Below the pieces are notes generated by a model, which did no database searches, had not been told where the DNA came from, and worked only from the letters and a program-made list of their open reading frames with translations. A stretch of 64,000 nucleotides of DNA, from contig OY776510.1 in NCBI GenBank assembly GCA_963675665.1, forward strand, positions 1,760,001 through 1,824,000, in the 5' to 3' direction. Position numbers and translations under genes: made by a program. Below are positions 1-64,000 of the stretch, piece by piece; the stretch's first letter is position 1, and each line of letters begins with the position of its first letter. The DNA comes from Spirochaetia bacterium (GTDB taxonomy: Bacteria > Spirochaetota > Spirochaetia > UBA9216).

Positions 1-939
1 ATTTTATCAGCCGGCGGACAATCGGAAGAGGCAGGAGCAGAGACCAGAGCTCTGACTTTTGCCCATGTATTCGCTACAGACCATCCGGTCCATGTGGCGC
101 TTCTGGAAGCGAACGAAATGCTCAAGGAAAAATCGGGCGGAAGGCTTGAATTGACTATTTATCCGAACGGAACGTTTGCCAACTACAATGATGCGGTGCA
201 GGCTGTAATAATGGGCCAGCTGGATATGGCCCCTCTTGACAGTGCATCGGAATACTTGCCCAAATCGGGCGTATTGCTTGGTCCTTATGTTTTCAGGTCC
301 TATGCTCACTGGAACAATTTCAAGAAAAGTGGTCTTTACGGGAATTTGAAAAATGAGATCAGTGAGGCTGTAGGCGTTAAACAGCTGGACCACTATAACT
401 TCGGTTTCAGAAACGTAACCGGAAACAAACCGCTTACAAAACTTTCAGATTTTGAAAGGCTTAAATTAAGAGTGGTCAATTTTCCTCCCTACAATGAAGT
501 AGCAACAATTTTCAATGCTGTTGGAACTTCCCTGCCGATAGGAGACGTGTACATGGGGCTTCAAACCGGTGTGGTTGATGCCCAGGAAAATCCTCTTACC
601 CAGATAGTAACAATGAAATTCTATGAAGTTCAGGATTACCTGATGTTTACCCGTCATATGCTTGCTGTAGCGGGAACGATAATGTCTGAATCAACCTGGA
701 ATTCCCTTTCAGCGGATGATCAGAAACTTATTGAAGAAGTTTTTACATTTGAGGCAAACAGGATTGATCAAATTGTCCAGGAAAATGAAAATGCACTTGC
801 GAATCAGGTTAAGTCATACGGTATGACTATAATCGATGATGTGGATACCAAACCTTTCATGGACCGTGTTCCTATTGTTCTGGAGCGAAATCCTGAGTGG
901 GTAGATCTCTACAATCAGATTCAGAAAATTTCAGACTGA
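1..939 (+). CDS. dctP: TRAP transporter solute-binding protein DctP (5' end outside window)
   Basis: Frame is open from base 1 (ILSAGGQSEE...TFAHVFATDHPVH); motifs GFRN, GLQTGVVDAQENP, KFYEVQ; followed by dctQ/dctM. Confidence 0.93.
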   Translation: MLSAGGQSEEAGAETRALTFAHVFATDHPVHVALLEANEMLKEKSGGRLELTIYPNGTFANYNDAVQAVIMGQLDMAPLDSASEYLPKSGVLLGPYVFRSYAHWNNFKKSGLYGNLKNEISEAVGVKQLDHYNFGFRNVTGNKPLTKLSDFERLKLRVVNFPPYNEVATIFNAVGTSLPIGDVYMGLQTGVVDAQENPLTQIVTMKFYEVQDYLMFTRHMLAVAGTIMSESTWNSLSADDQKLIEEVFTFEANRIDQIVQENENALANQVKSYGMTIIDDVDTKPFMDRVPIVLERNPEWVDLYNQIQKISD

Positions 940-946
940 TAAAGCC

Positions 947-977
947 GGCGCCCTTCCTTCTTTCAGGGGGAAGGGTG
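947..977 (+). terminator. Intercistronic stem-loop after dctP (stabiliser or partial terminator)
   Basis: CCCTTCC...GGAAGGG inverted repeat; no U-tract. Confidence 0.5.
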
Positions 978-1001
978 ACACTTTCGGGGGAAGGGAAATA
1001 A

Positions 1002-1535
1002 ATGCGTTTTGAGAAGATTTATAACAGATCGCTGATCGTTACAAAAAAATTGCAGAAAATTGAGCTTGTTATCGGTATGATCTGTCTGGCGTTTATGCTT
1101 TCAATAATAGTATTGAATATTGTGTTCAGGTATGTTCTCTATAAACCGATTTCCTGGTCTGATGAACTCAGCAACTATCTGTTCATATGGATGAGTTTTC
1201 TGGCTTCAGCATATGTAATGGGCGATGATCATCATGTGAGGGTTACCGCGCTTGTTCAGCGGATGCCTGCAAAACCGGGGAATTTTATCCATCTGGCCAT
1301 GAACCTGGTAATGTTGACTGTTTTTGCGTCATATATTGTTCCTTCGCTTTCCATTCTCGGCGGATTAAAGAGATCAAATATGATGCGGATTCCGCTTAAG
1401 TTTGTTTATGTGATTATTCCCATAGCATTCTTCCTTATGGCTGTTCACGTAATTAACAATATAATTCGGGATCTTTACCGTATTGCAAACAGTAAAGATA
1501 CAACCGGTCCGGTTAAATCTGAATCTCTGGATTGA
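1002..1535 (+). CDS. dctQ: TRAP small permease DctQ
   Basis: Four hydrophobic segments, FRY...WSDEL motif, operon position. Confidence 0.92.
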   Translation: MRFEKIYNRSLIVTKKLQKIELVIGMICLAFMLSIIVLNIVFRYVLYKPISWSDELSNYLFIWMSFLASAYVMGDDHHVRVTALVQRMPAKPGNFIHLAMNLVMLTVFASYIVPSLSILGGLKRSNMMRIPLKFVYVIIPIAFFLMAVHVINNIIRDLYRIANSKDTTGPVKSESLD

Positions 1536-1546
1536 AGGAGGATTTT

Positions 1547-2842
1547 ATGCTGCTTTCTGTATTCCTGATTGCTTTTGTTGTAATGTTTCTTCTGGGTATG
1601 CCCATCAGTGTAGCCATGATCACTTCATCTTTTATCTATATTGCCATGAAAGGAATGAACCTGGGATTTATGGCAATGCAGATGTTTTCAGGACTGGACA
1701 ATTTTGTGCTTATAGCAATTCCGATGTTTATCCTGACTGCTGAAATTATGAACCGGACATCGGTTTCGGACCGGATTTTTAATTTTGCAAACGCTCTTGT
1801 CGGCTATATTCCCGGCGGCCTGGGGCATGTGAATATTGCCACGAGCATACTTTTTGCCGGTATGTCCGGTTCCGCAGTTGCGGATGTGGGCGGCATTGGA
1901 AATCTTAATTATGAAGCGATGGTAGACGAAGGTTTTGATGAGGAATTCAGTGCGTCCGTAACCATAGCTTCTTCAACTGTAGGGCCCATCATTCCGCCGA
2001 GCATCCCCATGGTTGTTTATGCCATGGTGGCTAATGTCTCTGTTGGAAAGATGTTTTTCGGCGGAATTATTCCGGGAGTAATAATCGGCCTGGTTTTAAT
2101 GCTTTATGTTCTGATTATTTCCCTGAAGAGGCATTATCCGAAAAGAAAGGTGGTTGCAATTCAGGTTTATATCAGGGACCTCGTTGCGGCGTTTCTTCAT
2201 GGAATTCTCCCGCTTTTTACTCCGGTAATTCTGCTGGGAGGAATATATATGGGAGTTGTAACCACCACGGAGGCTTCGGCCATAGCGGTTGTATATTCCC
2301 TTATTCTAGGCGTATTTCTTTACAGAACCATGAAAATGACTGATTTTATCGGGAGCCTGAAAAAAGTAGTAATTACATGCGGTTCCATTCTCCTTGTTCT
2401 GCCGGCCGCCAAGGTTTTCAGTTTTGTAATGACTGCGGAGAACCTGCAGAGCCATATATTTAATATTATGACCGCTTTTGCCGGGGACAATAAATTTCTG
2501 ATAATACTTTGTGTAAACATTCTGTTCATTATTCTGGGAGCCCTTTCGGATCCAACTATCAATATTATGCTTTTTGTTCCCATGGTTCTGCCTCTAGTAA
2601 TGGCCTCGGGAATGGATCCGATTCATTTCGGGGTTGTAATTGTAATAAACGCGATGATAGGCAATACAACCCCTCCCGTAGGTGTTGTTTTAATGACGGT
2701 CTGCGGAATTAAAAAGATCAGCTACGAAAGAACAATCAGGGAGTTGTGGCCTATGATCCTGATGCTTCTGGCAGGACTGGTCCTTATTATCCTGATTCCC
2801 CAGAGTGTCCTGGCAATTCCGAACGCTCTTTTTTCCAGATAA
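1547..2842 (+). CDS. dctM: TRAP large permease DctM
   Basis: FAGMSGSAVAD, GPIIPPSIP, DPIHFGV, TTPPVG motifs; GGAGG before ATG 1547. Confidence 0.95.
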   Translation: MLLSVFLIAFVVMFLLGMPISVAMITSSFIYIAMKGMNLGFMAMQMFSGLDNFVLIAIPMFILTAEIMNRTSVSDRIFNFANALVGYIPGGLGHVNIATSILFAGMSGSAVADVGGIGNLNYEAMVDEGFDEEFSASVTIASSTVGPIIPPSIPMVVYAMVANVSVGKMFFGGIIPGVIIGLVLMLYVLIISLKRHYPKRKVVAIQVYIRDLVAAFLHGILPLFTPVILLGGIYMGVVTTTEASAIAVVYSLILGVFLYRTMKMTDFIGSLKKVVITCGSILLVLPAAKVFSFVMTAENLQSHIFNIMTAFAGDNKFLIILCVNILFIILGALSDPTINIMLFVPMVLPLVMASGMDPIHFGVVIVINAMIGNTTPPVGVVLMTVCGIKKISYERTIRELWPMILMLLAGLVLIILIPQSVLAIPNALFSR

Positions 2843-2876
2843 GAAGGTATATAAATTATGGAGATTATAAAGCATC

Positions 2877-3644
2877 ATGAATGAGACATTAAAAGGATTG
2901 AAAATAGCGGGTATCAGGCCCGTAGTAGGTTTTGGGGTTTGTCTTGGAAGTACCAGGATAGCTGAAATGGCAGCAATGACGCGGTTCGATTATATAATGG
3001 TCGATCTGCTCCACAGCCATTTCAGCAAAGAGAGCGCAACAAATGCCGTCCGGGCTATCGCCAGAAGCGGGGGCGCAGTTCCTCTCGGCAGGGTTTCGAA
3101 TAATGATCCAGGTTCAATAAATGATTTACTTGATGCCGGGGCTATGGGTATTATTGTTCCCATGGTAGAATCCGCTGAAGAGGCTGTTAAAGCAGTAGAC
3201 GCCATTTACTATCCGCCCCTCGGTAAACGGTCAAAAGGAAGCCCGGCAGCAGTTTTTTACGGTCCGGACTATTATACGGAAATAAACAGGAATTTAAACG
3301 CTCTGGTAATGATCGAAACAGTTTCGGCCGCGGGCAAAGCAGATGAAATCCTTGCGGTGCCGGGAATAACCGGATGCCTGATTGGGGCCGGAGATCTTAA
3401 ATTTGAAATGAAGATGAACGGTACTCATTCAGAATTCATGTCGGTTGTTGACGGTGTTGTTGAATCCGCCGGAAAAAACAAAATTGCTGTCGGAATAAGC
3501 GTCGGCTCGCCGGACGAGTTAAAAACCTGGTGGGAAAGAGGAGTTGATTTTTTTCTGACGTCCCATGATATGGGTATTCTAAGTACGGCTATGAAAAAGT
3601 ATGACGAAAAATTCACAAAACTGGAAGTGCCTGAAAGAAGATGA
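2877..3644 (+). CDS. HpcH/HpaI family class II aldolase
   Basis: LLDAGAMGIIVPMV, YPPLGKRS, MIET, GAGDL motifs. Confidence 0.88.
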   Translation: MNETLKGLKIAGIRPVVGFGVCLGSTRIAEMAAMTRFDYIMVDLLHSHFSKESATNAVRAIARSGGAVPLGRVSNNDPGSINDLLDAGAMGIIVPMVESAEEAVKAVDAIYYPPLGKRSKGSPAAVFYGPDYYTEINRNLNALVMIETVSAAGKADEILAVPGITGCLIGAGDLKFEMKMNGTHSEFMSVVDGVVESAGKNKIAVGISVGSPDELKTWWERGVDFFLTSHDMGILSTAMKKYDEKFTKLEVPERR

Positions 3645-5143
3645 GTAACGAACAGTATTCCCTGAGTATAGATTTGGGCACAAGTTCATGTAAAGCTGCG
3701 CTTGTGGATCAGAATGAAAAAAATATTTTCTCTGCGTCCTCGGGGTATAAAACATATTCGGAAGCGCCCGGTTGGGCGGAACAGGACCCGGATGACTGGA
3801 TACAGGCTGCCGGTAAGGCTGTCGGAAAGGTTTTTAACGAATCGGGAATAAATCCGGATAAAGTCAAAGTTATGGCGTTAACAAGTGCCGCCCATATCGG
3901 TATTCTCGCTGATAAAAACAACAAGCCTTTGAACAGGGCTATATTATGGAGCGATCAGAGATCAGAACAGCAAGCCTCGCGTATACACAACCTGATGGGT
4001 GTTGAAATTCTGGATATAACCTGCAACAGGATTGCCGCTACCTGGACGCTTGCACATTTTTTATGGCTGAAGGAGAAGAAACCTGAAATCTGGAAGAAGA
4101 TTAACCGTGTCTTTTTATCAAAGGATTATCTTCTGTATTATCTTACGGGAGAATCTGTAACTGATCCGGCTACTGCCGTATCATCCATGTTCTGCGATTC
4201 ACGAACCTTGAAATGGTCGCCGAAACTTTGCGGACTGGCTGAATTAAATTTGTCTTCTTTTCCGGTGATCAGGGATCCCGGTGAAATAGCCGGCGTTCTC
4301 AATAATACCGGGGCCGGTCTTTTGGGGCTTAAACCCGGAACTCCGGTAGTAAACGGGTCACTTGACAGTGCGATGGAAACATACGGTGCCGGCGCCCGCA
4401 AAGTCGGGGATTTTGTGATAAGAATAGGAACAGCCGGAGGGGTTCATACAGTTACAGGCGAACCCTTAAAGAATCAGGAGTTGCTGACTTATCCGTACCT
4501 GGTTCCCGGGTTGTGGTATTCCCAGGCGGGCACGAACTCTGCCGGGTCTGCATTGCGCTGGGCGCTTGAAGCGTATGGCCTGGAGCCGGCAGAGGAGAAC
4601 TTTCATAAGCTTGCCATGGAAGCCTCAGGGGTTTTTGCGGGAAGCGACGGTTTGTTCTTTCATCCTTACCTTTCCGGTGAAAGAACACCGTATTGGAATT
4701 CGGATTTACGGGGCACTTTTTCCGGGATGACTTTTCTTCACACGAAAGCCCATTTTTCAAGGGCAATGCTCGAGGGCGTGGCTTTTTCAATCTGTGATGC
4801 CTTGCTTTCATTGTCTTCTACTGAAAAACTTCCCGATACAATTAATCTGGTTGGAAAAGCTGCTGAAAACCCTGTATTAACCGGGATTATAGCTTCAATA
4901 CTTAACAGGAAAATTTCTACTCTCAGTTCTGTTGATTCATCATACGGAGCAGCTTTGTTCGGACTTAAGGCTGCAGGATTGAGTTCGGCAGGCGGCCTAC
5001 GCGAAGCTGACGACCGGAAAACTTATCTTCCGGAGCCGGCGGATGTGGAAATATACAGGAATGCTTTTTCTGTTTACAGGAGCTATGCGAAACATCTTGT
5101 TATGATGTATGATAAAAACAAAACAAGTGGCGGTCATGGATAG
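3641..5143 (+). CDS. FGGY family carbohydrate kinase (xylulokinase-like)
   Basis: IDLGTSSCK, GWAEQDP, ILWSDQRS, PYLSGERTP, RAMLEGVAF. Confidence 0.9.
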   Translation: MSNEQYSLSIDLGTSSCKAALVDQNEKNIFSASSGYKTYSEAPGWAEQDPDDWIQAAGKAVGKVFNESGINPDKVKVMALTSAAHIGILADKNNKPLNRAILWSDQRSEQQASRIHNLMGVEILDITCNRIAATWTLAHFLWLKEKKPEIWKKINRVFLSKDYLLYYLTGESVTDPATAVSSMFCDSRTLKWSPKLCGLAELNLSSFPVIRDPGEIAGVLNNTGAGLLGLKPGTPVVNGSLDSAMETYGAGARKVGDFVIRIGTAGGVHTVTGEPLKNQELLTYPYLVPGLWYSQAGTNSAGSALRWALEAYGLEPAEENFHKLAMEASGVFAGSDGLFFHPYLSGERTPYWNSDLRGTFSGMTFLHTKAHFSRAMLEGVAFSICDALLSLSSTEKLPDTINLVGKAAENPVLTGIIASILNRKISTLSSVDSSYGAALFGLKAAGLSSAGGLREADDRKTYLPEPADVEIYRNAFSVYRSYAKHLVMMYDKNKTSGGHG

Positions 5144-5840
5144 AAACGAAGTACAGAACCTTGAAGATAAAATAAAAGCCCATATTCTTGAAAATGCGGA
5201 CGGTCCGGGAAGCAGAATAGAGACCGAACAGGAGCTTGCCAAACGTTTCAACGTCACCAGGTACAGGGTAAGGAATGTTCTCAACGGGTTGTCCCAGCAG
5301 GGAATAATTACAAAAACGCCCCGAAAGGGTACTTTTATCAACCAGCTTGATACCGATGCAATTACCAATAATATCAGGTTTAACTATCAGGTGTCCAATT
5401 TTAACCTGTATGAATCCATAGAAGCCCGTATTGTGGTTGAGCTTTCAATAATTCCTCTTGTTGTAAGAAGAATTACACCTTCTGGCATATTGGAGCTGGA
5501 GGGGTTTATTCACAAGATGCTTAATAATCTGGATGACCCCCAGGTGGCTGATGAGGCCGATATGGCATTCCATGCTGCAATGCTGAGGGCAAGCGGTAAC
5601 CAGCTCTTGAATTCTTTCAGTCAGATAATCAGCCAGCTTTTTCACCAGGTTGAGTACAGGAAAAGGTATTGGGAACCGGAAATCATTAAACAGCTTGCCA
5701 TGGAACATTTTTCCATTCTCGAGGCAATCCAGGAAGGAAATACGGATTTAACAGTCCAGCGGCTTAAACAGCATCTCAGTTATACAAAAAAGATAGAACT
5801 AGACGGTCTCAGAAAAGCGATAAACGGAAATAATTCCTGA
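5136..5840 (+). CDS. FadR/GntR family transcriptional regulator
   Basis: wHTH (TEQELAKRFNVTR...GTF) plus FCD domain (DMAFH, SGN, EH). Confidence 0.9.
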   Translation: MDRNEVQNLEDKIKAHILENADGPGSRIETEQELAKRFNVTRYRVRNVLNGLSQQGIITKTPRKGTFINQLDTDAITNNIRFNYQVSNFNLYESIEARIVVELSIIPLVVRRITPSGILELEGFIHKMLNNLDDPQVADEADMAFHAAMLRASGNQLLNSFSQIISQLFHQVEYRKRYWEPEIIKQLAMEHFSILEAIQEGNTDLTVQRLKQHLSYTKKIELDGLRKAINGNNS

Positions 5841-5865
5841 ATTTTATAATTATGCCCTTTATAGT

Positions 5866-6378
5866 TTAAAGTTCCTCAAACCTGGAAAAATCAAGCTCAG
5901 CGTCGGTATGCGGGGCAATTTTTTCATCAGCATAGCCGATAGCAATTAGAGCCAGAACCGTTTCGTTTTCTTTTAACTTAAAGAGTTTAGCCAGCCAGTC
6001 GGCAGAACTGCTGCCGTCTTCCCTGAGTCTTTTTCTAATCTGTACCCAGCATGAGCTGAGGTCGGCTGATTCAGCGGCAAGCTGAAGGATTATTGAGGCT
6101 ATGGAACAGTCTTCAATCCAGACATCGCTCTTGTCGGTAAGCCCTGTTACAGCAATTGCAAGAGGAGCGGTTTCAAGTGGAGTCGTCCCGTGCGGTTTCG
6201 CTTCCGCTGCTTTCCTGATAAGGTTTTTGTCTTTTATTATTATAAACCTCCAGGGTTTCTTGTTTTTCCCTGAAGGCGAGAGTAAGAGGCTCTTTTTAAG
6301 GATTTCAATTTTTTCATTTTCAACAGCATCCGGTTTGTATTTTCTTACGCTTCTGCGTTTATACAGCAGTTCTGTCAC
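5866..6378 (-). CDS. Nitroreductase family protein
   Basis: RRSVRKY, SPSGKNKKPW, EDCSIA, LSSCWV, IAIGY. Confidence 0.92.
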   Translation of the reverse strand: MTELLYKRRSVRKYKPDAVENEKIEILKKSLLLSPSGKNKKPWRFIIIKDKNLIRKAAEAKPHGTTPLETAPLAIAVTGLTDKSDVWIEDCSIASIILQLAAESADLSSCWVQIRKRLREDGSSSADWLAKLFKLKENETVLALIAIGYADEKIAPHTDAELDFSRFEEL

Positions 6379-6496
6379 AGCAGGCTCCTTGAATCAGGTT
6401 TTATTTATAATAGCATGAATTATATCAAGGTAATATAAGAGAATCAAATTTACTCTGAACCTGTTTTTTATTAAATTTAAACACAAGGAGTAACCA

Positions 6497-6706
6497 ATGA
6501 AACTGAGTGCAAGAAATCAGCTGAAAGGCAAAATTGTCAAAGTCGTAAAAGGAGCAGTGAATTCAGAGATTGTAATTGAACTGGCTGACGGTGTTATGAT
6601 CACTTCTATAATCACTAACAGCTCTGTTGATAATCTTGGTCTGGTAGCGGGGAAAGAAGCCTACGCGGTGGTAAAGGCTTCTAACGTAATGGTTGCAGTT
6701 GACTGA
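6497..6706 (+). CDS. mop: Molbindin / TOBE-domain molybdate-tungstate binding protein
   Basis: MKLSARNQLKG...SIIT...LGL...VKAS; AAGGAG RBS. Confidence 0.93.
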   Translation: MKLSARNQLKGKIVKVVKGAVNSEIVIELADGVMITSIITNSSVDNLGLVAGKEAYAVVKASNVMVAVD

Positions 6707-6804
6707 CCAGCAAGTTTAACAATCAAAACTCTCTCCGGCGGTATCTATATAATGTTTAGTATGGCCTGTGCAGCGTCCGATAATAAAATAAAGGATGGCT
6801 GCAT

Positions 6805-7125
6805 ATGGCGGAAAAACATTTTACCGAACGGGCACCGAGAATCCCTCTTGATGTTGAGGTTAATTTTGACGGTAATAAATTTGTATACAGTAAAAATATC
6901 AGCGAAACAGGTATTGCGCTGATATCAGACAGTCCGTTTGATGAAGGGCAGTTTATTCAATTGAAATTCACTTTGCCCGGTAATAATAACGAGATCCTGG
7001 CGCATGGAAAGGTTGTGCGGGTTGTTGCCGTTTCGGAAAATTTCTATGAATGCGGAGTCAGTTTCTGGGATATAGCTGATGAAGACAAGGAGAAACTTCA
7101 GGATTTTTTCAGGAATCAGGGATAA
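6805..7125 (+). CDS. Stand-alone PilZ domain protein
   Basis: ERAPR (RxxR-like) and NISETG (D/NxSxxG) motifs. Confidence 0.82.
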   Translation: MAEKHFTERAPRIPLDVEVNFDGNKFVYSKNISETGIALISDSPFDEGQFIQLKFTLPGNNNEILAHGKVVRVVAVSENFYECGVSFWDIADEDKEKLQDFFRNQG

Positions 7126-7140
7126 ATCAGCTGCATCTGC

Positions 7141-7437
7141 TCAGATGCTGTATTTATCCATATCTACTTTGCCATTTATTCCGAATTCAATGCATTCGGC
7201 TTCAAGCATCTTTCGCTGTAGTACTGCGCCTTCACCCTTCAGTGATATCCCTCCCGAACTGTTGATAACCCTGTGCCACGGCAGGTTGTGGTTTTCGCTC
7301 GAAGAATGAAGCAGCCTTGATACCTGTCTGGATGCGCGCGGATTTCCGGCAATTTCTGCTACCCTGCCGTACGACGCAACCTTGCCGTACGGAATGGCCG
7401 AGATAATATCTATCACAAGCTTCGAAAAATCAGTCAT
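7141..7437 (-). CDS. Alkyltransferase-like (ATL, MGMT family) DNA-binding protein
   Basis: IPYGKVASYG; PWHRV with Trp replacing the catalytic Cys of PCHR. Confidence 0.9.
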   Translation of the reverse strand: MTDFSKLVIDIISAIPYGKVASYGRVAEIAGNPRASRQVSRLLHSSSENHNLPWHRVINSSGGISLKGEGAVLQRKMLEAECIEFGINGKVDMDKYSI

Positions 7438-8269
7438 TGCGGTATGTCTCTATAATTTCTTCCGGGGCAATCGCAAGCGAGTAGTAGTAATGTGAATCCG
7501 GAGTTCTCCATCGTTCAAGTATATAAAATCCGGGGATAATTACTTCTGAAGTTTCGTTGTTGGTCTGAACAGATATGGTACCGATACTGTTTTCAATCAG
7601 TTTTTTTCCGGTTACAATTTCAACCGATACCTGTCGGGACAGGTCTTCAAGCGCCTGAGCGTCCGAAGCAGCGAATGAGTCTGCGACGTAACCGGACTTG
7701 AGCGCAACACCTACGCTTACAATGTATCCGGGTATGACCGGTATGGTGTTTGTCCACCCGGGAGTTCCGCCTGATGAAAAAGAGTCCCACAGAACCGGGC
7801 GCATAACTTCATCGGGCAGTTTTGCCGTCAGATAGGTTCCGTAAGTATCCCGGATGATGCTGATAACTTCCAGCCGGTCTATCATTTCGAGTGCAAGATC
7901 CCGGTCCCAGGCTATATCAAGATCACTCATGTATCTGAATGATGAGCTGACTTTTTCACTGTAGAATTTCGACACTGCTTTTACAGCTATATATTTTGAT
8001 GCCTGTTCGGAAGCATTAAGAAGCGCTGCGGCAGGTTCTTTTTCCCTGTTGCTCATTCTTGTCACATAAGCAAAAAAAACGGGGCTGTTTTTATGCGGCG
8101 GAGTAAGAAGGTGTTCGAGATAACCGTCGGTTGAAAAATCTATCGGTGTGGAATACTCCGTTATCCGGGTTTTTTCGGTTGTGCTGTCGCCTGTACTTGC
8201 GCAGGAGAATGAGATCAGTATCATTACAGTGCAAATGACGGCTGTTATGCCGGTCTCTTTTATATACAT
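7430..8269 (-). CDS. Lipoprotein, LPP20-like C-terminal domain
   Basis: Hydrophobic leader ending ISFSC; PGW...VSVG...A...ALEDLSRQ; start at 8269 or 8275. Confidence 0.65.
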   Translation of the reverse strand: MYIKETGITAVICTVMILISFSCASTGDSTTEKTRITEYSTPIDFSTDGYLEHLLTPPHKNSPVFFAYVTRMSNREKEPAAALLNASEQASKYIAVKAVSKFYSEKVSSSFRYMSDLDIAWDRDLALEMIDRLEVISIIRDTYGTYLTAKLPDEVMRPVLWDSFSSGGTPGWTNTIPVIPGYIVSVGVALKSGYVADSFAASDAQALEDLSRQVSVEIVTGKKLIENSIGTISVQTNNETSEVIIPGFYILERWRTPDSHYYYSLAIAPEEIIETYRND

Positions 8270-8403
8270 TCTCACAGTATATTATTCTTTTAAAGTAAGA
8301 TCTAATAAAAAATATGGTGTTGCGCTAAGTTCATCATAAATTACTATATGTTATTTATGACGGAATACTTGTCTTTGGATTTATATATTAGTAATTTAGT
8401 CAT

Positions 8404-9390
8404 ATGAACAGAAAGGAAAACAGAATTATTTTACTTTTCCTGACCATATTTCTGCTTTCAGTATTGGTTGTATCAATGGCTCAGGGTGAGCAGGAGGGCA
8501 ATTCATTGAACATTGATTATGATAATGATGCCAGAGCAAGGTTAAATAACAGGCTTGATACGGAAGCCTTTCGGGTAATAGAGAACAAGGCAACCGAAAG
8601 AGCATTTACGGGTGAGTACTGGGATCAAAAAGATGCCGGAACCTATGTCTGCAGAAGATGCGGAGAACCCCTTTACCGTTCTGAGGATAAATTTGATTCA
8701 GGCTGCGGCTGGCCGAGTTTTGACGATGAAATTGAAGGCGCCGTGATCCGTCAGACTGATGCCGACGGTTACCGGACTGAAATACTATGCAGTACATGCG
8801 GCGGACATTTGGGACACGTATTTACCGGCGAGGGATTTACCGATAAAAATACCCGGCATTGTGTGAATTCACTGTCGATGAGGTTTATCCCGGCTGAAGG
8901 TGAGACCGGAAGGGCTGTATTTGCGGGAGGATGTTTCTGGGGTGTTGAGTATCTTTTCAATAATGTTGAAGGGGTGATTAGTACTACAGTAGGTTATACC
9001 GGCGGAAGAACTTCATACCCTACATATAAGGAAGTATGTTATGAAGATACCGGTCATATAGAGGCTATGGAAGTGATTTATGATCCCGGAAAAGTCAGTT
9101 ACCGCGAACTTGCCAGGCTGTTTTTTGAGATCCATGACCCCACCCAGGCCAACGGACAGGGGCCCGACATCGGAGAACAGTATCTGTCGATGATATTCTA
9201 TGAAAACAAAACCCAGAAAGAAACAGCGCAGGAATTGATAGACATTCTCGGCAGCAAAGGTCTTGATGTTGTAACGCAACTAAGGCCGGTAAATGCTTTC
9301 TGGCCGGCCGAAGAATATCATCAGGACTATTATGTGAAGAACGGAAAAGCTCCGTACTGCCATTCGTATACAAAACGTTTTGACGATTAG
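8404..9390 (+). CDS. msrAB: Bifunctional methionine sulfoxide reductase MsrB-MsrA with signal peptide
   Basis: TERAFTG, CRRC, GCGWPSF, RHCVNS (MsrB); GGCFWG, AEEYHQDY (MsrA). Confidence 0.95.
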   Translation: MNRKENRIILLFLTIFLLSVLVVSMAQGEQEGNSLNIDYDNDARARLNNRLDTEAFRVIENKATERAFTGEYWDQKDAGTYVCRRCGEPLYRSEDKFDSGCGWPSFDDEIEGAVIRQTDADGYRTEILCSTCGGHLGHVFTGEGFTDKNTRHCVNSLSMRFIPAEGETGRAVFAGGCFWGVEYLFNNVEGVISTTVGYTGGRTSYPTYKEVCYEDTGHIEAMEVIYDPGKVSYRELARLFFEIHDPTQANGQGPDIGEQYLSMIFYENKTQKETAQELIDILGSKGLDVVTQLRPVNAFWPAEEYHQDYYVKNGKAPYCHSYTKRFDD

Positions 9391-9818
9391 GTTTTGATGA
9401 CGCCCTTTTTGAGGATTACATTCGCATAAAGGGCTGTTTCGCCTGTTGAAACAACAGCATACGCCTGTTTTGCCCGTTCGTAATATTCAAAACGCTCGAT
9501 CATCTCATATTTTACGTCGAAAGCTTCGTGTTTTGATACAATCCTTTTAAATTCGTCCCATATTACCGGAATGGTGGTATCTCCGGGGACAACCTCCATA
9601 AGGCCGACCTGGAACTCGGCAAAGGTGTCCAGTGGGAAAAGGGTCAGAATTGCGTCCAGCAGTTCTGGCATCTTGTGGCCGTCGGCCCTGACAAGTCTTT
9701 GTGCGTTTGAGGCTGCCGGAAAATTGGCGTCCCCGAGAACAATGGTGTCGCCGTGTCCCATTTCCTGCATAATTTTAAGAAGCTCCGGTGAAATAACGGA
9801 TGGAATTCCTTTCAGCAT
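9387..9818 (-). CDS. fucU: RbsD/FucU family mutarotase
   Basis: MLKGI...MGHGDTIVLGDANFPA, TGETALYAN...KKG. Confidence 0.9.
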   Translation of the reverse strand: MLKGIPSVISPELLKIMQEMGHGDTIVLGDANFPAASNAQRLVRADGHKMPELLDAILTLFPLDTFAEFQVGLMEVVPGDTTIPVIWDEFKRIVSKHEAFDVKYEMIERFEYYERAKQAYAVVSTGETALYANVILKKGVIKT

Positions 9819-9967
9819 AGATTTTCTCCTGTAAATACTGCCTGAAGCGGTGAAAAAACACGGAAGGCAGTTTTAAACACGAATTTTCTAAACAACATTA
9901 TAGCATCAATTTTCCTGATCAGAAGCCGTTTGTTGAAAATGTCTGATTTTTATAATAGTATCACCAT

Positions 9968-11062
9968 ATGAGATATTCACTTATTCTTGCCGGCGGCAGC
10001 GGAACCAGGTTATGGCCCATGAGCACGTCCGTTCAGCCGAAACAGCTTATACCTTTTATAAACGGAAGAAGTCTTCTCCAGATAGCGCATGAAAGGCTTG
10101 ACGGGCTTATTGCTCCGGAGAACAGATATATCTGTGCCGGAAATGCGCATAAAAATGCGATATTAGACCGGCTTCACAGATTTGACGAAAGCAGGTTTAT
10201 AGGAGAGCCGACAGGACGCGACACGCTGAATGCGCTGGCTTACAGTGCGGCAGTCTTGCATGGCGAGGATCCTGATGCGGTTATGGCGGTGTTTACTGCT
10301 GATCACATTATTGAACCGGTTGGTGAATTTCTCAAGATAGTGGAAAAGGGGTATGAGATTGTAGAAAACAACGAAAATACCCTTGTTACCTTCGGAATAA
10401 CCCCGGATCATGCTGCTACAGGGTTCGGCTATCTTGAGCTCGGCGATGAATTTTACAAAGGTTCGCGCAAACTGAAACAGTTCAGGGAGAAACCGGAGAA
10501 AGCCGGGGCGGAAAAGTACTATGCGGCCGGCCCGGAAAGCTATCTCTGGAACAGCGGAATGTTTGTATGGAAAGCGTCAACGCTGCTGGAATGCGTAAAG
10601 AAATATGAATATGAAAATTACTTGCAGATAATGAAAATTGCAGCAAGCCGGGGAACAGAAGCCTTTGAAAGCACCCTTGGGAAAATTTATAAGGATTTGA
10701 AAAAAATCAGCATTGATTTCGCCGTTATGGAACCGGCTTCAAAAGACGACGGTTTCAATGTTGTTTCTGTTCCGATGCCGCTGACATGGCTGGATATCGG
10801 GTCCTGGACAGCTTTTGCAGGCATCTGTGAAAAGGATGACAGCGGAAACAGTTTCGGAATAAAGAACCGGGTTCTGCTTGACAGCTCGGACAATCTTCTT
10901 GTTTCGGAGGAAGAAAACCATCTTATTGCCGGGATAGGGCTGGAGGGGTTGATAGTAATACATACTCCCGGGGCCACAATGATTTGTCCGAAAGATCGTG
11001 ATCAGGAAATTAAAAAGCTGTATGGCGCCGTCAGGGAAAAATATGGAGATAATTATATTTAA
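9968..11062 (+). CDS. manC: Mannose-1-phosphate guanylyltransferase
   Basis: LAGGSGTRLWP...PKQ, ADH, TGFGY, FREKP, WNSGMF, ISIDFAVME, WLDIGSW. Confidence 0.92.
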   Translation: MRYSLILAGGSGTRLWPMSTSVQPKQLIPFINGRSLLQIAHERLDGLIAPENRYICAGNAHKNAILDRLHRFDESRFIGEPTGRDTLNALAYSAAVLHGEDPDAVMAVFTADHIIEPVGEFLKIVEKGYEIVENNENTLVTFGITPDHAATGFGYLELGDEFYKGSRKLKQFREKPEKAGAEKYYAAGPESYLWNSGMFVWKASTLLECVKKYEYENYLQIMKIAASRGTEAFESTLGKIYKDLKKISIDFAVMEPASKDDGFNVVSVPMPLTWLDIGSWTAFAGICEKDDSGNSFGIKNRVLLDSSDNLLVSEEENHLIAGIGLEGLIVIHTPGATMICPKDRDQEIKKLYGAVREKYGDNYI

Positions 11063-11132
11063 GATGCACTTATGTTCATTATTCTGCAGATAACTTGATC
11101 TATTAATTGTTTAGTGGTATCTATTTAGTTCT

Positions 11133-13136
11133 ATGGAGCAACAAAATACGAAATTTAGCTATAGAAAATTAAAAAAAGATGAAATAGAGGTGATGATTGA
11201 ACGCGGCTGCGTTTGCGAAGAGTGGGACAGGATTGACGTTGCTGAGGATTTTCTTCCGGAGCGGTTTAAGAACGTTGCATTCTACGGAGATGTAAAGCTC
11301 GGCAGAATGGATAAACGTATAGATTCTGTAAGCGGCATCAGTCGAAAATGCGGAATCTATAATTCGGCAATACACAACTGTGTGATTAATGACAATGTCT
11401 ATATCAGAAATGTATCAAATTACATATCAAACTACCTTATTGAGCAGGATGTCATTATAGACGGAATAAATACCCTGGAAGTTACCGGAATGACAAGTTT
11501 CGGCAACGGGGTTCGGGCGTCGGTCATCAATGAAGGCGGCGGCCGTGAAGTTCCCATATATGACAGGCTTTCAGCGCATGAGGCTTATATAATCGCGCTT
11601 TACCGACATAAAGTGGCGCTGCTTGACAGGTTGCGCAGTATGATTGAAGCCTACTGTGATTCGGTTCGTTCGGATATGGGAGTTATCGGGGCCGGCACTC
11701 ATATTTCTTATTGCGGACACATTTCAAATGTAAAAATAGGTAATCACGCTGATATTGTAGGGATAGTTCGCCTTAAAAACGGAACAATCAAATCAACTTC
11801 GGATGCGCCTACAAGCGTTGGCGCCGGTGTTATTGCCGAAGATTTTATTCTGGCTTCAGGAAGCAGCGTTACCGACGGTGTAATCCTCGATCGCTGTTTT
11901 GTAGGCCAGGGAACAGAGCTCTCCAAACAGTATTCTGCGGAGAATTCGGTTTTCTTTGCGAATTGCGGAGGATTCCACGGAGAAGCCTGTTCGGTTTTTG
12001 CCGGTCCCTACACCGTAACACATCATAAATCAACATTGCTGATTGCCGGGCTTTATTCATTTATGAATGCCGGCTCAGGTTCAAATCAGAGCAATCATAT
12101 GTATAAACTCGGGCCCGTACACCAGGGAATTCTTGAACGGGGGACCAAGACCACGTCTAATTCGTACATAATATTTCCGGCCAGAATCGGCGCATTTACC
12201 CTTGTCATGGGGCGCCACGGGTCAAATCCTGATACTTCTGATCTGCCGTACAGTTATTTGATTGAAGAGGATGATGAAAGCGTGCTTGTTCCCGGTGTTA
12301 ATATCAAGAGTGTCGGGACAGTCAGGGATTCGAAGAAGTGGCCGAGACGCGACAGGCGTCTGGGGTCCGACCGTCTGGATTATATTACGTTTTACCTGCT
12401 TACGCCTTATACGGTTCAGAAAATGATTGCCGGAAAATTCATGCTGGAGAAACTTCAAAAAGAATCCGGAACATCTACCCAGAAATATTACCACAACGGA
12501 GTTAAAATAAGCCGATCCTCACTTGTTAAAGGAATCAAATATTATAATCTCGGAATTACCCGCTTCGTCGGTAACGTGCTGGTGTCTTTACTGAAGAGGA
12601 AAGGTTTCTCCAATATTGAGGAAATAAGAGCGCTTATTGACAGCGGTGATGATCTGGGTTGCAGCAAATGGCTTGATCTGGCAGGGTTGATAGTTCCGGA
12701 GGCCGCTGTTGAGCAGCTTTTCAGCAAAATCGAAAGCGGAGAGATAAGCGGGCTAAAGCAGGTAAGCGCTGAATTCAGGCGGATGCACAAGAGTTACAGT
12801 TCCTATGAAATAGCCTGGATGAAAGACCGTCTGGAGTCGTGGCTTGGCAAACCCAGCTGTGATTTTACGGCTGAAGATATATCGGGTGTTCTGGGAGAAT
12901 GGCTGAAGGCGGTTGAAACTCTCGACCAGATGCGCTGTGCTGATGCACGCAAGGAGTTCAGCGCAACTGCCATGGTCGGTTTCGGAATAGACGGTGATAC
13001 TGATGACAAACAGCAGGATTTTATTGAAGTCAGGGGCGAAGAAGACACAAATGATTTCATAACCCAGCTTAAGGCCCGCCTTGAACTGAAACAAAATACT
13101 GTGGCCGAACTGAAACAGAAACTGGCATTTCTCTAA
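11133..13136 (+). CDS. DUF4954-like protein with left-handed beta-helix region
   Basis: NEGGGREV, FAGPYTVTHHKSTLLIAG, SNQSNHMYKLGP, KWPRRDRR resemble the DUF4954 family as recalled. Confidence 0.75.
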   Translation: MEQQNTKFSYRKLKKDEIEVMIERGCVCEEWDRIDVAEDFLPERFKNVAFYGDVKLGRMDKRIDSVSGISRKCGIYNSAIHNCVINDNVYIRNVSNYISNYLIEQDVIIDGINTLEVTGMTSFGNGVRASVINEGGGREVPIYDRLSAHEAYIIALYRHKVALLDRLRSMIEAYCDSVRSDMGVIGAGTHISYCGHISNVKIGNHADIVGIVRLKNGTIKSTSDAPTSVGAGVIAEDFILASGSSVTDGVILDRCFVGQGTELSKQYSAENSVFFANCGGFHGEACSVFAGPYTVTHHKSTLLIAGLYSFMNAGSGSNQSNHMYKLGPVHQGILERGTKTTSNSYIIFPARIGAFTLVMGRHGSNPDTSDLPYSYLIEEDDESVLVPGVNIKSVGTVRDSKKWPRRDRRLGSDRLDYITFYLLTPYTVQKMIAGKFMLEKLQKESGTSTQKYYHNGVKISRSSLVKGIKYYNLGITRFVGNVLVSLLKRKGFSNIEEIRALIDSGDDLGCSKWLDLAGLIVPEAAVEQLFSKIESGEISGLKQVSAEFRRMHKSYSSYEIAWMKDRLESWLGKPSCDFTAEDISGVLGEWLKAVETLDQMRCADARKEFSATAMVGFGIDGDTDDKQQDFIEVRGEEDTNDFITQLKARLELKQNTVAELKQKLAFL

Positions 13137-13165
13137 AGGCCAATCAAGAATTACTGTCCAACGAT

Positions 13166-13226
13166 TTGACTTACTGTCAGTTATGGATTATATTATGACT
13201 GTAGGGTCATGTGACCATGAAGTCAT
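13166..13226 (+). promoter_or_regulatory. Sigma70 promoter with tandem TetR operators
   Basis: TTGACT-N17-TATATT followed by ATGACTGTAGGGTCAT and GTGACCATGAAGTCAT (TGAC-N6-GTCA twice). Confidence 0.75.
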
Positions 13227-13256
13227 ATGATGCGGCCGTCTCACCTGGGGTGTTGA

Positions 13257-13910
13257 ATGCCGAAAGAAACATTTTTCAATTTGCCGGATGAAAAACGTCG
13301 ACTCATCGAGAATACGGCAATAACTGAATTCGCAGCCCGCGGATTTGATAAAGCTTCAGTAAACACAATTGTACAGAACTCCGGTATTGCCAAAGGCAGT
13401 TTCTATCAGTATTTTACCGGTAAAAAAGACCTGTTTTTTTATATCATCATGGAAGTTGCGGCCCGAAGAAAGCTGCAGTACATGTCTCCTGTGTTAAAGA
13501 ATCCTGAAGGTATTGATTTTTTTATAATTCTGAAAGAACTCTTCATCTCAGGGCTGAGATTTGCTGCTGAGCATCCCGAATTGGAAAAACTGGGAATGTG
13601 GGTTGTGAATAACACCGGGCACCCTGTTTATAATGAATTATTCAATGGATCCGGGCACCTTTCAACAGATATATACAGGCAGATGCTCTCTGCTTCAGCG
13701 GACAGGGGAGAACTGCGCAGTGATATCGATATTGATTTTATCAGTTTTCTTTTCCCTGTATTGCTGTCAGGAACAATGGATTACTGTTTAAAGAATTCCT
13801 GTGGGAAGAAGGTTGACGGAGTCTCCGATATCAGCGATGAGATTATGAAAAAAGTCGATTTGATGATTGATTTTTTAAGAGACGGAATAGGAAAAATAAA
13901 GATGGCCTGA
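13257..13910 (+). CDS. TetR/AcrR family regulator
   Basis: MPKETFFNLPDEKR...GIAKGSFYQYF.GKKDL. Confidence 0.93.
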   Translation: MPKETFFNLPDEKRRLIENTAITEFAARGFDKASVNTIVQNSGIAKGSFYQYFTGKKDLFFYIIMEVAARRKLQYMSPVLKNPEGIDFFIILKELFISGLRFAAEHPELEKLGMWVVNNTGHPVYNELFNGSGHLSTDIYRQMLSASADRGELRSDIDIDFISFLFPVLLSGTMDYCLKNSCGKKVDGVSDISDEIMKKVDLMIDFLRDGIGKIKMA

Positions 13911-13953
13911 CACCGCCATCCAGGACGGGTCATTTTTGTAGAAGGAGTGAATC

Positions 13954-14808
13954 ATGATTTCGGTAAAAAACCTTTCCCATTCATATCATAAGGATGGAAA
14001 TCTTGCGGTAAACAACATCAGTTTTGAGATAGAAAAAGGCGAGACTTTCGGGTTCCTGGGGCCTTCGGGCGCCGGTAAATCCACAACCCAGGGTATTTTG
14101 ACGGGGCTTTTAAAGCAGCAGGAAGGCGAGGTCATTGTTGCCGGGTATAATGTAAAAAAGGTTCAGAATGAAAGATTCAATAAAATAGGTGTTTCGTTTG
14201 AACAGTCCAATGTATACAGCAAGCTGACTGCCAAAGAGAACCTTGACTGCTATGCCAAACTGTTTGATGTTCCCACACTTGATTCAATGGAGCTCCTTCG
14301 TCTGGTGGGCCTTGACGGCAAGGAAAACGAACGTGCGGGAGATTTTTCCAAGGGCATGAAACACCGCCTGACTTTTGCACGTTCAATGATTAATAATCCT
14401 GAACTATGGTTTCTTGATGAACCGACAACAGGGCTTGACCCGGCCATTGCTGCAACAATCAAGGACATTATCAGGGAACGGGCGTCCGGGGGAACTACCT
14501 CCTTTCTGACCACACATAATATGTATATAGCCGATGAGCTTTGCGACAGGGTTGCATTTATAATTGACGGTGAAATTAAACTGATCGATACCCCGAAGAA
14601 CCTAAAACTGCAGTATGGTCAGAAATTGATTGATATCGAATATATTGATAACGGCAAGGTTGTAAAAGAAACACTGAAAACCGTTACCGAAGCCGATCGC
14701 CGGCGTATCGGAGAAATCATCGATAGCCATGATATTCAGACAATGCATACCAAAGAAGCAACCCTTGAAGAGATCTTCATCCAGGTAACCGGAAGGGGGC
14801 TTGTTTAG
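13954..14808 (+). CDS. ABC exporter ATP-binding protein
   Basis: Walker A GPSGAGKST, FSKGM signature, FLDEPT. Confidence 0.95.
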   Translation: MISVKNLSHSYHKDGNLAVNNISFEIEKGETFGFLGPSGAGKSTTQGILTGLLKQQEGEVIVAGYNVKKVQNERFNKIGVSFEQSNVYSKLTAKENLDCYAKLFDVPTLDSMELLRLVGLDGKENERAGDFSKGMKHRLTFARSMINNPELWFLDEPTTGLDPAIAATIKDIIRERASGGTTSFLTTHNMYIADELCDRVAFIIDGEIKLIDTPKNLKLQYGQKLIDIEYIDNGKVVKETLKTVTEADRRRIGEIIDSHDIQTMHTKEATLEEIFIQVTGRGLV

Positions 14809-14809
14809 A

Positions 14810-15997
14810 ATGAAACTTTTAAGCTCTTATTTCAAAGAGATGAAGATAGCTGCAAGGGGATTTTACTTTTATATTGAAATTGTCATTGCTGTAATAATAC
14901 TTGTAATATTGCTTGTTGCGGTAAATGAAAAATCGGTAAGCAAGCAGAAGGAGTTTGTGTATTACGATATGCCCCGGGAAATGAAGGAATATCTGATACA
15001 GAATGAGATCGACAAGGGGACGCTGAAGCCGGTTGAACCTGCAGAGTTTAAGATGAAGGCTGTTGAGTTTGATGTCGGGAATGTTGAAACCGGAGAGGTC
15101 ACACATTATGTTTTCGGGAAAGAGATATATAGTATTGAAACATACCAGGAGTGGGACCCTGATACCGGAGAACTTGTAAAGACTGCATATATCACTGAGA
15201 GTGAAGAGCAGATGATACGCCTGTCCCGGCAGGAGCGGAAGATCGGTGCAGCAATCGCTGTGAATGACGCCGGAGAAAGAACATTCAGGTACTATAATCA
15301 GGGTTATGAGACGGAACGTTTTATAAATCTGCTCTATGTTCTTCATAACGAATCACCTGAAGCCCTGAAGATTGCTGTAGATAAGCAGGAGGTCCGGAAA
15401 GCCGGAGATGTTCAGGTTCTGAATAACCGTGAAAATCTGGTGCCCACAATGGTAGTATTCATGGGCTCGCTTATGGGATTCTTCATAGTTGTGGCTTATA
15501 TTTTTCTTGATAAGACGGAAGGTGTTATCCGCGCCTTTGCAGTTACACCCTCATCGGTATGGAAGTACCTTTTAAGCAAAACAATGATTATACTAACAAC
15601 CGTTCTGATATCCTCTTCGATCATTACAATACCGGTGCTGGGTACTCAGCCGAACTATCTCCTGTTCTATCTGCTGCTTCTGATATCAACATTCGCTTTT
15701 GCGGCCCTGGGGCTGCTGATTTCAAGTTTCTTCGATACGATATCCAAAGCATTCGGCGTCCTGTATTTTTTCATGATTGCATTGATGATCCCGGCATTCT
15801 CATATTACATTCCCGGTTTTGATCCGGTATGGCTGAGGTTTTTTCCGACATATCCGTTGCTGCAGAGCATGAAGGAAATTTTAATGATCAGCACCGACGT
15901 GAAGTATGTACTGAGCTGTTCCGGTGTCTTTCTTGCAGGCGGAATCCTGCTGTTTTTGCTTGCGAACATCAGGTTTAAAAAGACGTTGACGGTATAA
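14810..15997 (+). CDS. ABC-2 type exporter permease
   Basis: 1 TM, large loop, 5 TM; DKTEG...AFAVTP...YLLSK. Confidence 0.85.
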   Translation: MKLLSSYFKEMKIAARGFYFYIEIVIAVIILVILLVAVNEKSVSKQKEFVYYDMPREMKEYLIQNEIDKGTLKPVEPAEFKMKAVEFDVGNVETGEVTHYVFGKEIYSIETYQEWDPDTGELVKTAYITESEEQMIRLSRQERKIGAAIAVNDAGERTFRYYNQGYETERFINLLYVLHNESPEALKIAVDKQEVRKAGDVQVLNNRENLVPTMVVFMGSLMGFFIVVAYIFLDKTEGVIRAFAVTPSSVWKYLLSKTMIILTTVLISSSIITIPVLGTQPNYLLFYLLLLISTFAFAALGLLISSFFDTISKAFGVLYFFMIALMIPAFSYYIPGFDPVWLRFFPTYPLLQSMKEILMISTDVKYVLSCSGVFLAGGILLFLLANIRFKKTLTV

Positions 15998-16004
15998 GAA
16001 GCGG

Positions 16005-16097
16005 GATTCCGAAATAGCTTCCCTGCTATTTCAGAATCATGAAGGTTGAAAACACAGTTTCCAACCTTCAACCCCTGAAAACCCGCATCCATGCGGG
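16005..16097 (+). repeat. Dispersed three-hairpin element, copy A
   Basis: GAAATAGC-ttccct-GCTATTTC; GAAGGTTG...CAACCTTC; CCCGCATCCATGCGGG. Confidence 0.7.
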
Positions 16098-16117
16098 AAC
16101 TTTTTACAGGAGGGACT

Positions 16118-17119
16118 ATGTTCAAGAATGCTTTTAAGATTTTTATAAGAGACTTTAAGATAGCAAGACGTGATTCCATGGGACTGGTTATCATGATAAT
16201 GCCGATAATTCTGGCGATCGGATTGAATTTCTTTATTCCGGGGCTGAACGACACAACCGTAAATCTTGCCCTGCTCGAAAACGACAGCGCGGAACATATT
16301 GAGTATATGGAACAGTTTGCAAATGTTGAGATCTTCAGCAATGAGGATGATTTGACAGACCGTGTGAACAAGCGCGATGATGTAGCAGCAATAGTACCGA
16401 AAGGAGATGCCTGGGAGATTGTCCTGCAGGGAAATGAACCGGGGATTGTCGAAAGCTACGCAAAGGCTCTGAATGCACTATATGAACTTGGAGCAACCAG
16501 GGAAGAAACTACTGCAGCCATGTACTCATTCGGACATACCGTCTCGCCTGTCAAGACAATGATGGTGAATATGCTGATATCCATGATTATAATGCTTTCG
16601 GGTATGCTGATCGCCATAAGCATAGTAGGGGAGAAGGCTGATAATACAATCAATGCCGTAAATGTTACTCCCGCATCACAGACCGCCTTCATTCTGGGAA
16701 AGAGCATGATGGGCGGGATGGTCGCGCTGCTTTCAATCATTATATCGCTTATTGTGACCGGTTATTATGATATCAACTGGTTTATGATTATACTCGTAGG
16801 ACTGTCTTCAATGCTGCTTGCGCTGACAGTCGGTTTTGTTCAGGGGCTTGCAAGTGATGATGTGATTGAGGCGGCCACAAATGTAAAGATGATTATGATT
16901 CCTATCGCCGGTTCAATTGCGGGCTACGAGCTGCTTTCGGACAAATGGCAATGGACACTGTACTGGAGCCCGTTTTACTGGGCCTATAAGGCTAATCTGA
17001 TGGTGCTGTCGAAGACTGCCGACTGGCCGACGGTACTGCTTTGTACCGGTATGGTTCTCGTTCTTTCATTAGCGGTTTATTTCCTGCTGAAGTCCAGGAT
17101 AAGAGAGGGATTAAGCTGA
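16118..17119 (+). CDS. ABC-2 type exporter permease
   Basis: Same topology; EKADNT...NVTP...FILGK; CAGGAGG RBS. Confidence 0.85.
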   Translation: MFKNAFKIFIRDFKIARRDSMGLVIMIMPIILAIGLNFFIPGLNDTTVNLALLENDSAEHIEYMEQFANVEIFSNEDDLTDRVNKRDDVAAIVPKGDAWEIVLQGNEPGIVESYAKALNALYELGATREETTAAMYSFGHTVSPVKTMMVNMLISMIIMLSGMLIAISIVGEKADNTINAVNVTPASQTAFILGKSMMGGMVALLSIIISLIVTGYYDINWFMIILVGLSSMLLALTVGFVQGLASDDVIEAATNVKMIMIPIAGSIAGYELLSDKWQWTLYWSPFYWAYKANLMVLSKTADWPTVLLCTGMVLVLSLAVYFLLKSRIREGLS

Positions 17120-17210
17120 AACAGCTTCCTTGCTGTTTCAGCTTAATGGAACGCCACACCATCGGTGCTGCTTCGCAGTCCGTGGCGAAAGTTTTTTTAA
17201 GGAGATTTGT

Positions 17211-17435
17211 ATGGGTATTGGGTATTTGCTGGGCGGAATCGCATGTCTTTTATATTTCGCGTTTGTCGGCTATTTCGGCGGAATTAAGAAGGCGCCGGGA
17301 CTGCTTAAACTTGTAAAGATGAAACTTGGCAAGAACATTTCTGATGATACGGCGGCAAAAATCTGTATTGTCATGTCAATTATTATTCTGGCTCTCGGGA
17401 TATTTCTCTTTATTTTCGGTGGAATTAAAGGGTAA
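17211..17435 (+). CDS. Small two-TM hypothetical membrane protein (74 aa)
   Basis: AAGGAG RBS before ATG 17211; two hydrophobic helices. Confidence 0.75.
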   Translation: MGIGYLLGGIACLLYFAFVGYFGGIKKAPGLLKLVKMKLGKNISDDTAAKICIVMSIIILALGIFLFIFGGIKG

Positions 17436-17465
17436 GAGAATTTCTCCTGCTGTTCGCGGTTTTAT

Positions 17466-20400
17466 CTACACGATCGTTTCATCGCGCCACATTGAGTCGT
17501 CCGGGGCAGCCCCGCCGAGAAGGCGATCTTTAAGAATAATGGTTTTTTCGTCGGCAGTTACCTTGTAATATGCCTGCAGCTTTTTGTTCAGTTTATCGAA
17601 CATTCTTGGAATCTCGCTTCTGTTGCCGACGGATGCGCTGGCAACCATCAGCATTCTGTATGCGGGTTCGCAGAGCGGGTCGGCATCGATCAGATGTTTG
17701 GCCCATTCGAGGGCTTCCCTGAACTCTGCGGCATTAAGGGACAGGAGAATCATCTTAAAAAGAAGGTTTCTGTATTTGGAACGAAGTGTCTCGCGTTCGT
17801 CTCTGATGAAGTCGAAGTAAAGATCATTTTCAAGAAAATCACCTTTGTACAGTTCTATTGCCGAACGGTATAAACGGATAGACATTTCGTAGTTGCCGTT
17901 TTTTTCCGCTTCTGTTCCAAGTTTTATAAATTCAAGAAATCTGTCGGCATCCGTAATGACCGTGTCCTCTTTAAACCGTAGAGAATTAACATCGGTATAT
18001 AAAAAATCATCCTTGTTATTCAGTAATTTGCGTAACCTGTAGATAATGGTATTTAAATTGTCCCGCGCGCTTTTATAGGAATAGCGCGGCCAGAAAAGTT
18101 CATAAATGCGCTCTTTCATTATTCCGGTTTTTCTGTAGACTATCAGAAGTTTCAATAAATCCATTACCCTTTTCTGTCCGCCCAGCAGATCAGCTGATAC
18201 TTCACTGCCTTTGACGAATACGCTGAATGTCCCAAGCGTATTGATTTCCAGTTCGTAATGTGATTTAGACATTTTTTCATACTGCTTATCATGTTTCAGC
18301 CTGGGAAACTCTTCGAAAATGCTGCTTTTATTAATTTCGGCAATTGCTTTTAGGAGCTCCGGAGAGCAAATATCCAGATTGGTGTAAGAGTTATCCGTTA
18401 CGATCTTTTCCATTTTTTTGAAATACGATTTTGACTCTGTTTTGGCGCCGCCGAGATGTTTATTATAACTCATTAATGCCAAAGCTGTTGCATATGGATA
18501 CGGGAACTCTTCCTTGTCTATTGCCCCCAGCAGTTTTTCAATCAGTTTTATGCTGGTTTTGGGGTTGTCGGTAAACAGGCTTACTTCGGCAAGAACAAGA
18601 AGGCTGAACGGAAAATCAGTTCTTAACAGTTTCTCGTTCTCCTTTTCCTGCAGCCTGTTGCAGTAATATTTTGCACGGCGCTTGTTCCCTGTCCGGTAGG
18701 CAATAAGCATTTCGAACAGGAATTCATAATTATATTTCAGGTAAAGGTTTTCTCCGGTTTCGTTATCTCTCAATTTCTCGTATAGGGCTTCTGCCTTTTC
18801 AACATTATTAAGATAAAGATTGTAATATACCAGGTTAAGATAAAGATACGGTTTAAAAGCGAATTCGCCGCCGGATGAAGAAAGGGCCTTGTGAATCTGG
18901 GAAATTGCGGTTGATATCTCTCCGCAATAGAAATATGTATCGCCGAGATAAAAGCTGGACAGACTCTGATATTGCCGGTAAAGATGGAAAGACCCTTCGG
19001 TAAACAGGTTCTCCGTTTTTTTCAGAAGCTTCTTTGCGCTGTTAAATTCTCCTCTTGCTATATAAATCTTGGACAATACAAGCCTGGAGCAGAGAAAGGC
19101 TTCCTCATTATGCAGGCGGGTCGAGGTTTCTTCGGCCCGAAGGGCTATTTCAAAAGCCTGAATTCGTGAGGCTCCGGTCCACCATTGTCCGAGGGGTATA
19201 AGGACTTTTAAAAGTTCGTATTTTTCAATAGGTATTTTCTCACCGTTTTTTAGCAGAAACTCTTCAGCCATATTTATAATATTCCCGACGGTTTCGGCGT
19301 TAGTCTGGAAGAAAAAATAATTTGTTAAAAGTACGGTATATATTGTAGCCTGTCTGTCGTAATCTTCCGAGCTGTTGAATATATACAGCAGTTTTAACAG
19401 CTGCTTTCGTGAAGTTTCAGGCTGCATGAGGTTGTTGACAATTGCGTTGTAGTACGACAGATAAGGATCGGCCTCCTGCATCTCCTGGGGAAAGAACGAA
19501 AGCAGATCGTTGATTGATTCGTATTCATTATTTTTGATTAAATCTTCAGCGTAATTGAGCAGCTGGTGCTTTGCATTTTCATACATTTCAGCCTTGCACA
19601 GGAATTCCACAGCCTTTCTGATGTCTTCTTCTTCAAGATAATATTCGGCAATGCCGGAAAGGGCGGTGCTGATTCTTTCTTTTCCAAGGCCCAGGAATTC
19701 ATTATGAAGATAGGTTCGAAATATAGGGTTGAAAGAGCAATGGTAAGTGGCCGGTATCTTTAAACTTATAAAGAGATTCATCCGCTGCAGTTCTTTTATG
19801 GTTTTGAAGCCGTTGCCGCCGGTAATTACTTCTACGAGATGGGGTGAGAATTCTTCCACAGCACCAAGCTGGACAAGGGTTTCGGTCATTTCCGACGGAA
19901 GGTGCTGAAGAATCTGGGTTTTCAGGTAATCGTCGATTTCCGGAATTGACTGTGTTACAAGGAAATCTTCAAGCAGATATTCGCCTTCTTTTCTTGGCAG
20001 GCAGCAGATTTTTTCAAGCAGAAATATTATTGCGGTTATCCAGCCTTCAGTTACCTCAATCAGTCGTTCAAGGACAATCGAATCCAGGGTCATGTCATAA
20101 AGATTATAGATAAGATTATGTATATCGTCCCTGTTGAAAGCCAGGTCTCGGTTTTTGAGTTCAGTCAGTTCCTTTCTGGATCTGATGCGTGCAAGAGACA
20201 GGTTGGGCGTCTCTCTTGTCAACAGGATAATATGGATTCTTGTAGAAAGTTGTTCAAGAAGTCGTTCTATAACCGTACATGATTCCGGCGCCCTGTTGAT
20301 AAATTCGTAATCTTCAAGAATCAGATAAAGGTTTTCCGGCAGTTTACTTATGATAGAATCGCACAATTTGTCTGATGCGCCTGCCGGGGTATCAGATTCG

Positions 20401-20684
20401 CTTACGGATATATTACGAAGGTTCGGTCTTTGATCTATATATGTGTTAAGCGTGTTTTGCAGTCTGTTCAACATTGTTAGATAATTGGTGTCCGTTCTCT
20501 GAATACGAAACCAGATACATTTATGTTCTTCAGTTTTAATAAAATCATAGGCTGCGGCTGATTTACCCATCCCGGGGCCTGTTTCAACTATAACGACATG
20601 CTTATCCTCAAGCGCACTGTATAGTCTTGGGCGGGACAGGACTTTTCTCAATTCCGGCGGCTGAAATTCTTTGGAAGAATGCAT
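17466..20684 (-). CDS. MalT-like ATPase/TPR regulator with C-terminal wHTH-BTAD domain
   Basis: LSRPRL, GPGMGKS, LILEDY, TEGW; C-terminal LGTF...FWP...NLNTIIYRLRK...LYKGDFL...DPLCE. Confidence 0.85.
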   Translation of the reverse strand: MHSSKEFQPPELRKVLSRPRLYSALEDKHVVIVETGPGMGKSAAAYDFIKTEEHKCIWFRIQRTDTNYLTMLNRLQNTLNTYIDQRPNLRNISVSESDTPAGASDKLCDSIISKLPENLYLILEDYEFINRAPESCTVIERLLEQLSTRIHIILLTRETPNLSLARIRSRKELTELKNRDLAFNRDDIHNLIYNLYDMTLDSIVLERLIEVTEGWITAIIFLLEKICCLPRKEGEYLLEDFLVTQSIPEIDDYLKTQILQHLPSEMTETLVQLGAVEEFSPHLVEVITGGNGFKTIKELQRMNLFISLKIPATYHCSFNPIFRTYLHNEFLGLGKERISTALSGIAEYYLEEEDIRKAVEFLCKAEMYENAKHQLLNYAEDLIKNNEYESINDLLSFFPQEMQEADPYLSYYNAIVNNLMQPETSRKQLLKLLYIFNSSEDYDRQATIYTVLLTNYFFFQTNAETVGNIINMAEEFLLKNGEKIPIEKYELLKVLIPLGQWWTGASRIQAFEIALRAEETSTRLHNEEAFLCSRLVLSKIYIARGEFNSAKKLLKKTENLFTEGSFHLYRQYQSLSSFYLGDTYFYCGEISTAISQIHKALSSSGGEFAFKPYLYLNLVYYNLYLNNVEKAEALYEKLRDNETGENLYLKYNYEFLFEMLIAYRTGNKRRAKYYCNRLQEKENEKLLRTDFPFSLLVLAEVSLFTDNPKTSIKLIEKLLGAIDKEEFPYPYATALALMSYNKHLGGAKTESKSYFKKMEKIVTDNSYTNLDICSPELLKAIAEINKSSIFEEFPRLKHDKQYEKMSKSHYELEINTLGTFSVFVKGSEVSADLLGGQKRVMDLLKLLIVYRKTGIMKERIYELFWPRYSYKSARDNLNTIIYRLRKLLNNKDDFLYTDVNSLRFKEDTVITDADRFLEFIKLGTEAEKNGNYEMSIRLYRSAIELYKGDFLENDLYFDFIRDERETLRSKYRNLLFKMILLSLNAAEFREALEWAKHLIDADPLCEPAYRMLMVASASVGNRSEIPRMFDKLNKKLQAYYKVTADEKTIILKDRLLGGAAPDDSMWRDETIV

Positions 20685-20817
20685 AAAAACTCCTGATTAC
20701 TGTAAAAAAAAGTTCTTAACAGGGCGATGTTATTATCCGTTCAGAACTGTGACAGTACATTATTGTATAAAAAAACATAAAACTCAACATATTATTTTTT
20801 ATAGAGAGGTATACAGA

Positions 20818-22119
20818 ATGAAAAGCGGACCTAAGAGCAGGGCTATGTATCAAAGAGCGGCTGAGTCCATTCCGGGAGGAGTTTCCTCCAATTTCCGTTA
20901 TTGGGGACCTGAATCAACTCTGGTTGTGAAAAGGGCTGAAGGTGCATATTTGTGGGACCAGGATGACAAACGTTATATTGATTACAGACTCGGTTTCGGT
21001 CCTGTAGTACTGGGGCATGCACGACAAGAGATAACTGATCATGTAGCTGAAGCGATGAAAATCGGTAACTGTTTTGCAATGACCAATGAGTATGAAATAC
21101 GGGTTGCAGAAAAGATCCGGGCAATGACCGGCGTAGACTATGTTCGTATGACTAACACCGGAACCGAAGCGACAATGGGTGCAATGAGGATTGCACGTGC
21201 TTTTACCGGGCGCGATAAAATACTTAAATTCGACGGTGCATATCACGGTTTTCATGATTACTCACTCTGGAATACATACCCGCCGGTATCCGGCGTCGGT
21301 TACCGAATGTCTCCGTTCCTGGTTCCGCAGGGCTCGGGTATCCCGAGATCTGTAGGCGACCTTATGTATTCATTACCGTTTAACGATAAGGAAGTTCTTG
21401 AAAAGAAGCTCAAGGAACGATGGCATGAGATAGCATGTATAATAATCGAACCGCTTCTTGGAAACCAGGCATCAATCATGCCTCAGGACGGATTTCTCGA
21501 GTTTGTCAGAGAACAATGTGATAAATACGGTATCGTTATGATCATCGATGAAGTAAAAACCGGTTTCAGAATTGCTCCGGGCGGCGCTCAGGAATATTTC
21601 GGAATCAAGGCGGATCTTGTAACCTACGCAAAATGTCTTGGAAACGGTTTTCCTGTAGCAGCAATAGGCGGACAAAAACATATCATGGGCGAAGTAGGAC
21701 CCGGCAAGATTCCTCACGGAGGAACCTACGGTTCCAATGTAGTGGCAATGGCCGCCGCCGAGAAGGTTCTTGAACTTATCGAAGCAGGCGAACTGAAAAA
21801 AGTCGACGCCCACGGCAGGAAACTCAAGGCCGGCTGGAAGAAAATTCTTGATGCCGCCGGAGTTCCGTATGTAATTCAGGGGCCCGATGCAATGCCCGGA
21901 ATAGTTTTTACCGAAGAACCTGTATGTCGGGAATATAAACACTGGGCGGAAGGAGACCATGATACTTATACTGATATTATTCAGAAATGTATAGAGAAAG
22001 GGGTAATGCCCGATTACGATTCGCGTGAACCGTGGTTTATATCTTCATGCCATACGGATGAAGATGCTGATTTTGTTCTCGGTGTTTTTGAAGAATCCGT
22101 AAAAGAGATACTGGGTTAA
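20818..22119 (+). CDS. Class III PLP aminotransferase (glutamate-1-semialdehyde aminomutase-like)
   Basis: IPGGVSS, GTEATM, FDGAYHG, DEVKTGFR, YAKCLGNGFP, HGGTY. Confidence 0.9.
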   Translation: MKSGPKSRAMYQRAAESIPGGVSSNFRYWGPESTLVVKRAEGAYLWDQDDKRYIDYRLGFGPVVLGHARQEITDHVAEAMKIGNCFAMTNEYEIRVAEKIRAMTGVDYVRMTNTGTEATMGAMRIARAFTGRDKILKFDGAYHGFHDYSLWNTYPPVSGVGYRMSPFLVPQGSGIPRSVGDLMYSLPFNDKEVLEKKLKERWHEIACIIIEPLLGNQASIMPQDGFLEFVREQCDKYGIVMIIDEVKTGFRIAPGGAQEYFGIKADLVTYAKCLGNGFPVAAIGGQKHIMGEVGPGKIPHGGTYGSNVVAMAAAEKVLELIEAGELKKVDAHGRKLKAGWKKILDAAGVPYVIQGPDAMPGIVFTEEPVCREYKHWAEGDHDTYTDIIQKCIEKGVMPDYDSREPWFISSCHTDEDADFVLGVFEESVKEILG

Positions 22120-22127
22120 TACAAAGA

Positions 22128-22164
22128 GGCTGCCTGTAAATATTTGCAGGCAGCTATATTTTTT
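22128..22164 (+). terminator. Intrinsic terminator
   Basis: GCTGCCTGTAAA-TA-TTTGCAGGCAGC followed by a T-rich tract. Confidence 0.7.
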
Positions 22165-22342
22165 AAATTTTATATTGTATGTACGTGCAAACAATGTTAA
22201 AATACCGACCGTGATATATATAATCCGGTAACAGGATGCATTTCAATTAAGATAACATGCTGCTGTTAAGTGCAAATCAGGGGTATGGTATCATATATAT
22301 AGAATGTACAAACAATCTATAAAAAATCAGGAGGAGAAGAGA

Positions 22343-23851
22343 TTGGGAAACGCAGTTGTTCAATTACACTTTCTTGACTGGGCGATAGTCGTGCTTTACA
22401 TCGCTTTCATGCTTTTTGTAGGATTTTATTTCTCCAGGAAAAAGCAGGGATTTGATGACTATTTCATGGCCGGCCGCTCACTGACAGCGCCTCTTCTGGT
22501 GGGAACGCTTGTATCGACATTTTACGGACTCGATACCCTGTTCGGCACATCAGAAGTAGGGTTTTACGAAGGAGTATCAGCATTTTTTGCATATTCGCTG
22601 CCGTATACGGCGCTATATGTTATTATGGCTGTGCTTGCGCCTAAATTTAAGGAGATATTTCCTGAAGGGACAACGATGCAGGACATCGCTTTCAGGAAAT
22701 ATGGAAAAGCCACAGGAGTTTTTACTTCAATAGCCGCTTTCCTGTATTCAACGAATACAATGGAAATGATGGGCATAGGATTTATCCTTAATCTTGTTAC
22801 CGGAATGCCAATCTGGCTCGGAACAATTATAGGTGCTGTTCTTGTGCTTGTTTACACATGGACGGGCGGTCTCTGGGCAGTGACAATGACTGATTTCATA
22901 CAGTTCATTTCAATGATGATAACTGTCGGAATTGCTCTTATAATCGGCTGGAAAGCGATCGGCGGATATGAAGGTGTTTTCAGCGGTCTTGTTGAGTGGA
23001 CGGGAAGCGTCGAAGATGCGCGATATTTCTTCAGCGCAGGGGCAGGGTATCTCAGTCCCTGGACGCTTGTATCGTATGCGATTACCTCGCTTGCCGTTTT
23101 GGCAGAGCCGGCATTCTTTCAGAGAGTTTTCGCATCATCCGGTCCCAAGGAAATTCAAAAAGCTTTCGCCGCCGGTGTTCCGATGTGGCTGTCTTTCGAC
23201 TGGTGCGTTACTTTTCTGGGCATCCTCGGGGCCGCCGCAATAGGGCTTGGAATTATTCCCGAGGTTGAAGCAAACCAGGCATTGTTTGCAATATGCGGCC
23301 AGTATCTGCCGGTTGGGCTTTTGGGTGTATTTCTTGCAGGCGTTCTTGCTGCCGCAATGTCTACAGCAGATTCCTATTTTCTGGTTTCAGGCGGTGTTCT
23401 CGGTTACGATATCTATAAAAATGTTATCAAGCCCGACGCAACCTCGGAACAGATTGAGAGAATGACCAAGATAGGTATGCTTATCTCGGCAGCCCTTGCA
23501 ATAGGGTTGGCTTTCACTTTTGATGCAATCATGGAAGTCTGGGTTTTCCAGGCAACAATAATTCTTTCAGTAGCGCTGGTTCCGGTATACTTCGGCGCTT
23601 TCAGTAAAAAACCGCCCAAGAAAATTGCCGGAACTCTTTCAACCGGTTTGGGTCTGATTCTTTCCATTGTCTGGTATATCTGGTCGAATTTCTTCGGAAC
23701 ATGGAGCGACGACTGGGAAGTTTATCTTGTAAAGATTGGAAATGTAGAGCTTTGGCAGGAACATGGTATACTTATAATAGTACCGCTGGTTATTGTGGTT
23801 TATCTGATTGCCAATGTCATTGGTAAGGAAACAGTAGAGGAGGCTGCATAA
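22343..23851 (+). CDS. Sodium:solute symporter (SSS family)
   Basis: DYFMAGRSL, YTWTGGLWAVTMTD, FFQR, AAAMSTADS; likely TTG start after CAGGAGG. Confidence 0.93.
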   Translation: MGNAVVQLHFLDWAIVVLYIAFMLFVGFYFSRKKQGFDDYFMAGRSLTAPLLVGTLVSTFYGLDTLFGTSEVGFYEGVSAFFAYSLPYTALYVIMAVLAPKFKEIFPEGTTMQDIAFRKYGKATGVFTSIAAFLYSTNTMEMMGIGFILNLVTGMPIWLGTIIGAVLVLVYTWTGGLWAVTMTDFIQFISMMITVGIALIIGWKAIGGYEGVFSGLVEWTGSVEDARYFFSAGAGYLSPWTLVSYAITSLAVLAEPAFFQRVFASSGPKEIQKAFAAGVPMWLSFDWCVTFLGILGAAAIGLGIIPEVEANQALFAICGQYLPVGLLGVFLAGVLAAAMSTADSYFLVSGGVLGYDIYKNVIKPDATSEQIERMTKIGMLISAALAIGLAFTFDAIMEVWVFQATIILSVALVPVYFGAFSKKPPKKIAGTLSTGLGLILSIVWYIWSNFFGTWSDDWEVYLVKIGNVELWQEHGILIIVPLVIVVYLIANVIGKETVEEAA

Positions 23852-23973
23852 TGGGTTGGAACGCAATGTGTTATATAATGGGCGCTATATCAATAGTCGG
23901 TCCGATATGTCTTATCTTCTGGTATGTCAAAGGCGCGAAAGCTCAGCTTGCAAATCTTAATGACAAGGATTGA
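23851..23973 (+). CDS. 40-aa single-TM protein, probable symporter accessory subunit
   Basis: MGWNAMCYIMGAISIVGPICLIFWYVKGAKAQLANLNDKD; TAATG stop/start overlap; GAGGAGG RBS. Confidence 0.72.
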   Translation: MGWNAMCYIMGAISIVGPICLIFWYVKGAKAQLANLNDKD

Positions 23974-24051
23974 TCCATGATTTAATATCCCCGGAGCAGG
24001 TTTCCGGGGAACCTGAAACGGGCATAGTGCCTTAAAGCGAGGTGAAGAAAA

Positions 24052-25272
24052 ATGAAAAAGGTAATGGTCGTTGGTGTGGGAGCCCAGGGAAGTACCATAG
24101 CAAAAAGACTTGATGAAGAAGCGAATGTTTCTGAAATAATCTGTGCTGATTATGATGAAAAAGCAGCTGTAAATGTTGCGGGACAACTGAAAAAAGCCAG
24201 TGCAGTTAAGCTGAACGCTAAAAATGTTAAAGAGATAATTGCTGCTGCCGAAGGTTGTGATCTTATTGTTAACGGGTTGGCTCCGGATTTCAACATGAAT
24301 GTGATGGATGCCGCGCTTGCAGTCGGCGCATGTTATCAGGACCTGGCGTCAGGTCCGGTCAGTGATCTTGATTTTGTATCGGCAGTTAAAAGATGTTTAA
24401 ACAGGTCTTCTGAATTTGAAGCAAAGGGTCTGACAGCGCTTATTAATACCGGATCAGCTCCGGGTATGGCTAACGTGCTTACCCGACACGGTGTTGACAA
24501 GCTGGACAGCTGTGACAGGATCGATATTTTTGTCTACGATGAAATCTGGTCAAAGAAGTTTATTCCGTTTTGGTGGTCGCCCGAGACCGCGTTCGGAGAT
24601 ATGGCTGCTGAGCCTATAATTTACAAAGACGGCAAGTTTATAAGGGTTCCGCCTTTCAATAATCCCGAGATGGTCGACTTCAAGGGAGTTGGACCGAAAC
24701 GAATGGTTGATCATGAGCATGAAGAACCCGTAACCATGGGGCTGCTTTCAGACAAGGTTCTTAAAGGCGTCGGTGAAGTAAATTTCAAATACGGCGGACC
24801 GGGACTTGAACTGGCTGAGTCACTCTACAAAATGGGCCTTCTTTCAGAAGAAAAGCTTGATGTAAAGGGGCAGGAGATTGTTCCCATGGATATCATTTCC
24901 AGGCTGACACCTCCCGCACCCAAGTACGCGGACGAAATTCAGGCGGTCCTTGATGAGGGAATGGTTTCTGAAGACGGAGTTTTCCTCGTCAGGGTAACGG
25001 GTAAAAAGGACGGCAGGACAAGCCGTATCGATTTGTATTGTTATGCTCCCGGTCTGACGGAATCTTTTGAGAAGGCTGGCATTACGCACGAATCCTATTT
25101 TACCGGACAGGCGGCATTCCTGTTTACCAAGATGTTTATAAACGATATTTTGTCTACAAAAGGATGTTTTCCGCCTGAATGTCTCGAAGAAAAAGAGAGG
25201 AACTACTATCTCAGTGAAGCGGCGAAACTTGATATTCTTGTTGATGAGATAGTAGAAACAAGGCTTTATTAG
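24052..25272 (+). CDS. Saccharopine dehydrogenase / carboxynorspermidine dehydrogenase family oxidoreductase
   Basis: GVGAQG Rossmann fold, YQDLA, GSAPGMAN, HEE. Confidence 0.85.
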   Translation: MKKVMVVGVGAQGSTIAKRLDEEANVSEIICADYDEKAAVNVAGQLKKASAVKLNAKNVKEIIAAAEGCDLIVNGLAPDFNMNVMDAALAVGACYQDLASGPVSDLDFVSAVKRCLNRSSEFEAKGLTALINTGSAPGMANVLTRHGVDKLDSCDRIDIFVYDEIWSKKFIPFWWSPETAFGDMAAEPIIYKDGKFIRVPPFNNPEMVDFKGVGPKRMVDHEHEEPVTMGLLSDKVLKGVGEVNFKYGGPGLELAESLYKMGLLSEEKLDVKGQEIVPMDIISRLTPPAPKYADEIQAVLDEGMVSEDGVFLVRVTGKKDGRTSRIDLYCYAPGLTESFEKAGITHESYFTGQAAFLFTKMFINDILSTKGCFPPECLEEKERNYYLSEAAKLDILVDEIVETRLY

Positions 25273-25315
25273 ATATTGGTTCATTTCTACTCCCTTCAAA
25301 CTCTGTGTTTCAAAC

Positions 25316-25347
25316 CTCTGATAAACCCAAATTAGGGTTATCAGAGG
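25316..25347 (+). terminator. Stem-loop after dehydrogenase gene
   Basis: CCTCTGATAA...TTATCAGAGG inverted repeat. Confidence 0.55.
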
Positions 25348-25418
25348 TCCCCTATCTTTAATTTTTTATTTGGCTTTTCCATTAACATGATTTAAAATTA
25401 GATAATCTTGAATGGAGG

Positions 25419-25526
25419 AATGATAAAAGTATTTCCTTTACTTATATCATTTTGAAGTTTGAAAGCTAAACTGCGTTGCAGATTTTGCTTTCAAAACTTC
25501 CTCTTGCAAACCCGCATCCATGCGGG
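25419..25526 (+). repeat. Dispersed three-hairpin element, copy B
   Basis: AATGATAAAAGTA-tttcctt-TACTTATATCATT; GAAGTTTGAAAGC...GCTTTCAAAACTTC; CCCGCATCCATGCGGG. Confidence 0.7.
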
Positions 25527-25547
25527 AATTCTTAATAGGAGATAAAG

Positions 25548-26081
25548 ATGAAAAAAATATTATTAACATTTATTGTTATAAGCTTTGTTCTGCCGGCTGC
25601 GCTTTTCGCAGCTGATGATATTACAGGCTTATGGAAAACCATTGACGACGAAACGGGAAACCCCAAGGGCGTTGTTGCTGTTTATAAATACCAGGGTAAA
25701 ATTTATGGACGGGTTATTGCCTCTTTTGATGATGATGGAAAATATATCGATGACGACATGTACAGGCAGATCAACACTTCTCCGTATCTGGTTGGCGATC
25801 CGGCCTTTAACGCTCTTACCATTATCTGGGACATGAAAGATAAAGGGAAAAAATGGGGCAGCGGAAAAATTATGGATCCGGGTGATGATGAGGAAAAGAA
25901 ACCGAATATTTATGACTGTGAAATGTGGCGGGAAGGCGATACGCTTGTAGTCAGAGGAAAGATTCTGTTTATCGGCAGAAACCAAACCTGGTACCCCATG
26001 AAAAATTCGGAATTTCCGGAAGGTTTTAAAATTCCCGACTGGAAGAGTTTTAAACCTGAAATCCCGGCAATAAAGAAATAA
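25548..26081 (+). CDS. DUF2147 family exported protein
   Basis: Signal peptide, GLWKTIDDETG, GKIMDP, GRNQTW. Confidence 0.85.
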   Translation: MKKILLTFIVISFVLPAALFAADDITGLWKTIDDETGNPKGVVAVYKYQGKIYGRVIASFDDDGKYIDDDMYRQINTSPYLVGDPAFNALTIIWDMKDKGKKWGSGKIMDPGDDEEKKPNIYDCEMWREGDTLVVRGKILFIGRNQTWYPMKNSEFPEGFKIPDWKSFKPEIPAIKK

Positions 26082-26103
26082 AACAGAATCATACTTTTTA
26101 TTT

Positions 26104-26136
26104 TCCCGGAAGGAGAGTACTCTTTCCGGGATTTTT
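26104..26136. terminator. Intrinsic terminator between convergent genes
   Basis: TCCCGGAAGGAG-AGTA-CTCTTTCCGGGA followed by TTTTT. Confidence 0.75.
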
Positions 26137-26186
26137 ACAGTCTTTCTGTGGGGATAATGCCTGCGGTATTGATCAGGCCTGTTATT

Positions 26187-27359
26187 TTAATGTCCGCCCC
26201 CGCAGGATCCACCGCCGTATATTTTCGTCGGATCCAGTCCGGCTTCTTCGTATAATTCATTTACCAGGGTTTCAACTCTCGAGGGCTCGATTCCAATATC
26301 CTTAAAACTGCTGGTAAAATCTTCATCGGCAAATCCGAATTCCTGCTGAAGATATACCGGATTTATTCTGAAAATTGTAACAATATCCTGGAAGGAATTA
26401 TCCGTTTTTATTCTCTGCGGCCCCCACAATAATCTCTCAGTTTTTTGTTCGAGGCCGGTTGGACTTTTCCAGACAAACTGTTTTGTAAATGTTGTAATAC
26501 CTACAATAACAACGAATATTAACACTGTGATTAAAATCAGAGATGAAGGTTTAATCTTTTTTTTGCCGGATTTGCCCGCTCCGACTGATAAAGCATTTTC
26601 CGGACATTCAGGAATACACTTCATGCAGTTGATACACTCGGCGGAGGTTACATTTTCAGGTTCCGATACAGAAATATTCATCGGGCATGCTTCATCACAA
26701 GCGCCGCAGGATGTACATAGTTCTTTGTTGTTAACAATTCGAAAAACTCCGATCTTCGATACCGGAGCAAGAAATGCACCCATAGGACAAAGATATTTGC
26801 AGAATACCCTGTCCAGAAAAAAAGAGGCTATCAAACTGACAATTAAAATAATGAAACCAATCAGGTAACCGCTGAAAAGTTCATCAGATCCTATATGGTG
26901 AAATGCTGCCCATGGATCCATCGGTCTGAAGATTAAACTGAATGTTATCCAGGTGCCGCCGATTATAATGACAAGCCCTGTGTATTTGATAAATTTCATT
27001 ATTTTATCAAGACGTGACGGCAGATAGAAACGTTTTCCTGACAATTTTCGGCCCAGCCCGGCAGACAGCTCCTGAAGAAATCCCAGAGGGCAAATGTTTC
27101 CGCAGAACGAACGTCTGAAAATTGCGGTTGTGATAATTACGGCGGCAAAGAGAATCATGCTGCTTAAGGCTATCCGTTTAAGAAATGCATTATATTTAAA
27201 AAATGTAAATAATGATTCGAGACCGCCGAACGGGCAAAAAGCGTCAATAGCCGGGTAAAGTTTGATAATGGAGTGTAGTCTTCCCAATACTGTTACCAAT
27301 AATAAAAGAGAAAGCAGTATTGCGAATCTGAGTATCCTGTGTATATGTCTATTTTGCAT
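26187..27359 (-). CDS. Membrane 4Fe-4S binding protein (NapH/MauN-like)
   Basis: FCPFGG, FCGNICPLG, FCKYLCPMG, two CxxCxxCxxxCP motifs, TM helices. Confidence 0.9.
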   Translation of the reverse strand: MQNRHIHRILRFAILLSLLLLVTVLGRLHSIIKLYPAIDAFCPFGGLESLFTFFKYNAFLKRIALSSMILFAAVIITTAIFRRSFCGNICPLGFLQELSAGLGRKLSGKRFYLPSRLDKIMKFIKYTGLVIIIGGTWITFSLIFRPMDPWAAFHHIGSDELFSGYLIGFIILIVSLIASFFLDRVFCKYLCPMGAFLAPVSKIGVFRIVNNKELCTSCGACDEACPMNISVSEPENVTSAECINCMKCIPECPENALSVGAGKSGKKKIKPSSLILITVLIFVVIVGITTFTKQFVWKSPTGLEQKTERLLWGPQRIKTDNSFQDIVTIFRINPVYLQQEFGFADEDFTSSFKDIGIEPSRVETLVNELYEEAGLDPTKIYGGGSCGGGH

Positions 27360-27417
27360 ATATGGACTTTATTATATAAATCATTGATTGTCAAATACAT
27401 TATCAAAACAATAATAT

Positions 27418-27442
27418 AAAAGCCGCCCTGCAGGACGGCTTA
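27418..27442 (-). terminator. Intrinsic terminator
   Basis: Minus strand AAGCCGTCC-TGCA-GGGCGGCTTTT. Confidence 0.75.
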
Positions 27443-27447
27443 TGTTG

Positions 27448-27471
27448 TTATTTATTATACACTCTTATCAT
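27448..27471 (-). CDS. Putative 7-aa micro-ORF MIRVYNK
   Basis: AAGGAGGT-N8-ATG on the minus strand. Confidence 0.35.
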   Translation of the reverse strand: MIRVYNK

Positions 27472-27505
27472 TGTTTTATACCTCCTTGTTCATAAAACGT
27501 TCAGT

Positions 27506-27712
27506 TCAGGCTGTCATCCGCTCACCGATAGCTATCAGTTGTCTGCCGATTCTGTACTTCAGTGCTTTGATGGCATTGCTCCCGGCTGCACTTTCGGCTG
27601 CCTTTTTGGCTGCAATCTTTGCTTTGCGCGCGCGCCTGATTGATTCCGCTTCAGCGAGTCTGTCCCGGTGAAGCCCTGCGGCTGTCTTGTAATCAAAGTC
27701 GCCTGCTAACAT
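27506..27712 (-). CDS. Small basic helical hypothetical protein (68 aa)
   Basis: AAGGAGAGGAG RBS before ATG 27712; MLAGDFDY...RIGRQLIAIGERMTA. Confidence 0.75.
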   Translation of the reverse strand: MLAGDFDYKTAAGLHRDRLAEAESIRRARKAKIAAKKAAESAAGSNAIKALKYRIGRQLIAIGERMTA

Positions 27713-27752
27713 TTTTTCTCCTCTCCTTTCCAATCCGTTTGTCTCTACGGAT

Positions 27753-27796
27753 AAAAAAAGCCGCAAACAACAAGTTAACTTGTTTGTGTTTGCGGC
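27753..27796 (-). terminator. Attenuator terminator 2
   Basis: GCCGCAAAC...GTTTGCGGC followed by a U-tract. Confidence 0.75.
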
Positions 27797-27831
27797 TCCG
27801 GATGAACAACAGGAATTATCTTCCTGAACCC

Positions 27832-27864
27832 AAAAAAAAAGCCGCAATTCCGGAGAACTGCGGC
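27832..27864 (-). terminator. Attenuator terminator 1
   Basis: GCCGCAGTTC-TCCG-GAATTGCGGC followed by U9. Confidence 0.8.
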
Positions 27865-27887
27865 AATCAAGCAATTAAAATAAAAGA

Positions 27888-27956
27888 TTACGACAGATCC
27901 CCTTTGGATTTAATATCTGCTGACACTGCTACTTCAAAATATCTTAGATTTGTCAT
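27888..27956 (-). CDS. Putative 22-aa leader peptide MTNLRYFEVAVSADIKSKGDLS
   Basis: AAGGAG RBS; lies between a promoter and two terminators. Confidence 0.55.
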   Translation of the reverse strand: MTNLRYFEVAVSADIKSKGDLS

Positions 27957-27991
27957 AGGTATCTGTCTCCTTTTCCTGTAATCTATAGCGT

Positions 27992-28021
27992 ATACTATCC
28001 CTTAATTTCGATATATGTCAA
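27992..28021 (-). promoter_or_regulatory. Sigma70 promoter
   Basis: TTGACA-N18-TAGTAT. Confidence 0.7.
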
Positions 28022-28036
28022 CACTTTTTTATGAAT

Positions 28037-28909
28037 TCATAACAAAAAGCTTTTTCCTGTGAAGAAAAAATCAATTCCTGAACCCAATTCTTCTTTTAGC
28101 ATCATTTTTGCCCTGTTTCCGGTACAGTGTCCCGTGAAATAAAGCGGATGATTCGTCTGCTGTATGCGGTTATCGGATGTCAAATGTTTCAGCTCTTCAG
28201 CAGTTTTCAGAATAGCCTGATCAAATTCTGTTGAAATATTCTGGATATCGGGCAGGTGAAACCCTCCTGCAACAGCCGCAAGTTTTTTTCCCGGAAAAAG
28301 ATTAAAAGTATGTCTGATTATTGCAAGAATATTGTTGTGAGAGCATCCTGACAGAATAACAAGATCGTCGTCTCTTTCAATCACTATAAAGATCTCATGT
28401 TCAAAAGTTTCTGTACTTTCACCGTTTTGGTCGTGGAGAAAGAGTGAATTGTCGTTGAATATCGGCCCCCTGTCGGGTATCTCGCTGCATGGAATAATAT
28501 GAATCCCGGGTGCGGGTTCTATTGCCGTATCAATGAAGCTGAAGCGGTTTTCATGTTCCTTTAAAATTCCGGTTTCTATTCCAATATATCTCGCGGTTCC
28601 CCTTTTACTGGTACTGTAGTAAACAGGCCGTTTGCAGTCTTTATGAAGATATACGGGAGCTTTCTTGTTTGCATCTATAAAAGCCGGCAACCCGCCGCCG
28701 TGATCATAATGCGCGTGAGAAACAACACAGAATTCCACATCAGCAAGATTGATGTTGAGTCTTTTTGCATTTTCGGCAAAGCTGCTGCTTTGACCTGTAT
28801 CAAACAGAAAAAATGATTTTTCGGTTTTTACCAGTAACGACAATCCGTGTTCGTTCAGCAGATCCGGTCCCGGTTTATCATCAATAAGAAATGTAAGTTC
28901 AGTCGACAT
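28037..28909 (-). CDS. MBL-fold metallo-hydrolase
   Basis: EHGLS, FDTG, SHAHYDHGGG, GCSH, GGFHL, GHCTG. Confidence 0.9.
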   Translation of the reverse strand: MSTELTFLIDDKPGPDLLNEHGLSLLVKTEKSFFLFDTGQSSSFAENAKRLNINLADVEFCVVSHAHYDHGGGLPAFIDANKKAPVYLHKDCKRPVYYSTSKRGTARYIGIETGILKEHENRFSFIDTAIEPAPGIHIIPCSEIPDRGPIFNDNSLFLHDQNGESTETFEHEIFIVIERDDDLVILSGCSHNNILAIIRHTFNLFPGKKLAAVAGGFHLPDIQNISTEFDQAILKTAEELKHLTSDNRIQQTNHPLYFTGHCTGNRAKMMLKEELGSGIDFFFTGKSFLL

Positions 28910-29114
28910 TTTTCTGTTCTGCCTGTTGTTTAATAAAAATATGCTCTTTGCGGACTTCTGTAATAAGATCCTTAACCACCCATTCCCTGTTAGTGTCGGT
29001 GCCCATTGCAAATGCAGTTTCAGAAGGTTTTTCAATCACTGATTTAACCGCACGCATAATTACAAGAGTTTCATCCTGTGTAAAACCATTAATAAAAATT
29101 ACTTTATCTTCCAT
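28899..29114 (-). CDS. Small conserved protein, DUF3783-like
   Basis: INGF...FAM.T.TN.EW...DLI.E...EH pattern. Confidence 0.75.
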   Translation of the reverse strand: MEDKVIFINGFTQDETLVIMRAVKSVIEKPSETAFAMGTDTNREWVVKDLITEVRKEHIFIKQQAEQKNVD

Positions 29115-29153
29115 GCTGATGATTATAACATAAAAACCGGGGATTATTCATCC

Positions 29154-29818
29154 TGTGTTCAGCCGAAAAAAACGTGCACGCGCCGGGCCGCGCGCCGCAA
29201 AAAAACGGCTTCGCTTCGCTGCAGATGTTTTTTCACGCCGCACGGTCTTGCGCGAAGGACGAATAACTGCGGCTGAAAAACAAGGAAAAATCGCTGGAGG
29301 TTTTATGTTTAAAGGGCGCGTTTGTTTTTGCGGAGCAGCTTTTGGGTATTGCATATTTTGTGTTCAGCCGAAAAAAAGTGTACGCGCCGGGCCGCGCGCC
29401 GCAAAAAAACGGCTTCGCTTCGCTGCAGATGTTTTTTCACGCCGCACGGCCTTGCGCGAAGGACGAATAACTGCGGTTGAACAATAGAGAAAGATCATCG
29501 CAGTCTTTATGTTTAAAGGGTTTATTTGTTCTTGCGGAGCAGTTTTTGGGTATTGCATATTTTGTGTTCAGCCGAAAAAACGTATACGCGCCTGACCGCG
29601 CGCCGCAAAAAAACGGCTTCGCTTCGCTGCAGATGTTTTTTCACACCGCACAGTCTTGCGCGAAGGACGTATAACTGCGGCTGAAAAACAAGGAAAAATC
29701 GCCGGAGGTTTTATGTTTAAAGGGTTTATTTGTTCTTGCGGAGCAGTTTTTGGGTATTGCATATTTTGTGTTCAGCCGAAAAAACGTATACGCGCCTGAC
29801 CGCGCGTCGCAAAAAAAC
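29154..29818. repeat. Tandem array of ~204-bp units (3.25 copies)
   Basis: Units start TGTGTTCAGCCGAAAAAA at 29154, 29359, 29563 and 29767. Confidence 0.97.
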
Positions 29819-29850
29819 AGGACGGTTTCCCGGGTTAGGAAACCGCCCTG
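29818..29850 (-). terminator. Stem-loop downstream of aor
   Basis: CAGG-A-CGGTTTCC...GGAAACCG-C-CCTG; reads into a T-tract on the minus strand. Confidence 0.7.
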
Positions 29851-29890
29851 AAAAATGCTGTCCTGCAAATGCCGGATTACATTTGAAACA

Positions 29891-31690
29891 CTATAATACT
29901 TCTTTGTAAGCCTCAATGAATTTTTTCTCTATGCCGAGTTCTTCAAGTTTTTCAACTGTGGGCCGGCCTTTATCGTCCCATCCGCGGTAAGCGTAGTATT
30001 CGTCCATGGCCTTGTCGAAAGCTTCTTTTGTGTAGGCAATGTCTTTCGGCGGGCCTGCTTTAAGCAGTTCCTTGTGAAAGCGTTCCGGCAGTTTGTCTTC
30101 GGTTCGGTCGAATCCGGCCATGATGTTGAACATTCTCTGCAGGTTGAAAACCCTTTCGCCGGTTTTATAGATTTTATCGGCCGGCCAGCTGCCGCCGTAA
30201 GAGAGTTCGAATAATCTGCCCAGGGTTTCGTCGTCAATCGGCCAGAAGTCGCAGACGCCCATCGAGAATTTACAGAACTGCGAGTTCTGCATGTCGGCTA
30301 CAAGTTTGCCCTTGCCTTCGAAAGTGAAAGGATCAAGTTCTCCCCATGCTTCTTCGGCAATCGGGTAGGCCGACATATGGCAGCCTCCGCGCGGCGCCGT
30401 TACGTATGCTATTCCCATCGACCACGATCCGCGCGGGTCATAACCCGGAAGTTCCAGGCCTTTTACCTGGATTGCGAAATCCTCGCCGCCGTATTTTTCC
30501 GACAGGGCTTTGGACCCTGATGCGGCCTCATCGCCTATTCCTTCGCGGTTGGCAATCTTGTGAAGCATGGCAATTGCGCCGTCGGCATCGCCGAAGCTGA
30601 TGCCGAAATCGTGCATGCCTTTTTCGGTTGCTTCCATCATGTAGGCTATTGTTCCACCTGCCGAGATAGTGTCGACACCGAGATCGTCGCAGACGGAGTT
30701 AAATTCGATTACTTTTTCACGGTTGCCCACATACAGAGACGAACCGCCGAGAACAATACTTTCGTATTCTGGGCCTTCGACGGAGGCTTTTCCGTCTACA
30801 ACATAATTTCCGCATGCAATTCCGCATGAAAAGCAGCCTTTTTTATTTTTACGGACATCCTTGAATGACTGTCCGTTGATTTTTTCAGCGTCCGCGAATG
30901 TTCCTTCCTGAAAATTACGGGTCGGAAGCAGGCCGGACTCCTGGCTGTAGTCAACCAGACATGATGTCCCGAGATCGTAGATCTCATTGTCGTCAGCGGT
31001 TACCTCATCGCGGGCGGTGACTTCTTTCGAATATTTCAGCAGCCCCTGCAGATCATTAACGTGTACATCAAGCTTTCCCCTTATTGCGATTGCCTTCAGG
31101 TTCTTGCTGCCCATGACTGCCGCCATTCCGCCGCGGCCGAGCTGCCGGTATTTCTCTGAAGATACGCAGGCAAAGGGAACAAGGTTTTCTCCTGCCGGAC
31201 CTATAGCGAGTACTTTCGTCTCTTCATCGCCCAGCTCTTCCTTGAGTTTTGCGTCGACGGCAAATGTGCCGAGTCCTTTCAGAAAAGCGGCATCCCTGAT
31301 TTCAGCCTTTTCATCGGTGATATACAGGTAAGACAGTTTGTCTGCTTTGCCTTTGATATCTACCGCGTCAAAGCCTGCATATTTAAGCTCCGCGCCGGTA
31401 TGCCCTCCGACGGAACCGTCCGTTATTGTGCCTGAAAGAGGTGATTTCGTAGTCATGGCAAGCTTGGAAGAACAAGAAACAATTGTTCCGCCCATAATTG
31501 AAGCCGTCAGTACTACCTTGTTGTCGGGAGAAAAGGGATCAGTTTTCGGGTCAACATCTTCAATCAGTATCCTTGAGCCGAGGCCTTTCTGCCCCGTATA
31601 TAATTCAACCCATTCTACCGGTGTTTCCTCTTTACTTATTGTTCCGGAACTGAGGTCGATTTTCAGTATTTTCCCCATTAAGCTGTTCAT
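29891..31690 (-). CDS. aor: Aldehyde:ferredoxin oxidoreductase (tungstopterin family)
   Basis: TKSPL, LKYAGFD, IGPAGE, GRGG.AAVMGSKNLKA, CFSCGIAC, GPEYE, DDLGVD, DPR, RGGCH. Confidence 0.96.
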   Translation of the reverse strand: MNSLMGKILKIDLSSGTISKEETPVEWVELYTGQKGLGSRILIEDVDPKTDPFSPDNKVVLTASIMGGTIVSCSSKLAMTTKSPLSGTITDGSVGGHTGAELKYAGFDAVDIKGKADKLSYLYITDEKAEIRDAAFLKGLGTFAVDAKLKEELGDEETKVLAIGPAGENLVPFACVSSEKYRQLGRGGMAAVMGSKNLKAIAIRGKLDVHVNDLQGLLKYSKEVTARDEVTADDNEIYDLGTSCLVDYSQESGLLPTRNFQEGTFADAEKINGQSFKDVRKNKKGCFSCGIACGNYVVDGKASVEGPEYESIVLGGSSLYVGNREKVIEFNSVCDDLGVDTISAGGTIAYMMEATEKGMHDFGISFGDADGAIAMLHKIANREGIGDEAASGSKALSEKYGGEDFAIQVKGLELPGYDPRGSWSMGIAYVTAPRGGCHMSAYPIAEEAWGELDPFTFEGKGKLVADMQNSQFCKFSMGVCDFWPIDDETLGRLFELSYGGSWPADKIYKTGERVFNLQRMFNIMAGFDRTEDKLPERFHKELLKAGPPKDIAYTKEAFDKAMDEYYAYRGWDDKGRPTVEKLEELGIEKKFIEAYKEVL

Positions 31691-32094
31691 GCGTTAACCC
31701 CCTTACGTTCCTTAAGCGATATTACTCCTTTCGGGCACCATTCGATGCACTGGGGTTCGCCGCCGCAGAGATCACAAATCGTGGACTTTTTATTATTCAG
31801 AAAAATTATCTTTGTCGGACAGTTTTTAACGCATGTTCCGCACCCGATACATTTATTTTCGTCAACGATCATCCAGCGGCCGTTATTACTGATTGCTCCT
31901 ACAGGACAAACCTTTTCACATTTTTTGCAGAGAATGCAGCTTTTTGAAGCGATTTTTATTCCCTCGTCGTTGTATTCGTGAATCATCCTGAGCCTTGCTT
32001 TTTCCGGATTGAAAACTCCATAATGGTTTGAAGAACAGGCCAGCTGGCATAATTTACAGCCTGTACATTTTGAAAGATCAAATTTTAAGGGCAT
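31687..32094 (-). CDS. 4Fe-4S dicluster electron-transfer subunit of AOR
   Basis: Four Cys clusters; CAGGAGG RBS before ATG 32094. Confidence 0.92.
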   Translation of the reverse strand: MPLKFDLSKCTGCKLCQLACSSNHYGVFNPEKARLRMIHEYNDEGIKIASKSCILCKKCEKVCPVGAISNNGRWMIVDENKCIGCGTCVKNCPTKIIFLNNKKSTICDLCGGEPQCIEWCPKGVISLKERKGVNA

Positions 32095-32115
32095 ACTACC
32101 TCCTGAAAAAATTTC

Positions 32116-32209
32116 CAGCCATGGACGGCTGTAGTTATCAAGCGGAAGTTTGGGAGTGAAACTACCAAACTTCAAAATTAAAAAAGTGCAGGGATGCGCT
32201 TTTTTAATT
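32116..32209 (-). repeat. Dispersed three-hairpin element, copy C
   Basis: Minus strand: AAAAAAGCGCATCCCTGCACTTTTTT; GAAGTTTGG...CCAAACTTC; CAGCCGTCCATGGCTG. Confidence 0.65.
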
Positions 32210-32304
32210 CCTCCTTTTCAAGAATGGAAGGCAGTATCGTTTCCAATCCTACCCGGCGGCCGGTCTCCATGGGAGGCTCCGTTAGGAAATAGCGGCTCGG
32301 AGAT
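32209..32304 (-). ncRNA. Moco/Tuco riboswitch (variant lacking P3)
   Basis: CTCCGAGC...CCTAA...CATGG...GGC...GGGT...GGAAAC...GCCTTCC...GAAAAGGAG upstream of the aor operon; TTGCAT-N16-TATAAT promoter just upstream. Confidence 0.85.
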
Positions 32305-32425
32305 TTCTACATTATAAATTATCTATACGGTAATGCAATTATATATTATGTGTTTCAGAAAGATATCACCATGAAGTCAGAACCATACTATAGACCAAGA
32401 TTATATTACCTATTATTGTAGAATT

Positions 32426-32629
32426 ATGATTATTGTTAACGGAAAATCCGTCGAATGGAGACCTGAACTTACATTCCAGGATGTATTTAAACAGATCGGT
32501 TATACCATAAGCAACCCGCGGGTAATCGTAAAGGTAAACGGTATTACTGTTCCGAAGAACGAACGGAAAAAGTACAGTATTCCTGATTCTGCCGAAATAG
32601 AGGTTATAAACACCCTGTGCGGAGGTTGA
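32426..32629 (+). CDS. ThiS/MoaD family sulfur carrier
   Basis: 67-aa ubiquitin-like protein ending in GG; divergent from aor. Confidence 0.88.
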   Translation: MIIVNGKSVEWRPELTFQDVFKQIGYTISNPRVIVKVNGITVPKNERKKYSIPDSAEIEVINTLCGG

Positions 32630-32638
32630 TGAAACAGC

Positions 32639-34339
32639 ATGAATAAAAAGATCTGGCTAACCGGCGCGCTTTCAATAGCCGTCATAATAATTACAGTTTT
32701 TATTTATAACAATTTTATAACGGATAAAGATGCTGTTGCCGAAAAGCAGGCCGCAGCCGAGGCTGAACAGGCTGAAAGCCTCTCATACCGCGAACCGGGC
32801 GAGGCTGATTATATCTCCCTTACTGAAGGCCGAAGCGGAATACTTGAATACTCAAATGATGTATTTTCTGCTGAATTTACAGAGTCCGGGGCCCTGCTGA
32901 CCTCGCTTAAGCTGAATAAATATCTTGACGGCAGAGGTAATCCGGTAAATTTAATTTTTTCAGGCGACAGTGGCATGTCCGCTTTCACTCTTCATGACGG
33001 AGATTTTAACGGTAAGGTGATTACAGGACCTTATGAAGGCAGAATTAATGATGATAAGGTTGTTTTTACAGCTTTGTTGGAGGACGGAAACGGCAATAAG
33101 TTCAGGATTGTTAAAACCTGGGAATTTGCTGACGGCAGTTATATGTTGGGATTCAGGATTGAACTGATTTCTGTTGAGGGCGAGATTCCTCTCGGCAGCA
33201 ACGGTTACCTGTATTCGCTAGGGATTGGTCCCCAGCTCGGTCCGCCGGTTGAGAAGATGAACAGGGGTTACGTTTACCGGTATTTCTGTCTTCTGGATAA
33301 CGGAGAAAAAAGAAACGTCGGAACGCCTGAAGACAGCCTGACCCTTTCTTTGGATACGCCGTATCGCTGGCTCGGAATGGAGGGGCGGTATTTTGCGTAT
33401 GCCACAATACCGCAGCTTGATGATTACGATCCGGCCTGGGACGAGCGCCATGCAGAGGGTCTTTTTAAAAGAAATGAATACTACATTCAGCGGCCGCATG
33501 CAGCAGGGGCAGGCGGAGCAGGCTCTTTTGTATCGGATCAGTACTATATGTATTTCGGTCCGAAAGACAGGGCAGTACTTGAGTCTTTCGACAGCTCCGA
33601 TACAAACGTGTTCGGGCTTTCAGAACTTAACCTGGGGCTTCTGGCCGGAGACGGCGGGATTGTTTATGCCCTGTCGAATATTGTAAAGAATGTTTTGAAT
33701 GTTTTAAACAAGGTCGTTCCCAATTACGGTCTTGATATAATCCTCTTCGCCCTGATTATTCAGCTGCTTATTTTCCCGATTTCACGGAGAACGTATGATA
33801 ATGCAATAAGAATGCAGCTCCTTGGTCCCGGGATCGGCGAACTTAAAAAGAAATATAAATATAACGATCAGAAGATGAATGAAGAAACGATGAAGCTGTT
33901 TGAAGATAACAACGTCAAACCCCGCTCAAGTATGGTTCCTTTTGTAATACATCTTCCGTTTTTTATACTGACCTATGTTTTATTGCTGACCAATATTGAT
34001 TTCAGACTTGCCTCTTTTATTCCCGGCTGGATTAATGATATCTCTCTGCCGGAATATATACTGGATTTCTCTCCGGGCGTAATGCCGATTACCGGCTGGG
34101 ATAAAATTCGAATCCTGCCGGTGATAGCGCTGGCTGTATCCCTTGTTCAGTCAAGGTACATTCAGGCCCCGGCCGATTCCATCAGAAGTATGAGGATAAT
34201 GTCTTATCTCATTCCGGTTGTTATGTTTCTTGTTATTTATAATATGCCTTCGGGCGCTGTTCTTTACTGGCTTGCCATGACATCAACGAATCTGCTTATC
34301 CAGTGGCGGATTAAGGCCCGTTATGAAAATAAAAAATAA
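32639..34339 (+). CDS. yidC: Membrane protein insertase YidC paralogue
   Basis: N-terminal TM, periplasmic domain, YFGPK, NYGL.II, WINDISLPE, PSGAVLYW. Confidence 0.88.
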   Translation: MNKKIWLTGALSIAVIIITVFIYNNFITDKDAVAEKQAAAEAEQAESLSYREPGEADYISLTEGRSGILEYSNDVFSAEFTESGALLTSLKLNKYLDGRGNPVNLIFSGDSGMSAFTLHDGDFNGKVITGPYEGRINDDKVVFTALLEDGNGNKFRIVKTWEFADGSYMLGFRIELISVEGEIPLGSNGYLYSLGIGPQLGPPVEKMNRGYVYRYFCLLDNGEKRNVGTPEDSLTLSLDTPYRWLGMEGRYFAYATIPQLDDYDPAWDERHAEGLFKRNEYYIQRPHAAGAGGAGSFVSDQYYMYFGPKDRAVLESFDSSDTNVFGLSELNLGLLAGDGGIVYALSNIVKNVLNVLNKVVPNYGLDIILFALIIQLLIFPISRRTYDNAIRMQLLGPGIGELKKKYKYNDQKMNEETMKLFEDNNVKPRSSMVPFVIHLPFFILTYVLLLTNIDFRLASFIPGWINDISLPEYILDFSPGVMPITGWDKIRILPVIALAVSLVQSRYIQAPADSIRSMRIMSYLIPVVMFLVIYNMPSGAVLYWLAMTSTNLLIQWRIKARYENKK

Positions 34340-35243
34340 TACCCTTACAGCCGATTTGATGATCTTCTTTTCCGCCCTTCTCTGGGGCGGAGAATACGTT
34401 GTTGTTAAGGATATGCTTGATTATTTGCCTCCGAACTGGATAAACGCTTTGCGTTTTATTGCTGCAAGCCTGATAATGATACCGCTGTTCCGAAAGTATC
34501 TCCGGAGGCTGAACGCTGCCGAGCTAAAGGGCGGGGCGCTTCTCGGAGCGTTTATGTTCGGCGGGTTTACCCTGCAGACTATAGGTATTCAGTATACTAC
34601 AGCGGGAAAATCCGGGTTTCTGACATCAACTTATGTTGTTATGGTCCCTTTTATAGTATGGATATTCAAACAAAAATTCCCGGGCCTGAAATCCCTGGCA
34701 AGCGCTGTAATCCTGATTGCGGGTATTTCGCTGCTGTCGTTTGAAGGCGGCGGGGCGGGGCTTAACAAAGGCGACATGCTGACTCTTGGGGCCGCTCTTT
34801 GTTTCAGCGGAAGCATAATAGGTTTTGATTATTACTCAAAAAGATATCAGCCGATAAATCTGACCTTTGTTGAGATGCTGACAGGCGGTCTTTTGTCGCT
34901 TGTTATAGCTGTTTTTGCAGAGGATTTTCCCTCTTTCAGGGGGTACGGCGGGATGGAAATCTTTCAGATTCTGTATCTAGTTCTTCTTGGCTCGCTGCTT
35001 TGTCATGTACTTTCGAATGTGGCCATGAAATGGGCTGAACCGACCCATGCATCTATTCTGTGGTCGCTGGAATCGGTTTTTGCGTTGATCTTCGGAGTTA
35101 TTTTTCTTCATGAAACCATTAATCTCAGAATGTCCTTCGGGTTTGTGCTTGTGCTGATTGCCGTTGTTCTGACCGAAACGGGGGACGAGATAGCTTCGCA
35201 ATTCCGCGGGGTTATCTCGGCGGACCGAAAACGGAAAATATAA
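34323..35243 (+). CDS. EamA/DMT family transporter
   Basis: LWG...RF, LQTIG.QYTTA.KSGF, GD.LTL, LESVFA. Confidence 0.92.
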   Translation: MKIKNNTLTADLMIFFSALLWGGEYVVVKDMLDYLPPNWINALRFIAASLIMIPLFRKYLRRLNAAELKGGALLGAFMFGGFTLQTIGIQYTTAGKSGFLTSTYVVMVPFIVWIFKQKFPGLKSLASAVILIAGISLLSFEGGGAGLNKGDMLTLGAALCFSGSIIGFDYYSKRYQPINLTFVEMLTGGLLSLVIAVFAEDFPSFRGYGGMEIFQILYLVLLGSLLCHVLSNVAMKWAEPTHASILWSLESVFALIFGVIFLHETINLRMSFGFVLVLIAVVLTETGDEIASQFRGVISADRKRKI

Positions 35244-35320
35244 TATCTCCGGAATTAACCAGGTATAATGATCTTTTATTTTCTTTTATCTTCTTTTCCT
35301 TGCAAAAACAAATAACTAAT

Positions 35321-35360
35321 GGTATCCTGAAAACGTTACCGGTATCGTTTCCAGGATACC
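35321..35360. promoter_or_regulatory. LacI-type double operator (autoregulatory)
   Basis: 40-bp palindrome with 2 mismatches containing TGAAAACGTTACCGGTATCGTTTCCA. Confidence 0.75.
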
Positions 35361-35378
35361 GTGATAAAAGCAGGAAGT

Positions 35379-36383
35379 ATGACAGCTACAATTCGGGATA
35401 TAGCAGAGTATGCAGGGGTTTCAGTTTCAACAGTTTCAAGAGTTTTAAACGATAAACCTGATGTAAAAGAAGAAACCAGGCAGAAAGTTAATGAAGCAAT
35501 AAACAGGCTTGGTTACAGCCCGAATCTGGCTGCCAGGGGGTTGGTTCTTCAGAAAGCCAGCGTGATAGGTTTTATCACATCGGACATTACCAATCCGAAT
35601 TTTCCCGAACTGGCACGCGGGGTAGTTGCCCAGGCAAGAAAACATGGTTTTTCAGTAATGTTCTTTGATGCCAATAAAGACAGCAGGGTAGAGAAGGAGG
35701 CGATTGAGCTTCTCAGAAGCAAACAGGTCGACGGAATAATTCTTAATTTCGGCGAAACAGTTTCTGATGAATTGAAAAAGCTTAAAGCCGAGAATTTCCC
35801 CATAGTGCAAATTTACCGCAGAAAGGTCAGCACGGGGATATCAACGGTAGCTCTTGATAATATCGGGTCGGGCTATGCTGCGACATCATATCTTGCGGAA
35901 TTGGGGCACTGGAGAATCGGACATATTACCACAGGGGAAGGTTTTCAGTCGGGTTACGAAAGGCTGAAAGGTTATCGGAAGGGACTTTCGGGCGCCGGAA
36001 TAAGTTTCAATACTGCGCTTGTCCAGGTGGGAGTTAACAGTATTGATTCCGGCAAGGAATGCATGATGAACCTGCTGAAACTTGATCAGAAGCCGACCGC
36101 TGTATTTGTTTCGCATGATGTTATGGCCGTAGGCGCATATGAAGCAATATATTCAGCAGGGCTTAACATTCCCGAAGATATATCGGTAGTAGGACATGAT
36201 AATAATATCCTGTCCAGATCAGTCTGGCCGAGGCTTACAACAATTGATACGCATAAAAGCGAATTGGGAAAAGCAGGCGTCGATCTTCTTATTGAAGAGA
36301 TTGAGAATGAAGCGCCGTTAAATGAAGAAAGGGTTTTTGCAAGCGAATTGATTATCAGAAAGTCCTGTCGGTCGATTGTTTGA
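35379..36383 (+). CDS. LacI family regulator
   Basis: TIRDIAEYAGVSVSTVSRVLN; IPEDISVVGHD. Confidence 0.96.
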   Translation: MTATIRDIAEYAGVSVSTVSRVLNDKPDVKEETRQKVNEAINRLGYSPNLAARGLVLQKASVIGFITSDITNPNFPELARGVVAQARKHGFSVMFFDANKDSRVEKEAIELLRSKQVDGIILNFGETVSDELKKLKAENFPIVQIYRRKVSTGISTVALDNIGSGYAATSYLAELGHWRIGHITTGEGFQSGYERLKGYRKGLSGAGISFNTALVQVGVNSIDSGKECMMNLLKLDQKPTAVFVSHDVMAVGAYEAIYSAGLNIPEDISVVGHDNNILSRSVWPRLTTIDTHKSELGKAGVDLLIEEIENEAPLNEERVFASELIIRKSCRSIV

Positions 36384-36432
36384 GATTCAGGTTATGAAAA
36401 AAAACAGGCGATTGCTGTTTGATTTTTTTATA

Positions 36433-36470
36433 TTTTATTGAAAACGTTACCGGTAACGTTTTCAATAAAA
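36433..36470. promoter_or_regulatory. LacI-type double operator
   Basis: Perfect 38-bp palindrome TTTTATTGAAAACGTTACCGGTAACGTTTTCAATAAAA. Confidence 0.8.
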
Positions 36471-36503
36471 AAATGAATAAGGGATTATCCTTAAGGAGAT
36501 TTT

Positions 36504-37490
36504 GTGGTTTCAGAAAAGGATTTTATAGACAGATCTGTGGCGGCCATGGCGGCTCTTGGAATCGGCGATGCTGCGGGAGATTTGGGCAGGGATGATGCGG
36601 TTCGCCAGAAATTCGGCATAGTAACAAAACTGCTTCCCGAAGGGAAGAGTACCGATGATACGGAATTTACCGTACTTGCCGCACGCGCATTACTTGACAA
36701 CAGGGAAGACTTCACTCCGGCAGCAGTGGCCGACACATGGCGCAGGCTTGTTCTTTCGGACGGCGGCGCCAGGGAAAGGGGCGGTACGCCGCTATACGGA
36801 GCCTTATGGAATCTGTCGCAGGGTATTGAACCTCCGCTTTCGGGACAGGACAATACGCTGAATATAGACGACGGTGCGGCAATGAGGGCAGTACCCTTCG
36901 GTATTTTTTCCGGCGGAGATCCGAATGAAGCGGCACGCCTTGCCGGTATTGATGCATGTGTGAGTCATGATAAAGACGGCATCTGGGCCGCCCAGGCGAT
37001 TGCCGCCAGTGTTGCTGCGGCAATCGCCGGAGCAGCGCCGGATGATGTTGTTTCGACGGGGCTGAAGTTTATACCTGCAGACAGCTGGCTCGGACGACGC
37101 ATGAAACAGATGTCTGCAATTCTGGATGAAACTGATGATCCGTTTGAAAGATACGAAGCTCTTCATTCACGGTTATGGGCTCCGAGGCATTCCGTTTCGC
37201 CGGAAGCGATTCCCCAGATTTATGCTCTTTACAGAATGGCAAACGGAGATTTCAGGAAGGGGTTTATTCTTTCGGCCAATTTCGGCAGGGATGCAGACAC
37301 CGTCTGTGCTCTTGTGCTGGCTCTATGTGCAGCCGGTCAGGGGCAGTCCGTAATTCCGGATGAATGGATAGAGCAGGTCAGAAAACCTGCAGGGGTTTGT
37401 CTCGGATTCACCGTTAATGAAGATCTTGTTGATTTGGGAAAGCGGCTTGCAGAAGCTGCTTTGGAAGATGTCTCAAAGAGGAAAAAATGA
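36504..37490 (+). CDS. ADP-ribosylglycohydrolase family protein
   Basis: GDAAG, STDDTE, DGAAMR, SH, GRDADT. Confidence 0.92.
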   Translation: MVSEKDFIDRSVAAMAALGIGDAAGDLGRDDAVRQKFGIVTKLLPEGKSTDDTEFTVLAARALLDNREDFTPAAVADTWRRLVLSDGGARERGGTPLYGALWNLSQGIEPPLSGQDNTLNIDDGAAMRAVPFGIFSGGDPNEAARLAGIDACVSHDKDGIWAAQAIAASVAAAIAGAAPDDVVSTGLKFIPADSWLGRRMKQMSAILDETDDPFERYEALHSRLWAPRHSVSPEAIPQIYALYRMANGDFRKGFILSANFGRDADTVCALVLALCAAGQGQSVIPDEWIEQVRKPAGVCLGFTVNEDLVDLGKRLAEAALEDVSKRKK

Positions 37491-38386
37491 AAAAGGAATT
37501 GAGAAAGAAAATTTACCGGGACCGATATTTATATTTAATACTTCTGCCCGTCATGCTTTTCTTTGTCATCTGGCATTATGTTCCCATGTGGGGCGCGCGT
37601 ATAGCGTTTCAGGATATTAAATATATCGGAGCTAACGAGTGGGTCGGATTAAAGCATTTTCGTATACTTTTTTCTTCTCCCGTGTTTTTCAGGGTTTTTA
37701 TGAATACGCTGGTTATAAGCGCGATGAAAATTCTTCTTCTATTTCCGCTTCCGATTATACTTGCTTTCTTGTTTAATGAAGTCAGAAGTGCGGGATACAG
37801 AAGGATGCTGCAGAGTGTAATATATATTCCCCATTTTCTTTCATGGGTTGTTATCGCAGGTATTTTTATTTCACTGCTTGCTTCACCGGCCGGGGTTGTA
37901 AATAAAATTATTATTTTCTTCGGCGGCGAACCTGTTCCCTTTATGACTTCCACTTCACATATCCGCTGGGTTTTTGTTGTTTCGGAAGCCTGGAGAAGTA
38001 TCGGTTGGGATTCAATTCTATATATAGCGGCAATAAATAATATCAGTCCCGTTCTCTATGATGCTGCAGAAGTTGACGGTGCAAACAAATGGCAGCAGGC
38101 TGTTTCTATTACGCTGCCGGCGATTCTTCCCACCATTATCACCGTATTCATACTAAATCTCGGTTTTTTTATGAATGCCGGCTTTGATCAGGTCTTCAAT
38201 ATGATGAACGATGCGGTTATCAACAGTGTGGATATTATCGACACTTATGTTTACAGGGTTGGACTTATTAAAGGTAATTTTTCTCTCGGCACCGCCGCAG
38301 GTTTGTTTAAGGGCTGCATCGGGCTGGTGCTTGTTCTGTCCACGGACAGGTTGAGCCGCAAGGTTTCCGGGGAGGGTGTATGGTAG
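37487..38386 (+). CDS. Carbohydrate ABC permease
   Basis: WVGLKHF, PHFLSWV, LYDAAEVDGA. Confidence 0.93.
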   Translation: MKKELRKKIYRDRYLYLILLPVMLFFVIWHYVPMWGARIAFQDIKYIGANEWVGLKHFRILFSSPVFFRVFMNTLVISAMKILLLFPLPIILAFLFNEVRSAGYRRMLQSVIYIPHFLSWVVIAGIFISLLASPAGVVNKIIIFFGGEPVPFMTSTSHIRWVFVVSEAWRSIGWDSILYIAAINNISPVLYDAAEVDGANKWQQAVSITLPAILPTIITVFILNLGFFMNAGFDQVFNMMNDAVINSVDIIDTYVYRVGLIKGNFSLGTAAGLFKGCIGLVLVLSTDRLSRKVSGEGVW

Positions 38387-39270
38387 GAAGGCGGAGAAGG
38401 AATACCCTTGTATATATTATTATTCTTGTTGTTCTCGGAATACTTGCGCTGGTAATGATCTATCCAATCTATAACCAACTGGTTATTTCGCTTACCGGTT
38501 CGGAATATATTGCTGAAGCGGACGGAACCACATTGATTCCACGTGATTTTACTATTGATACATATAAACATGTTCTGGCTATTCCCAAAGTTTACCGCGG
38601 TATCCTAAACAGTTTACTGATTACCGGTCTGGGTTTGTTTGTAAATATAGTCCTGTCAAGTATGGGAGCATATGTTTTGATAAACAAGGACCTGGCCGGT
38701 CGTCAGGTTTTCATGACGATGATTGTAATCACAATGATTTTTGAAGCAGGACTTATTCCCGATTATTTTCTGATGAAAGATCTTCACCTGCTGAACAGGT
38801 ACTGGTCGGTTGTTTTGTATAAAGCGGTTAATCCTTATTACCTGATTATACTGATGCGGTTTTTTACCGCTGTTCCGAAATCCCTGATTGAAGCGGCCAG
38901 AATAGACGGATACGGAGATTTTAGGATTTTATTTAAAATCGTAATTCCTATAAGTATTCCCGGAATAGTAACTATCAGCCTCTTTTACGGTGTTTTTCAC
39001 TGGAACGAATATTTCAGAGCCATGATATACCTGACGGATGAAGCTAAATGGCCGTTGCAGGTAATATTGAGAGAATTGATTGTGTCCATGGAAAAGGCCG
39101 CGTTCATAGGCGGAACAAATTTCCAGAGACTTACAGGCGCGGCTGCAATAGATTTTAAAGCTATAAAAGCGTCGCTGATTATTATTGCAATTCTGCCGAT
39201 TCTTGTTTTCTATCCCTTTATCCTGCGTTATTTCGTAAAGGGCCGGACTTCAGGAGCGGTAAAAGAATAG
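38380..39270 (+). CDS. Carbohydrate ABC permease
   Basis: EAARIDG, WNEYF, PLQ, YF.KG...GAVKE. Confidence 0.93.
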   Translation: MVGRRRRNTLVYIIILVVLGILALVMIYPIYNQLVISLTGSEYIAEADGTTLIPRDFTIDTYKHVLAIPKVYRGILNSLLITGLGLFVNIVLSSMGAYVLINKDLAGRQVFMTMIVITMIFEAGLIPDYFLMKDLHLLNRYWSVVLYKAVNPYYLIILMRFFTAVPKSLIEAARIDGYGDFRILFKIVIPISIPGIVTISLFYGVFHWNEYFRAMIYLTDEAKWPLQVILRELIVSMEKAAFIGGTNFQRLTGAAAIDFKAIKASLIIIAILPILVFYPFILRYFVKGRTSGAVKE

Positions 39271-39300
39271 AAAAGTCAACCATATTTCAGGAGGTTACGT

Positions 39301-40707
39301 ATGAAAAAAATTGTAGTAGCGGGATTGATTCTTCTGACAGTGCTTTCCGGTGTTTTTGCCGGAGGGGCCCAGGAAGAAGCCGTTGCCCAGGATGGTGTTA
39401 CTACTATCCGAATTGTCGCCAAGGATTTTCCGGCTTCGGATCCGGCAAACATTGCGCATCTGAGGCAGATCGAAACAGCGTTTGAGTCGTATTCAGGCAA
39501 GAAGATTGCACTGGAACTTGTACCGGTTCCGGAGGGAGCATACTCAGAGAAGGTTAACCTTATGCTGCTTTCCGGTGATATTCCCGATCTGATCTATTTT
39601 CAGGGAGGCGATGATGTAATTGCCAACCAGGGGCTTCTTGTAGACCTTGGCCCGTATGTTGAAAAATCTCCGGTCATGCAGAATGTATTGATGGATTTCA
39701 ACAAACAGAGGCTGGAAAACTATCCTTACCTGCTCTGGCTTGCTCCTCCCCGTGCCCGTACTGCATTGGTAAGAGACGACTGGTTTAAAGAGGCGGGCGG
39801 AAAAATCCCCGTAACGGTTGATGATTATTATAAATTGTTCACAGCAATTAAAAAGAATCATCCTGATGTACCCGTAATGACGGATACAGGCAATACCGAT
39901 CGAATGGATTATACTTTTAACCATGCATTCGGGCTTACGGCAACCTGGGTGAAAGAAAACGGCGGGTATGTTTATAATAAGGTCAGTTCCGGAAGCAGGG
40001 ACAAGCTTGCTTTTTATCAGAAACTTTTTGCCGAAGGTCTTCTGGATTCCGAATACGTTACTACCAAATGGGACACCATGGAAGACAAGTTTTATACCGG
40101 CAGAGTTGCCCTTGTTTACGGTACGGCAGGTATTGTTCTTGACATCTATGGAAACAAGCTGATAGAGACTCAGGGCACTGATGTTGTTGCCCTGCCGCCG
40201 GCAAAAGGTGTAGGCCGGGGATATGCTGTATCATCGGCTAAAGAAACAAGAGGTTGGGCGATAAGTTCCACATCAGAGCATCCGGACCTGGTCTTTGAAC
40301 TGCTTGAGTTTCTTGCTACCGACGAGGGGCAGTATCTTGACAGATACGGTATTGAGGGAACACATTATAATATGGAGAACGGAAAGGTTGTATTTACCGA
40401 CGAAAAAGCAAACTGGTGGCCCCACTTCCATGAAGTAATGAGCTGGGAAGCTCCCACTCCCCTGCTTGGCCCTGCCGGTCTGAAAGGCTGGGAATTTATA
40501 CAGAAATATTCAGTCGGAGATCCGGATTTTCCGATTCCCGAAGAACTGTCTCCAACATGGGATGCTCTTGAGAATCTTTACAAGGAATACAGTTACAAGA
40601 TTATCAGCGGTGAATACGGTATCGACAAATTTGATGAGTTCAAAGCTGAATGGTATAAACTCGGCGGCGATAAGGTAACAGCTTATGCCAATGAAGTTTT
40701 AAAATAA
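39301..40707 (+). CDS. Carbohydrate ABC solute-binding protein
   Basis: Signal ending FAGGAQE; LLSGDIPDL; YGIEGTHY. Confidence 0.9.
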   Translation: MKKIVVAGLILLTVLSGVFAGGAQEEAVAQDGVTTIRIVAKDFPASDPANIAHLRQIETAFESYSGKKIALELVPVPEGAYSEKVNLMLLSGDIPDLIYFQGGDDVIANQGLLVDLGPYVEKSPVMQNVLMDFNKQRLENYPYLLWLAPPRARTALVRDDWFKEAGGKIPVTVDDYYKLFTAIKKNHPDVPVMTDTGNTDRMDYTFNHAFGLTATWVKENGGYVYNKVSSGSRDKLAFYQKLFAEGLLDSEYVTTKWDTMEDKFYTGRVALVYGTAGIVLDIYGNKLIETQGTDVVALPPAKGVGRGYAVSSAKETRGWAISSTSEHPDLVFELLEFLATDEGQYLDRYGIEGTHYNMENGKVVFTDEKANWWPHFHEVMSWEAPTPLLGPAGLKGWEFIQKYSVGDPDFPIPEELSPTWDALENLYKEYSYKIISGEYGIDKFDEFKAEWYKLGGDKVTAYANEVLK

Positions 40708-40728
40708 TTTTTAATTATCAGGAAAAGG

Positions 40729-40754
40729 GCCCGGGAGGAACTCTTCCGGGCTTT
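40729..40754 (+). terminator. Stem-loop after SBP gene
   Basis: GCCCGGGAGG-AACT-CTTCCGGGC followed by TTT. Confidence 0.6.
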
Positions 40755-40775
40755 AATTTACGGAGGTGAAAATCA

Positions 40776-42872
40776 GTGGATCCGAAACTATACCTTGAGA
40801 AGGTTTACGGAGGACTGATCGGTAAATGCGCCGGCGTAAGACTCGGCGCTCCTGTTGAACCCACCATATGGACTTACGAGCGAATCAGGGAAACATACGG
40901 GGAGATTACCGGTTACATCAAAGACTATAAAAACTTCGCAGCAGATGATGATATAAACGGACCGCTTTTTTTTATCAGAACTCTTATAGACCACCCGGGG
41001 CCGGTAACGCCCCTGAATGTCGGAAGAGCCTGGCTGAATTATACACGTGAGGGGATTGGCTTTTATTGGTGGGGCGGGTACGGCCGAAGTACCGAACATA
41101 CCGCGTATCTGAATCTCAAGGATGGTATTGATGCTCCCGAATCAGGCAGTATAAAAATAAACGGGGAAACCATCGCCGAACAGATAGGCGGACAGATATT
41201 TATTGATTCGTGGGGTTGGGTTATTCCGGACAACCCCGGTGAAGCTGCGCGCCACGCGGCTATGGCCGCTTCGGTAGGACACGACCGCAACGGTATTTAC
41301 GGCGCTAAATTTATTGCAGCCTGTATTTCACTGGCTTTCTCGGACATGGACATATCGCGGATAATCGACAGGGCTTTAACTGAAATACCCCCTGAATCCG
41401 AATACGCGCGGGTTGTCAAAGCCGTAAGGGATTATCACAGTTTTTCGCCGGACGACTGGCGCGGCGCACGGCAGTTTCTCGAAGTAAACTTCGGTTATGA
41501 TCGTTATGGCGGAGTCTGCCATATTATTCCAAACGCCGGTGTTTGTGCGCTTGCCCTGTATTACGGGAACGGCGATTTTTCCCGTACCATCGAGATTGCA
41601 ACGATGTGCGGCTGGGACACCGACTGTAATGCCGGCAATACCGGCGCCATTTTGGGTGTGCTTGCAGGGCCCCGCGGTATTCCGGAACGATACAGAAGGC
41701 CAATCAATGACTGGCATGCCGCAAGCTCAATATCGGGTGCTTTAAACAATATAAACCTGCCTTCCGCAAGCCGCGAGCTGGCTGTTTTGGGATTAAGACT
41801 GAAAGGAGAAAGTGTTCCCGAAGAATGGCTGGACGGCTGTTTCAGCGATGATATTGTGCTTGATTTTTCTCTTCCCGGAGCTACAGCCGGGATAAGGACC
41901 AGTTCCAGTTACCTTGCCCCGATATCCCCCGGCCGGGACTTTTACTCGGACGGCGGGCTGGTAATACTGCTGGACCGGCTGGTAAGGGGCGATACGGCGC
42001 GAATCTTTTATAAGCCCTTTTATCAGCGTGAAGATTTTGATGACGAGCGCTATAAACCGACATTTACTCCGACTGCATTTCCCGGCCAGCAGTTTCTAAT
42101 AAAAGGCAGGGTTTCCCGGATAAGCGGACAGCGAATTGCCTTGGCGCCTTATGTTGCGGATGCGAAAACAAAAAAAATAATTCAGGGAGAATATATCTTT
42201 CCGGATGATAAAGATGATTTTGAATTTAACTGGGTGCTGCCCGGAGTCCCTTTTGCAATTAGTGAAACCGGACTGCTGGCAACCAATTTCGATAGTGAAA
42301 AATACCTGGGAAAGATTGTACTTGATGAATTTTCGGTTTCAGGCAAGCGTGAATTCGATATACAATTTGCCGATGAATCCGAGGCCTTCCAGGGTTTGTC
42401 GCGTTGTTCGGCAGTCGGCGGATACTGGGCTGTAGAGGACGGATCTTTGCATGTAATAACCCGGGATGAGTTCCTGCTGTTTGCAGGGCCTTACTATACC
42501 GCAGACAGCGAGATCTCCGCCGAACTTGTTCCTGAATACGGCGAAAGCCACTTACTTTCATTCAGGTCCCGCGGAGCTGAATACGGTTACTTTTTCGGCC
42601 TTCACGGCGGCAACAGAGTTGCGCTGCTTAAAAAAGACGGTGATGTAGCCGTGTTGTCTGAGCAGGATTTTAAATGGCAGCCGGGAGGCAACTATACTCT
42701 TGAAGTGTCAGCGGTAACTTCTGAAGAAGGATTGATTATTACATGCGGCATAAACGGCACCGGATTAATAAAACATATCGATAAGACTCCGCATCCCTAT
42801 GGAATGGCCGGGCTCGGCAAAATCAAACCGGGAAGAACCCGGTTTGTTAATCTTCATGTCAGGGAGCTGTAG
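40776..42872 (+). CDS. Large ADP-ribosylglycohydrolase family protein with C-terminal beta-rich domains
   Basis: G.RLGAPVE, ADDD, IGGQIF, GWDTDCNAG. Confidence 0.88.
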   Translation: MDPKLYLEKVYGGLIGKCAGVRLGAPVEPTIWTYERIRETYGEITGYIKDYKNFAADDDINGPLFFIRTLIDHPGPVTPLNVGRAWLNYTREGIGFYWWGGYGRSTEHTAYLNLKDGIDAPESGSIKINGETIAEQIGGQIFIDSWGWVIPDNPGEAARHAAMAASVGHDRNGIYGAKFIAACISLAFSDMDISRIIDRALTEIPPESEYARVVKAVRDYHSFSPDDWRGARQFLEVNFGYDRYGGVCHIIPNAGVCALALYYGNGDFSRTIEIATMCGWDTDCNAGNTGAILGVLAGPRGIPERYRRPINDWHAASSISGALNNINLPSASRELAVLGLRLKGESVPEEWLDGCFSDDIVLDFSLPGATAGIRTSSSYLAPISPGRDFYSDGGLVILLDRLVRGDTARIFYKPFYQREDFDDERYKPTFTPTAFPGQQFLIKGRVSRISGQRIALAPYVADAKTKKIIQGEYIFPDDKDDFEFNWVLPGVPFAISETGLLATNFDSEKYLGKIVLDEFSVSGKREFDIQFADESEAFQGLSRCSAVGGYWAVEDGSLHVITRDEFLLFAGPYYTADSEISAELVPEYGESHLLSFRSRGAEYGYFFGLHGGNRVALLKKDGDVAVLSEQDFKWQPGGNYTLEVSAVTSEEGLIITCGINGTGLIKHIDKTPHPYGMAGLGKIKPGRTRFVNLHVREL

Positions 42873-42881
42873 TATAGCTGT

Positions 42882-43148
42882 ATGAAAGCCGCGGCAGGGA
42901 AGACCGAAAAGGGAGATTCTCTGGTTACAGTATACCGAAGCAACTCTGATGAATGCAAAGTAACAATAAATTCGCCCGTAAGAGAGATGTTTAAAGAACT
43001 TCAGGATAATGCTGTTTATACGGCACTTGAAGAAACCGGGGCTGAAGGTCTGACTGTTGAAGTAAATGATTATCAGGCTCTTGATTTTGTGCTGACGGCC
43101 AGGGTAAAGGCTGCATTGTTCCGCCTCCGGGAAAAGGAAGAAGGATGA
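42882..43148 (+). CDS. citD: Citrate lyase acyl carrier protein (gamma)-like
   Basis: AG..E.GD, S.V...F, D..ALD.V..AR; canonical Ser replaced by Lys. Confidence 0.8.
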   Translation: MKAAAGKTEKGDSLVTVYRSNSDECKVTINSPVREMFKELQDNAVYTALEETGAEGLTVEVNDYQALDFVLTARVKAALFRLREKEEG

Positions 43149-44005
43149 GAAGCTGGCTTTATGTACCTGCCGACAGGCCTAAAATGATTATCAATGCAGG
43201 AATTTACGGTGCGGACGGGATTGTCTTTGATCTTGAAGATTCGACTGGCGCCGGGGAGAAAGATGAAGCCCGGATACTTGTTGCCGAGGTATTCAGGCGT
43301 TATGATTTTTCGCCGGGCGCAGAAAGGCCTTCCGTGTTGTGCGTTCGCATAAACGGCCTTGACTCCGGGTTGTGGCGCGAGGACCTTGAATCGCTTATAC
43401 CGGCCGGAGTCAGACTGATAAGGATTCCTAAAGTAGAAAGCCGTGAGCACGTTCTTGAGGTTTGCGGGCTCCTGGAAAAGCTTGAGGCGGCTGAAGATCT
43501 GGTTCCCGGTGCGGTAAAAATTCAGGCAATTCTGGAAACACCGAAAGGCGTAGAGAATGTTTTTAACATTGCGGATGCCTCGCCGAGGCTTTCCGGCCTG
43601 AGTTTCGGCGCCGAGGATTTCTGTGCTTCCGCAGGTCTTGACCGATCAGGACCGGCATACATTCTTGATTATCCAAGAAGCAGAATTGCCAACGGCGCTG
43701 CAGCCGCAGGTATTGAAGCCTGGGACACAGTCTGGTCGAATTATACCGATCTGCAGGGCCTCCGCGAAGATGCCCTGCGTGCACGGAATCTCGGATTTTC
43801 CGGAAAATCGGTCATACACCCGGATCAGATAGAAATTGTAAACAGTATCTTCGCCCCGACAGAAGTGCAGATTGAATGGGCCAAAAAAATCCTGTCTGCG
43901 GCTTCGGATGAATCCGGGGTTTTCGGGGTTGACGGTATGATGGTGGATGCTCCCGTTATTGCGAGGGCCAGGCGGATACTCGGCAGCGGAGAAGCCGATG
44001 TCTGA
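43145..44005 (+). CDS. citE: Citryl-CoA lyase (beta) / CitE family
   Basis: RSWLYVP, FDLEDS, VRIN, PK, LET, GAEDF, GKSVIHP. Confidence 0.92.
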   Translation: MRSWLYVPADRPKMIINAGIYGADGIVFDLEDSTGAGEKDEARILVAEVFRRYDFSPGAERPSVLCVRINGLDSGLWREDLESLIPAGVRLIRIPKVESREHVLEVCGLLEKLEAAEDLVPGAVKIQAILETPKGVENVFNIADASPRLSGLSFGAEDFCASAGLDRSGPAYILDYPRSRIANGAAAAGIEAWDTVWSNYTDLQGLREDALRARNLGFSGKSVIHPDQIEIVNSIFAPTEVQIEWAKKILSAASDESGVFGVDGMMVDAPVIARARRILGSGEADV

Positions 44006-45398
44006 ACGGCCGAAGAGTTTAAAAGAAGCTGTCGGCGCTTCCGGTCTTAAAAACGGAAGCCGAATAAGTTTTCATCACCATCTGAGACTCGGTGACAGGG
44101 TTGTGGAACAGGTACTGATGTTGCTCGGTTCCATGGGGTTTAAAAACCTGACGCTTTGTGTTTCTTCATTGATGGGCAGTTCATGCGAAGCTGTGCTTGA
44201 AGCGATAAAGTCCGGCGTAGTCTGTGCAATCGAAACAACAGGCTTGAAAGAACCTGTCGCATCAGCAATGCTTGAAGGCCTTATTCCCAATCCTGTTATT
44301 TTCCGGAGCCACGGCGGCAGGGCCAAAGCGATTGCGTCCGGCCGTATAAAAATAGATGTCGCTTTTATAGCTGTTTCGGCTGTGGACAGGGCCGGAAATG
44401 CAAACGGGACTGACGGGCCGAACCGTTTCGGTTCATTAGGGTATGCTCTTGTCGACGCCGATTATGCAGCGCATGTAATTCTTGTCAGCGATTATATTTC
44501 CGAAGCGCCCCTCGGGATGATAAGCATTCCGGCGGAAAAAGCCGATCAGATAGTCATGGTAGACTCCATTGGCGACAGGGCGGGAATTTTCGGGGGGTCC
44601 ATCAGAATCTCGAGCAGTCCCGTTGAACATCTGATTGCGCGCAGGGCTTTATCTGTTCTTGACGCATCGGGAGTGATAAAACATGGATTTGCCTTTCAGG
44701 CCGGAAGCGGGGGCGTCAGCCTTCTTGTTTCACGGATGGTATCTGATCTGATGCGTACCAGGGGTATTACAGGAGAATTTGCCGCCGGCGGGGCAACCGG
44801 TACTCTGTCGGAATTGTTAAAGGAGGGGCTGTTCAGGCGACTGTATGATGTGCAGAGTTTTGACGATGAAGCTGCGCTGTCGTTAAAAAGTAACCCCAAT
44901 CACATCGAGATGAGCGCGTCTCTCTATGCCGACCCGGACAACCCGGACTGTATCGCGCATAAACTTGACGTAATGATTCTTTCCGCCACAGAGGTGGATT
45001 ATGATTTTAATATTAATTCAATAACCGGCAGCAACGGACGTATTCTCGGAGCTCTCGGCGGAGCCCCCGATACAGCAGCCGGCGCCGGCCTGACTGTTGT
45101 TGTTCTGCCGTCCTTTCGAAATCGTATTCCGACGGTAAGAAACCGGGTTCATACAATCTGTACTCCCGGGAAAACAGTAGACGTTATCGTTACCGAAAGA
45201 GGTATCTGTATAAATCCGGAGCGTCCTGATATTGTTGAAGCTGCTGACAGGGCCGGGATTCAGGTTGTTTCCCCGGAAAATCTGAGCCGTCTGGTATGCA
45301 AAATTACCGGTGTTCCGGATTATCCCGTGAAAGGAAAAAAACTTGCAGGGATTGTTGAATACCGGGACGGTTCTATTCTTGACAGAATATTCATTTGA
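43998..45398 (+). CDS. citF: Citrate lyase alpha subunit (CoA transferase)
   Basis: SFHHHLR.GD, RSHGGR, GSLGYA, QAGSGG, DVQSFD, VIVTERG, VEYRDG. Confidence 0.92.
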   Translation: MSERPKSLKEAVGASGLKNGSRISFHHHLRLGDRVVEQVLMLLGSMGFKNLTLCVSSLMGSSCEAVLEAIKSGVVCAIETTGLKEPVASAMLEGLIPNPVIFRSHGGRAKAIASGRIKIDVAFIAVSAVDRAGNANGTDGPNRFGSLGYALVDADYAAHVILVSDYISEAPLGMISIPAEKADQIVMVDSIGDRAGIFGGSIRISSSPVEHLIARRALSVLDASGVIKHGFAFQAGSGGVSLLVSRMVSDLMRTRGITGEFAAGGATGTLSELLKEGLFRRLYDVQSFDDEAALSLKSNPNHIEMSASLYADPDNPDCIAHKLDVMILSATEVDYDFNINSITGSNGRILGALGGAPDTAAGAGLTVVVLPSFRNRIPTVRNRVHTICTPGKTVDVIVTERGICINPERPDIVEAADRAGIQVVSPENLSRLVCKITGVPDYPVKGKKLAGIVEYRDGSILDRIFI

Positions 45399-45442
45399 CT
45401 GCCGTAGTTGATAATATCCACCCTTTATAATAATATTCAATC

Positions 45443-46231
45443 ATGCAGAGAATAGGTTTCTTGGGAGCCGGAAACATGGCTTTTGCCATAGCCGGAGCGA
45501 TCTCGGAAAAGTTTGATGATGTAGTCATAGTCCCTTATGATATAGCGGAAGAGCGGATTAAATTATTCGCAGCAAGTTTCAGAAATGTTGAGCCGGTTTC
45601 AGACCCTGCCGATTTTGCGGACAGGTGCGACGTGCTTTTCCTGTCGGTAAAACCGCAGATGATGAAAGACGCAATAGCGCCTCTTTCCGGATTCAGCGGA
45701 TTGGCGATTTCGATAGCAGCCGGCCTTAAGATTACATTTTATGAAGAGCTGATGCCTGATGCGCGTATAATAAGGGTTATGCCGAACACGCCCTGTCTTG
45801 TAGGGGAGATGGCTGCAGGCTATGCCGCAGGCCGAAGCGTAACGGATAAGGACATGGCTGTTGCAGAAAGGCTTTTAAAAGCCGCCGGGACAGCCGTGGT
45901 TGTAGACGAATCCAGAATTGATGCAGTGACGGGCGTTTCCGGTTCCGGGCCGGCATATTTTGCCCGGATTGTCGAGGCTTTTATTGAAGCCGGTATTAAA
46001 GGCGGCCTGTCTTCGGAGCTGTCGCGTGAACTGGCTCTGCAGACAATGAGAGGCACCGCTGCATTGCTTCAGCAGAAGAATATGAGTCCCGAAGAGCTGG
46101 TAAAGATGGTCAGTTCGCCGAACGGCACAACCGTCGCCGGGCGGGAAGTGCTCGAAGCATCGGATTACAGGGAAGTTATAGGCCGTACCGTGGCCAGAAC
46201 AATAGAGCGAAGCAGGGAGCTTGGAAAATGA
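45443..46231 (+). CDS. proC: Pyrroline-5-carboxylate reductase
   Basis: GAGNM, VKPQ, RVMPNTP, SGSGPAY, SPNGTT. Confidence 0.96.
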   Translation: MQRIGFLGAGNMAFAIAGAISEKFDDVVIVPYDIAEERIKLFAASFRNVEPVSDPADFADRCDVLFLSVKPQMMKDAIAPLSGFSGLAISIAAGLKITFYEELMPDARIIRVMPNTPCLVGEMAAGYAAGRSVTDKDMAVAERLLKAAGTAVVVDESRIDAVTGVSGSGPAYFARIVEAFIEAGIKGGLSSELSRELALQTMRGTAALLQQKNMSPEELVKMVSSPNGTTVAGREVLEASDYREVIGRTVARTIERSRELGK

Positions 46232-47505
46232 ATTTAAGCGTACGGACAAGAAAGCTGAAGGAATCTTCATACCGTCTTGCAGCAGTCAGTGGAAAATTAA
46301 GAAACGAAGCACTTCTGAAAACTGCAGCTGCGCTGCGCAGTAATGCTGATCTGATAATTGGTGAAAACAAAAAGGACCTCGAAAACGCAGAGAAGCAGCA
46401 GCTTGCTTATGCACTGGTTAAGCGGCTTTCGATCAATGAATCAAAGCTTGATCAGATGGCCTCAGGACTGGAATCTCTGGCAAACCTTCCGGATCCGCTC
46501 GGTAAAACATCACTGAAGCGCGAACTTGACAAGGGTCTGGTTCTTGAGCGGATAAGCGTGCCGATTGGCCTTATAGGGGTTATTTTTGAGTCGAGGCCCG
46601 ACGCGCTTGTCCAGATTGCCGGGCTCTGCATTAAAAGCGGCAATACGGTTATTCTCAAGGGCGGTTCGGAAGCGCTGAATTCCAACCGGATTCTTTCCGA
46701 ACTGATTGTCGACGCGGTTGAAGCGGTATCAGATGATTTTCGCGACACAATAATGCTGGTTGAAAGCCGCGAAGACATAAATACTCTGCTCGGGTTCGAT
46801 CAGTATATAGATCTGATGATACCGAGGGGATCGAACGCTCTTGTTCGTTATATAATGGACAACACAAAGATTCCCGTTATGGGACATTCCGACGGCATCT
46901 GCCATATGTATGTTGATGAAAATTTTGAGCTTGAGCAGGGTCTTGAGTTAATCCGGGATGCGAAATGTCAGTATCCGGCAGTTTGCAACGCTATCGAAAC
47001 GCTGCTTGTTCATGAGAAATCGGCTGAAAAGCTGATTCCGCTGCTGCCCGGAAAGATGCCTGAAGTCAGGCTGCTCGGCGATGAGCGGACCTGTGAACTG
47101 ATAGATGCGGCACCGGCCTCCGATGAAGACTGGGATACCGAATACAATGATCTGGTATTGTCAGTCAGGGTGGTCGGCGGGCTTGCCGAAGCTGTTGATT
47201 TTATAAACCTGCACGGCAGCCATCATACCGATTGCATACTGACGACGGATGAAGAAAACGCAAGGTTTTTCATGATGAACGTAGATTCAAGCTCGGTGAT
47301 GAAAAACTGTTCAACCCGCTTTGCCGACGGTTTCAGGTACGGTTTCGGCGCCGAGGTGGGGATATCCACCGGCAAGATACACGCCCGCGGCCCGGTGGGG
47401 CTTGAGGGGCTGACCATATATAAATATTTTCTTAACGGCGAAGGACACACGGTAAAACCATATGCCGACGGCGATAAGGAATTTACTCATAAGGATATGC
47501 AATGA
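46228..47505 (+). CDS. proA: Gamma-glutamyl phosphate reductase
   Basis: FESRP, LKGGSEA, PRG, CNAIET, STRFADG, HARGP. Confidence 0.97.
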   Translation: MNLSVRTRKLKESSYRLAAVSGKLRNEALLKTAAALRSNADLIIGENKKDLENAEKQQLAYALVKRLSINESKLDQMASGLESLANLPDPLGKTSLKRELDKGLVLERISVPIGLIGVIFESRPDALVQIAGLCIKSGNTVILKGGSEALNSNRILSELIVDAVEAVSDDFRDTIMLVESREDINTLLGFDQYIDLMIPRGSNALVRYIMDNTKIPVMGHSDGICHMYVDENFELEQGLELIRDAKCQYPAVCNAIETLLVHEKSAEKLIPLLPGKMPEVRLLGDERTCELIDAAPASDEDWDTEYNDLVLSVRVVGGLAEAVDFINLHGSHHTDCILTTDEENARFFMMNVDSSSVMKNCSTRFADGFRYGFGAEVGISTGKIHARGPVGLEGLTIYKYFLNGEGHTVKPYADGDKEFTHKDMQ

Positions 47506-48275
47506 AGCTTTTGGTCAAAATAGGCTCGGCATTAATCAGCCGTGACAACAGAATAGATTATAACTGGCTCAAGGACAAGGTTAATGAACTTGCGGCGCTC
47601 TACCGCGAAGGGGTGAAGCTGATAATTGTCAGTTCGGGGGCAGTTGCCGCCGGCATGGAGATACGAAGCCTCAGAACACGCCCGACCGATACGGTAAGCC
47701 TTCAGATGCTTTCGGGAATGGGACAGGTCCGGCTCAGTAAATATTACAAGGATCTCTTCAAGGAAAAATACATCTTCACGGCGCAGTTGCTTCTGACTCA
47801 TCATAATTTCGATAACGAATCTGAAGTGGGCGCGATAATTGAAATCCTGAACCGCTGCCTAGACGAGGGCGTAATACCGATTATTAATGAGAACGACATG
47901 GTCAACAAGGAAGAGTTTGATTCGGAGGGAAATTTTACCGACAACGATATTCTTGCGGCCTTTGTCGCTTCATCGGTTAAGGTCGACAAAGCCCTTATCC
48001 TGACGAATGTCGACGGGCTTTATGCAGAGAATCCGCATAACGGCGGGAATGACAAGCCGAAGCTGATCACCCGCGTTGAGAAGATAGATGATAATATTAA
48101 ATCAATGGCGGCAGACGGTAAAAGCGGTCTGGGCCTCGGAGGTATGAAGTCGAAAGTCCTTGCCGCAGAAATGATAACCGGGGCCGGGATCGAAACGATT
48201 GTAGCGAACGGTAATTATTCAATAATTGATATCCTTGAAAACAAAGCGCCCGCGACAGTATTTACTGTGTTATAG
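47502..48275 (+). CDS. proB: Glutamate 5-kinase (no PUA domain)
   Basis: VKIGS, SSGAVAAG, PIINEND, DND, GGMKSK. Confidence 0.95.
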   Translation: MKLLVKIGSALISRDNRIDYNWLKDKVNELAALYREGVKLIIVSSGAVAAGMEIRSLRTRPTDTVSLQMLSGMGQVRLSKYYKDLFKEKYIFTAQLLLTHHNFDNESEVGAIIEILNRCLDEGVIPIINENDMVNKEEFDSEGNFTDNDILAAFVASSVKVDKALILTNVDGLYAENPHNGGNDKPKLITRVEKIDDNIKSMAADGKSGLGLGGMKSKVLAAEMITGAGIETIVANGNYSIIDILENKAPATVFTVL

Positions 48276-48291
48276 TAAAAACGGAGTGTTT

Positions 48292-48966
48292 ATGAAAAAG
48301 TTATCTTTATTTATTGCAGTTCTGTCGGTGCTTCCGGTGCTGTTGTTTGCCGGAGGGAAAACTGAAGTTTCCGGTGTTCCGGCTATGGTAGACGGGGTAA
48401 TCGAATATCTTGAAGGTTCTGTTACTGTAAATAATGAGACTGCGGATTTCGGGATGAAAATTCCTTACGGGGCAATCGTAAAAACAGGTCCTGAATCGTA
48501 CTGTGAAATAGTATTCGACAGCAAGAACATTTTCAGGGTAATGGAGTCAACGGTTGCAACAATTAAGCTTTCGGTTAATGACCCGGAAATACTGATAGAG
48601 AAGGGAGCTTTAGGCGCTTTTTTTGCCAAACTTGATTCTTTTACAAGCGATGAACCCTTTAAAATCAGGACACAAACAACCCTTGCAGGGATAAGGGGCA
48701 CCGCTTTTTTTGTAAAGGCTGTTGATGCTGAAACTACATATGTCTGTATATGCAACGGAGAAATTGAACTGTCCGAAACCGACGGGAGCAATTCTGCTGA
48801 TTTCAGTTCGGGCCATCACAAGGCGGCATGGTACCGGGGAAAAGAAGGCGACATTGAAATCAGCAGCGCACCGCTGCTGTACCATAATGATGAAGATATG
48901 AATAAGCTGGCTGATCGGATAGGCGAAAAAATCCCCTGGGATGACAACTATAATACGGAGTACTGA
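48292..48966 (+). CDS. FecR-domain exported protein
   Basis: Signal peptide, VKTGPES, AGIRGTAF. Confidence 0.8.
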   Translation: MKKLSLFIAVLSVLPVLLFAGGKTEVSGVPAMVDGVIEYLEGSVTVNNETADFGMKIPYGAIVKTGPESYCEIVFDSKNIFRVMESTVATIKLSVNDPEILIEKGALGAFFAKLDSFTSDEPFKIRTQTTLAGIRGTAFFVKAVDAETTYVCICNGEIELSETDGSNSADFSSGHHKAAWYRGKEGDIEISSAPLLYHNDEDMNKLADRIGEKIPWDDNYNTEY

Positions 48967-48974
48967 TATATCGC

Positions 48975-49652
48975 ATGACATACAAAGGAATAATCTTTGA
49001 TTTCAACGGGACCCTTATATGGGACACCCCGCTTCACAAGGAAGCATGGCTTAGGTTCAGTCGTGAGCTTGACGTTGAACTGACGGAAAAGCGCTACTAT
49101 AATGATGTTCACGGGCGGTCTACGAAAAATATACTGGAACTTCTTCTGGAACGTAAACTGGGCTCCGATGAATACGAATATCTTTCAAATCGAAAAGAGT
49201 CTTTATACATGCAGGCCTGTCTTGATAACCCGGATATTTACTGTTTTGCGCCGGGGGTTAACGATTTTCTCGATTACCTTGTAAAAAAGAATATTCCAAG
49301 AACAATCGCAACAGCCTCCGACAGGCAGAACCTTGATTTTTTTATTGAAACCCTTGAACTTAACCGCTGGTTTGATACCGAACTGTTTGCCTATGACGAC
49401 GGGCACATTAAGAACAAGCCTGAACCGGACCTTTATCATAAAGCCGCAGAGAAACTCGGAACTGAAGTTGAATCGCTTGTTGTAGTTGAGGATACATTTT
49501 TCGGTGTTCTTGCCGCCAAAAACGCAGGCGCCGGCTACCTTATAGTAACCGGACCTGCCGAAGACCAGCATGATGAATTGGACGGTCTGGAGGGGATTGA
49601 CCAGTTTATTTCCGACTTTACCGAGATTGATAGAAATCTATTTTCCGTGTAA
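48975..49652 (+). CDS. HAD family phosphatase
   Basis: FDFNGTL.D, IAT, KPEPD, VVED. Confidence 0.88.
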   Translation: MTYKGIIFDFNGTLIWDTPLHKEAWLRFSRELDVELTEKRYYNDVHGRSTKNILELLLERKLGSDEYEYLSNRKESLYMQACLDNPDIYCFAPGVNDFLDYLVKKNIPRTIATASDRQNLDFFIETLELNRWFDTELFAYDDGHIKNKPEPDLYHKAAEKLGTEVESLVVVEDTFFGVLAAKNAGAGYLIVTGPAEDQHDELDGLEGIDQFISDFTEIDRNLFSV

Positions 49653-51009
49653 CAAACATCAGGAAACCTGTTATTGCAAATACTCCGGAAGAGCCGATTA
49701 GAAGCGCCCAGTCTTCCGACTGAAGTGTAATAAAAAGAAACAGATACACACTTATCATAACCGGTGTAATATACCAGGCTTTTTTATCTTTCCCTAGGAC
49801 CGAATAAGTATACAACCCCAGCATAAGAGTGACTGCTGCGGATGATACCAGGTAAGAGAGGTTGAAACTTATGTGTTCTGAAAATGAAAGAAGAAGCAGG
49901 AAGAAAATTATATTCGCTGTTCCGGCAAGAATATACTGAATAATATGAATTTTACGGTTGAAAAAATGCTCAAACATGAACAGGGTTATAAACGGGATAA
50001 GGATAAACAAAACTGCGTATTTTGCAGCCCGTTCGTTCTGTTCGTAATGATCATGCACATTTATAAGATCAGTCCGAATATATGAAGTTGAGGTGTCTTC
50101 AGGGTAGTAACAGTCCGCAGAATATTCATTATAGGCAAGGTTTCCCGGGGCAGTTTTTTCATTCCAGCTGACAGGCAGTCCGCTGCTCAGGCTGCTACAG
50201 TTCCATTCCGCGCTGAAGCCGGTTTCGGTAATAACATGATTGTCCGGCAGACATAATCCGCTGAACGACGGGGAAGGCCAGTTTCCCTGTATTTCAGCCC
50301 TGTTTACGGTGCCCAGCGGAAGGAAGGCAACTGTTTCGGCGCCGCCTACTGCTATTATAATATTAAATTTTACAGGAAGGTCCGATTCCCCGGTTTCACT
50401 TTGCACCGGCGATAAAGAATAAATCCCCCCTGAATCAAGTCCGAGTCCCCGGTCCCCGGGCAGAAAACTCAGCCCGGCATCCTGCCATAAAGCCGTCTCA
50501 ACATTTTTTATTCCTTTCTGGTTGAAGAAGGGTATTACCAGCTCGGCTTGTTCCGGAAACAGTTTTTCATTGTCCGCTGTATCAGCTCCGATTTTTTCCG
50601 GCAGAAAGCTGCCTTCCAGATAAAGGCTGCCAGTGAACACGGGTGTATAGAAAATGCCCCGGTACTTGTTTTCGGTATCCAGTATAATTTTAATGTTGAG
50701 GTTTTCAGGCGTATACCACTGGCTGAACTCTTCATCGTGAAATTCACTTGTAGTTCTGCCCTCGCTGCTTACATAGACCTTTTCAATGCGCCTGATTCCG
50801 GGGACTTTCAGCACCGGTCCTGAAAATCTTAACGTGCCTCCGGCTGCGGACGAAATTTCCTGTTTAACCTCTGAAGCCCTCCAGGCTCTTTCGGTAATCA
50901 GAGATCTGACCATCGACAGCGGAGCCAGCATGACCAGAGTCAGAACAATAAGAATCAGAGCCTTGAAACCCTGGGTTTCAGTGATATTTGAAATCAGTTT
51001 TTTCATCAT
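49618..51009 (-). CDS. creD: Cell envelope integrity protein CreD
   Basis: ER...V, RGIF.TPV, WPSPSF.G, RAAKYA.LFI, H.IQY, SFSEHI.F. Confidence 0.9.
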   Translation of the reverse strand: MMKKLISNITETQGFKALILIVLTLVMLAPLSMVRSLITERAWRASEVKQEISSAAGGTLRFSGPVLKVPGIRRIEKVYVSSEGRTTSEFHDEEFSQWYTPENLNIKIILDTENKYRGIFYTPVFTGSLYLEGSFLPEKIGADTADNEKLFPEQAELVIPFFNQKGIKNVETALWQDAGLSFLPGDRGLGLDSGGIYSLSPVQSETGESDLPVKFNIIIAVGGAETVAFLPLGTVNRAEIQGNWPSPSFSGLCLPDNHVITETGFSAEWNCSSLSSGLPVSWNEKTAPGNLAYNEYSADCYYPEDTSTSYIRTDLINVHDHYEQNERAAKYAVLFILIPFITLFMFEHFFNRKIHIIQYILAGTANIIFFLLLLSFSEHISFNLSYLVSSAAVTLMLGLYTYSVLGKDKKAWYITPVMISVYLFLFITLQSEDWALLIGSSGVFAITGFLMFVTRKIDFYQSR

Positions 51010-51064
51010 ATCTCCTGTTTGATAATGTTGATACCTATCATAATTGTAAAATACAGCTCAAAGC

Positions 51065-51091
51065 AGGCAGAATTTAGGCAAAATCAAGGCA
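51065..51091. promoter_or_regulatory. OmpR-family binding site (three direct repeats)
   Basis: AGGCA at 51065, 51076 and 51087 (11-bp period) between creD and the response regulator. Confidence 0.6.
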
Positions 51092-51130
51092 GTTGCTTGC
51101 AGTTCGGCAGCTATGTGATATTGTATTCTT

Positions 51131-51814
51131 ATGCATACCGTAGCCGTAATTGATGATGAAAGAAATATACGAAGCCTGATTAACCTTGCATTGGGGAAGG
51201 AAGGCTATAATGTTACAGAGTATTCCGATGGAGAGTCCGCCTGGATCGGACTGCAGACCGGGATGCCCGATGTGATTGTTCTGGATATAATGATGCCGAG
51301 GATGAACGGACTTGAGCTGTGCCGCAGAATAAAAGAAGTGAACCCTTCTGTTCCCGTTATATTCCTTTCCTCAAGGGATGATGAGTACGACAAAGTGCTC
51401 GGACTTGATTCCGGCGGAGATGATTATGTATGTAAACCGTTCAGCATGATGGAGCTTACGGCAAGAATCAGGGCGGCGGTAAGGCGGTCGGGAGCAGCGT
51501 TCCAGACTACAGGCGCCGTATACGACATAGAATGCGGACCTTTATCAATGTGTACGCCGGAGCTGGCAGTAAGCTGGAAGGGGGCCCAGATAAAATTATC
51601 AGTGACTGAATACAGGATCCTGTGCTTGCTTGCTTCCGCCCCCGGAACGGTACGCACCCGGGAGCAGCTTATGGAGGCCGCGTTTCCTGAAGATTCCTAC
51701 GTTAACGAAAGAGCCGCAGACAGTCATATCAAGCGGATTCGCAGGAAAATCAAGGATGTTGATCCTGATGCTGAAATCATTGAAGCTGTTTACGGTTTGG
51801 GTTACAGGCTTTGA
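51131..51814 (+). CDS. OmpR-family response regulator (ChvI-like)
   Basis: DDERNI, LDIMMP, DDY..KPF, DSHIKRIRRK, YGLGYR. Confidence 0.93.
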   Translation: MHTVAVIDDERNIRSLINLALGKEGYNVTEYSDGESAWIGLQTGMPDVIVLDIMMPRMNGLELCRRIKEVNPSVPVIFLSSRDDEYDKVLGLDSGGDDYVCKPFSMMELTARIRAAVRRSGAAFQTTGAVYDIECGPLSMCTPELAVSWKGAQIKLSVTEYRILCLLASAPGTVRTREQLMEAAFPEDSYVNERAADSHIKRIRRKIKDVDPDAEIIEAVYGLGYRL

Positions 51815-51827
51815 ACGGGAAAAGAAT

Positions 51828-53396
51828 ATGCTGAGACCCAGGCTGCGCTTCCGCAGAATATCGGTAAAACTGCTCGCATTCAACATCCTGCTCCTGTCTC
51901 TGCCGATGGTCAGTCTGCTGTATCTTGATACGTATGAGAGGCAGCTCCTGCGGGCGCAGGAGAATTCGATGATTCAGCAGGGACGGCTGCTGAGCGCCGC
52001 ACTTAACGGTTCGGCGGCCCTTGAAGAAGATGCTGCGCTGATTCTTAAAAACCTGAAAAACAGAGGGGTTTCAAGAATCAGGATTGTCGATTCACACGGC
52101 CGCCTTTTGGCCGACAGCGCGCAGCCGGTAGAACCCCCTGTTACGGCTGAGTCTAAATACTGGCGGACCGACGTCTCTACCTCGGCTGAAGAAACCTTGT
52201 TGTATCGGGCCGCGGTTTACCCGCTGAATGCTGTTAAAAAACTGTTGTTTCCGCCGGCCCCTGATTTGGGCAGCGGGGAATATTACAGCGGAAAGTCTGT
52301 ATTTGACGGTCCCGAGATTACGGTTGCCCTTGACGGACGCTACGGCGCGTCCACCAGACTTTCAAGCGGCGGACAGCGTTCGATTAACCTTTATTCGGCA
52401 ATTCCCGTTTTTGCTGAACCGGAAGAGCTTACCGTAACCGGCGCGGTCCTGGTTTCCCGTTCGACATACCAGATTCTCAGTTATCTGTATGAATTCAGGC
52501 TTGATATTATTCGAATATTCGTAATCTTTCTTGCTGTTTCAGTTGTCATATCATTCTCTCTGGCAATGAGCATAACGGTTCCGGTTGTACGACTGAAGAA
52601 CGAGGCGGGTAAAATTCTGGACGAATCAGGAAATTTTCGCAGCCATTTTACCGGGTCCAGGCGGCAGGATGAAATCGGCGAACTTTCCAGATCGCTTACA
52701 ATGCTGAGCACCGAACTTGAAAACAAGATGGACTTCATCAACCGGTTTACAGCAGACATGCTTCACGAGCTTAAAAATCCCCTGTCCGCAATAAAAGGAG
52801 CGGCACAAATGGCCCTTGCCGCTGAAGGAACAGAAGGCAGTTTTGATTTAAGGTCCATGATGAATCATATTCTTAATGAAGAGAAACGAATGGAACGTCT
52901 GTTATCCGAGTTGAGAAAACTGAGCAGTCTTGAGAATCGTATTGAAAATGAGCAGACGGAGGATGTAGATGTCTCTGCAGTATTGCCTGTGATTCTTGAA
53001 CGCTATCCGGGTATTGTTTTCCGGGATAATTCCATGGACGGCTTAAAAGTGAGAATAAATGTAGACAGGTTTGTTCAGGCTGTTACCAATCCTGTTGATA
53101 ATGCGGTTTCGTTTAATTCCGATAGCAATGCAGTCAGCGTGTATCTCGATGAACGCGCAGGGTTCTGTGTTATAACGGTAGAGGATAATGGTCCGGGCCT
53201 TTCGGAAAAAAGCCGGGCGAGGGTTTTTGAACGGTTTTATTCCGAACGTAGCGAAACCGACCGAAACGAGCATTCCGGGTTAGGCCTTTCTATCGTCAAA
53301 TCAATCACCAGCTATTACGGAGGCCGGTGCAGTATAGAGAACAGGCCCTCGGGAGGGTGCCGCTTTAAACTGGAATTCCCTGTTTGTGCCGTATAA
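51828..53396 (+). CDS. Sensor histidine kinase (ChvG/CreC-like)
   Basis: LLAFN.L...LYLD.YE..L, HAMP DEIGELS, HELKNPL, DNGPG, GLGL. Confidence 0.92.
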   Translation: MLRPRLRFRRISVKLLAFNILLLSLPMVSLLYLDTYERQLLRAQENSMIQQGRLLSAALNGSAALEEDAALILKNLKNRGVSRIRIVDSHGRLLADSAQPVEPPVTAESKYWRTDVSTSAEETLLYRAAVYPLNAVKKLLFPPAPDLGSGEYYSGKSVFDGPEITVALDGRYGASTRLSSGGQRSINLYSAIPVFAEPEELTVTGAVLVSRSTYQILSYLYEFRLDIIRIFVIFLAVSVVISFSLAMSITVPVVRLKNEAGKILDESGNFRSHFTGSRRQDEIGELSRSLTMLSTELENKMDFINRFTADMLHELKNPLSAIKGAAQMALAAEGTEGSFDLRSMMNHILNEEKRMERLLSELRKLSSLENRIENEQTEDVDVSAVLPVILERYPGIVFRDNSMDGLKVRINVDRFVQAVTNPVDNAVSFNSDSNAVSVYLDERAGFCVITVEDNGPGLSEKSRARVFERFYSERSETDRNEHSGLGLSIVKSITSYYGGRCSIENRPSGGCRFKLEFPVCAV

Positions 53397-53510
53397 AACA
53401 CAGAACAGCTTCTTTTTTTTTGTTTTTATAAAAAAATATGTAACTTTTGATATGTTAAATTATTTATTAAATGGAGGGGGGGAGATTATATAATTCTTTT
53501 TGGAGGAAGT

Positions 53511-54146
53511 ATGAAAAAGGTCGTTTTGATGGTTCTATTCGTAGTTTTGATTCTACCTCTTGGTCTTTTTGCAGCAGATGACTATGGATTCACTTACGGA
53601 GATTGGGAAATCGTTGGAAACAGGGTTTTTCAGAATGATGTTGAAACAGGTATAGCAAAAGCCTGGCTGAGGTATCCTCAGAAAGGTGTTGTTGAATATA
53701 ATTTCAATGTCAGATATGAGGACGGTTTTTTGGATGACCAGCATGCCGGTTTCGGTCTGCACATCTTTGTTGACAAGCCTGCAAAGGGTTTCAGCTGGGG
53801 AGAAGGAAAGTCTTACCTGTTATGGTTGAACTATGATGCAAATCCTGTTTCAAAGGATATACCCGCCGGACTCAGTGCCCAGATTTATAAAAGCAATGCA
53901 AACTGGGATATGGAATTGGTTGAGTCCGTCAGCCTTTCGGCTCTTGAGAAAGCTATTTTAAAATATCCGAAAAGCACCAAGGTGCCTATCAAAATAGTCG
54001 CAGACGGCAGGACCGGAATAATTAAACTTTATGATCCCGTTAATGCCGGGCTGTTTTATACCCTTAAACTCGGTAACTGGATGCCGTTATCGGGTGATTA
54101 CGTAACGCTTAGAACAAACAGCGGAGCATTCAGCTTCGGTTATTAA
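53511..54146 (+). CDS. Exported hypothetical protein
   Basis: GGAGG RBS, signal peptide, beta-rich sequence, own terminator. Confidence 0.75.
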   Translation: MKKVVLMVLFVVLILPLGLFAADDYGFTYGDWEIVGNRVFQNDVETGIAKAWLRYPQKGVVEYNFNVRYEDGFLDDQHAGFGLHIFVDKPAKGFSWGEGKSYLLWLNYDANPVSKDIPAGLSAQIYKSNANWDMELVESVSLSALEKAILKYPKSTKVPIKIVADGRTGIIKLYDPVNAGLFYTLKLGNWMPLSGDYVTLRTNSGAFSFGY

Positions 54147-54157
54147 GTAATACCAAA

Positions 54158-54194
54158 TAAAAAAACCGCATCTTTTCGGGATGCGGTTTTTTTA
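54158..54194. terminator. Bidirectional intrinsic terminator
   Basis: AAAAAAACCGCATC...GATGCGGTTTTTTT. Confidence 0.85.
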
Positions 54195-54243
54195 TGGGCG
54201 GCTGTTCTGAATCACAAGCCGATTATCTCTAAAGTTATTACAT

Positions 54244-54708
54244 CTAAAGTTCATTGGCATATGCGGTCAGTTTTTCCGTCCAGACGTCGCTTTTCCTTTC
54301 GAAGTCTGAAAATTGAACTGTTTTTACAGGAGCCCCGCCTGTTTCGGTCAGTTTTTCAAGTACTTTGTCCTGACCGCTGCCCGAGAATGTAAGCAGGTAT
54401 GATACGTTCCTGAATTTTTCTTTGTTGGTTGAGAGATATTTACGGATAGGCGGGGTAATGTTTGAGGCCCAGACTGGACCGCATACTATAACCAGGTTAT
54501 AGTCTTCCGGTTTTTCTTCCGGCTCTATTATATCAACCGGTTCTTCTTTCATTGCGAGTCTGCCGCCTGCAAGCCAGCCGAAAGGTCCCTTGAAACTCTT
54601 TTTCGAAATTATTTCGGCAAGGTCACAGTCAAGATATTCAGCCAGTTTTTTCGCTACTTTTCTGGTTGAACCCGATCTTGAATAGTACACAACTAATTTG
54701 TCCGGCAT
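54244..54708 (-). CDS. Flavodoxin family protein
   Basis: VYYSRSGSTR, GPVWA. Confidence 0.85.
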   Translation of the reverse strand: MPDKLVVYYSRSGSTRKVAKKLAEYLDCDLAEIISKKSFKGPFGWLAGGRLAMKEEPVDIIEPEEKPEDYNLVIVCGPVWASNITPPIRKYLSTNKEKFRNVSYLLTFSGSGQDKVLEKLTETGGAPVKTVQFSDFERKSDVWTEKLTAYANEL

Positions 54709-54722
54709 ATTCAGTCCTCCAT

Positions 54723-56060
54723 TCAATTCAGATATTTGTTATTGTTTCTGATATTTTCTATACAATTAAAAAATACACCCAGTTCATAAGCAAGATCAAG
54801 TATGGTATACCTGTTTCTCATACACTGAGCTTTAGCAAAAGCCGACACTGCAGTTTTCCGGCTCATGTTGATTTCTTCAGGTGAAACAGGGCATCCGGCG
54901 GTTTTAAGCATCTGTCTGAGCTTGTCATAATCAGGAAGTTTTGCCTCTACCTTACTTTTCAGTTCTCCCCATCCTGCCTTAATGCGGATGAGCCTGGTCC
55001 GTAACTGCTGCTGATCAAGGTGTTTTTGTCTGCAGATTTCAATATATTCCCTCCATGACGGCAGATTTTCCATAAGTTGTTCTATTTCGACAGTGCGCCG
55101 CTCCCACGGGGGGTATGCGGCAACTGCTGTTTCGATATCAATATCATCAGCATTCAACGAGAAGACTTCGGTCATAAGAGCGCTGACGCAGCAGATTCCG
55201 ACAGAAACCTGAAACCCGTGGGATACCGGGTTTCCGTCAGCGCCGAGATGCCCGGACATTTCCCAGATGTGGCTCAGCAGATGCTCCGCCCCCGAGGCTG
55301 CTCTTGAACGTCCCAGGATTTGCATTGCCAGCCCGCTGAGGTTGAGACCTTCAAAGACATCGGACAGTTTTTCCGATTTGCCTGCCGCAAGGGCTTCCGG
55401 GGCGTCAAGCCATTTGTCAAGATTCGGCTGGATTATATTCCAGACGTTTAAGTCAATCGGATCAGCTCCTGTAAAATCAGCGATTATCCAGTCGGCGCCT
55501 GCGGTGAGTTTGCTGGCCAGGTCTCCAAAGCCGGCGGCTGACGCTTCGGGGGGAGCTGTTCCCAGAATGCGTGTGTCCGCTATAACAGCTTTGGGGGCAG
55601 GGCATTCCATTGTCTGTTTTCTGCCGTTTCTGGTCAGTGCTGCACCTGAAGAACAATATCCGTCCATTGATGCGGCTGTGCCTATGCAGAGGTAAGTCCT
55701 GTCAAGCTCGAATGCTGCACGTTTGACAAGATCGTTTATGGTTCCGGAACCGACTGATACGGGGATTATTTTCCTGTTTTGTCCGATCCTTTCCTTTATC
55801 GCCCGTGTGTTTGTATAATCAGCCTGAAGCCGGGGTTGTGCATTGAATATTAGCGGGGGTGCGGTTTTAATTCCTGCAGAACCGAAAAGATTTTCTGCTG
55901 TCATGCCGGCCGCAGCCCATGTGTTTTCATCAGCAACAATCATGGCGGTGCCCTGTGGCCAGTAGGTTTTGAAACATTCGGGGCATTTATCAATTACGCC
56001 TTCGCCGAAAATCAGTTCGTCTGTATCTTTTGTCTGTGAAAGTATCTGATCGAATTTCAT
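54723..56060 (-). CDS. sn-glycerol-1-phosphate dehydrogenase family protein
   Basis: VADENT, GSGTINDL.K, TAASMDG, GD..SK, SGAEH..SH, HG. Confidence 0.88.
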   Translation of the reverse strand: MKFDQILSQTKDTDELIFGEGVIDKCPECFKTYWPQGTAMIVADENTWAAAGMTAENLFGSAGIKTAPPLIFNAQPRLQADYTNTRAIKERIGQNRKIIPVSVGSGTINDLVKRAAFELDRTYLCIGTAASMDGYCSSGAALTRNGRKQTMECPAPKAVIADTRILGTAPPEASAAGFGDLASKLTAGADWIIADFTGADPIDLNVWNIIQPNLDKWLDAPEALAAGKSEKLSDVFEGLNLSGLAMQILGRSRAASGAEHLLSHIWEMSGHLGADGNPVSHGFQVSVGICCVSALMTEVFSLNADDIDIETAVAAYPPWERRTVEIEQLMENLPSWREYIEICRQKHLDQQQLRTRLIRIKAGWGELKSKVEAKLPDYDKLRQMLKTAGCPVSPEEINMSRKTAVSAFAKAQCMRNRYTILDLAYELGVFFNCIENIRNNNKYLN

Positions 56061-56176
56061 ACGGCATAATATCATAAAATACACTTGATTTTTACCCGCT
56101 ATTCGATAAACTTATCGATAAGGGAAGGCTTTTTAATGTTTGAAACTTTTGAAATGCCGACCATAATGTAACGGAG

Positions 56177-57841
56177 ATGATATTTATGTATAGCGGCAGT
56201 CTGGCTGACTCTCTGCAGTTGGCAATTTCTGTAAACTGTTTAACCCTTCTTGTGATCATAACGGCAATCTACCTGGGGTACTTTTTGCAGACTAAAGAAA
56301 AAGCATTTTTCGCCGGGGCGTTTGTTACTTTCAACATAATGCTGTTTGTCCTGGCTGAGACCATTATTATAATAACCGGATGGGTTGATAATGTCTTTCT
56401 TGGAAGGCAGCTTCACCGGCTGGAGCAGATCCCTATTTTTCTTTTTCTTGCAACTCTGCCATATTTCTTAATATATGCATTTCCTGCAAAGGGCGCGGTT
56501 AAAAGGATTCTGGAACTGTTTTTCTGGGTCGGATTGGCAATAACCGCGGCAATATCAATTGCCGCGTATGTATTTCCGGATTCACTTGTTTCCGTTGCTG
56601 CGCCTTCAGTGACACCGGCTGCATCTCCGGGTGATTTTACAAGAGGGCTTGAAGGTTCATTGTTTGTTGTGCGGGATATCATGCTGGCGGTTTATATCAT
56701 GCTGGCGCTGCTGTATTCGATTTACTATCTGGTCAAAAAGAACCCCAATTTTCAGAGTTTGATGCTTTTTCTCGGAATTCTCATGGCCATCTTCGGCGGG
56801 GCAGATGATCTGCAATACTTCTATACAGGCAAGAATCTTTTGTTTAACGGTTTGCGTTTTTCAAGATTTGTTCTCTGTTCAACAATTATGCTTCTTTTCT
56901 TTGTTGCCGCTGTTTTCAGCAAATACTTCAAGTCGCATACAATGCTTGAAAAAACAACCCACGATTTGGCAGTTTCGGAAAACAAGTATTCTCTTCTGAT
57001 GGATGCAGCTAATGAAATAATGTTTTCGCTTTCGGAGGATCTTACTATCATTACAGCAAATTCCAAGGCTTCGCAGTTATTCAGGCTTACCGAAGACAAT
57101 GTAAATTTTATGGATTGTCTCTATCACAGTGATTATGAATCAAAGGCAGACGATACCTTCTTTCGTGAGCAACTGCTTGAGCTTCGGGAAAACGGAAAAA
57201 AATTATCTCTCAATACATATATAATGGATCCGGTAACACGGGAACCGGTTGAATATCACTTCAGGTTTGACTGTTTTTATGATGATGAGAACCTGGAACT
57301 GATAGGCAGGGCCTGGCCTACTGCATCGTCAAAGCTGATGGATTTTATCGGAACGGAAAGACTGTCGCTTGGTGTAGATAATTATATTACTATGGTCGGT
57401 GATATAGTTGACCGGCTGACTGCAAATACAAAAAGGTGCCTCGATGAAGGCGACGTGATGATGATGAAAATGGGACTTCAGGAGATGATTGTCAATGCTA
57501 TGGAGCATGGAAACCTGAACGTAACGTTTGATGAAAAAACAAAGGCCCAGGAAGAAGGGCGGCTGTTTGAGTTTATGAGTGAACGTCGTCAGTTGCCGGA
57601 ATTTCGGGACAAAAAAGTCAATATAGATTATTATTTTGATGAAACCAAGGTTATCTACCGTATTACCGATATGGGCGAAGGTTTTGATTATCATAAAATA
57701 ATGGACAGGGTAAAGAACGAAGTTAACCAGCAGGAGCTTTCTCACGGACGCGGGATAATAATGACTCAGGCTGTTTTTGACAAGGTTGAATACAACGATA
57801 AAGGCAATCAGGTTCTTCTTGTGAAAGAATTTGCCAAATAA
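56177..57841 (+). CDS. Multi-TM sensor with PAS-like and RsbW-type HATPase domain
   Basis: About 7 TM; E...NAMEHGN, D.GEGFD, HGRGI, GN; no HisKA His box. Confidence 0.78.
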   Translation: MIFMYSGSLADSLQLAISVNCLTLLVIITAIYLGYFLQTKEKAFFAGAFVTFNIMLFVLAETIIIITGWVDNVFLGRQLHRLEQIPIFLFLATLPYFLIYAFPAKGAVKRILELFFWVGLAITAAISIAAYVFPDSLVSVAAPSVTPAASPGDFTRGLEGSLFVVRDIMLAVYIMLALLYSIYYLVKKNPNFQSLMLFLGILMAIFGGADDLQYFYTGKNLLFNGLRFSRFVLCSTIMLLFFVAAVFSKYFKSHTMLEKTTHDLAVSENKYSLLMDAANEIMFSLSEDLTIITANSKASQLFRLTEDNVNFMDCLYHSDYESKADDTFFREQLLELRENGKKLSLNTYIMDPVTREPVEYHFRFDCFYDDENLELIGRAWPTASSKLMDFIGTERLSLGVDNYITMVGDIVDRLTANTKRCLDEGDVMMMKMGLQEMIVNAMEHGNLNVTFDEKTKAQEEGRLFEFMSERRQLPEFRDKKVNIDYYFDETKVIYRITDMGEGFDYHKIMDRVKNEVNQQELSHGRGIIMTQAVFDKVEYNDKGNQVLLVKEFAK

Positions 57842-57874
57842 GGTAACATTAATAACATAATAGCGAGGTAGAAA

Positions 57875-58444
57875 ATGAAAGTAATCGGGATAAACGGAAG
57901 CCCGAGAAAAGACGGAAATACTTATGCGATGATAAATACTGTCTTCAGTGTGCTGGAATCCAAAGGTATTGATTGTGAGATGTTCCAGCTCGGCGGCAAT
58001 GCTCTAAGAGGCTGCACCGGCTGCAACTGGTGTAAAGACCATAAAGAGGGCCGCTGCGTAATAGAAAGCGACTGTATTAACGATGCCATCAGAAAGATGG
58101 TTGAGGCAGATGCGGTAATTATCGGATCGCCTACCTATTTTGCGGCCCTCACAACCGAGACCAAGGCTTTAATTGATCGCGCAGGAAGAATTTGCCGTTC
58201 ACAGGGGCTTCTGCGTCGAAAGGTGGGTGCCGCCGTGACCCCGGCAAGACGCGCAGGGACCCTGAATGTATTTCAGGCGATAAACAATTTCTTTCTGGTT
58301 CAGGAAATGATCGTGCCGGGCTCTTCATACTGGAATGTAGGTATGGCGGCCGGTCCGGGAGATTTTGATAATGATGCCGAAGGGGTTGGGATAATGACTA
58401 CCCTGGGTGAAAACATTGCATGGCTGCTTGAAAAGACAAACTGA
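57875..58444 (+). CDS. Iron-sulfur flavoprotein / NADPH-dependent FMN reductase family
   Basis: GSPRKDGNT, CTGCNWC...C, GSPTYF, KALIDR. Confidence 0.92.
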   Translation: MKVIGINGSPRKDGNTYAMINTVFSVLESKGIDCEMFQLGGNALRGCTGCNWCKDHKEGRCVIESDCINDAIRKMVEADAVIIGSPTYFAALTTETKALIDRAGRICRSQGLLRRKVGAAVTPARRAGTLNVFQAINNFFLVQEMIVPGSSYWNVGMAAGPGDFDNDAEGVGIMTTLGENIAWLLEKTN

Positions 58445-58506
58445 TTAATTCTGTTGATATAGATTTAAATACATAACTTCACTTTTCTTTTTTGTAATAT
58501 TTTATC

Positions 58507-58550
58507 TTGACAAATCAAAATTTTGCTTTCATAATAAATGAAACGTTTCA
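58507..58550 (+). promoter_or_regulatory. Sigma70 promoter with LacI operator
   Basis: TTGACA-N17-CATAAT followed by palindrome TGAAACGTTTCA. Confidence 0.82.
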
Positions 58551-58604
58551 AAATACGATTCAATTTTGTATAATTTTATTGGGGGTAGTATAAAAGCGTT
58601 TACC

Positions 58605-60830
58605 ATGAGTACTATCAAAGATGTAGCAAAACTTGCCGGAGTTTCTTTGGGAACAGTCTCTAATGTTCTCAACGGAAAGAAAGCTGTTAATCCTGATAAA
58701 GCAAGACGGGTACAGCAGGCGATTGAAGAACTGAACTATAAACCGCATCAAACCGCCCGCAGTCTTAAAACCAGCCGAAGCATGAATGTGGCTGTGGTAT
58801 TACCCGATATTCTTGATCCGATGAGGGCAAGTCTTTTTACCGGAATCGAAAGAGTGCTGTCTCAGCAAGGTTATGCTGTAAGCCTTTATACAACTTCTGA
58901 AGTCCCTGCAAAGGAAACATCAATTATTCAACGGGTTCTTGAACAGCGTGCTGACGGTCTTATTATTTCAACCTGTCAACCTCAGAACGAGAGGCTGTTC
59001 AGCATGCTTCAGGAAAACGACACATCGGTTGTGCTTGTCGAAAGAGCAGTGGCTGCAGTAGACTTTCATCTTGTTGAATTTGATAATTACTCTTCAATAT
59101 TCAGTCTTGTTACCGGGTTTCTGTCGGAAGAAAAGAACGACAATATTTTGATTGCGGGGCAGACAGGTTTTTCAAGTGAGGACAGGTGCGTCGATGCTTT
59201 TCAGAATGCATACAAGGGCAAAGGGGAAAATGCAGACGGAAAGTTCATAAGATCCGGTTTCAATAAAGAGAATGCATTCAGGGAGTTTACGCGTTATCTG
59301 CAGAAAAACAAAATGCCTGATAATGTGATAACTACAGGAACTCCCTTAATGAACGGAGTTATGAAAGCCATTGAAATGCAGTCAATTGAAACCGACAAGC
59401 GGCCTGGACTGTACGCTCTTTCTGAAGAGAATTGGGCCGGAACGGCATCTTACGATTTCACTGCAATTCCGCGAAGGCCTATAGCGCTTGGAGAAGCAGC
59501 GGCAGAACTGCTGCTTTCCGAAATAAAATCGGCACGCCCGGCTGATATAAGCAGCACAAAAATATCGAATATAGATTACAGAACCAAAAGCTACTCCGCT
59601 TTCATCGGGAATGATCGGGAAAAAACCATTAAAATATTAATGCTTGACAGCCCGGCTTACAAAGCGGTTAAGAGTCTGTCATTCGATTTTGAGAAAAAAT
59701 ACGGAATTAAGATCGAATATACTGCGCTGAATTATGAAGAAATTGCCGAGACAATCGGAGATGAATCCAGAAGGGCGGAATATGATGTTCTACAGCTGGA
59801 TATACCATGGTTGCCTGATCTTGTTCAGAGCAGGGCTCTTCTCGAATTGAGCGATTACAATAAGGAAATTGAAACAATTGCCCGGGAATTTATTCCAGGT
59901 GTTCTTTCAGCGTATTCACGGTTTGACGACGGAATCTATGCCATGCCCTTTATGTTTGGGACTCAGCTTTTGTATTACAGAAAAGATCTGTTCGAGGATC
60001 AGGCTTCACAGATTGAGTTCAGGGAAAAATACGGGTTTGAACTCAAAGTTCCGAAAACCTGGACGGAATTCAATCTTATTGCAGAGTTTTTCACAAGGAC
60101 ATGCAACCCCGAATCTCCTGTTGAATACGGGACGACTCTCGGCGGCAAGATGTACAGCGGTGCAGTCTGCGAATTTCTTCCGAGGCTTTGGGCTTACGGA
60201 GGGGCAATAATCGATGATAACGGCCGAATAAATCCTGATACTACTGCATTTAAAAAATCGCTCAATGTTTATAAGCAGAGTTTCAGATATGCTCATCCGG
60301 ACTCGACGGAGTACTGGTGGGATGAACAATTGAGAGATTTTAAAGCCGGAAAAGCTGCCATGATGATAATGTTTATTGCTCATGCGGTTGACCTGGCTGA
60401 TTCCGCCGGGTCCGAGATAAACGGGAAAATAGGGTATGACGTTATTCCGGGAAGCACACCGCTTCTGGGAGGATGGTCCATCGGTATAAATGCTGCGAGT
60501 TCAAAGGCCGCTGAAGCATTCACTTTTATCAAGTGGGCGGCATCCAAGGAACTTGCAATACCTCAAACAATACTCGGCGGTTCAACTGCTTCCATCTCTC
60601 TTTATAAAAGCTCGGAACTGCTTACAATTTATCCGTGGCTGCCGAAAGCTGTTGAAAGTTTCAAGTTGAGCAGAAAGCGTGATGTTTCACGAAAAAGTAC
60701 AGCAGGAAAACTTTCAGAAAAAGATTTTGAATTGATTCTGGGCCGGGCAGTTAACGAGGCTGTATCGGGGAAGAAATCAATTGATGATGCAGTTCAGGAA
60801 ACCCTCAACCACATTCAGGAACTGCTGTAG
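58605..60830 (+). CDS. LacI regulator fused to a sugar solute-binding domain
   Basis: TIKDVAKLAGVSLGTVS; C-terminal YDV...D.PW, LYYRKDLF, PKTWTEF, LGGWSIGI. Confidence 0.88.
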   Translation: MSTIKDVAKLAGVSLGTVSNVLNGKKAVNPDKARRVQQAIEELNYKPHQTARSLKTSRSMNVAVVLPDILDPMRASLFTGIERVLSQQGYAVSLYTTSEVPAKETSIIQRVLEQRADGLIISTCQPQNERLFSMLQENDTSVVLVERAVAAVDFHLVEFDNYSSIFSLVTGFLSEEKNDNILIAGQTGFSSEDRCVDAFQNAYKGKGENADGKFIRSGFNKENAFREFTRYLQKNKMPDNVITTGTPLMNGVMKAIEMQSIETDKRPGLYALSEENWAGTASYDFTAIPRRPIALGEAAAELLLSEIKSARPADISSTKISNIDYRTKSYSAFIGNDREKTIKILMLDSPAYKAVKSLSFDFEKKYGIKIEYTALNYEEIAETIGDESRRAEYDVLQLDIPWLPDLVQSRALLELSDYNKEIETIAREFIPGVLSAYSRFDDGIYAMPFMFGTQLLYYRKDLFEDQASQIEFREKYGFELKVPKTWTEFNLIAEFFTRTCNPESPVEYGTTLGGKMYSGAVCEFLPRLWAYGGAIIDDNGRINPDTTAFKKSLNVYKQSFRYAHPDSTEYWWDEQLRDFKAGKAAMMIMFIAHAVDLADSAGSEINGKIGYDVIPGSTPLLGGWSIGINAASSKAAEAFTFIKWAASKELAIPQTILGGSTASISLYKSSELLTIYPWLPKAVESFKLSRKRDVSRKSTAGKLSEKDFELILGRAVNEAVSGKKSIDDAVQETLNHIQELL

Positions 60831-60903
60831 ACAGACGATTCCTATTATCCTGCAGTTCCCTGTGCGGGGAGCTGAAAGGAAAAAATATTTTACAGGAGGA
60901 TAT

Positions 60904-62019
60904 ATGGCAAAAATCGACTATGACCTTGATCTTCAGATAGAACCCGAAATGCCTGAAAAGAAAGATTTCAGGATAGGCTGTATTGGCGCAGGTTTTATTA
61001 TGAAAGATTGTCATTTGGTTGCTTACAGAGACGCTGGATTCAATCCTTATGCGATTACTTCACTTAGCAGAGAAGAATCGGAAGCTGTTGCCGCGGAGCA
61101 CAATATACCCAGGGTTTACGACAGCTGGAAGGATCTGATAAAAGATCCGGAGATCGAAATTCTTGATATTGCGATTCCGCCGGATAAACAGCTTGAAGTT
61201 GTAGAAGCTGCAGCGAAAGAAAGCAGTCATATCAGGGGGATTCAGGCACAAAAACCGCTGGCGATGAACCTGAAAGAAGCTGTAAAGATTGTCAAGGTCT
61301 GCAAGGACGCAGGAATTACTCTCGGGGTGAATTCTAATATGCGTTATGATCAGTCAATCCGTGCGCTTAAGGCTGTTCTTGATCGGGGGTATCTTGGTGA
61401 GCCCGTTCTTGCAACTATCGACATGAGGGCGATTCCCCACTGGCAGGATTTTCTGAAGAAATACGATCGTATCGAGATTCTTAACATGGGAATCCATCAC
61501 CTGGACGTTTTCAGGTATCTGTTTGGTGATCCGGAAAAGATTACAGCTGTCACCAGAAAAGACCCGAGGACCGCTTTTGAGCATATCGACGGGATATCAC
61601 AGGTTACCTATAAATACGCCAACGATTTTATGGCTACTACGCTGGATGACGTTTGGGCGGGACCTGCGGAGGGTGCCGAGAAGGATTATTACATTAGATG
61701 GCGGGTCGAAGGTACGGACGGAATAGCACAGGGAACTATAAGCTGGTTTAATTATCCGGTTCCGACGCCCAGTACCATGGATTTCACGACAAAACAGTTT
61801 CCAGGTTATTGGTTTAAACCGCGCTGGAATAAAGTATGGTTTCCGGATGCATTTCAGGGAACAATGGCGCAGCTTCTGAGGGCGGTTGAGAGCGGAACCG
61901 AACCGGAAATAAGCGGAAGGGATAATCTGAAAACTCTCGCAGCTGTAGATGCAAGCTACAGATCCATCGCTGAAGAGAGAACTGTAGCTCTTGCAGAAGT
62001 ATTGAGAGAAATTCAGTAA
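60904..62019 (+). CDS. Gfo/Idh/MocA family oxidoreductase
   Basis: IGAGFI, DIAIPP, QKPLA, N.RY, HHLD; CAGGAGG RBS. Confidence 0.92.
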   Translation: MAKIDYDLDLQIEPEMPEKKDFRIGCIGAGFIMKDCHLVAYRDAGFNPYAITSLSREESEAVAAEHNIPRVYDSWKDLIKDPEIEILDIAIPPDKQLEVVEAAAKESSHIRGIQAQKPLAMNLKEAVKIVKVCKDAGITLGVNSNMRYDQSIRALKAVLDRGYLGEPVLATIDMRAIPHWQDFLKKYDRIEILNMGIHHLDVFRYLFGDPEKITAVTRKDPRTAFEHIDGISQVTYKYANDFMATTLDDVWAGPAEGAEKDYYIRWRVEGTDGIAQGTISWFNYPVPTPSTMDFTTKQFPGYWFKPRWNKVWFPDAFQGTMAQLLRAVESGTEPEISGRDNLKTLAAVDASYRSIAEERTVALAEVLREIQ

Positions 62020-62064
62020 GAAATATTTTTTTATAGGAGGAATGATAAAAAGTCTTCATGAGCT

Positions 62065-62217
62065 GGTGAATTGATATACTGCCTTAACTTTAATTGAGGC
62101 AGTAAGGTTACTGTTCGACATTTTTACTGGTCCGCGAGACCGTTTAGGAGATTGAAGAGCCGTAACCGAAACATTCAATGGTCTGCGAGACCGGATAGGA
62201 GAATGGAACAATTCACC
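62065..62217 (+). ncRNA. Predicted IS110 bridge RNA
   Basis: Closing stem GGTGAATTG/CAATTCACC, a 5' hairpin, and two TGGTC-YGCGA-GACCG modules each flanked by junction-matching sequence. Confidence 0.75.
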
Positions 62218-62252
62218 GTATAGGCACTGCTTCAAACTATTGGAGATAGAAC

Positions 62253-63365
62253 ATGAAGATGAGTATTGGCGTGGATCTTCACAAAACGCAGTTTACAGTA
62301 TGCCTTTTAAGTGAAGACCGAAAAATTGATCAATTGGGAATGTATCCGACCAGCGGAAATGGTTATGGAGCATTTCTGAAAATGCTGGATGAATATTGTG
62401 AAGAGGAATATGAGTTGAGAGCAGCGGTGGAAACAACCGGGAATGCCCGTTATTTCCGCAATAAACTGTTAAAGGCTGGAGTCGAAGTGGTTGTAGTGAA
62501 TACTTTGAAATTCAAGGTAGTGAATGAATCTGTAAAAAAGACAGACAAACATGATGCACGCACCCTGGCGGAGTTTCTTGAGAAAGACATGCTGCCTGAA
62601 TCGATATTATGTTCCCAAGAGAGTGAGGATATTCGAAGGGTGCTGAAATCCAGGTCGATACTGGTAAAATCTGTTGTGTCGTTAAAGAACCAGGTGCATG
62701 GCTTATTACTTGGTTATGGAATAGAGACCAAACGCGGACAGCTGCAGAGTAAAAAAGAAAGGCAGCGAATCCTGAACGGTCTCGAGGACCACGACTTTTA
62801 CGGAAGCGCTGCCAAAACGGTAATACCGTTACTGGATATGATAGATAATCAGGCATCGCAAGTCAAGCAGCTTGAAAAGGTTTTGGCTGAGCTTGTGGAG
62901 GACGATGAAGATGTTGAGCTTCTGCAGACAATACCAGGCGTGGGTCTAATAACAGCAGCAACAGTAAGAGCCTATACAGACGATATCGGCAGATATGATA
63001 GTGCGAAGAAATATGCAGCAAACGCCGGGCTTGTGCCATGGGTGCAGAACTCAAATATGACAATACATCATGGACATATAACAAAGCGTGGGCCTGTAGA
63101 ACTGAGGACAGCCTTCGTACAGATGGTGATGGGAATGGTTCGTATGCAAAAGAAGACCGGGACGTACCGAATAATGACGAAGTATGCAGCGATGAAGAAG
63201 CAGAAAGGCTCGGGTAAGAGTGTAATAGCTGCCGCCCGCAAGATGAGCACTTTGGTATATACAATTTTAAAAACCAGAGAGCCGTTTGATCCGATGAAAA
63301 TGGCTTTTAGAAAAGAATACAGGGAAATGCAGGCAGCAGCATGGGAAGCTGTAATGGTCGGTTGA
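62253..63365 (+). CDS. IS110 family DEDD transposase/recombinase
   Basis: GVDLHK, VETTG, KTDKHDA (DEDD); TIPGVG, AGLVP...S, ITKRG...LR, AARK. Confidence 0.96.
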   Translation: MKMSIGVDLHKTQFTVCLLSEDRKIDQLGMYPTSGNGYGAFLKMLDEYCEEEYELRAAVETTGNARYFRNKLLKAGVEVVVVNTLKFKVVNESVKKTDKHDARTLAEFLEKDMLPESILCSQESEDIRRVLKSRSILVKSVVSLKNQVHGLLLGYGIETKRGQLQSKKERQRILNGLEDHDFYGSAAKTVIPLLDMIDNQASQVKQLEKVLAELVEDDEDVELLQTIPGVGLITAATVRAYTDDIGRYDSAKKYAANAGLVPWVQNSNMTIHHGHITKRGPVELRTAFVQMVMGMVRMQKKTGTYRIMTKYAAMKKQKGSGKSVIAAARKMSTLVYTILKTREPFDPMKMAFRKEYREMQAAAWEAVMVG

Positions 63366-63427
63366 TATCCGACCAGATCATAAGCTTATATTTTTAGCTT
63401 GTGGTTGACTTTTTATAGGAGGAATTA

Positions 63428-64000
63428 ATGTTACAGGTAGGAATTTTCAACGGATACTTTCCGTATACCCTTGAAAAACAGATAAGCTGTCTGAAGGAAA
63501 ACGGTTTTCAGACTGTACAATTAGATCTTGCGTTCAAGGACATGGACTTTTCGGCGGGAACAATAACCAAAGAAAAATGCCACAAGGTGAGAGATGCATT
63601 CAGAGATGCCAATCTGCCGATTTGCGCCATATCCGGATACACAAATATCATTCATCCCGATCTTGACGAGAGAAAGAAAAGAGTCGGTTACCTTAAAGAA
63701 ATTATCAGGCATGCACGGGACCTTGGAACTCCGTATGTAATTTCCGAGACGGGAACGTACAACACCGAAAGCGATTGGGTTCATCATCCCAAAAACAAGA
63801 CTGAAGAAGGTTATGAAGAATGCGTTAAGGTCCTCGGAGAGCTTGTCCAGGAAGCCTATGATCACGGCGCAGTATTCCTGGTTGAAAACTATGTCAACAA
63901 CGTTATCGGTTCGATAGACGAAGTAAACAGACTGTTTACCGATATCAATCACACAGCCATGGGCCTTCTTATGGATCCGACGAATTACTTCGACGATTCA
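63428..64000 (+). CDS. Sugar phosphate isomerase/epimerase (xylose isomerase-like TIM barrel), 3' end outside window
   Basis: Missing from the ORF track because it has no stop in the window; MLQVGIFNGYF...ISETG...VENY...MDPTN; AGGAGG RBS. Confidence 0.88.
   Translation, partial: MLQVGIFNGYFPYTLEKQISCLKENGFQTVQLDLAFKDMDFSAGTITKEKCHKVRDAFRDANLPICAISGYTNIIHPDLDERKKRVGYLKEIIRHARDLGTPYVISETGTYNTESDWVHHPKNKTEEGYEECVKVLGELVQEAYDHGAVFLVENYVNNVIGSIDEVNRLFTDINHTAMGLLMDPTNYFDDS

Follow-up and report, generated by a model that had tools for sequence, protein, structure and literature searches.

The window, that is, the whole stretch of 64,000 nucleotides that was analyzed, belongs to the 5.15-Mb genome of a Spirochaetia bacterium, labelled here G000; G001, G003, G004 and G005 are sister species of the same genus. 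A single tandem array was detected in these 64 kb, in the intergenic space between aor and a DUF3783 gene. Tandem Repeats Finder placed it at 29154-29818 (665 bases), with a period of 204, 3.3 copies, 91% matches, no indels and a score of 1097, and a separate repeat search run on the array gave three copies of 244 nt with 90–92% identity. Every unit consists of an imperfect hairpin of about 121 nt, whose outer arms are TTCAGCCG/CGGCTGAA, and an AT-rich linker of about 83 nt. The original prediction had described some 3.25 units between the aor terminator and the DUF3783 gene, each with a long imperfect hairpin and an AT-rich linker, and both the repeat search and the folds agree with it. The features of the locus, in the order of the minus strand, are the following.

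29891..31690, minus strand: aor, aldehyde:ferredoxin oxidoreductase (AFOR_N/AFOR_C), the upstream neighbour
29818..29850, minus strand: putative intrinsic terminator of aor, a 14-bp stem then T7
29154..29818, minus strand: tandem array, 3.3 units of 204 bp; the minus strand folds better and is the sense strand for both neighbours
29766..29818, minus strand: partial unit, 3′ arm only in the minus-strand reading
29566..29686, minus strand: long hairpin of unit 3, with the largest strand asymmetry among the copies
29362..29482, minus strand: long hairpin of unit 2, −53.3 (minus) vs −51.0 (plus) kcal/mol
29158..29278, minus strand: long hairpin of unit 1, about 121 nt, −54.1 (minus) vs −52.1 (plus) kcal/mol
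29614..29635, minus strand: apex module of unit 3, loop type v1
29410..29431, minus strand: apex module of unit 2, loop type v1
29206..29227, minus strand: apex module of unit 1, loop type v1, CATCTGCAGCGAAGCGAAGCCG, with closing stem A6C/GU7
29279..29361, minus strand: AT-rich linker 1; further linkers at 29483-29565 and 29687-29765
29176-29195, 29382-29399, 29586-29603 and 29790-29807, minus strand: terminator-like local hairpins, a GC-rich stem then a U-run, inside the 3′ arm
28899..29114, minus strand: DUF3783 gene, 71 aa, the downstream neighbour

The T-run of the aor terminator marks the exact start of the partial unit, and the hairpin of this terminator stands in for the 5′ arm and apex of the unit. 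The array is closed by a T-run and then CGG..GAACA, which is similar to the T-run of the aor terminator and resembles native G005 sequence. The T-runs at both array ends are alike at 7 of 8 bases, and no clean target duplication was seen there. The linker is unique in the genome, without a second occurrence outside the array, and its start bears a loose likeness to the native post-terminator sequence of G005. Four public runs, belonging to two studies, have contigs with pieces of the units, so that the array is not an assembly artefact of one data set. A contig of a variant strain covers the hairpin, the linker and the next unit; no public contig spans the whole array, the contigs breaking inside it.

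Concerning the folding of the units, the RNA-parameter fold of unit 3 gave −56.8 kcal/mol (z −5.9) for the minus strand and −41.3 kcal/mol (z −2.3) for the plus strand, while the strand gap of units 1 and 2 was only about 2 kcal/mol, which is marginal. The better closure of the stem on the minus strand, as had been claimed, is therefore clear for unit 3 only. With DNA parameters unit 3 gave −30.8 (minus) vs −23.8 (plus), the direction being unchanged, so that the strand preference fits single-stranded DNA as well as RNA. As to the claim that differences between copies preserve pairing, the pair G29391:C29450 of unit 2 is indeed A29595:T29654 in unit 3, a single event among the three copies, but the change beside it, G29389 to T29593, breaks a pair. 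The two overlapping GCGAAGC motifs expected in the loop were found on the minus strand. The divergence of copy 2 and the mosaic nature of copy 3 were also confirmed: copy 2 differs from copy 1 mostly at unit positions 120-148, just past the hairpin, and copy 3 equals copy 1 at these positions and copy 2 at positions 164-186. This mosaic suggests unequal exchange between copies, by which the array may have grown.

The four terminator-like hairpins of the array are an alternative fold to the long hairpin. By consensus scan only, these four sites and the aor terminator were recognized as putative intrinsic terminators, the calls in the region amounting to six rows, equal to five distinct sites, against a mean of 2.4 in shuffles. 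A terminator similar to that of aor occurs at the same place in G005 and G003. The consensus scan called no sigma-70-like promoter inside the array or in any unit. With a strong terminator ahead of the array and no promoter call within, read-through may be low. A TATAAT-like box at 29122-29127, about 7 nt ahead of the DUF3783 ATG, was read directly from the letters, the consensus scan having made no call, and the sister species have the same; this suggests that the DUF3783 gene has its own promoter downstream of the array.

The history of the locus was approached by comparison with the sister species. In G005, aor and its terminator are followed by 74 nt and the DUF3783 gene, while the gap in G000 is of 699 nt; in G003, two other genes lie in the gap. 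The same gene pair separated by only 74 nt in G005 indicates that the array is a lineage-specific insertion followed by amplification. The original prediction had proposed a search for further copies and for empty sites, and both were found. The central 30 nt or so of the hairpin, with loop type v1, are present at four other intergenic sites of G000 with 94–100% identity, and a 22-nt core with up to two mismatches gave seven copies in G000, three of them inside the array. Other copies were found also in the genomes G061 and G062, treated below, so that the strand-specific, structure-conserving element that had been claimed is multi-copy well beyond the window. The four sites of G000 are:

Site A, near 551.9 kb: fold of −72.5 (better strand) vs −47.8 (other strand) kcal/mol
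Site B, near 1357.7 kb: fold of −47.3 (better strand) vs −30.6 (other strand) kcal/mol
Site C, near 818.4 kb: fold of −67.6 (better strand) vs −57.1 (other strand) kcal/mol
Site D, near 2106.7 kb: fold of −45.1 (better strand) vs −35.2 (other strand) kcal/mol

The flanks of the apex at sites A to D are unlike in sequence and yet they form hairpins, the better strand corresponding to the minus strand of the window; BLAST among the v1 loci showed nothing in common beyond 28–40 nt around the apex. Site A is empty in G001, G003 and G005, site B in G005 and G001, site C in G001 and G003, and site D in G001, G003 and G004. The v1 core was present in none of 60 relatives, five same-genus genomes among them. 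Site D in G005 carries a further loop type, v2, and G000 has additional hairpins with other loops:

161.2 kb of G000: hairpin of loop type v3, closing stem GAAAAC/GUUUUC
202.4 and 3832.5 kb of G000: hairpins of loop type v4 (v4a and v4b), closing stem GAAAAC/GUUUUC

These three loci were added by a census of G000 that recovered the known copies and combined an ungapped long-hairpin scan (89 clusters), which gave v4a and v4b, with a relaxed scan for the apex pattern, which gave v3. A stricter A-run/T-run scan was too rigid, with no known copy in its best 45 rows, and the family counts for G000 are lower bounds.

Two of the sites bear traces of the origin of their stems. The 3′ arm of site D is the complement of the end of the upstream gene (its final codons and stop, conserved in G005) and of the first 7 nt of the apex, and it can only have been templated in situ. 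In site A, a −35-like box forms part of the outermost perfect stem of 12 bp, and the same box is present without a hairpin in three sister species. It seems reasonable to interpret the stems of both sites as possible products of template-switch (fold-back) copying, a process by which hairpin stems can arise, as described in PMC8794818.

Relatives of the v4 hairpins were found in G004, with at least 13 scored copies (48 candidates), 71–81% identity over about 180 nt and a different loop. The copies of this G004 family, about 290 nt long, have sharp ends with terminal inverted repeats of 19 nt; the same repeat occurs a third time internally, where it forms the hairpin, and in seven of the eight copies read the target is directly repeated over 8 bp. 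The pattern of the terminal repeat, with up to three mismatches, occurs 102 times in G004, 12 in G005, eight each in G001 and G000, and six in G003. With such ends the G004/v4 family has the terminal inverted repeats of a miniature mobile element (MITE), and the hairpin family at large, with its filled and empty sites and multiple copies, behaves like MITEs do. Homology to the G004 MITE was detected in both arms of site C and, at site B, in the 3′ arm (z 3.1–8.0; 0–2 of 200 shuffles reach the score), although both sites carry the apex of the array type. The arms of the array hairpin, sites A and D and v3 matched no other element compared, and the ends of the array hairpin are 8-nt outer arms without a match to known insertion sequences and without a clear terminal inverted repeat. 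One scaffold occurs with three different tips, and one tip occurs on several scaffolds: the apex is a conserved module exchanged between scaffolds.

The occurrence of the apex in other lineages was studied by scanning one genome per species for a core with two N (18 of 20 letters specified). Among the matches listed there were 40 loci, 25 of them isolated and without a hairpin; 14 loci (16 matches) belonged to one actinobacterial MAG, Ca. Aldehydirespiratoraceae (G061), and one to a Clostridiales MAG (G062). At all 15 loci of G061 and G062 a long hairpin carries the match at its tip, and when mismatches were allowed the copies numbered 28 in G061 and two in G062. One of three metagenome core matches listed is a fourth case of the tip on a hairpin. 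The scans of collections used exact words, and variants such as the ACGAAGT form escape them outside the genomes scanned with mismatches. The tip was found in three other lineages, each time in one species among those searched. Neither this spread across phyla nor the relation to MITEs had been noticed in the original prediction. The core was present among 151 genomes of the order of G061 only in G061 itself, and a search for the G061 hairpin stems in 80 genomes of its family gave three short weak matches belonging to other sequences. Six pairs of copies in G061 are in direct tandem, 126–211 nt apart, and so the tandem arrangement recurs in the hairpin family. There were no exact matches in viral contigs, and a 40-nt apex query gave hits in phage and plasmid collections only at E ≥ 2. 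The best plasmid match, not significant, is non-coding, upstream of rep in a small Acinetobacter plasmid, and shows a v1-like tip on a short A/U stem. The core sequence had no match in the literature searched. An Rfam scan, also proposed in the original prediction (release 15, E ≤ 1), gave no match for positions 28000-31000 of the window or for 10 other loci with the apex, so that no described family there matches the array.

The apex, of about 20–30 nt, contains a purine-rich internal loop with a CGAAG mini-hairpin. In its structural model, the tip is an A-rich/U-rich closing stem, a 7 by 6 nt internal loop and a two-pair stem with a GAA-type triloop. This was compared across 34 distinct copies. 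The 12 loop-adjacent positions were paired in 313/408 cells, vs 118–196/408 with the partner slid by 1–3 positions. The inner pair of the mini-hairpin was C:G in 34/34 copies, and the outer pair was G:C in 25, A:T in seven (six in G061 and one in G062) and mismatched in two.

Over 18 hairpins, predicted G-U pairs amounted to 140 in the sense strand vs 37 in the antisense strand, and, when each independent locus or family was represented once (W3, A, B, C, D, v3, v4a and one G004 copy), to about 49 vs 9; site A has 10 G-U among 56 predicted pairs. The sense fold was better by 10–29 kcal/mol in 16 of the 18 hairpins. Where G000 loci lie between co-directional genes, the sense strand folds better in 5/5 (three other loci are between divergent genes and uninformative on orientation), and at such loci of G061 it does so in 3/4. 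GC skew indicates an origin of G000 near 0.85 Mb and a terminus near 3.55 Mb; on this basis the strand that folds serves as lagging-strand template at 5/8 loci, that is, there is no replication-strand bias. The G-U excess in predicted folds, the sense orientation and the lack of replication bias together favour a constraint acting on the transcript. Part of the G-U excess could also come from a bias of the non-template strand towards C-to-T mutation.

The best explanation of these data is a family of long (120–180 nt), strand-specific intergenic repeats similar to miniature non-autonomous mobile elements (MITE- or REPIN-like). The array would be a tandemly amplified member of this MITE-like hairpin family, co-transcribed and constrained as RNA, a reading to which a probability of about 0.5 can be given. 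The hairpin elements would be read through within the neighbouring transcripts, their constraint being that of RNA hairpins, and parts of their stems may have arisen on the spot, with flanking DNA copied by fold-back (template switching). As structures of 3′ ends or intercistronic spaces, they could block exonucleases, be cut by double-strand RNases or add termination signals. In the window, the four terminator-like hairpins behind the aor terminator might insulate aor from the DUF3783 gene. Precedents are described in PMC2229807: transcripts of bacterial MITEs of 100–200 bp form long stem-loops, the stem-loop transcripts of NEMIS are RNase III targets, and ERIC changes mRNA stability with an effect that depends on orientation.

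The alternative that survives best, although unlikely, is that the hairpins act as single-stranded DNA, as attC-related substrates of recombination or priming with an apex read on the folded strand by the integrase or by a host ssDNA factor. G000 contains an integron integrase gene, intI (4525407-4526318, TIGR02249, 387.6 bits), 2.7 Mb from the window, adjoined by an array of attC repeats of about 140 nt with cassette ORFs mostly on the opposite strand; a repeat search within a second integron-like array near 3.90 Mb was empty at the threshold used. In about 30 attC sites, the sub-hairpin is of the GA-tandem/UCUU type, the motif seen in the loops of v2, v3 and G004, while in four it is of the GCGAAGC type and alike to the v1 tip at 15/17 bases over the core; in many copies it sits just inside a stem reading CAAAAYC/GRTTTTG. 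These shared sub-hairpins speak for a role as single-stranded DNA, as does the strand-specific folding of our hairpins, which is an attC trait and is kept with DNA parameters. In the integron, moreover, the sub-hairpin is located on the bottom strand, the one that folds, and the cassette ORFs are on the other. Stability in DNA is established for sheared G-A pairs and for the CGAAG mini-hairpin, and this points the same way.

On the other hand, an attC covariance model (R1, from 21 own attC sites) run with default filters over the window and 17 hairpin loci found nothing with E ≤ 10; when the filters were removed the lowest E was 0.78, and the sole hairpin hit, of 5.9 bits (E 8.6), was over the v4a apex. 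An attC hairpin should have the inverse core site R″ (RYYYAAC) on the 5′ side of its base and R′ (GTTRRRY) on the 3′ side, but the bases of the unit hairpin read GTTCAGC...GCTGAAC-like, the reverse of the attC order, with one mismatch each. The window lacks the traits of a cassette array, since the 83-nt linkers have no credible ORF and intI is distant. Besides, the folding strand is oriented relative to neighbouring genes opposite to that of the cassettes, and it follows transcription (5/5) and not the lagging-strand template (5/8). Membership of the hairpins among attC sites was thus rejected, and the decayed attC cassettes of the original prediction were not supported. The resemblance of the tip to attC sub-hairpins, with a negative model and negative R boxes, can be taken as a shared module.

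It should be recognized that an identical apex on unrelated stems in four lineages has no explanation in ordinary MITE biology. A reading that addresses it, rather doubtful in itself, is that the apical module of about 30 nt (closing stem of A-tract and U-tract, G-A pairs in tandem and CGAAG mini-hairpin) is the spreading unit, which would colonize or replace the tips of MITEs and attC sites across phyla, the stems being then built by fold-back copying of the flanks.

A little more doubtful is the absence of any function, the hairpins arising from template switching and palindrome growth as neutral or selfish by-products that are tolerated in intergenic spaces only, with a G-U excess that comes from strand-biased C-to-T mutation. 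The arms copied from local flanks at sites D and A and the joining of the partial unit at the T-run would suit this possibility, and also the patchy, species-specific distribution (0/60 relatives; 1/151 in the order of G061, the carrier itself). However, the long stems have a G-U excess of about 5 to 1 relative to the opposite strand and almost no other mismatch, and known strand biases are smaller than that. Moreover, template switching alone cannot put the same 20-nt apex in four lineages.

It is improbable, too, that the hairpins are a free-standing multi-copy ncRNA, another suggestion of the original prediction, with an apex that binds a protein or RNA as sponge, guide or decoy and an array that raises the dose. 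Such an RNA would agree with the apex conserved in four lineages, its compensatory change from G:C to A:T in 7/34 copies and inner C:G pair in 34/34, the pairing of the closing stem (313/408 vs 118–196/408 slid) and the G-U excess on one strand. It is at odds with the lack of a promoter call in any unit, of an Rfam match and of a shared partner gene: the Y1 transposase is absent, and IS110 is absent from the other genomes. IS110 was considered as a shared partner and rejected on account of its absence from G061 and G062; its 15 copies in G000 target ribosome-binding sites, not hairpins. The replacement of the apex by unrelated loops on homologous scaffolds also argues against one fixed function in trans.

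A type I toxin-antitoxin-like array would require a small hydrophobic, Cys-rich peptide encoded by the plus-strand linker and an antisense RNA formed by the minus-strand hairpin, which is very improbable. The candidate reading frame is:

29305..29487, plus strand: small ORF of 60 aa behind GGAGG-N4-ATG; forms of 28 aa at 29509-29595 and 29713-29799

Type I toxin-antitoxin loci typically contain tandem repeats, and a Shine-Dalgarno sequence, an ATG and a 28-aa hydrophobic, basic ORF are found in two units, with the 60-aa form in one. Nevertheless, the six base differences between ORF copies all change the residue, the Shine-Dalgarno sequence is lost ahead of the second copy, additional non-synonymous changes are seen at codon 2 in the variant strain, an ORF of this kind is lacking at the other loci that bear the apex, and no promoter was called. 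So, the plus-strand small ORF is probably not a gene. Least probable of all is that a RAYT moves the hairpins as elements of the REP/REPIN type, or that they are ends of IS200/IS605, i.e. the HUH-transposase substrate suggested originally: long intergenic hairpins, strand-specific pairing and many copies in some genomes would be in line with it, but the elements are 3–5 times longer than REPs and Y1_Tnp (PF01797; IS200/RAYT), positive in 6/14 control genomes, had no match in G005 or in G000, G061 and G062, the three genomes with the apex.

If the reading as a co-transcribed MITE-like family is true, the hairpins add one more family to the structured repeats found between genes, and the spirochaete genus seemingly has no catalogued family of this kind. 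What goes beyond the ordinary is their modularity, with the same 20-nt tip on unrelated stems and on stems homologous to others that are otherwise tipped elsewhere. The origin of attC sites and of their attachment to genes is a long-standing open question, and a non-integron hairpin family sharing a module with attC is a concrete object for testing exchange between both. The flank-derived arms would be natural examples of template-switch hairpin stems. If the apical module were itself the spreading unit, it would be a new minimal mobile structured element and a physical link of MITE-like hairpins to the origin of attC.

Several known systems invite comparison. Single-strand origins of the ssoA type are long, strand-specific imperfect hairpins with little conservation except for a short motif of the terminal loop, but they are plasmid-borne, one per replicon and replicative, while the array-type elements are chromosomal, multi-copy and co-oriented with transcription, not with replication. 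REP, BIME and REPIN elements are intergenic, transcribed palindromes (in 3′ UTRs and between cistrons), the REPINs being two inverted repeats with a variable loop; our elements are much longer, have no RAYT gene and, in the v1 copies, keep the loop as the conserved part. The attC sites of the genome's own integron are, like the array, long imperfect one-strand hairpins with the same sub-hairpin module (GA tandem with UCUU loop, or GCGAAGC type, in part behind an AAAAC/GTTTT stem). Unlike them, the array hairpins are without R″/R′ and L boxes and without a second sub-hairpin, and they are located outside a cassette array in the opposite orientation relative to the neighbouring genes. Concerning MITEs (Correia/NEMIS, ERIC/IRU, RUP and bcr1-type), the array differs from them in that its hairpin has no demonstrable terminal repeat or target duplication and no parent insertion sequence was identified, that the copies of one genome share only the apex (30–37 nt) and not the arms, that this apex is attC-like, swaps between scaffolds and recurs in other phyla, and that the units form a direct tandem array. 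With these same elements, however, the array has in common its nature of non-coding, intergenic imperfect palindromes of 100–300 bp; the hairpin family shares their presence/absence polymorphism between species, transcription-tied orientation and G-U-rich stems, and the G004 relatives share also the terminal inverted repeats and the target-site duplications.

The junctions occupied by hairpin elements at two of the intergenic loci of the source genome that carry the v1 tip (the conserved hairpin apex), sites C and D, were compared with those of its relatives. At site C (near 818.4-819.9 kb), the interval between the MarR-like gene and metF holds additional small HEPN-like and PIN-like genes together with the hairpin. 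The same interval measures 35 nt in the relative G001 and about 115 nt in G003. A 40-nt repeat from the site C region is also present in G003 and G004. Concerning site D, the intergenic spot occupied by hairpins in the source genome and in G005 contains in G002 (locus L096) an unrelated insertion of about 380 nt. The site D junction is a recurrent landing place.

An IS110-family element is present in 15 copies in the source genome, i.e., the window copy and 14 others (e.g., at 243141 and 894117), and the position of every one of them coincides exactly with a ribosome-binding site. To the left, the flank of the copies terminates in a TTTATAGGAGG-like sequence; on the right, TATAGGAG is restored by the end of the element itself, a few bases upstream of the next gene's start codon. 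Many ribosome-binding sites are preceded, at a distance of about 10 nt, by a small CCNGCATCCATGCNGG-form hairpin. The locations of these features are as follows:

Window about 62030-63425, plus strand: IS110-family element, DEDD transposase of 371 aa.
Left flanks of several IS110-family copies of the source genome, e.g., near 894117, 2623033, 3765028 and 4929349: CCNGCATCCATGCNGG-form hairpin.
Site A locus of G005: CCNGCATCCATGCNGG-form hairpin.

The attC repeats of the integron of the source genome (4417000-4524300, loci L166-L170) display clear compensatory variation in the stem adjoining the first sub-hairpin, which occurs in these forms:

AAAAYC/GRTTTT
CCTGGC/GCCAGG
GCCCTC/GACGGC

In the Acinetobacter plasmid pBspH1 (NZ_CP055283.1, 674-701; L164/L165), the non-coding DNA that precedes the gene for the replication initiator contains a v1-like tip, which differs by one mismatch and one deletion and is carried on a short A/U stem. 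This match (E = 2) may be a chance resemblance. The genome G224 (locus L150), a relative of the actinobacterial MAG that carries the v1 tip, contains a palindrome that is nearly perfect and extends well beyond 100 nt; its predicted folding energy, taken over 248 nt, is -182 kcal/mol. The sequence of this palindrome is not related to that of the hairpin elements studied here.

Finally, a short ORF opens in each array linker behind GGAGG-N4-ATG:

Window 29305-29487, plus strand: linker ORF.
Window 29509-29595, plus strand: linker ORF.
Window 29713-29799, plus strand: linker ORF.

The putative product, 28 aa long in two of the units and 60 aa in the third, is hydrophobic, rich in Cys and carries a basic tail. 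It looks like a type I toxin, but no conservation of the ORFs was seen.

Follow-up and report, generated by a model that had tools for sequence, protein, structure and literature searches.

The window, a 64,000-nucleotide stretch of a Spirochaetia genome, contains a mobile element that is, with a probability we put at about 80%, an IS110-family insertion sequence (IS), active or recently so, in which the non-coding DNA 5' of the recombinase gene encodes a bridge RNA with two arms. Certain IS110 elements are known to insert between the ribosome-binding site and the start codon, among them the mycobacterial members of the IS900/IS901/IS902 type. The oriented insertion between Shine-Dalgarno (SD) sequence and start codon described here resembles that of the IS900-type elements. 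In the present case the reason for this choice of site appears to be readable in the sequence, in that the guide RNA itself would spell the SD and the start codon. The original prediction had offered such an RNA-level explanation of ribosome-binding-site targeting, and its bridge-RNA reading is supported, with the corrections given below, by two loop 1 strands that track the SD side and the ATG side of the insertion sites. A broader proposal, which we hold tentatively and at somewhat short of even odds, is that a widespread clade of bridge recombinases reads the SD and the start codon as two half-sites and has moved the ~110-nt TD-1/TD-2 elements as passengers too. The features on which these readings draw are collected in Table 1.

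Table 1. Features of the insertion sequence, its predicted RNA and its insertion site (window positions)
Feature	Position	Strand	Basis
Left junction, host AGGAG (end of left target)	62035..62039	+	same in 15/15 copies, upstream bases variable
Probable core AG	62038-39	+	last AG of left-junction AGGAG
Insertion sequence	62040..63421	+	15 copies in genome, 1382 bp each
Right-donor bases GAATG, read by CAUUC of loop 2 5' strand	62040..62044	+	covariation with guide
Extended -10-like TGaTAAAAA, left end (predicted)	62043..62051	+	sequence reading; kept in relatives
Left subterminal inverted repeat ATAAAAAGTC	62045..62054	+	10 nt, 100% complementary to 63407-63416
Bridge-RNA-like non-coding RNA (predicted): closing stem, 5' hairpin, target arm, donor arm	62065..62217	+	fold, covariation
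Loop 1, 5' strand CAUUUUUAC: putative right-target guide, CAU against ATG, next ~4 nt against the bases before	62119..62127	+	guide-flank covariation
Loop 1 capping hairpin	62128..62142	+	helix 5: 100% paired; 4/5 pairs changed on both sides
Loop 1, 3' strand UUUAGGAG: putative left-target guide, flank sense, ends on core AG	62143..62150	+	guide-flank covariation
Loop 2, 5' strand core CAUUC: putative right-donor guide	62172..62176	+	donor covariation
Loop 2 capping hairpin	62179..62193	+	helix 7: 99.7% paired; 3 pairs changed on both sides
Loop 2, 3' strand AUAGGAG: putative left-donor guide, sense of element's last 7 nt	62195..62201	+	constant with left donor
Recombinase gene, 370 aa, DEDD RuvC-like domain and Ser-containing Tnp domain	62253..63365	+	profile matches
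-35-like TTGACT, right end (predicted)	63405..63410	+	sequence reading; kept in relatives
Right subterminal inverted repeat GACTTTTTAT	63407..63416	+	partner of 62045-62054
Left-donor bases ATAGGAG, element end and regenerated Shine-Dalgarno	63415..63421	+	15/15 copies, relatives too
Right target: 6-nt spacer GAATTA and ATG (63428) of downstream TIM-barrel gene	63422..63430	+	empty site in orthologue

The element is taken to run from its first specific base through the last base of the right AGGAG, with a left end of 213 nt (62040-62252) that carries the RNA and a right end of 56 nt (63366-63421). Its copies are near-identical: over a core sequence of 1356 nt, 8 agree completely and 7 have one mismatch. 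All 15 lie directly 3' of AGGAG with an ATG 5-7 nt downstream (6 nt in 12 copies, 5 nt in 2 and 7 nt in 1), and the open reading frames starting at these ATGs encode 93-729 aa. As a background, in the IS-free genome an ATG stands at 5-7 nt after 825 of 6564 AGGAG sites (12.6%), and after 38 of the 129 that also match the guide at -7/-6. Chance is thus excluded as the source of this placement. Only AGGAG is common to both junctions in the 15 copies, and the relatives are alike in this; insertion is site-specific and oriented, without target duplication beyond a short shared core.

Excision of 62040-63421 gives back TATAGGAG-GAATTA-ATG, and the orthologous gene pair in a genome of the same genus (G007, locus L205) has an unbroken TATAGGAG followed by 5 nt and ATG, that is, the empty site. 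This bears out the original claim that removal of the element restores the SD and ATG. In every copy the right end re-creates TATAGGAG as the SD of the downstream gene, as had also been proposed, and the suggested survey of other copies placed 15 of 15 at AGGAG-N5-7-ATG and none at an unrelated site. The span of 62028..63430 first given to the element has to be corrected, since it takes in a 16-nt direct repeat whose length is peculiar to the window copy. The product of the downstream gene, first called an epimerase, is a xylose-isomerase-like TIM-barrel protein (PF01261), for which epimerase is one possible reading.

The burst of copies is recent, since at E <= 1e-40 none of 10 other genomes from the family yielded the recombinase. 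None of the 13 sequencing runs listed is marked as RNA. In contigs of 4 runs from the strain (61600-63800), the IS is covered ~13 times as deeply as its flanks; a circle junction and an empty site were both absent from the same contigs. One contig joint, 62072 -> 63402 (6 other letters, 4 mismatches), looks like a diverged small derivative.

The recombinase has an N-terminal DEDD RuvC-like domain (PF01548, 64.9 bits against a cut-off of 29) and a C-terminal Tnp domain (PF02371, 64.3 bits). Residues D8, E60, D98, D101 and S267 are invariant among 23 sequences. S267 aligns with the Ser of ...ESG in ISCro4 and is followed by N, not G, so that the motif around it reads GL-P----SN. The protein matches the transposases of ISCro4 and IS621 (E 7e-16 and 6e-15) over the C-terminal ~150 aa only. 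Its relatives number 2451 proteins at E <= 1e-30; among relatives from metagenomes, 80 of 283 confirmed stretches were used, and the annotation of plasmid relatives found by tblastn says 'IS110 family' and no more.

The region upstream of the recombinase gene folds as had been predicted, with a closing stem, a 5' hairpin and two near-identical modules. The closing stem joins 62065-62073 to 62209-62217 (9/9 paired), the 5' hairpin spans 62078-62104, and the modules (62116-62154 and 62167-62205) are 77% alike across 39 nt. Loop 1 comprises CAUUUUUAC (62119-27), a hairpin (62128-42) and UUUAGGAGA (62143-51); loop 2 comprises AACAUUCAA (62170-78), a hairpin (62179-93) and GAUAGGAGA (62194-62202). 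The 163-nt region reaches -56 kcal/mol (z = -5.5), and none of 200 shuffles folds as well. Across 70 distinct sequences, five helices show compensatory changes in 7, 7, 3, 4 and 3 pairs, and 89.3% of their cells are paired as against 26-42% when the strands are slid. Two further candidates, CAU/AUG and CAUUC/GAAUG taken as RNA-RNA helices (4 and 6), have 0 pairs with compensatory change and were rejected. Rfam 15 gave no family match over 61800-63600, just two chance-level snoRNA hits (E 6-10). We infer that an RNA is made from this region and bound by the recombinase.

Loop 2 follows the ends of the element. The original prediction had called for covariation of this loop with the donor, and complementarity between the two is perfect in 66 of 75 unique elements, across six right-donor 5-mers; this figure counts L057 and L076 as imperfect because their left ends were misplaced, and both are in fact perfect. 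In one relative (L170) the left-donor guide and the donor end are altered together, TATAGAAG with AAUAGAAGA; its left and right junctions differ at -3 and the guides follow. The two loops are set in different registers: CAUUC of loop 2 abuts the crossover, and loop 1 skips two DNA bases. In both loops the 3' strand ends on AG and the last two nt of the 5' strand vary. The core is probably this AG, which is CT on the bottom strand.

Loop 1 follows the insertion site, the second covariation that the original prediction had called for. Among 87 distinct RNAs of relatives, its 3' strand tracks a left flank of the form NNAGGAG. The flank ends in AGGAG in 86 of 92 guide-flank pairs, and guide and flank agree at -6 in 85, at -7 in 70 and at -8 in only 25. 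This total is reached by 0 of 10000 shuffles, which treat insertions as independent though elements and hosts are related, as do the shuffles given below for the right flank. In the present genome 11 of 15 flanks have A at -7, where the guide has U, and in one relative (L083) guide and flank change together at -4.

On the right side, the 5' strand of loop 1 carries CAU for 103 of 104 SD-type insertions and for 0 of 13 retargeted ones. An ATG stands 3-11 nt downstream in 85 of 90 SD-type insertions, the other 5 having none in that range. The 6 nt after CAU show 234 complementary matches to the bases that precede the ATG, against an expected 195.9 +/- 7.4 (0 of 5000 shuffles). With one insertion per guide, the ATG-anchored match is equalled in 2 of 5000 shuffles, and in 0-4 of 1000 in 20 resamples. 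Slid, parallel, same-sense and reversed controls for the right guide were all null, and the fixed registers tried for it (-1<->-1, +2 and +3) were not above shuffles. By these matches the right half-site keeps to the ATG and not to a set distance from the crossover. At the end of the 5' strand the final two nt match at chance level (23 and 27 of 85), and this strand appears not to pair with the core.

Per insertion the right-side match is modest, 6/9 in the window copy; this count and the 6/7 reported for loop 2 are both correct. The earlier formula, a guide encoding 'TAGGAG-spacer-ATG', holds in its reading of SD and ATG and is to be amended in two respects, the left part being only ~7 nt (NNAGGAG) and the spacing variable. 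In a retargeted subclade both strands of loop 1 change together with the flanks and CAU is lost. Its termite-gut-type members have 3' strands of the CCACGGAG type, with left flanks that match at 6-8 of 8 positions, and their right flanks match the 5' strand, for example at 8/9 (L176) and 7/9 (L189).

The variable spacing suggests an account in which the RNA reads the SD side only (~7 nt and the core), an ATG follows since functional SDs have one, and insertions elsewhere have been purged by selection. Consistent with this, the distance to the ATG ranges from 3 to 11 nt, complementarity in a fixed register is weak (equalled in 25 of 5000 shuffles, or in 928 of 5000 once spacings of 6 are set aside), a U-rich guide easily finds matches in the A-rich spacers, and ATG at 94% of sites lies within normal start-codon usage. 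We nevertheless consider it unlikely. Covariation between the variable guide bases and those preceding the ATG is confined to the antiparallel-complement sense, CAU is kept at SD-type sites and lost in all 13 retargeted members, and in the latter the same 5' strand matches complex right flanks. Furthermore, none of the 15 copies is at one of the ~87% of AGGAG sites that lack an ATG at 5-7 nt, and selection has had little time to act because these copies are nearly identical.

Two other accounts dispense with a guide for the start region. The element might home to the 3' end of the ~110-nt TD-like repeats, as IS621 does to REP, with SD targeting as a side effect; 5 of the 15 copies do lie directly 3' of such a repeat, and in 9 of 15 the left flank is TTATAGGAG, which resembles the repeat end and not the UUUAGGAG of the guide. 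The remaining 10 copies, that in the window included, adjoin no repeat, relatives in other phyla occupy ordinary SDs, with -6/-7 bases that go with the guide of the relative concerned, and the repeats are themselves at SD-ATG sites and share the IS termini, so that they look like passengers of the same system rather than its target. This makes homing to repeats very improbable. That the upstream region encodes no guide RNA at all, its TAGGAG modules serving the recombinase as DNA sites or being remnants of translation signals, and the target being chosen by the protein, is hardly credible: AGGAG is in itself an SD-like word and Rfam finds no match, yet compensatory changes preserve five RNA helices, the unpaired strands change with flanks and element ends while the protein stays 55-79% identical, and the recombinase has a separate SD-like GGAG of its own just 5' of 62253.

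With an RNA that reads both sides of the translation start as the preferred account, we can hypothesise how insertion would proceed; the base-pairing geometry and the junction promoter are deduced from the sequence. The donor arm (loop 2) would hold the joined element ends, with AUAGGAG matching, in the same sense, the final 7 nt of the right end and CAUUC complementing the 5 nt with which the left end begins. The target arm (loop 1), a diverged copy of the donor arm, would hold the translation start region. Since NNAGGAG, the 3' strand of this arm, reads in the same sense as the SD, it would pair with the bottom strand, and the 5' strand (CAU and ~4 nt) would pair with the start codon and preceding bases of the top strand. 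Crossover would fall on the AG that closes AGGAG (CT on the bottom strand), and the element would therefore land between SD and ATG in the orientation of the gene. If the two-half-site reading is true, the SD would hold the crossover, the other half would be the start codon with ~4 preceding bases, the gap could vary from ~5 to 8 nt, and the guide-DNA geometry would lack the rigidity that it has in IS621.

Once the element is in place, its right end, ending in TATAGGAG, would supply a new SD at the native distance, and the old SD of the host would remain 5' of the element. The element (62040-63421) was found to hold no terminator-like site, so that transcription could continue from a host promoter through the element and into the downstream gene. 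In the joined ends, TTGACT would be placed 17 nt from the -10-like hexamer of TGaTAAAAA, a candidate promoter that would form, from the right-end -35 and the left-end extended -10, only in the joined (circular) form. A linear promoter scan, a method blind to a junction promoter, gave 4 sites against 2.9 expected. An SD-ATG target is available before hundreds of genes, and each insertion meets transcribed DNA in the sense orientation and replaces the signal it splits with the element's own end. The element therefore probably spreads with little harm to its host and at low fitness cost.

The architecture is close to that of IS621 and the bridge RNA systems of the IS110 group, as described in the available portions of Durrant 2024 (PMC11208160) and Hiraizumi 2024 (PMC11208158). 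Shared are a recombinase of the DEDD and Ser type, an RNA in the long left end with a short right end, two hairpin-capped internal loops, one for target and one for donor, each with one strand in the DNA sense and the other complementary, the lack of target duplication beyond a shared core that reads CT on the bottom strand, and, as predicted here, -35 and -10 elements divided between the two ends. In contrast to IS621 as described there, the guide order is reversed, with the top-strand-complementary guide first, for which reason the earlier label 'IS621-type' is inexact, apt as it was for the two-loop layout. The 5' strands appear to be unpaired with the core, which all IS621 guides include, the right target half-site lies apart from the core and moves with the ATG as the spacing changes, and at 10 bp the subterminal inverted repeat is longer than the 2-3 bp of that group. 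The protein is distantly related, aligning over only the C-terminal ~150 aa (E ~1e-15), and its catalytic Ser is followed by N, not G. The 'handshake' rule of IS621 was tried and may not apply, as by our reading the two post-core bases of the 3' strands do not suit the non-cognate DNA in the way seen in IS621.

Other traits recall the IS1111-group seekRNA elements such as ISEc11, as far as these are covered by the available portion of Siddiquee 2024 (PMC11187229). As in that group, the complement of the top strand lies 5' of the match to the bottom strand, the 10-bp subterminal inverted repeat falls within the range of 7-17 bp, and the GL-P----S spacing around the Ser is present, but with SN where IS1111 members have S(t)G. 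Unlike the IS1111 guide region, which is downstream in a long right end, the RNA here is upstream of the recombinase gene, a layout attributed in that source to a few members such as ISMtsp17. The protein is longer (370 aa as against 330-350), and here both arms are simple internal loops. No paper that links ribosome-binding-site targeting to a bridge RNA was found, though the supplementary motifs of Durrant 2024 may hold AGGAG-type targets; neither PMC7288454 nor the Caloranaerobacter preprint is relevant to the question, and the word 'ribosome' occurs 0 times in the text available of Durrant 2024 (PMC11208160) and once, in another sense, in that of Siddiquee 2024 (PMC11187229). For users of bridge recombinases, the present elements would offer natural cases of reversed guide order with an upstream RNA, of a split target with tolerant spacing, and of target loops retargeted in both strands.

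The ~110-nt repeats number about 80, and share with the IS its termini and the same kind of SD-ATG site; they are present or absent between species. They are like the TD-1/TD-2 motifs of Treponema denticola (Rfam RF03162; Weinberg 2007, PMC1950547) in being three-hairpin repeats of spirochaete intergenic regions, usually 5' of genes. They differ in that those here carry IS terminal sequences and lie exactly between SD and ATG. The available portion of the 2007 paper presents the TD motifs as candidate RNAs of unknown function in one species only. Against a TD-2 gathering cut-off of 48.7 bits, two of 8 copies tested score above (63.6 for window 32115-32213 and 50.1 for L192) and two below (44.6-45 bits, L194 and L195), and L193, L196, L197 and L016 gave no hit at E <= 0.01. 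Every TD-2 hit falls on the opposite strand from the gene.

The motif family has gone unexplained since 2007, and these repeats suggest that its members are non-autonomous passengers of elements of this kind. If so, the TD-1/TD-2 'orphan RNA motifs' would be ~110-nt elements with IS ends only, they would occur in the 5' UTRs of unrelated genes because they had been moved there as passengers, and they could rewire translation control, for example by parting a riboswitch from the SD that it governs. In the window, a molybdenum-cofactor riboswitch is separated from its gene by one ~110-nt repeat, so that such a regulatory effect can be tested.

Fifteen full copies of the element were found in the genome, identical over a 1356-nt core in eight cases and differing there by one mismatch in seven. 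In all 15 a variable left flank ends in AGGAG and is followed by a constant left end, while the constant right end closes with TATAGGAG. An ATG, which starts an ORF of 93-729 aa in each case, follows the right end after 6 nt in 12 copies, 5 nt in two and 7 nt in one. IS900-type IS110 elements insert between the ribosome-binding site and the start codon. With the 15 copies removed in silico, an ATG at 5-7 nt follows 825 of the 6564 AGGAG sites in the genome (12.6%), and 38 of the 129 AGGAG sites that agree with the guide at -7/-6 as well. A search of 10 further genomes from the same family detected the recombinase in none (E <= 1e-40), so the expansion is recent, and long-term selection is therefore a poor explanation for the 15/15 SD-ATG sites. 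In another genome of the genus (G007), the orthologous gene pair lacks the element and reads TAA, then AATATAGGAG, 5 nt and ATG.

Features of the element and of related repeats in the window
Feature	Coordinates	Strand	Size or score	Remark
Insertion sequence	62040-63421		1382 bp	
Recombinase ORF	62253-63365		370 aa	sole ORF of the element
~110-nt repeat	32100-32210	-	TD-2 63.6 bits	shares IS termini; TD-2 match on opposite strand
~110-nt repeat	25418-25541	+		shares IS termini
~110-nt repeat	16012-16113	+		shares IS termini
Moco riboswitch	32195-32314		66.2 bits	SD-like AAAAGGAG at 3' edge

The ORF product matches both IS110-family domains in Pfam (PF01548, 64.9 bits; PF02371, 64.3 bits), and its C-terminal domain matches the solved transposases of ISCro4 (E 7e-16) and IS621 (E 6e-15), with S267 aligned to their catalytic-Ser position. 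Across an alignment of 23 relatives D8, E60, D98, D101 and S267 are invariant. The window copy lies between a GFO/IDH/MocA oxidoreductase gene (stop codon at 62019) and a xylose-isomerase-like TIM-barrel gene (ATG at 63428), and its ends show a 16-nt direct repeat that is partly coincidental; all copies share AGGAG only. At 62043-62075, 3 nt beyond the host SD captured at the left junction, the element has an ATG that opens a frame of 10 codons; this ATG is not kept in relatives with ends GCACG or GAACG. One contig from each of the runs X1-X3 joins a left-end piece (62037-62072, 4 mismatches) through six other letters to 63402 onward, possibly a very small deletion derivative from another part of the genome or from a related strain.

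Recombinase relatives at E <= 1e-30 numbered 2451 among 8000 candidates scored, with hosts in Spirochaetota, Desulfobacterota, Lentisphaerota and others; the closest annotated record comes from a plasmid of Thiospirochaeta perfilievii (76.6% identity). We fetched 80 loci from species genomes and 80 from metagenomes and, together with the 15 own copies, examined 175, parsing the left end in 138 and the right end in 141, which gave 87 distinct left-end sequences. Individual loci include a right-end duplication (L057) and a duplicated loop-1 3' strand (L087).

The closing stem, 5' hairpin and two modules of the original prediction were all found in the sequence, and the fold of this region (z = -5.5) was equalled by 0/200 shuffles. 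In an alignment of 71 left-end RNAs (70 distinct), RNAalifold predicted 22 pairs, 14 with compensatory changes, and the specified structure was paired in 89.3% of cells, compared with 82.9 +/- 0.3% in shuffles and 26-42% with slid partners. Two-sided changes occurred at seven pairs in the closing stem, seven in the 5' hairpin, three in the target-arm outer stem, and four and three in the two capping hairpins. Two conceivable guide-with-guide helices had no pairs with two-sided changes; on this evidence the loop strands behave like guides that stay unpaired. Separately, the loop-1 hairpin with its guide (62128-62149) shows 91% complementarity across 22 nt with 62770-62791, a stretch of the recombinase ORF that encodes ILNGLEDH; the complementarity is 17-22/22 in close relatives and 22/22 in L138, and stems in part from the GGTC/GACC hairpin present in both stretches. 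A long-range pairing that would hide the target guide is possible.

The donor arm, loop 2, corresponds to the element's own ends. CAUUC of its 5' strand is antiparallel-complementary to the five bases with which the element begins, and this guide varies in step with the element start (GAATG, GTATG, GCACG, GCATG, GAACG, GAGTG), pairing perfectly in 66 of 75 unique elements. The nine imperfect pairs include two parsing artefacts (L057, L076) and L061, which still pairs via G-T. AUAGGAG of the 3' strand is identical to the final seven bases of the element, and in L170 strand and element end are both altered to AGAAG. A perfect 10-bp subterminal inverted repeat flanks the donor bases.

For the target arm, loop 1, we compiled 104 de-duplicated SD-type insertions with 60 distinct target loops, whose 3' strand is NNNAGGAG. 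Where the left flank was complete (92 pairs), 86 flanks end in AGGAG, and guide and flank agree further out at -6 in 85, -7 in 70 and -8 in 25; the sum, 180/276, compares with 111.8 +/- 6.7 in shuffles (0/10000 equal), which ignore the relatedness of elements and hosts. In the own genome the -7 base is A in 11/15 flanks against U in the guide, partly because 5/15 copies adjoin a repeat ending TTATAGGAG.

On the other side, CAU stands at a fixed position of the loop-1 5' strand in 103/104 SD-type insertions and in 0/13 insertions with other guides, and an ATG lies within 3-11 nt in 85 of 90 right flanks (at a spacing of 6 in 44). With CAU anchored on this ATG, the next six guide bases gave 234 matches to the six bases before it against 195.9 +/- 7.4 in shuffles that ignore the relatedness of elements and hosts (0/5000 reached 234); with one insertion per guide, 2/5000 shuffles reached the match, and 20 resamples gave 0-4/1000. 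Registers shifted by -2, -1, +1 and +2 were null (223, 1180, 1820 and 1613 of 5000), as were the parallel complement, same-sense and reversed orientations (3185, 1094 and 4288 of 5000). Where the spacing was other than 6 (n=41), the ATG-anchored match was significant (0/5000) but a fixed distance from the crossover was not (928/5000), which argues that the right half-site follows the start codon. From distal to proximal, the six positions matched in 23, 27, 46, 49, 50 and 39 of 85. With registers taken from these statistics, about four bases before the ATG would be read, and the two guide bases nearest the hairpin would not.

Other loop-1 3' strands (CCACGGAG, CAGGGGAG, UCGCGGAG and similar) occurred in 13 naturally retargeted insertions, namely L083 and 12 on termite-gut-type Treponema contigs. 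Their left flanks match the guide at 6-8/8 in 12/12 with a full flank. The 5' strands, which lack CAU, match the right flank (L176 8/9, L189 7/9, L166 7/9), with a summed best match of 70 compared with 50.4 +/- 2.4 (maximum 60) when SD-type guides were set against these flanks. The subclade L165, L166, L170, L171, L175-L178, L186 and L189-L191 has sites of the type (C/A)CACGGAG / GCACAGAG, which resemble a tandemly repeated word; L166 is a tandem pair of elements with a single 8-nt target between them. A clade at ~33% protein identity (L090-L111; Lentisphaeria, Victivallales and Clostridia MAGs) inserts after GAAAGGAG with an ATG 5-10 nt downstream, and has different ends (left starting ATGGTATGAT, right finishing TTATCATAGGAG) and no CAU in the loop-1 5' strand.

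Judged from these junctions, crossover must fall within the shared AGGAG. Guide and flank are altered together at -4 in L083, and base -3 differs between the left and right junctions of L170, which leaves the last AG as the probable core, or CT on the bottom strand; PMC11208160 and PMC11208158 give CT as the core of IS621. The guides of IS621 and ISEc21 run in the order sense, then complementary (PMC11208160, PMC11208158 and PMC11187229), whereas the window element has the reverse order, as Siddiquee 2024 (PMC11187229) describes for IS1111 members. Its upstream RNA and long left end are IS110-group traits according to these three papers, and the element thus mixes defining features of both groups.

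Insertion would give the downstream gene an SD at native spacing through the right end. The element is always oriented with that gene and a search of 61950-63500 revealed no terminator-like site; the guide RNA, recombinase and downstream gene could therefore all be expressed by read-through. TTGACT (63405-10) and TGaTAAAAA (62043-51) would stand 17 nt apart in the joined form only.

The termini also occur on small repeats of ~110 nt, which open with the first ~20 nt of the IS, close with its last ~14 and have a three-hairpin fold. A profile from 12 copies gave 80 genome matches, 52 near full length, of which 37 lead to an ATG at 5-10 nt, six to another element and nine have no parsed context. 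The repeat family is present in each of the five further genomes of the genus, although a search of these at E <= 1e-40 gave no recombinase. At one locus a repeat is present in the own genome and G009 and absent from G006 and G010, where the site reads TTTAGGAG and ATCAGGAG, respectively, each followed by 6 nt and ATG. The repeats may be non-autonomous passengers that depend on this recombinase family. Against Rfam TD-2 (RF03162), two of eight copies passed the gathering score, two scored 44.6-45 bits and four had no match, and all matches were on the reverse strand. Weinberg 2007 (PMC1950547) described TD-1 and TD-2 as motifs that overlap as reverse complements of each other and are confined to T. 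denticola, with TD-1 mostly 5' of unrelated genes; our literature search found no later papers on these motifs.

The minus-strand repeat of the window lies between the AAAAGGAG of the Moco riboswitch and the gene's ATG at 32094, and carries its own CAGGAG 5 nt ahead of that start codon, an arrangement that may leave the gene uncoupled from the riboswitch. Tandem arrays of three and five copies occur in the genome, and example sites are G000:C1:2973058-2973366 and 1652329-1652891 and loci L192-L197. A 27-nt match in the whole-IS search proved to be another repeat copy (L016:1500-1615; G000:C1:~2291900), the first ~22 nt of which are the IS left end.
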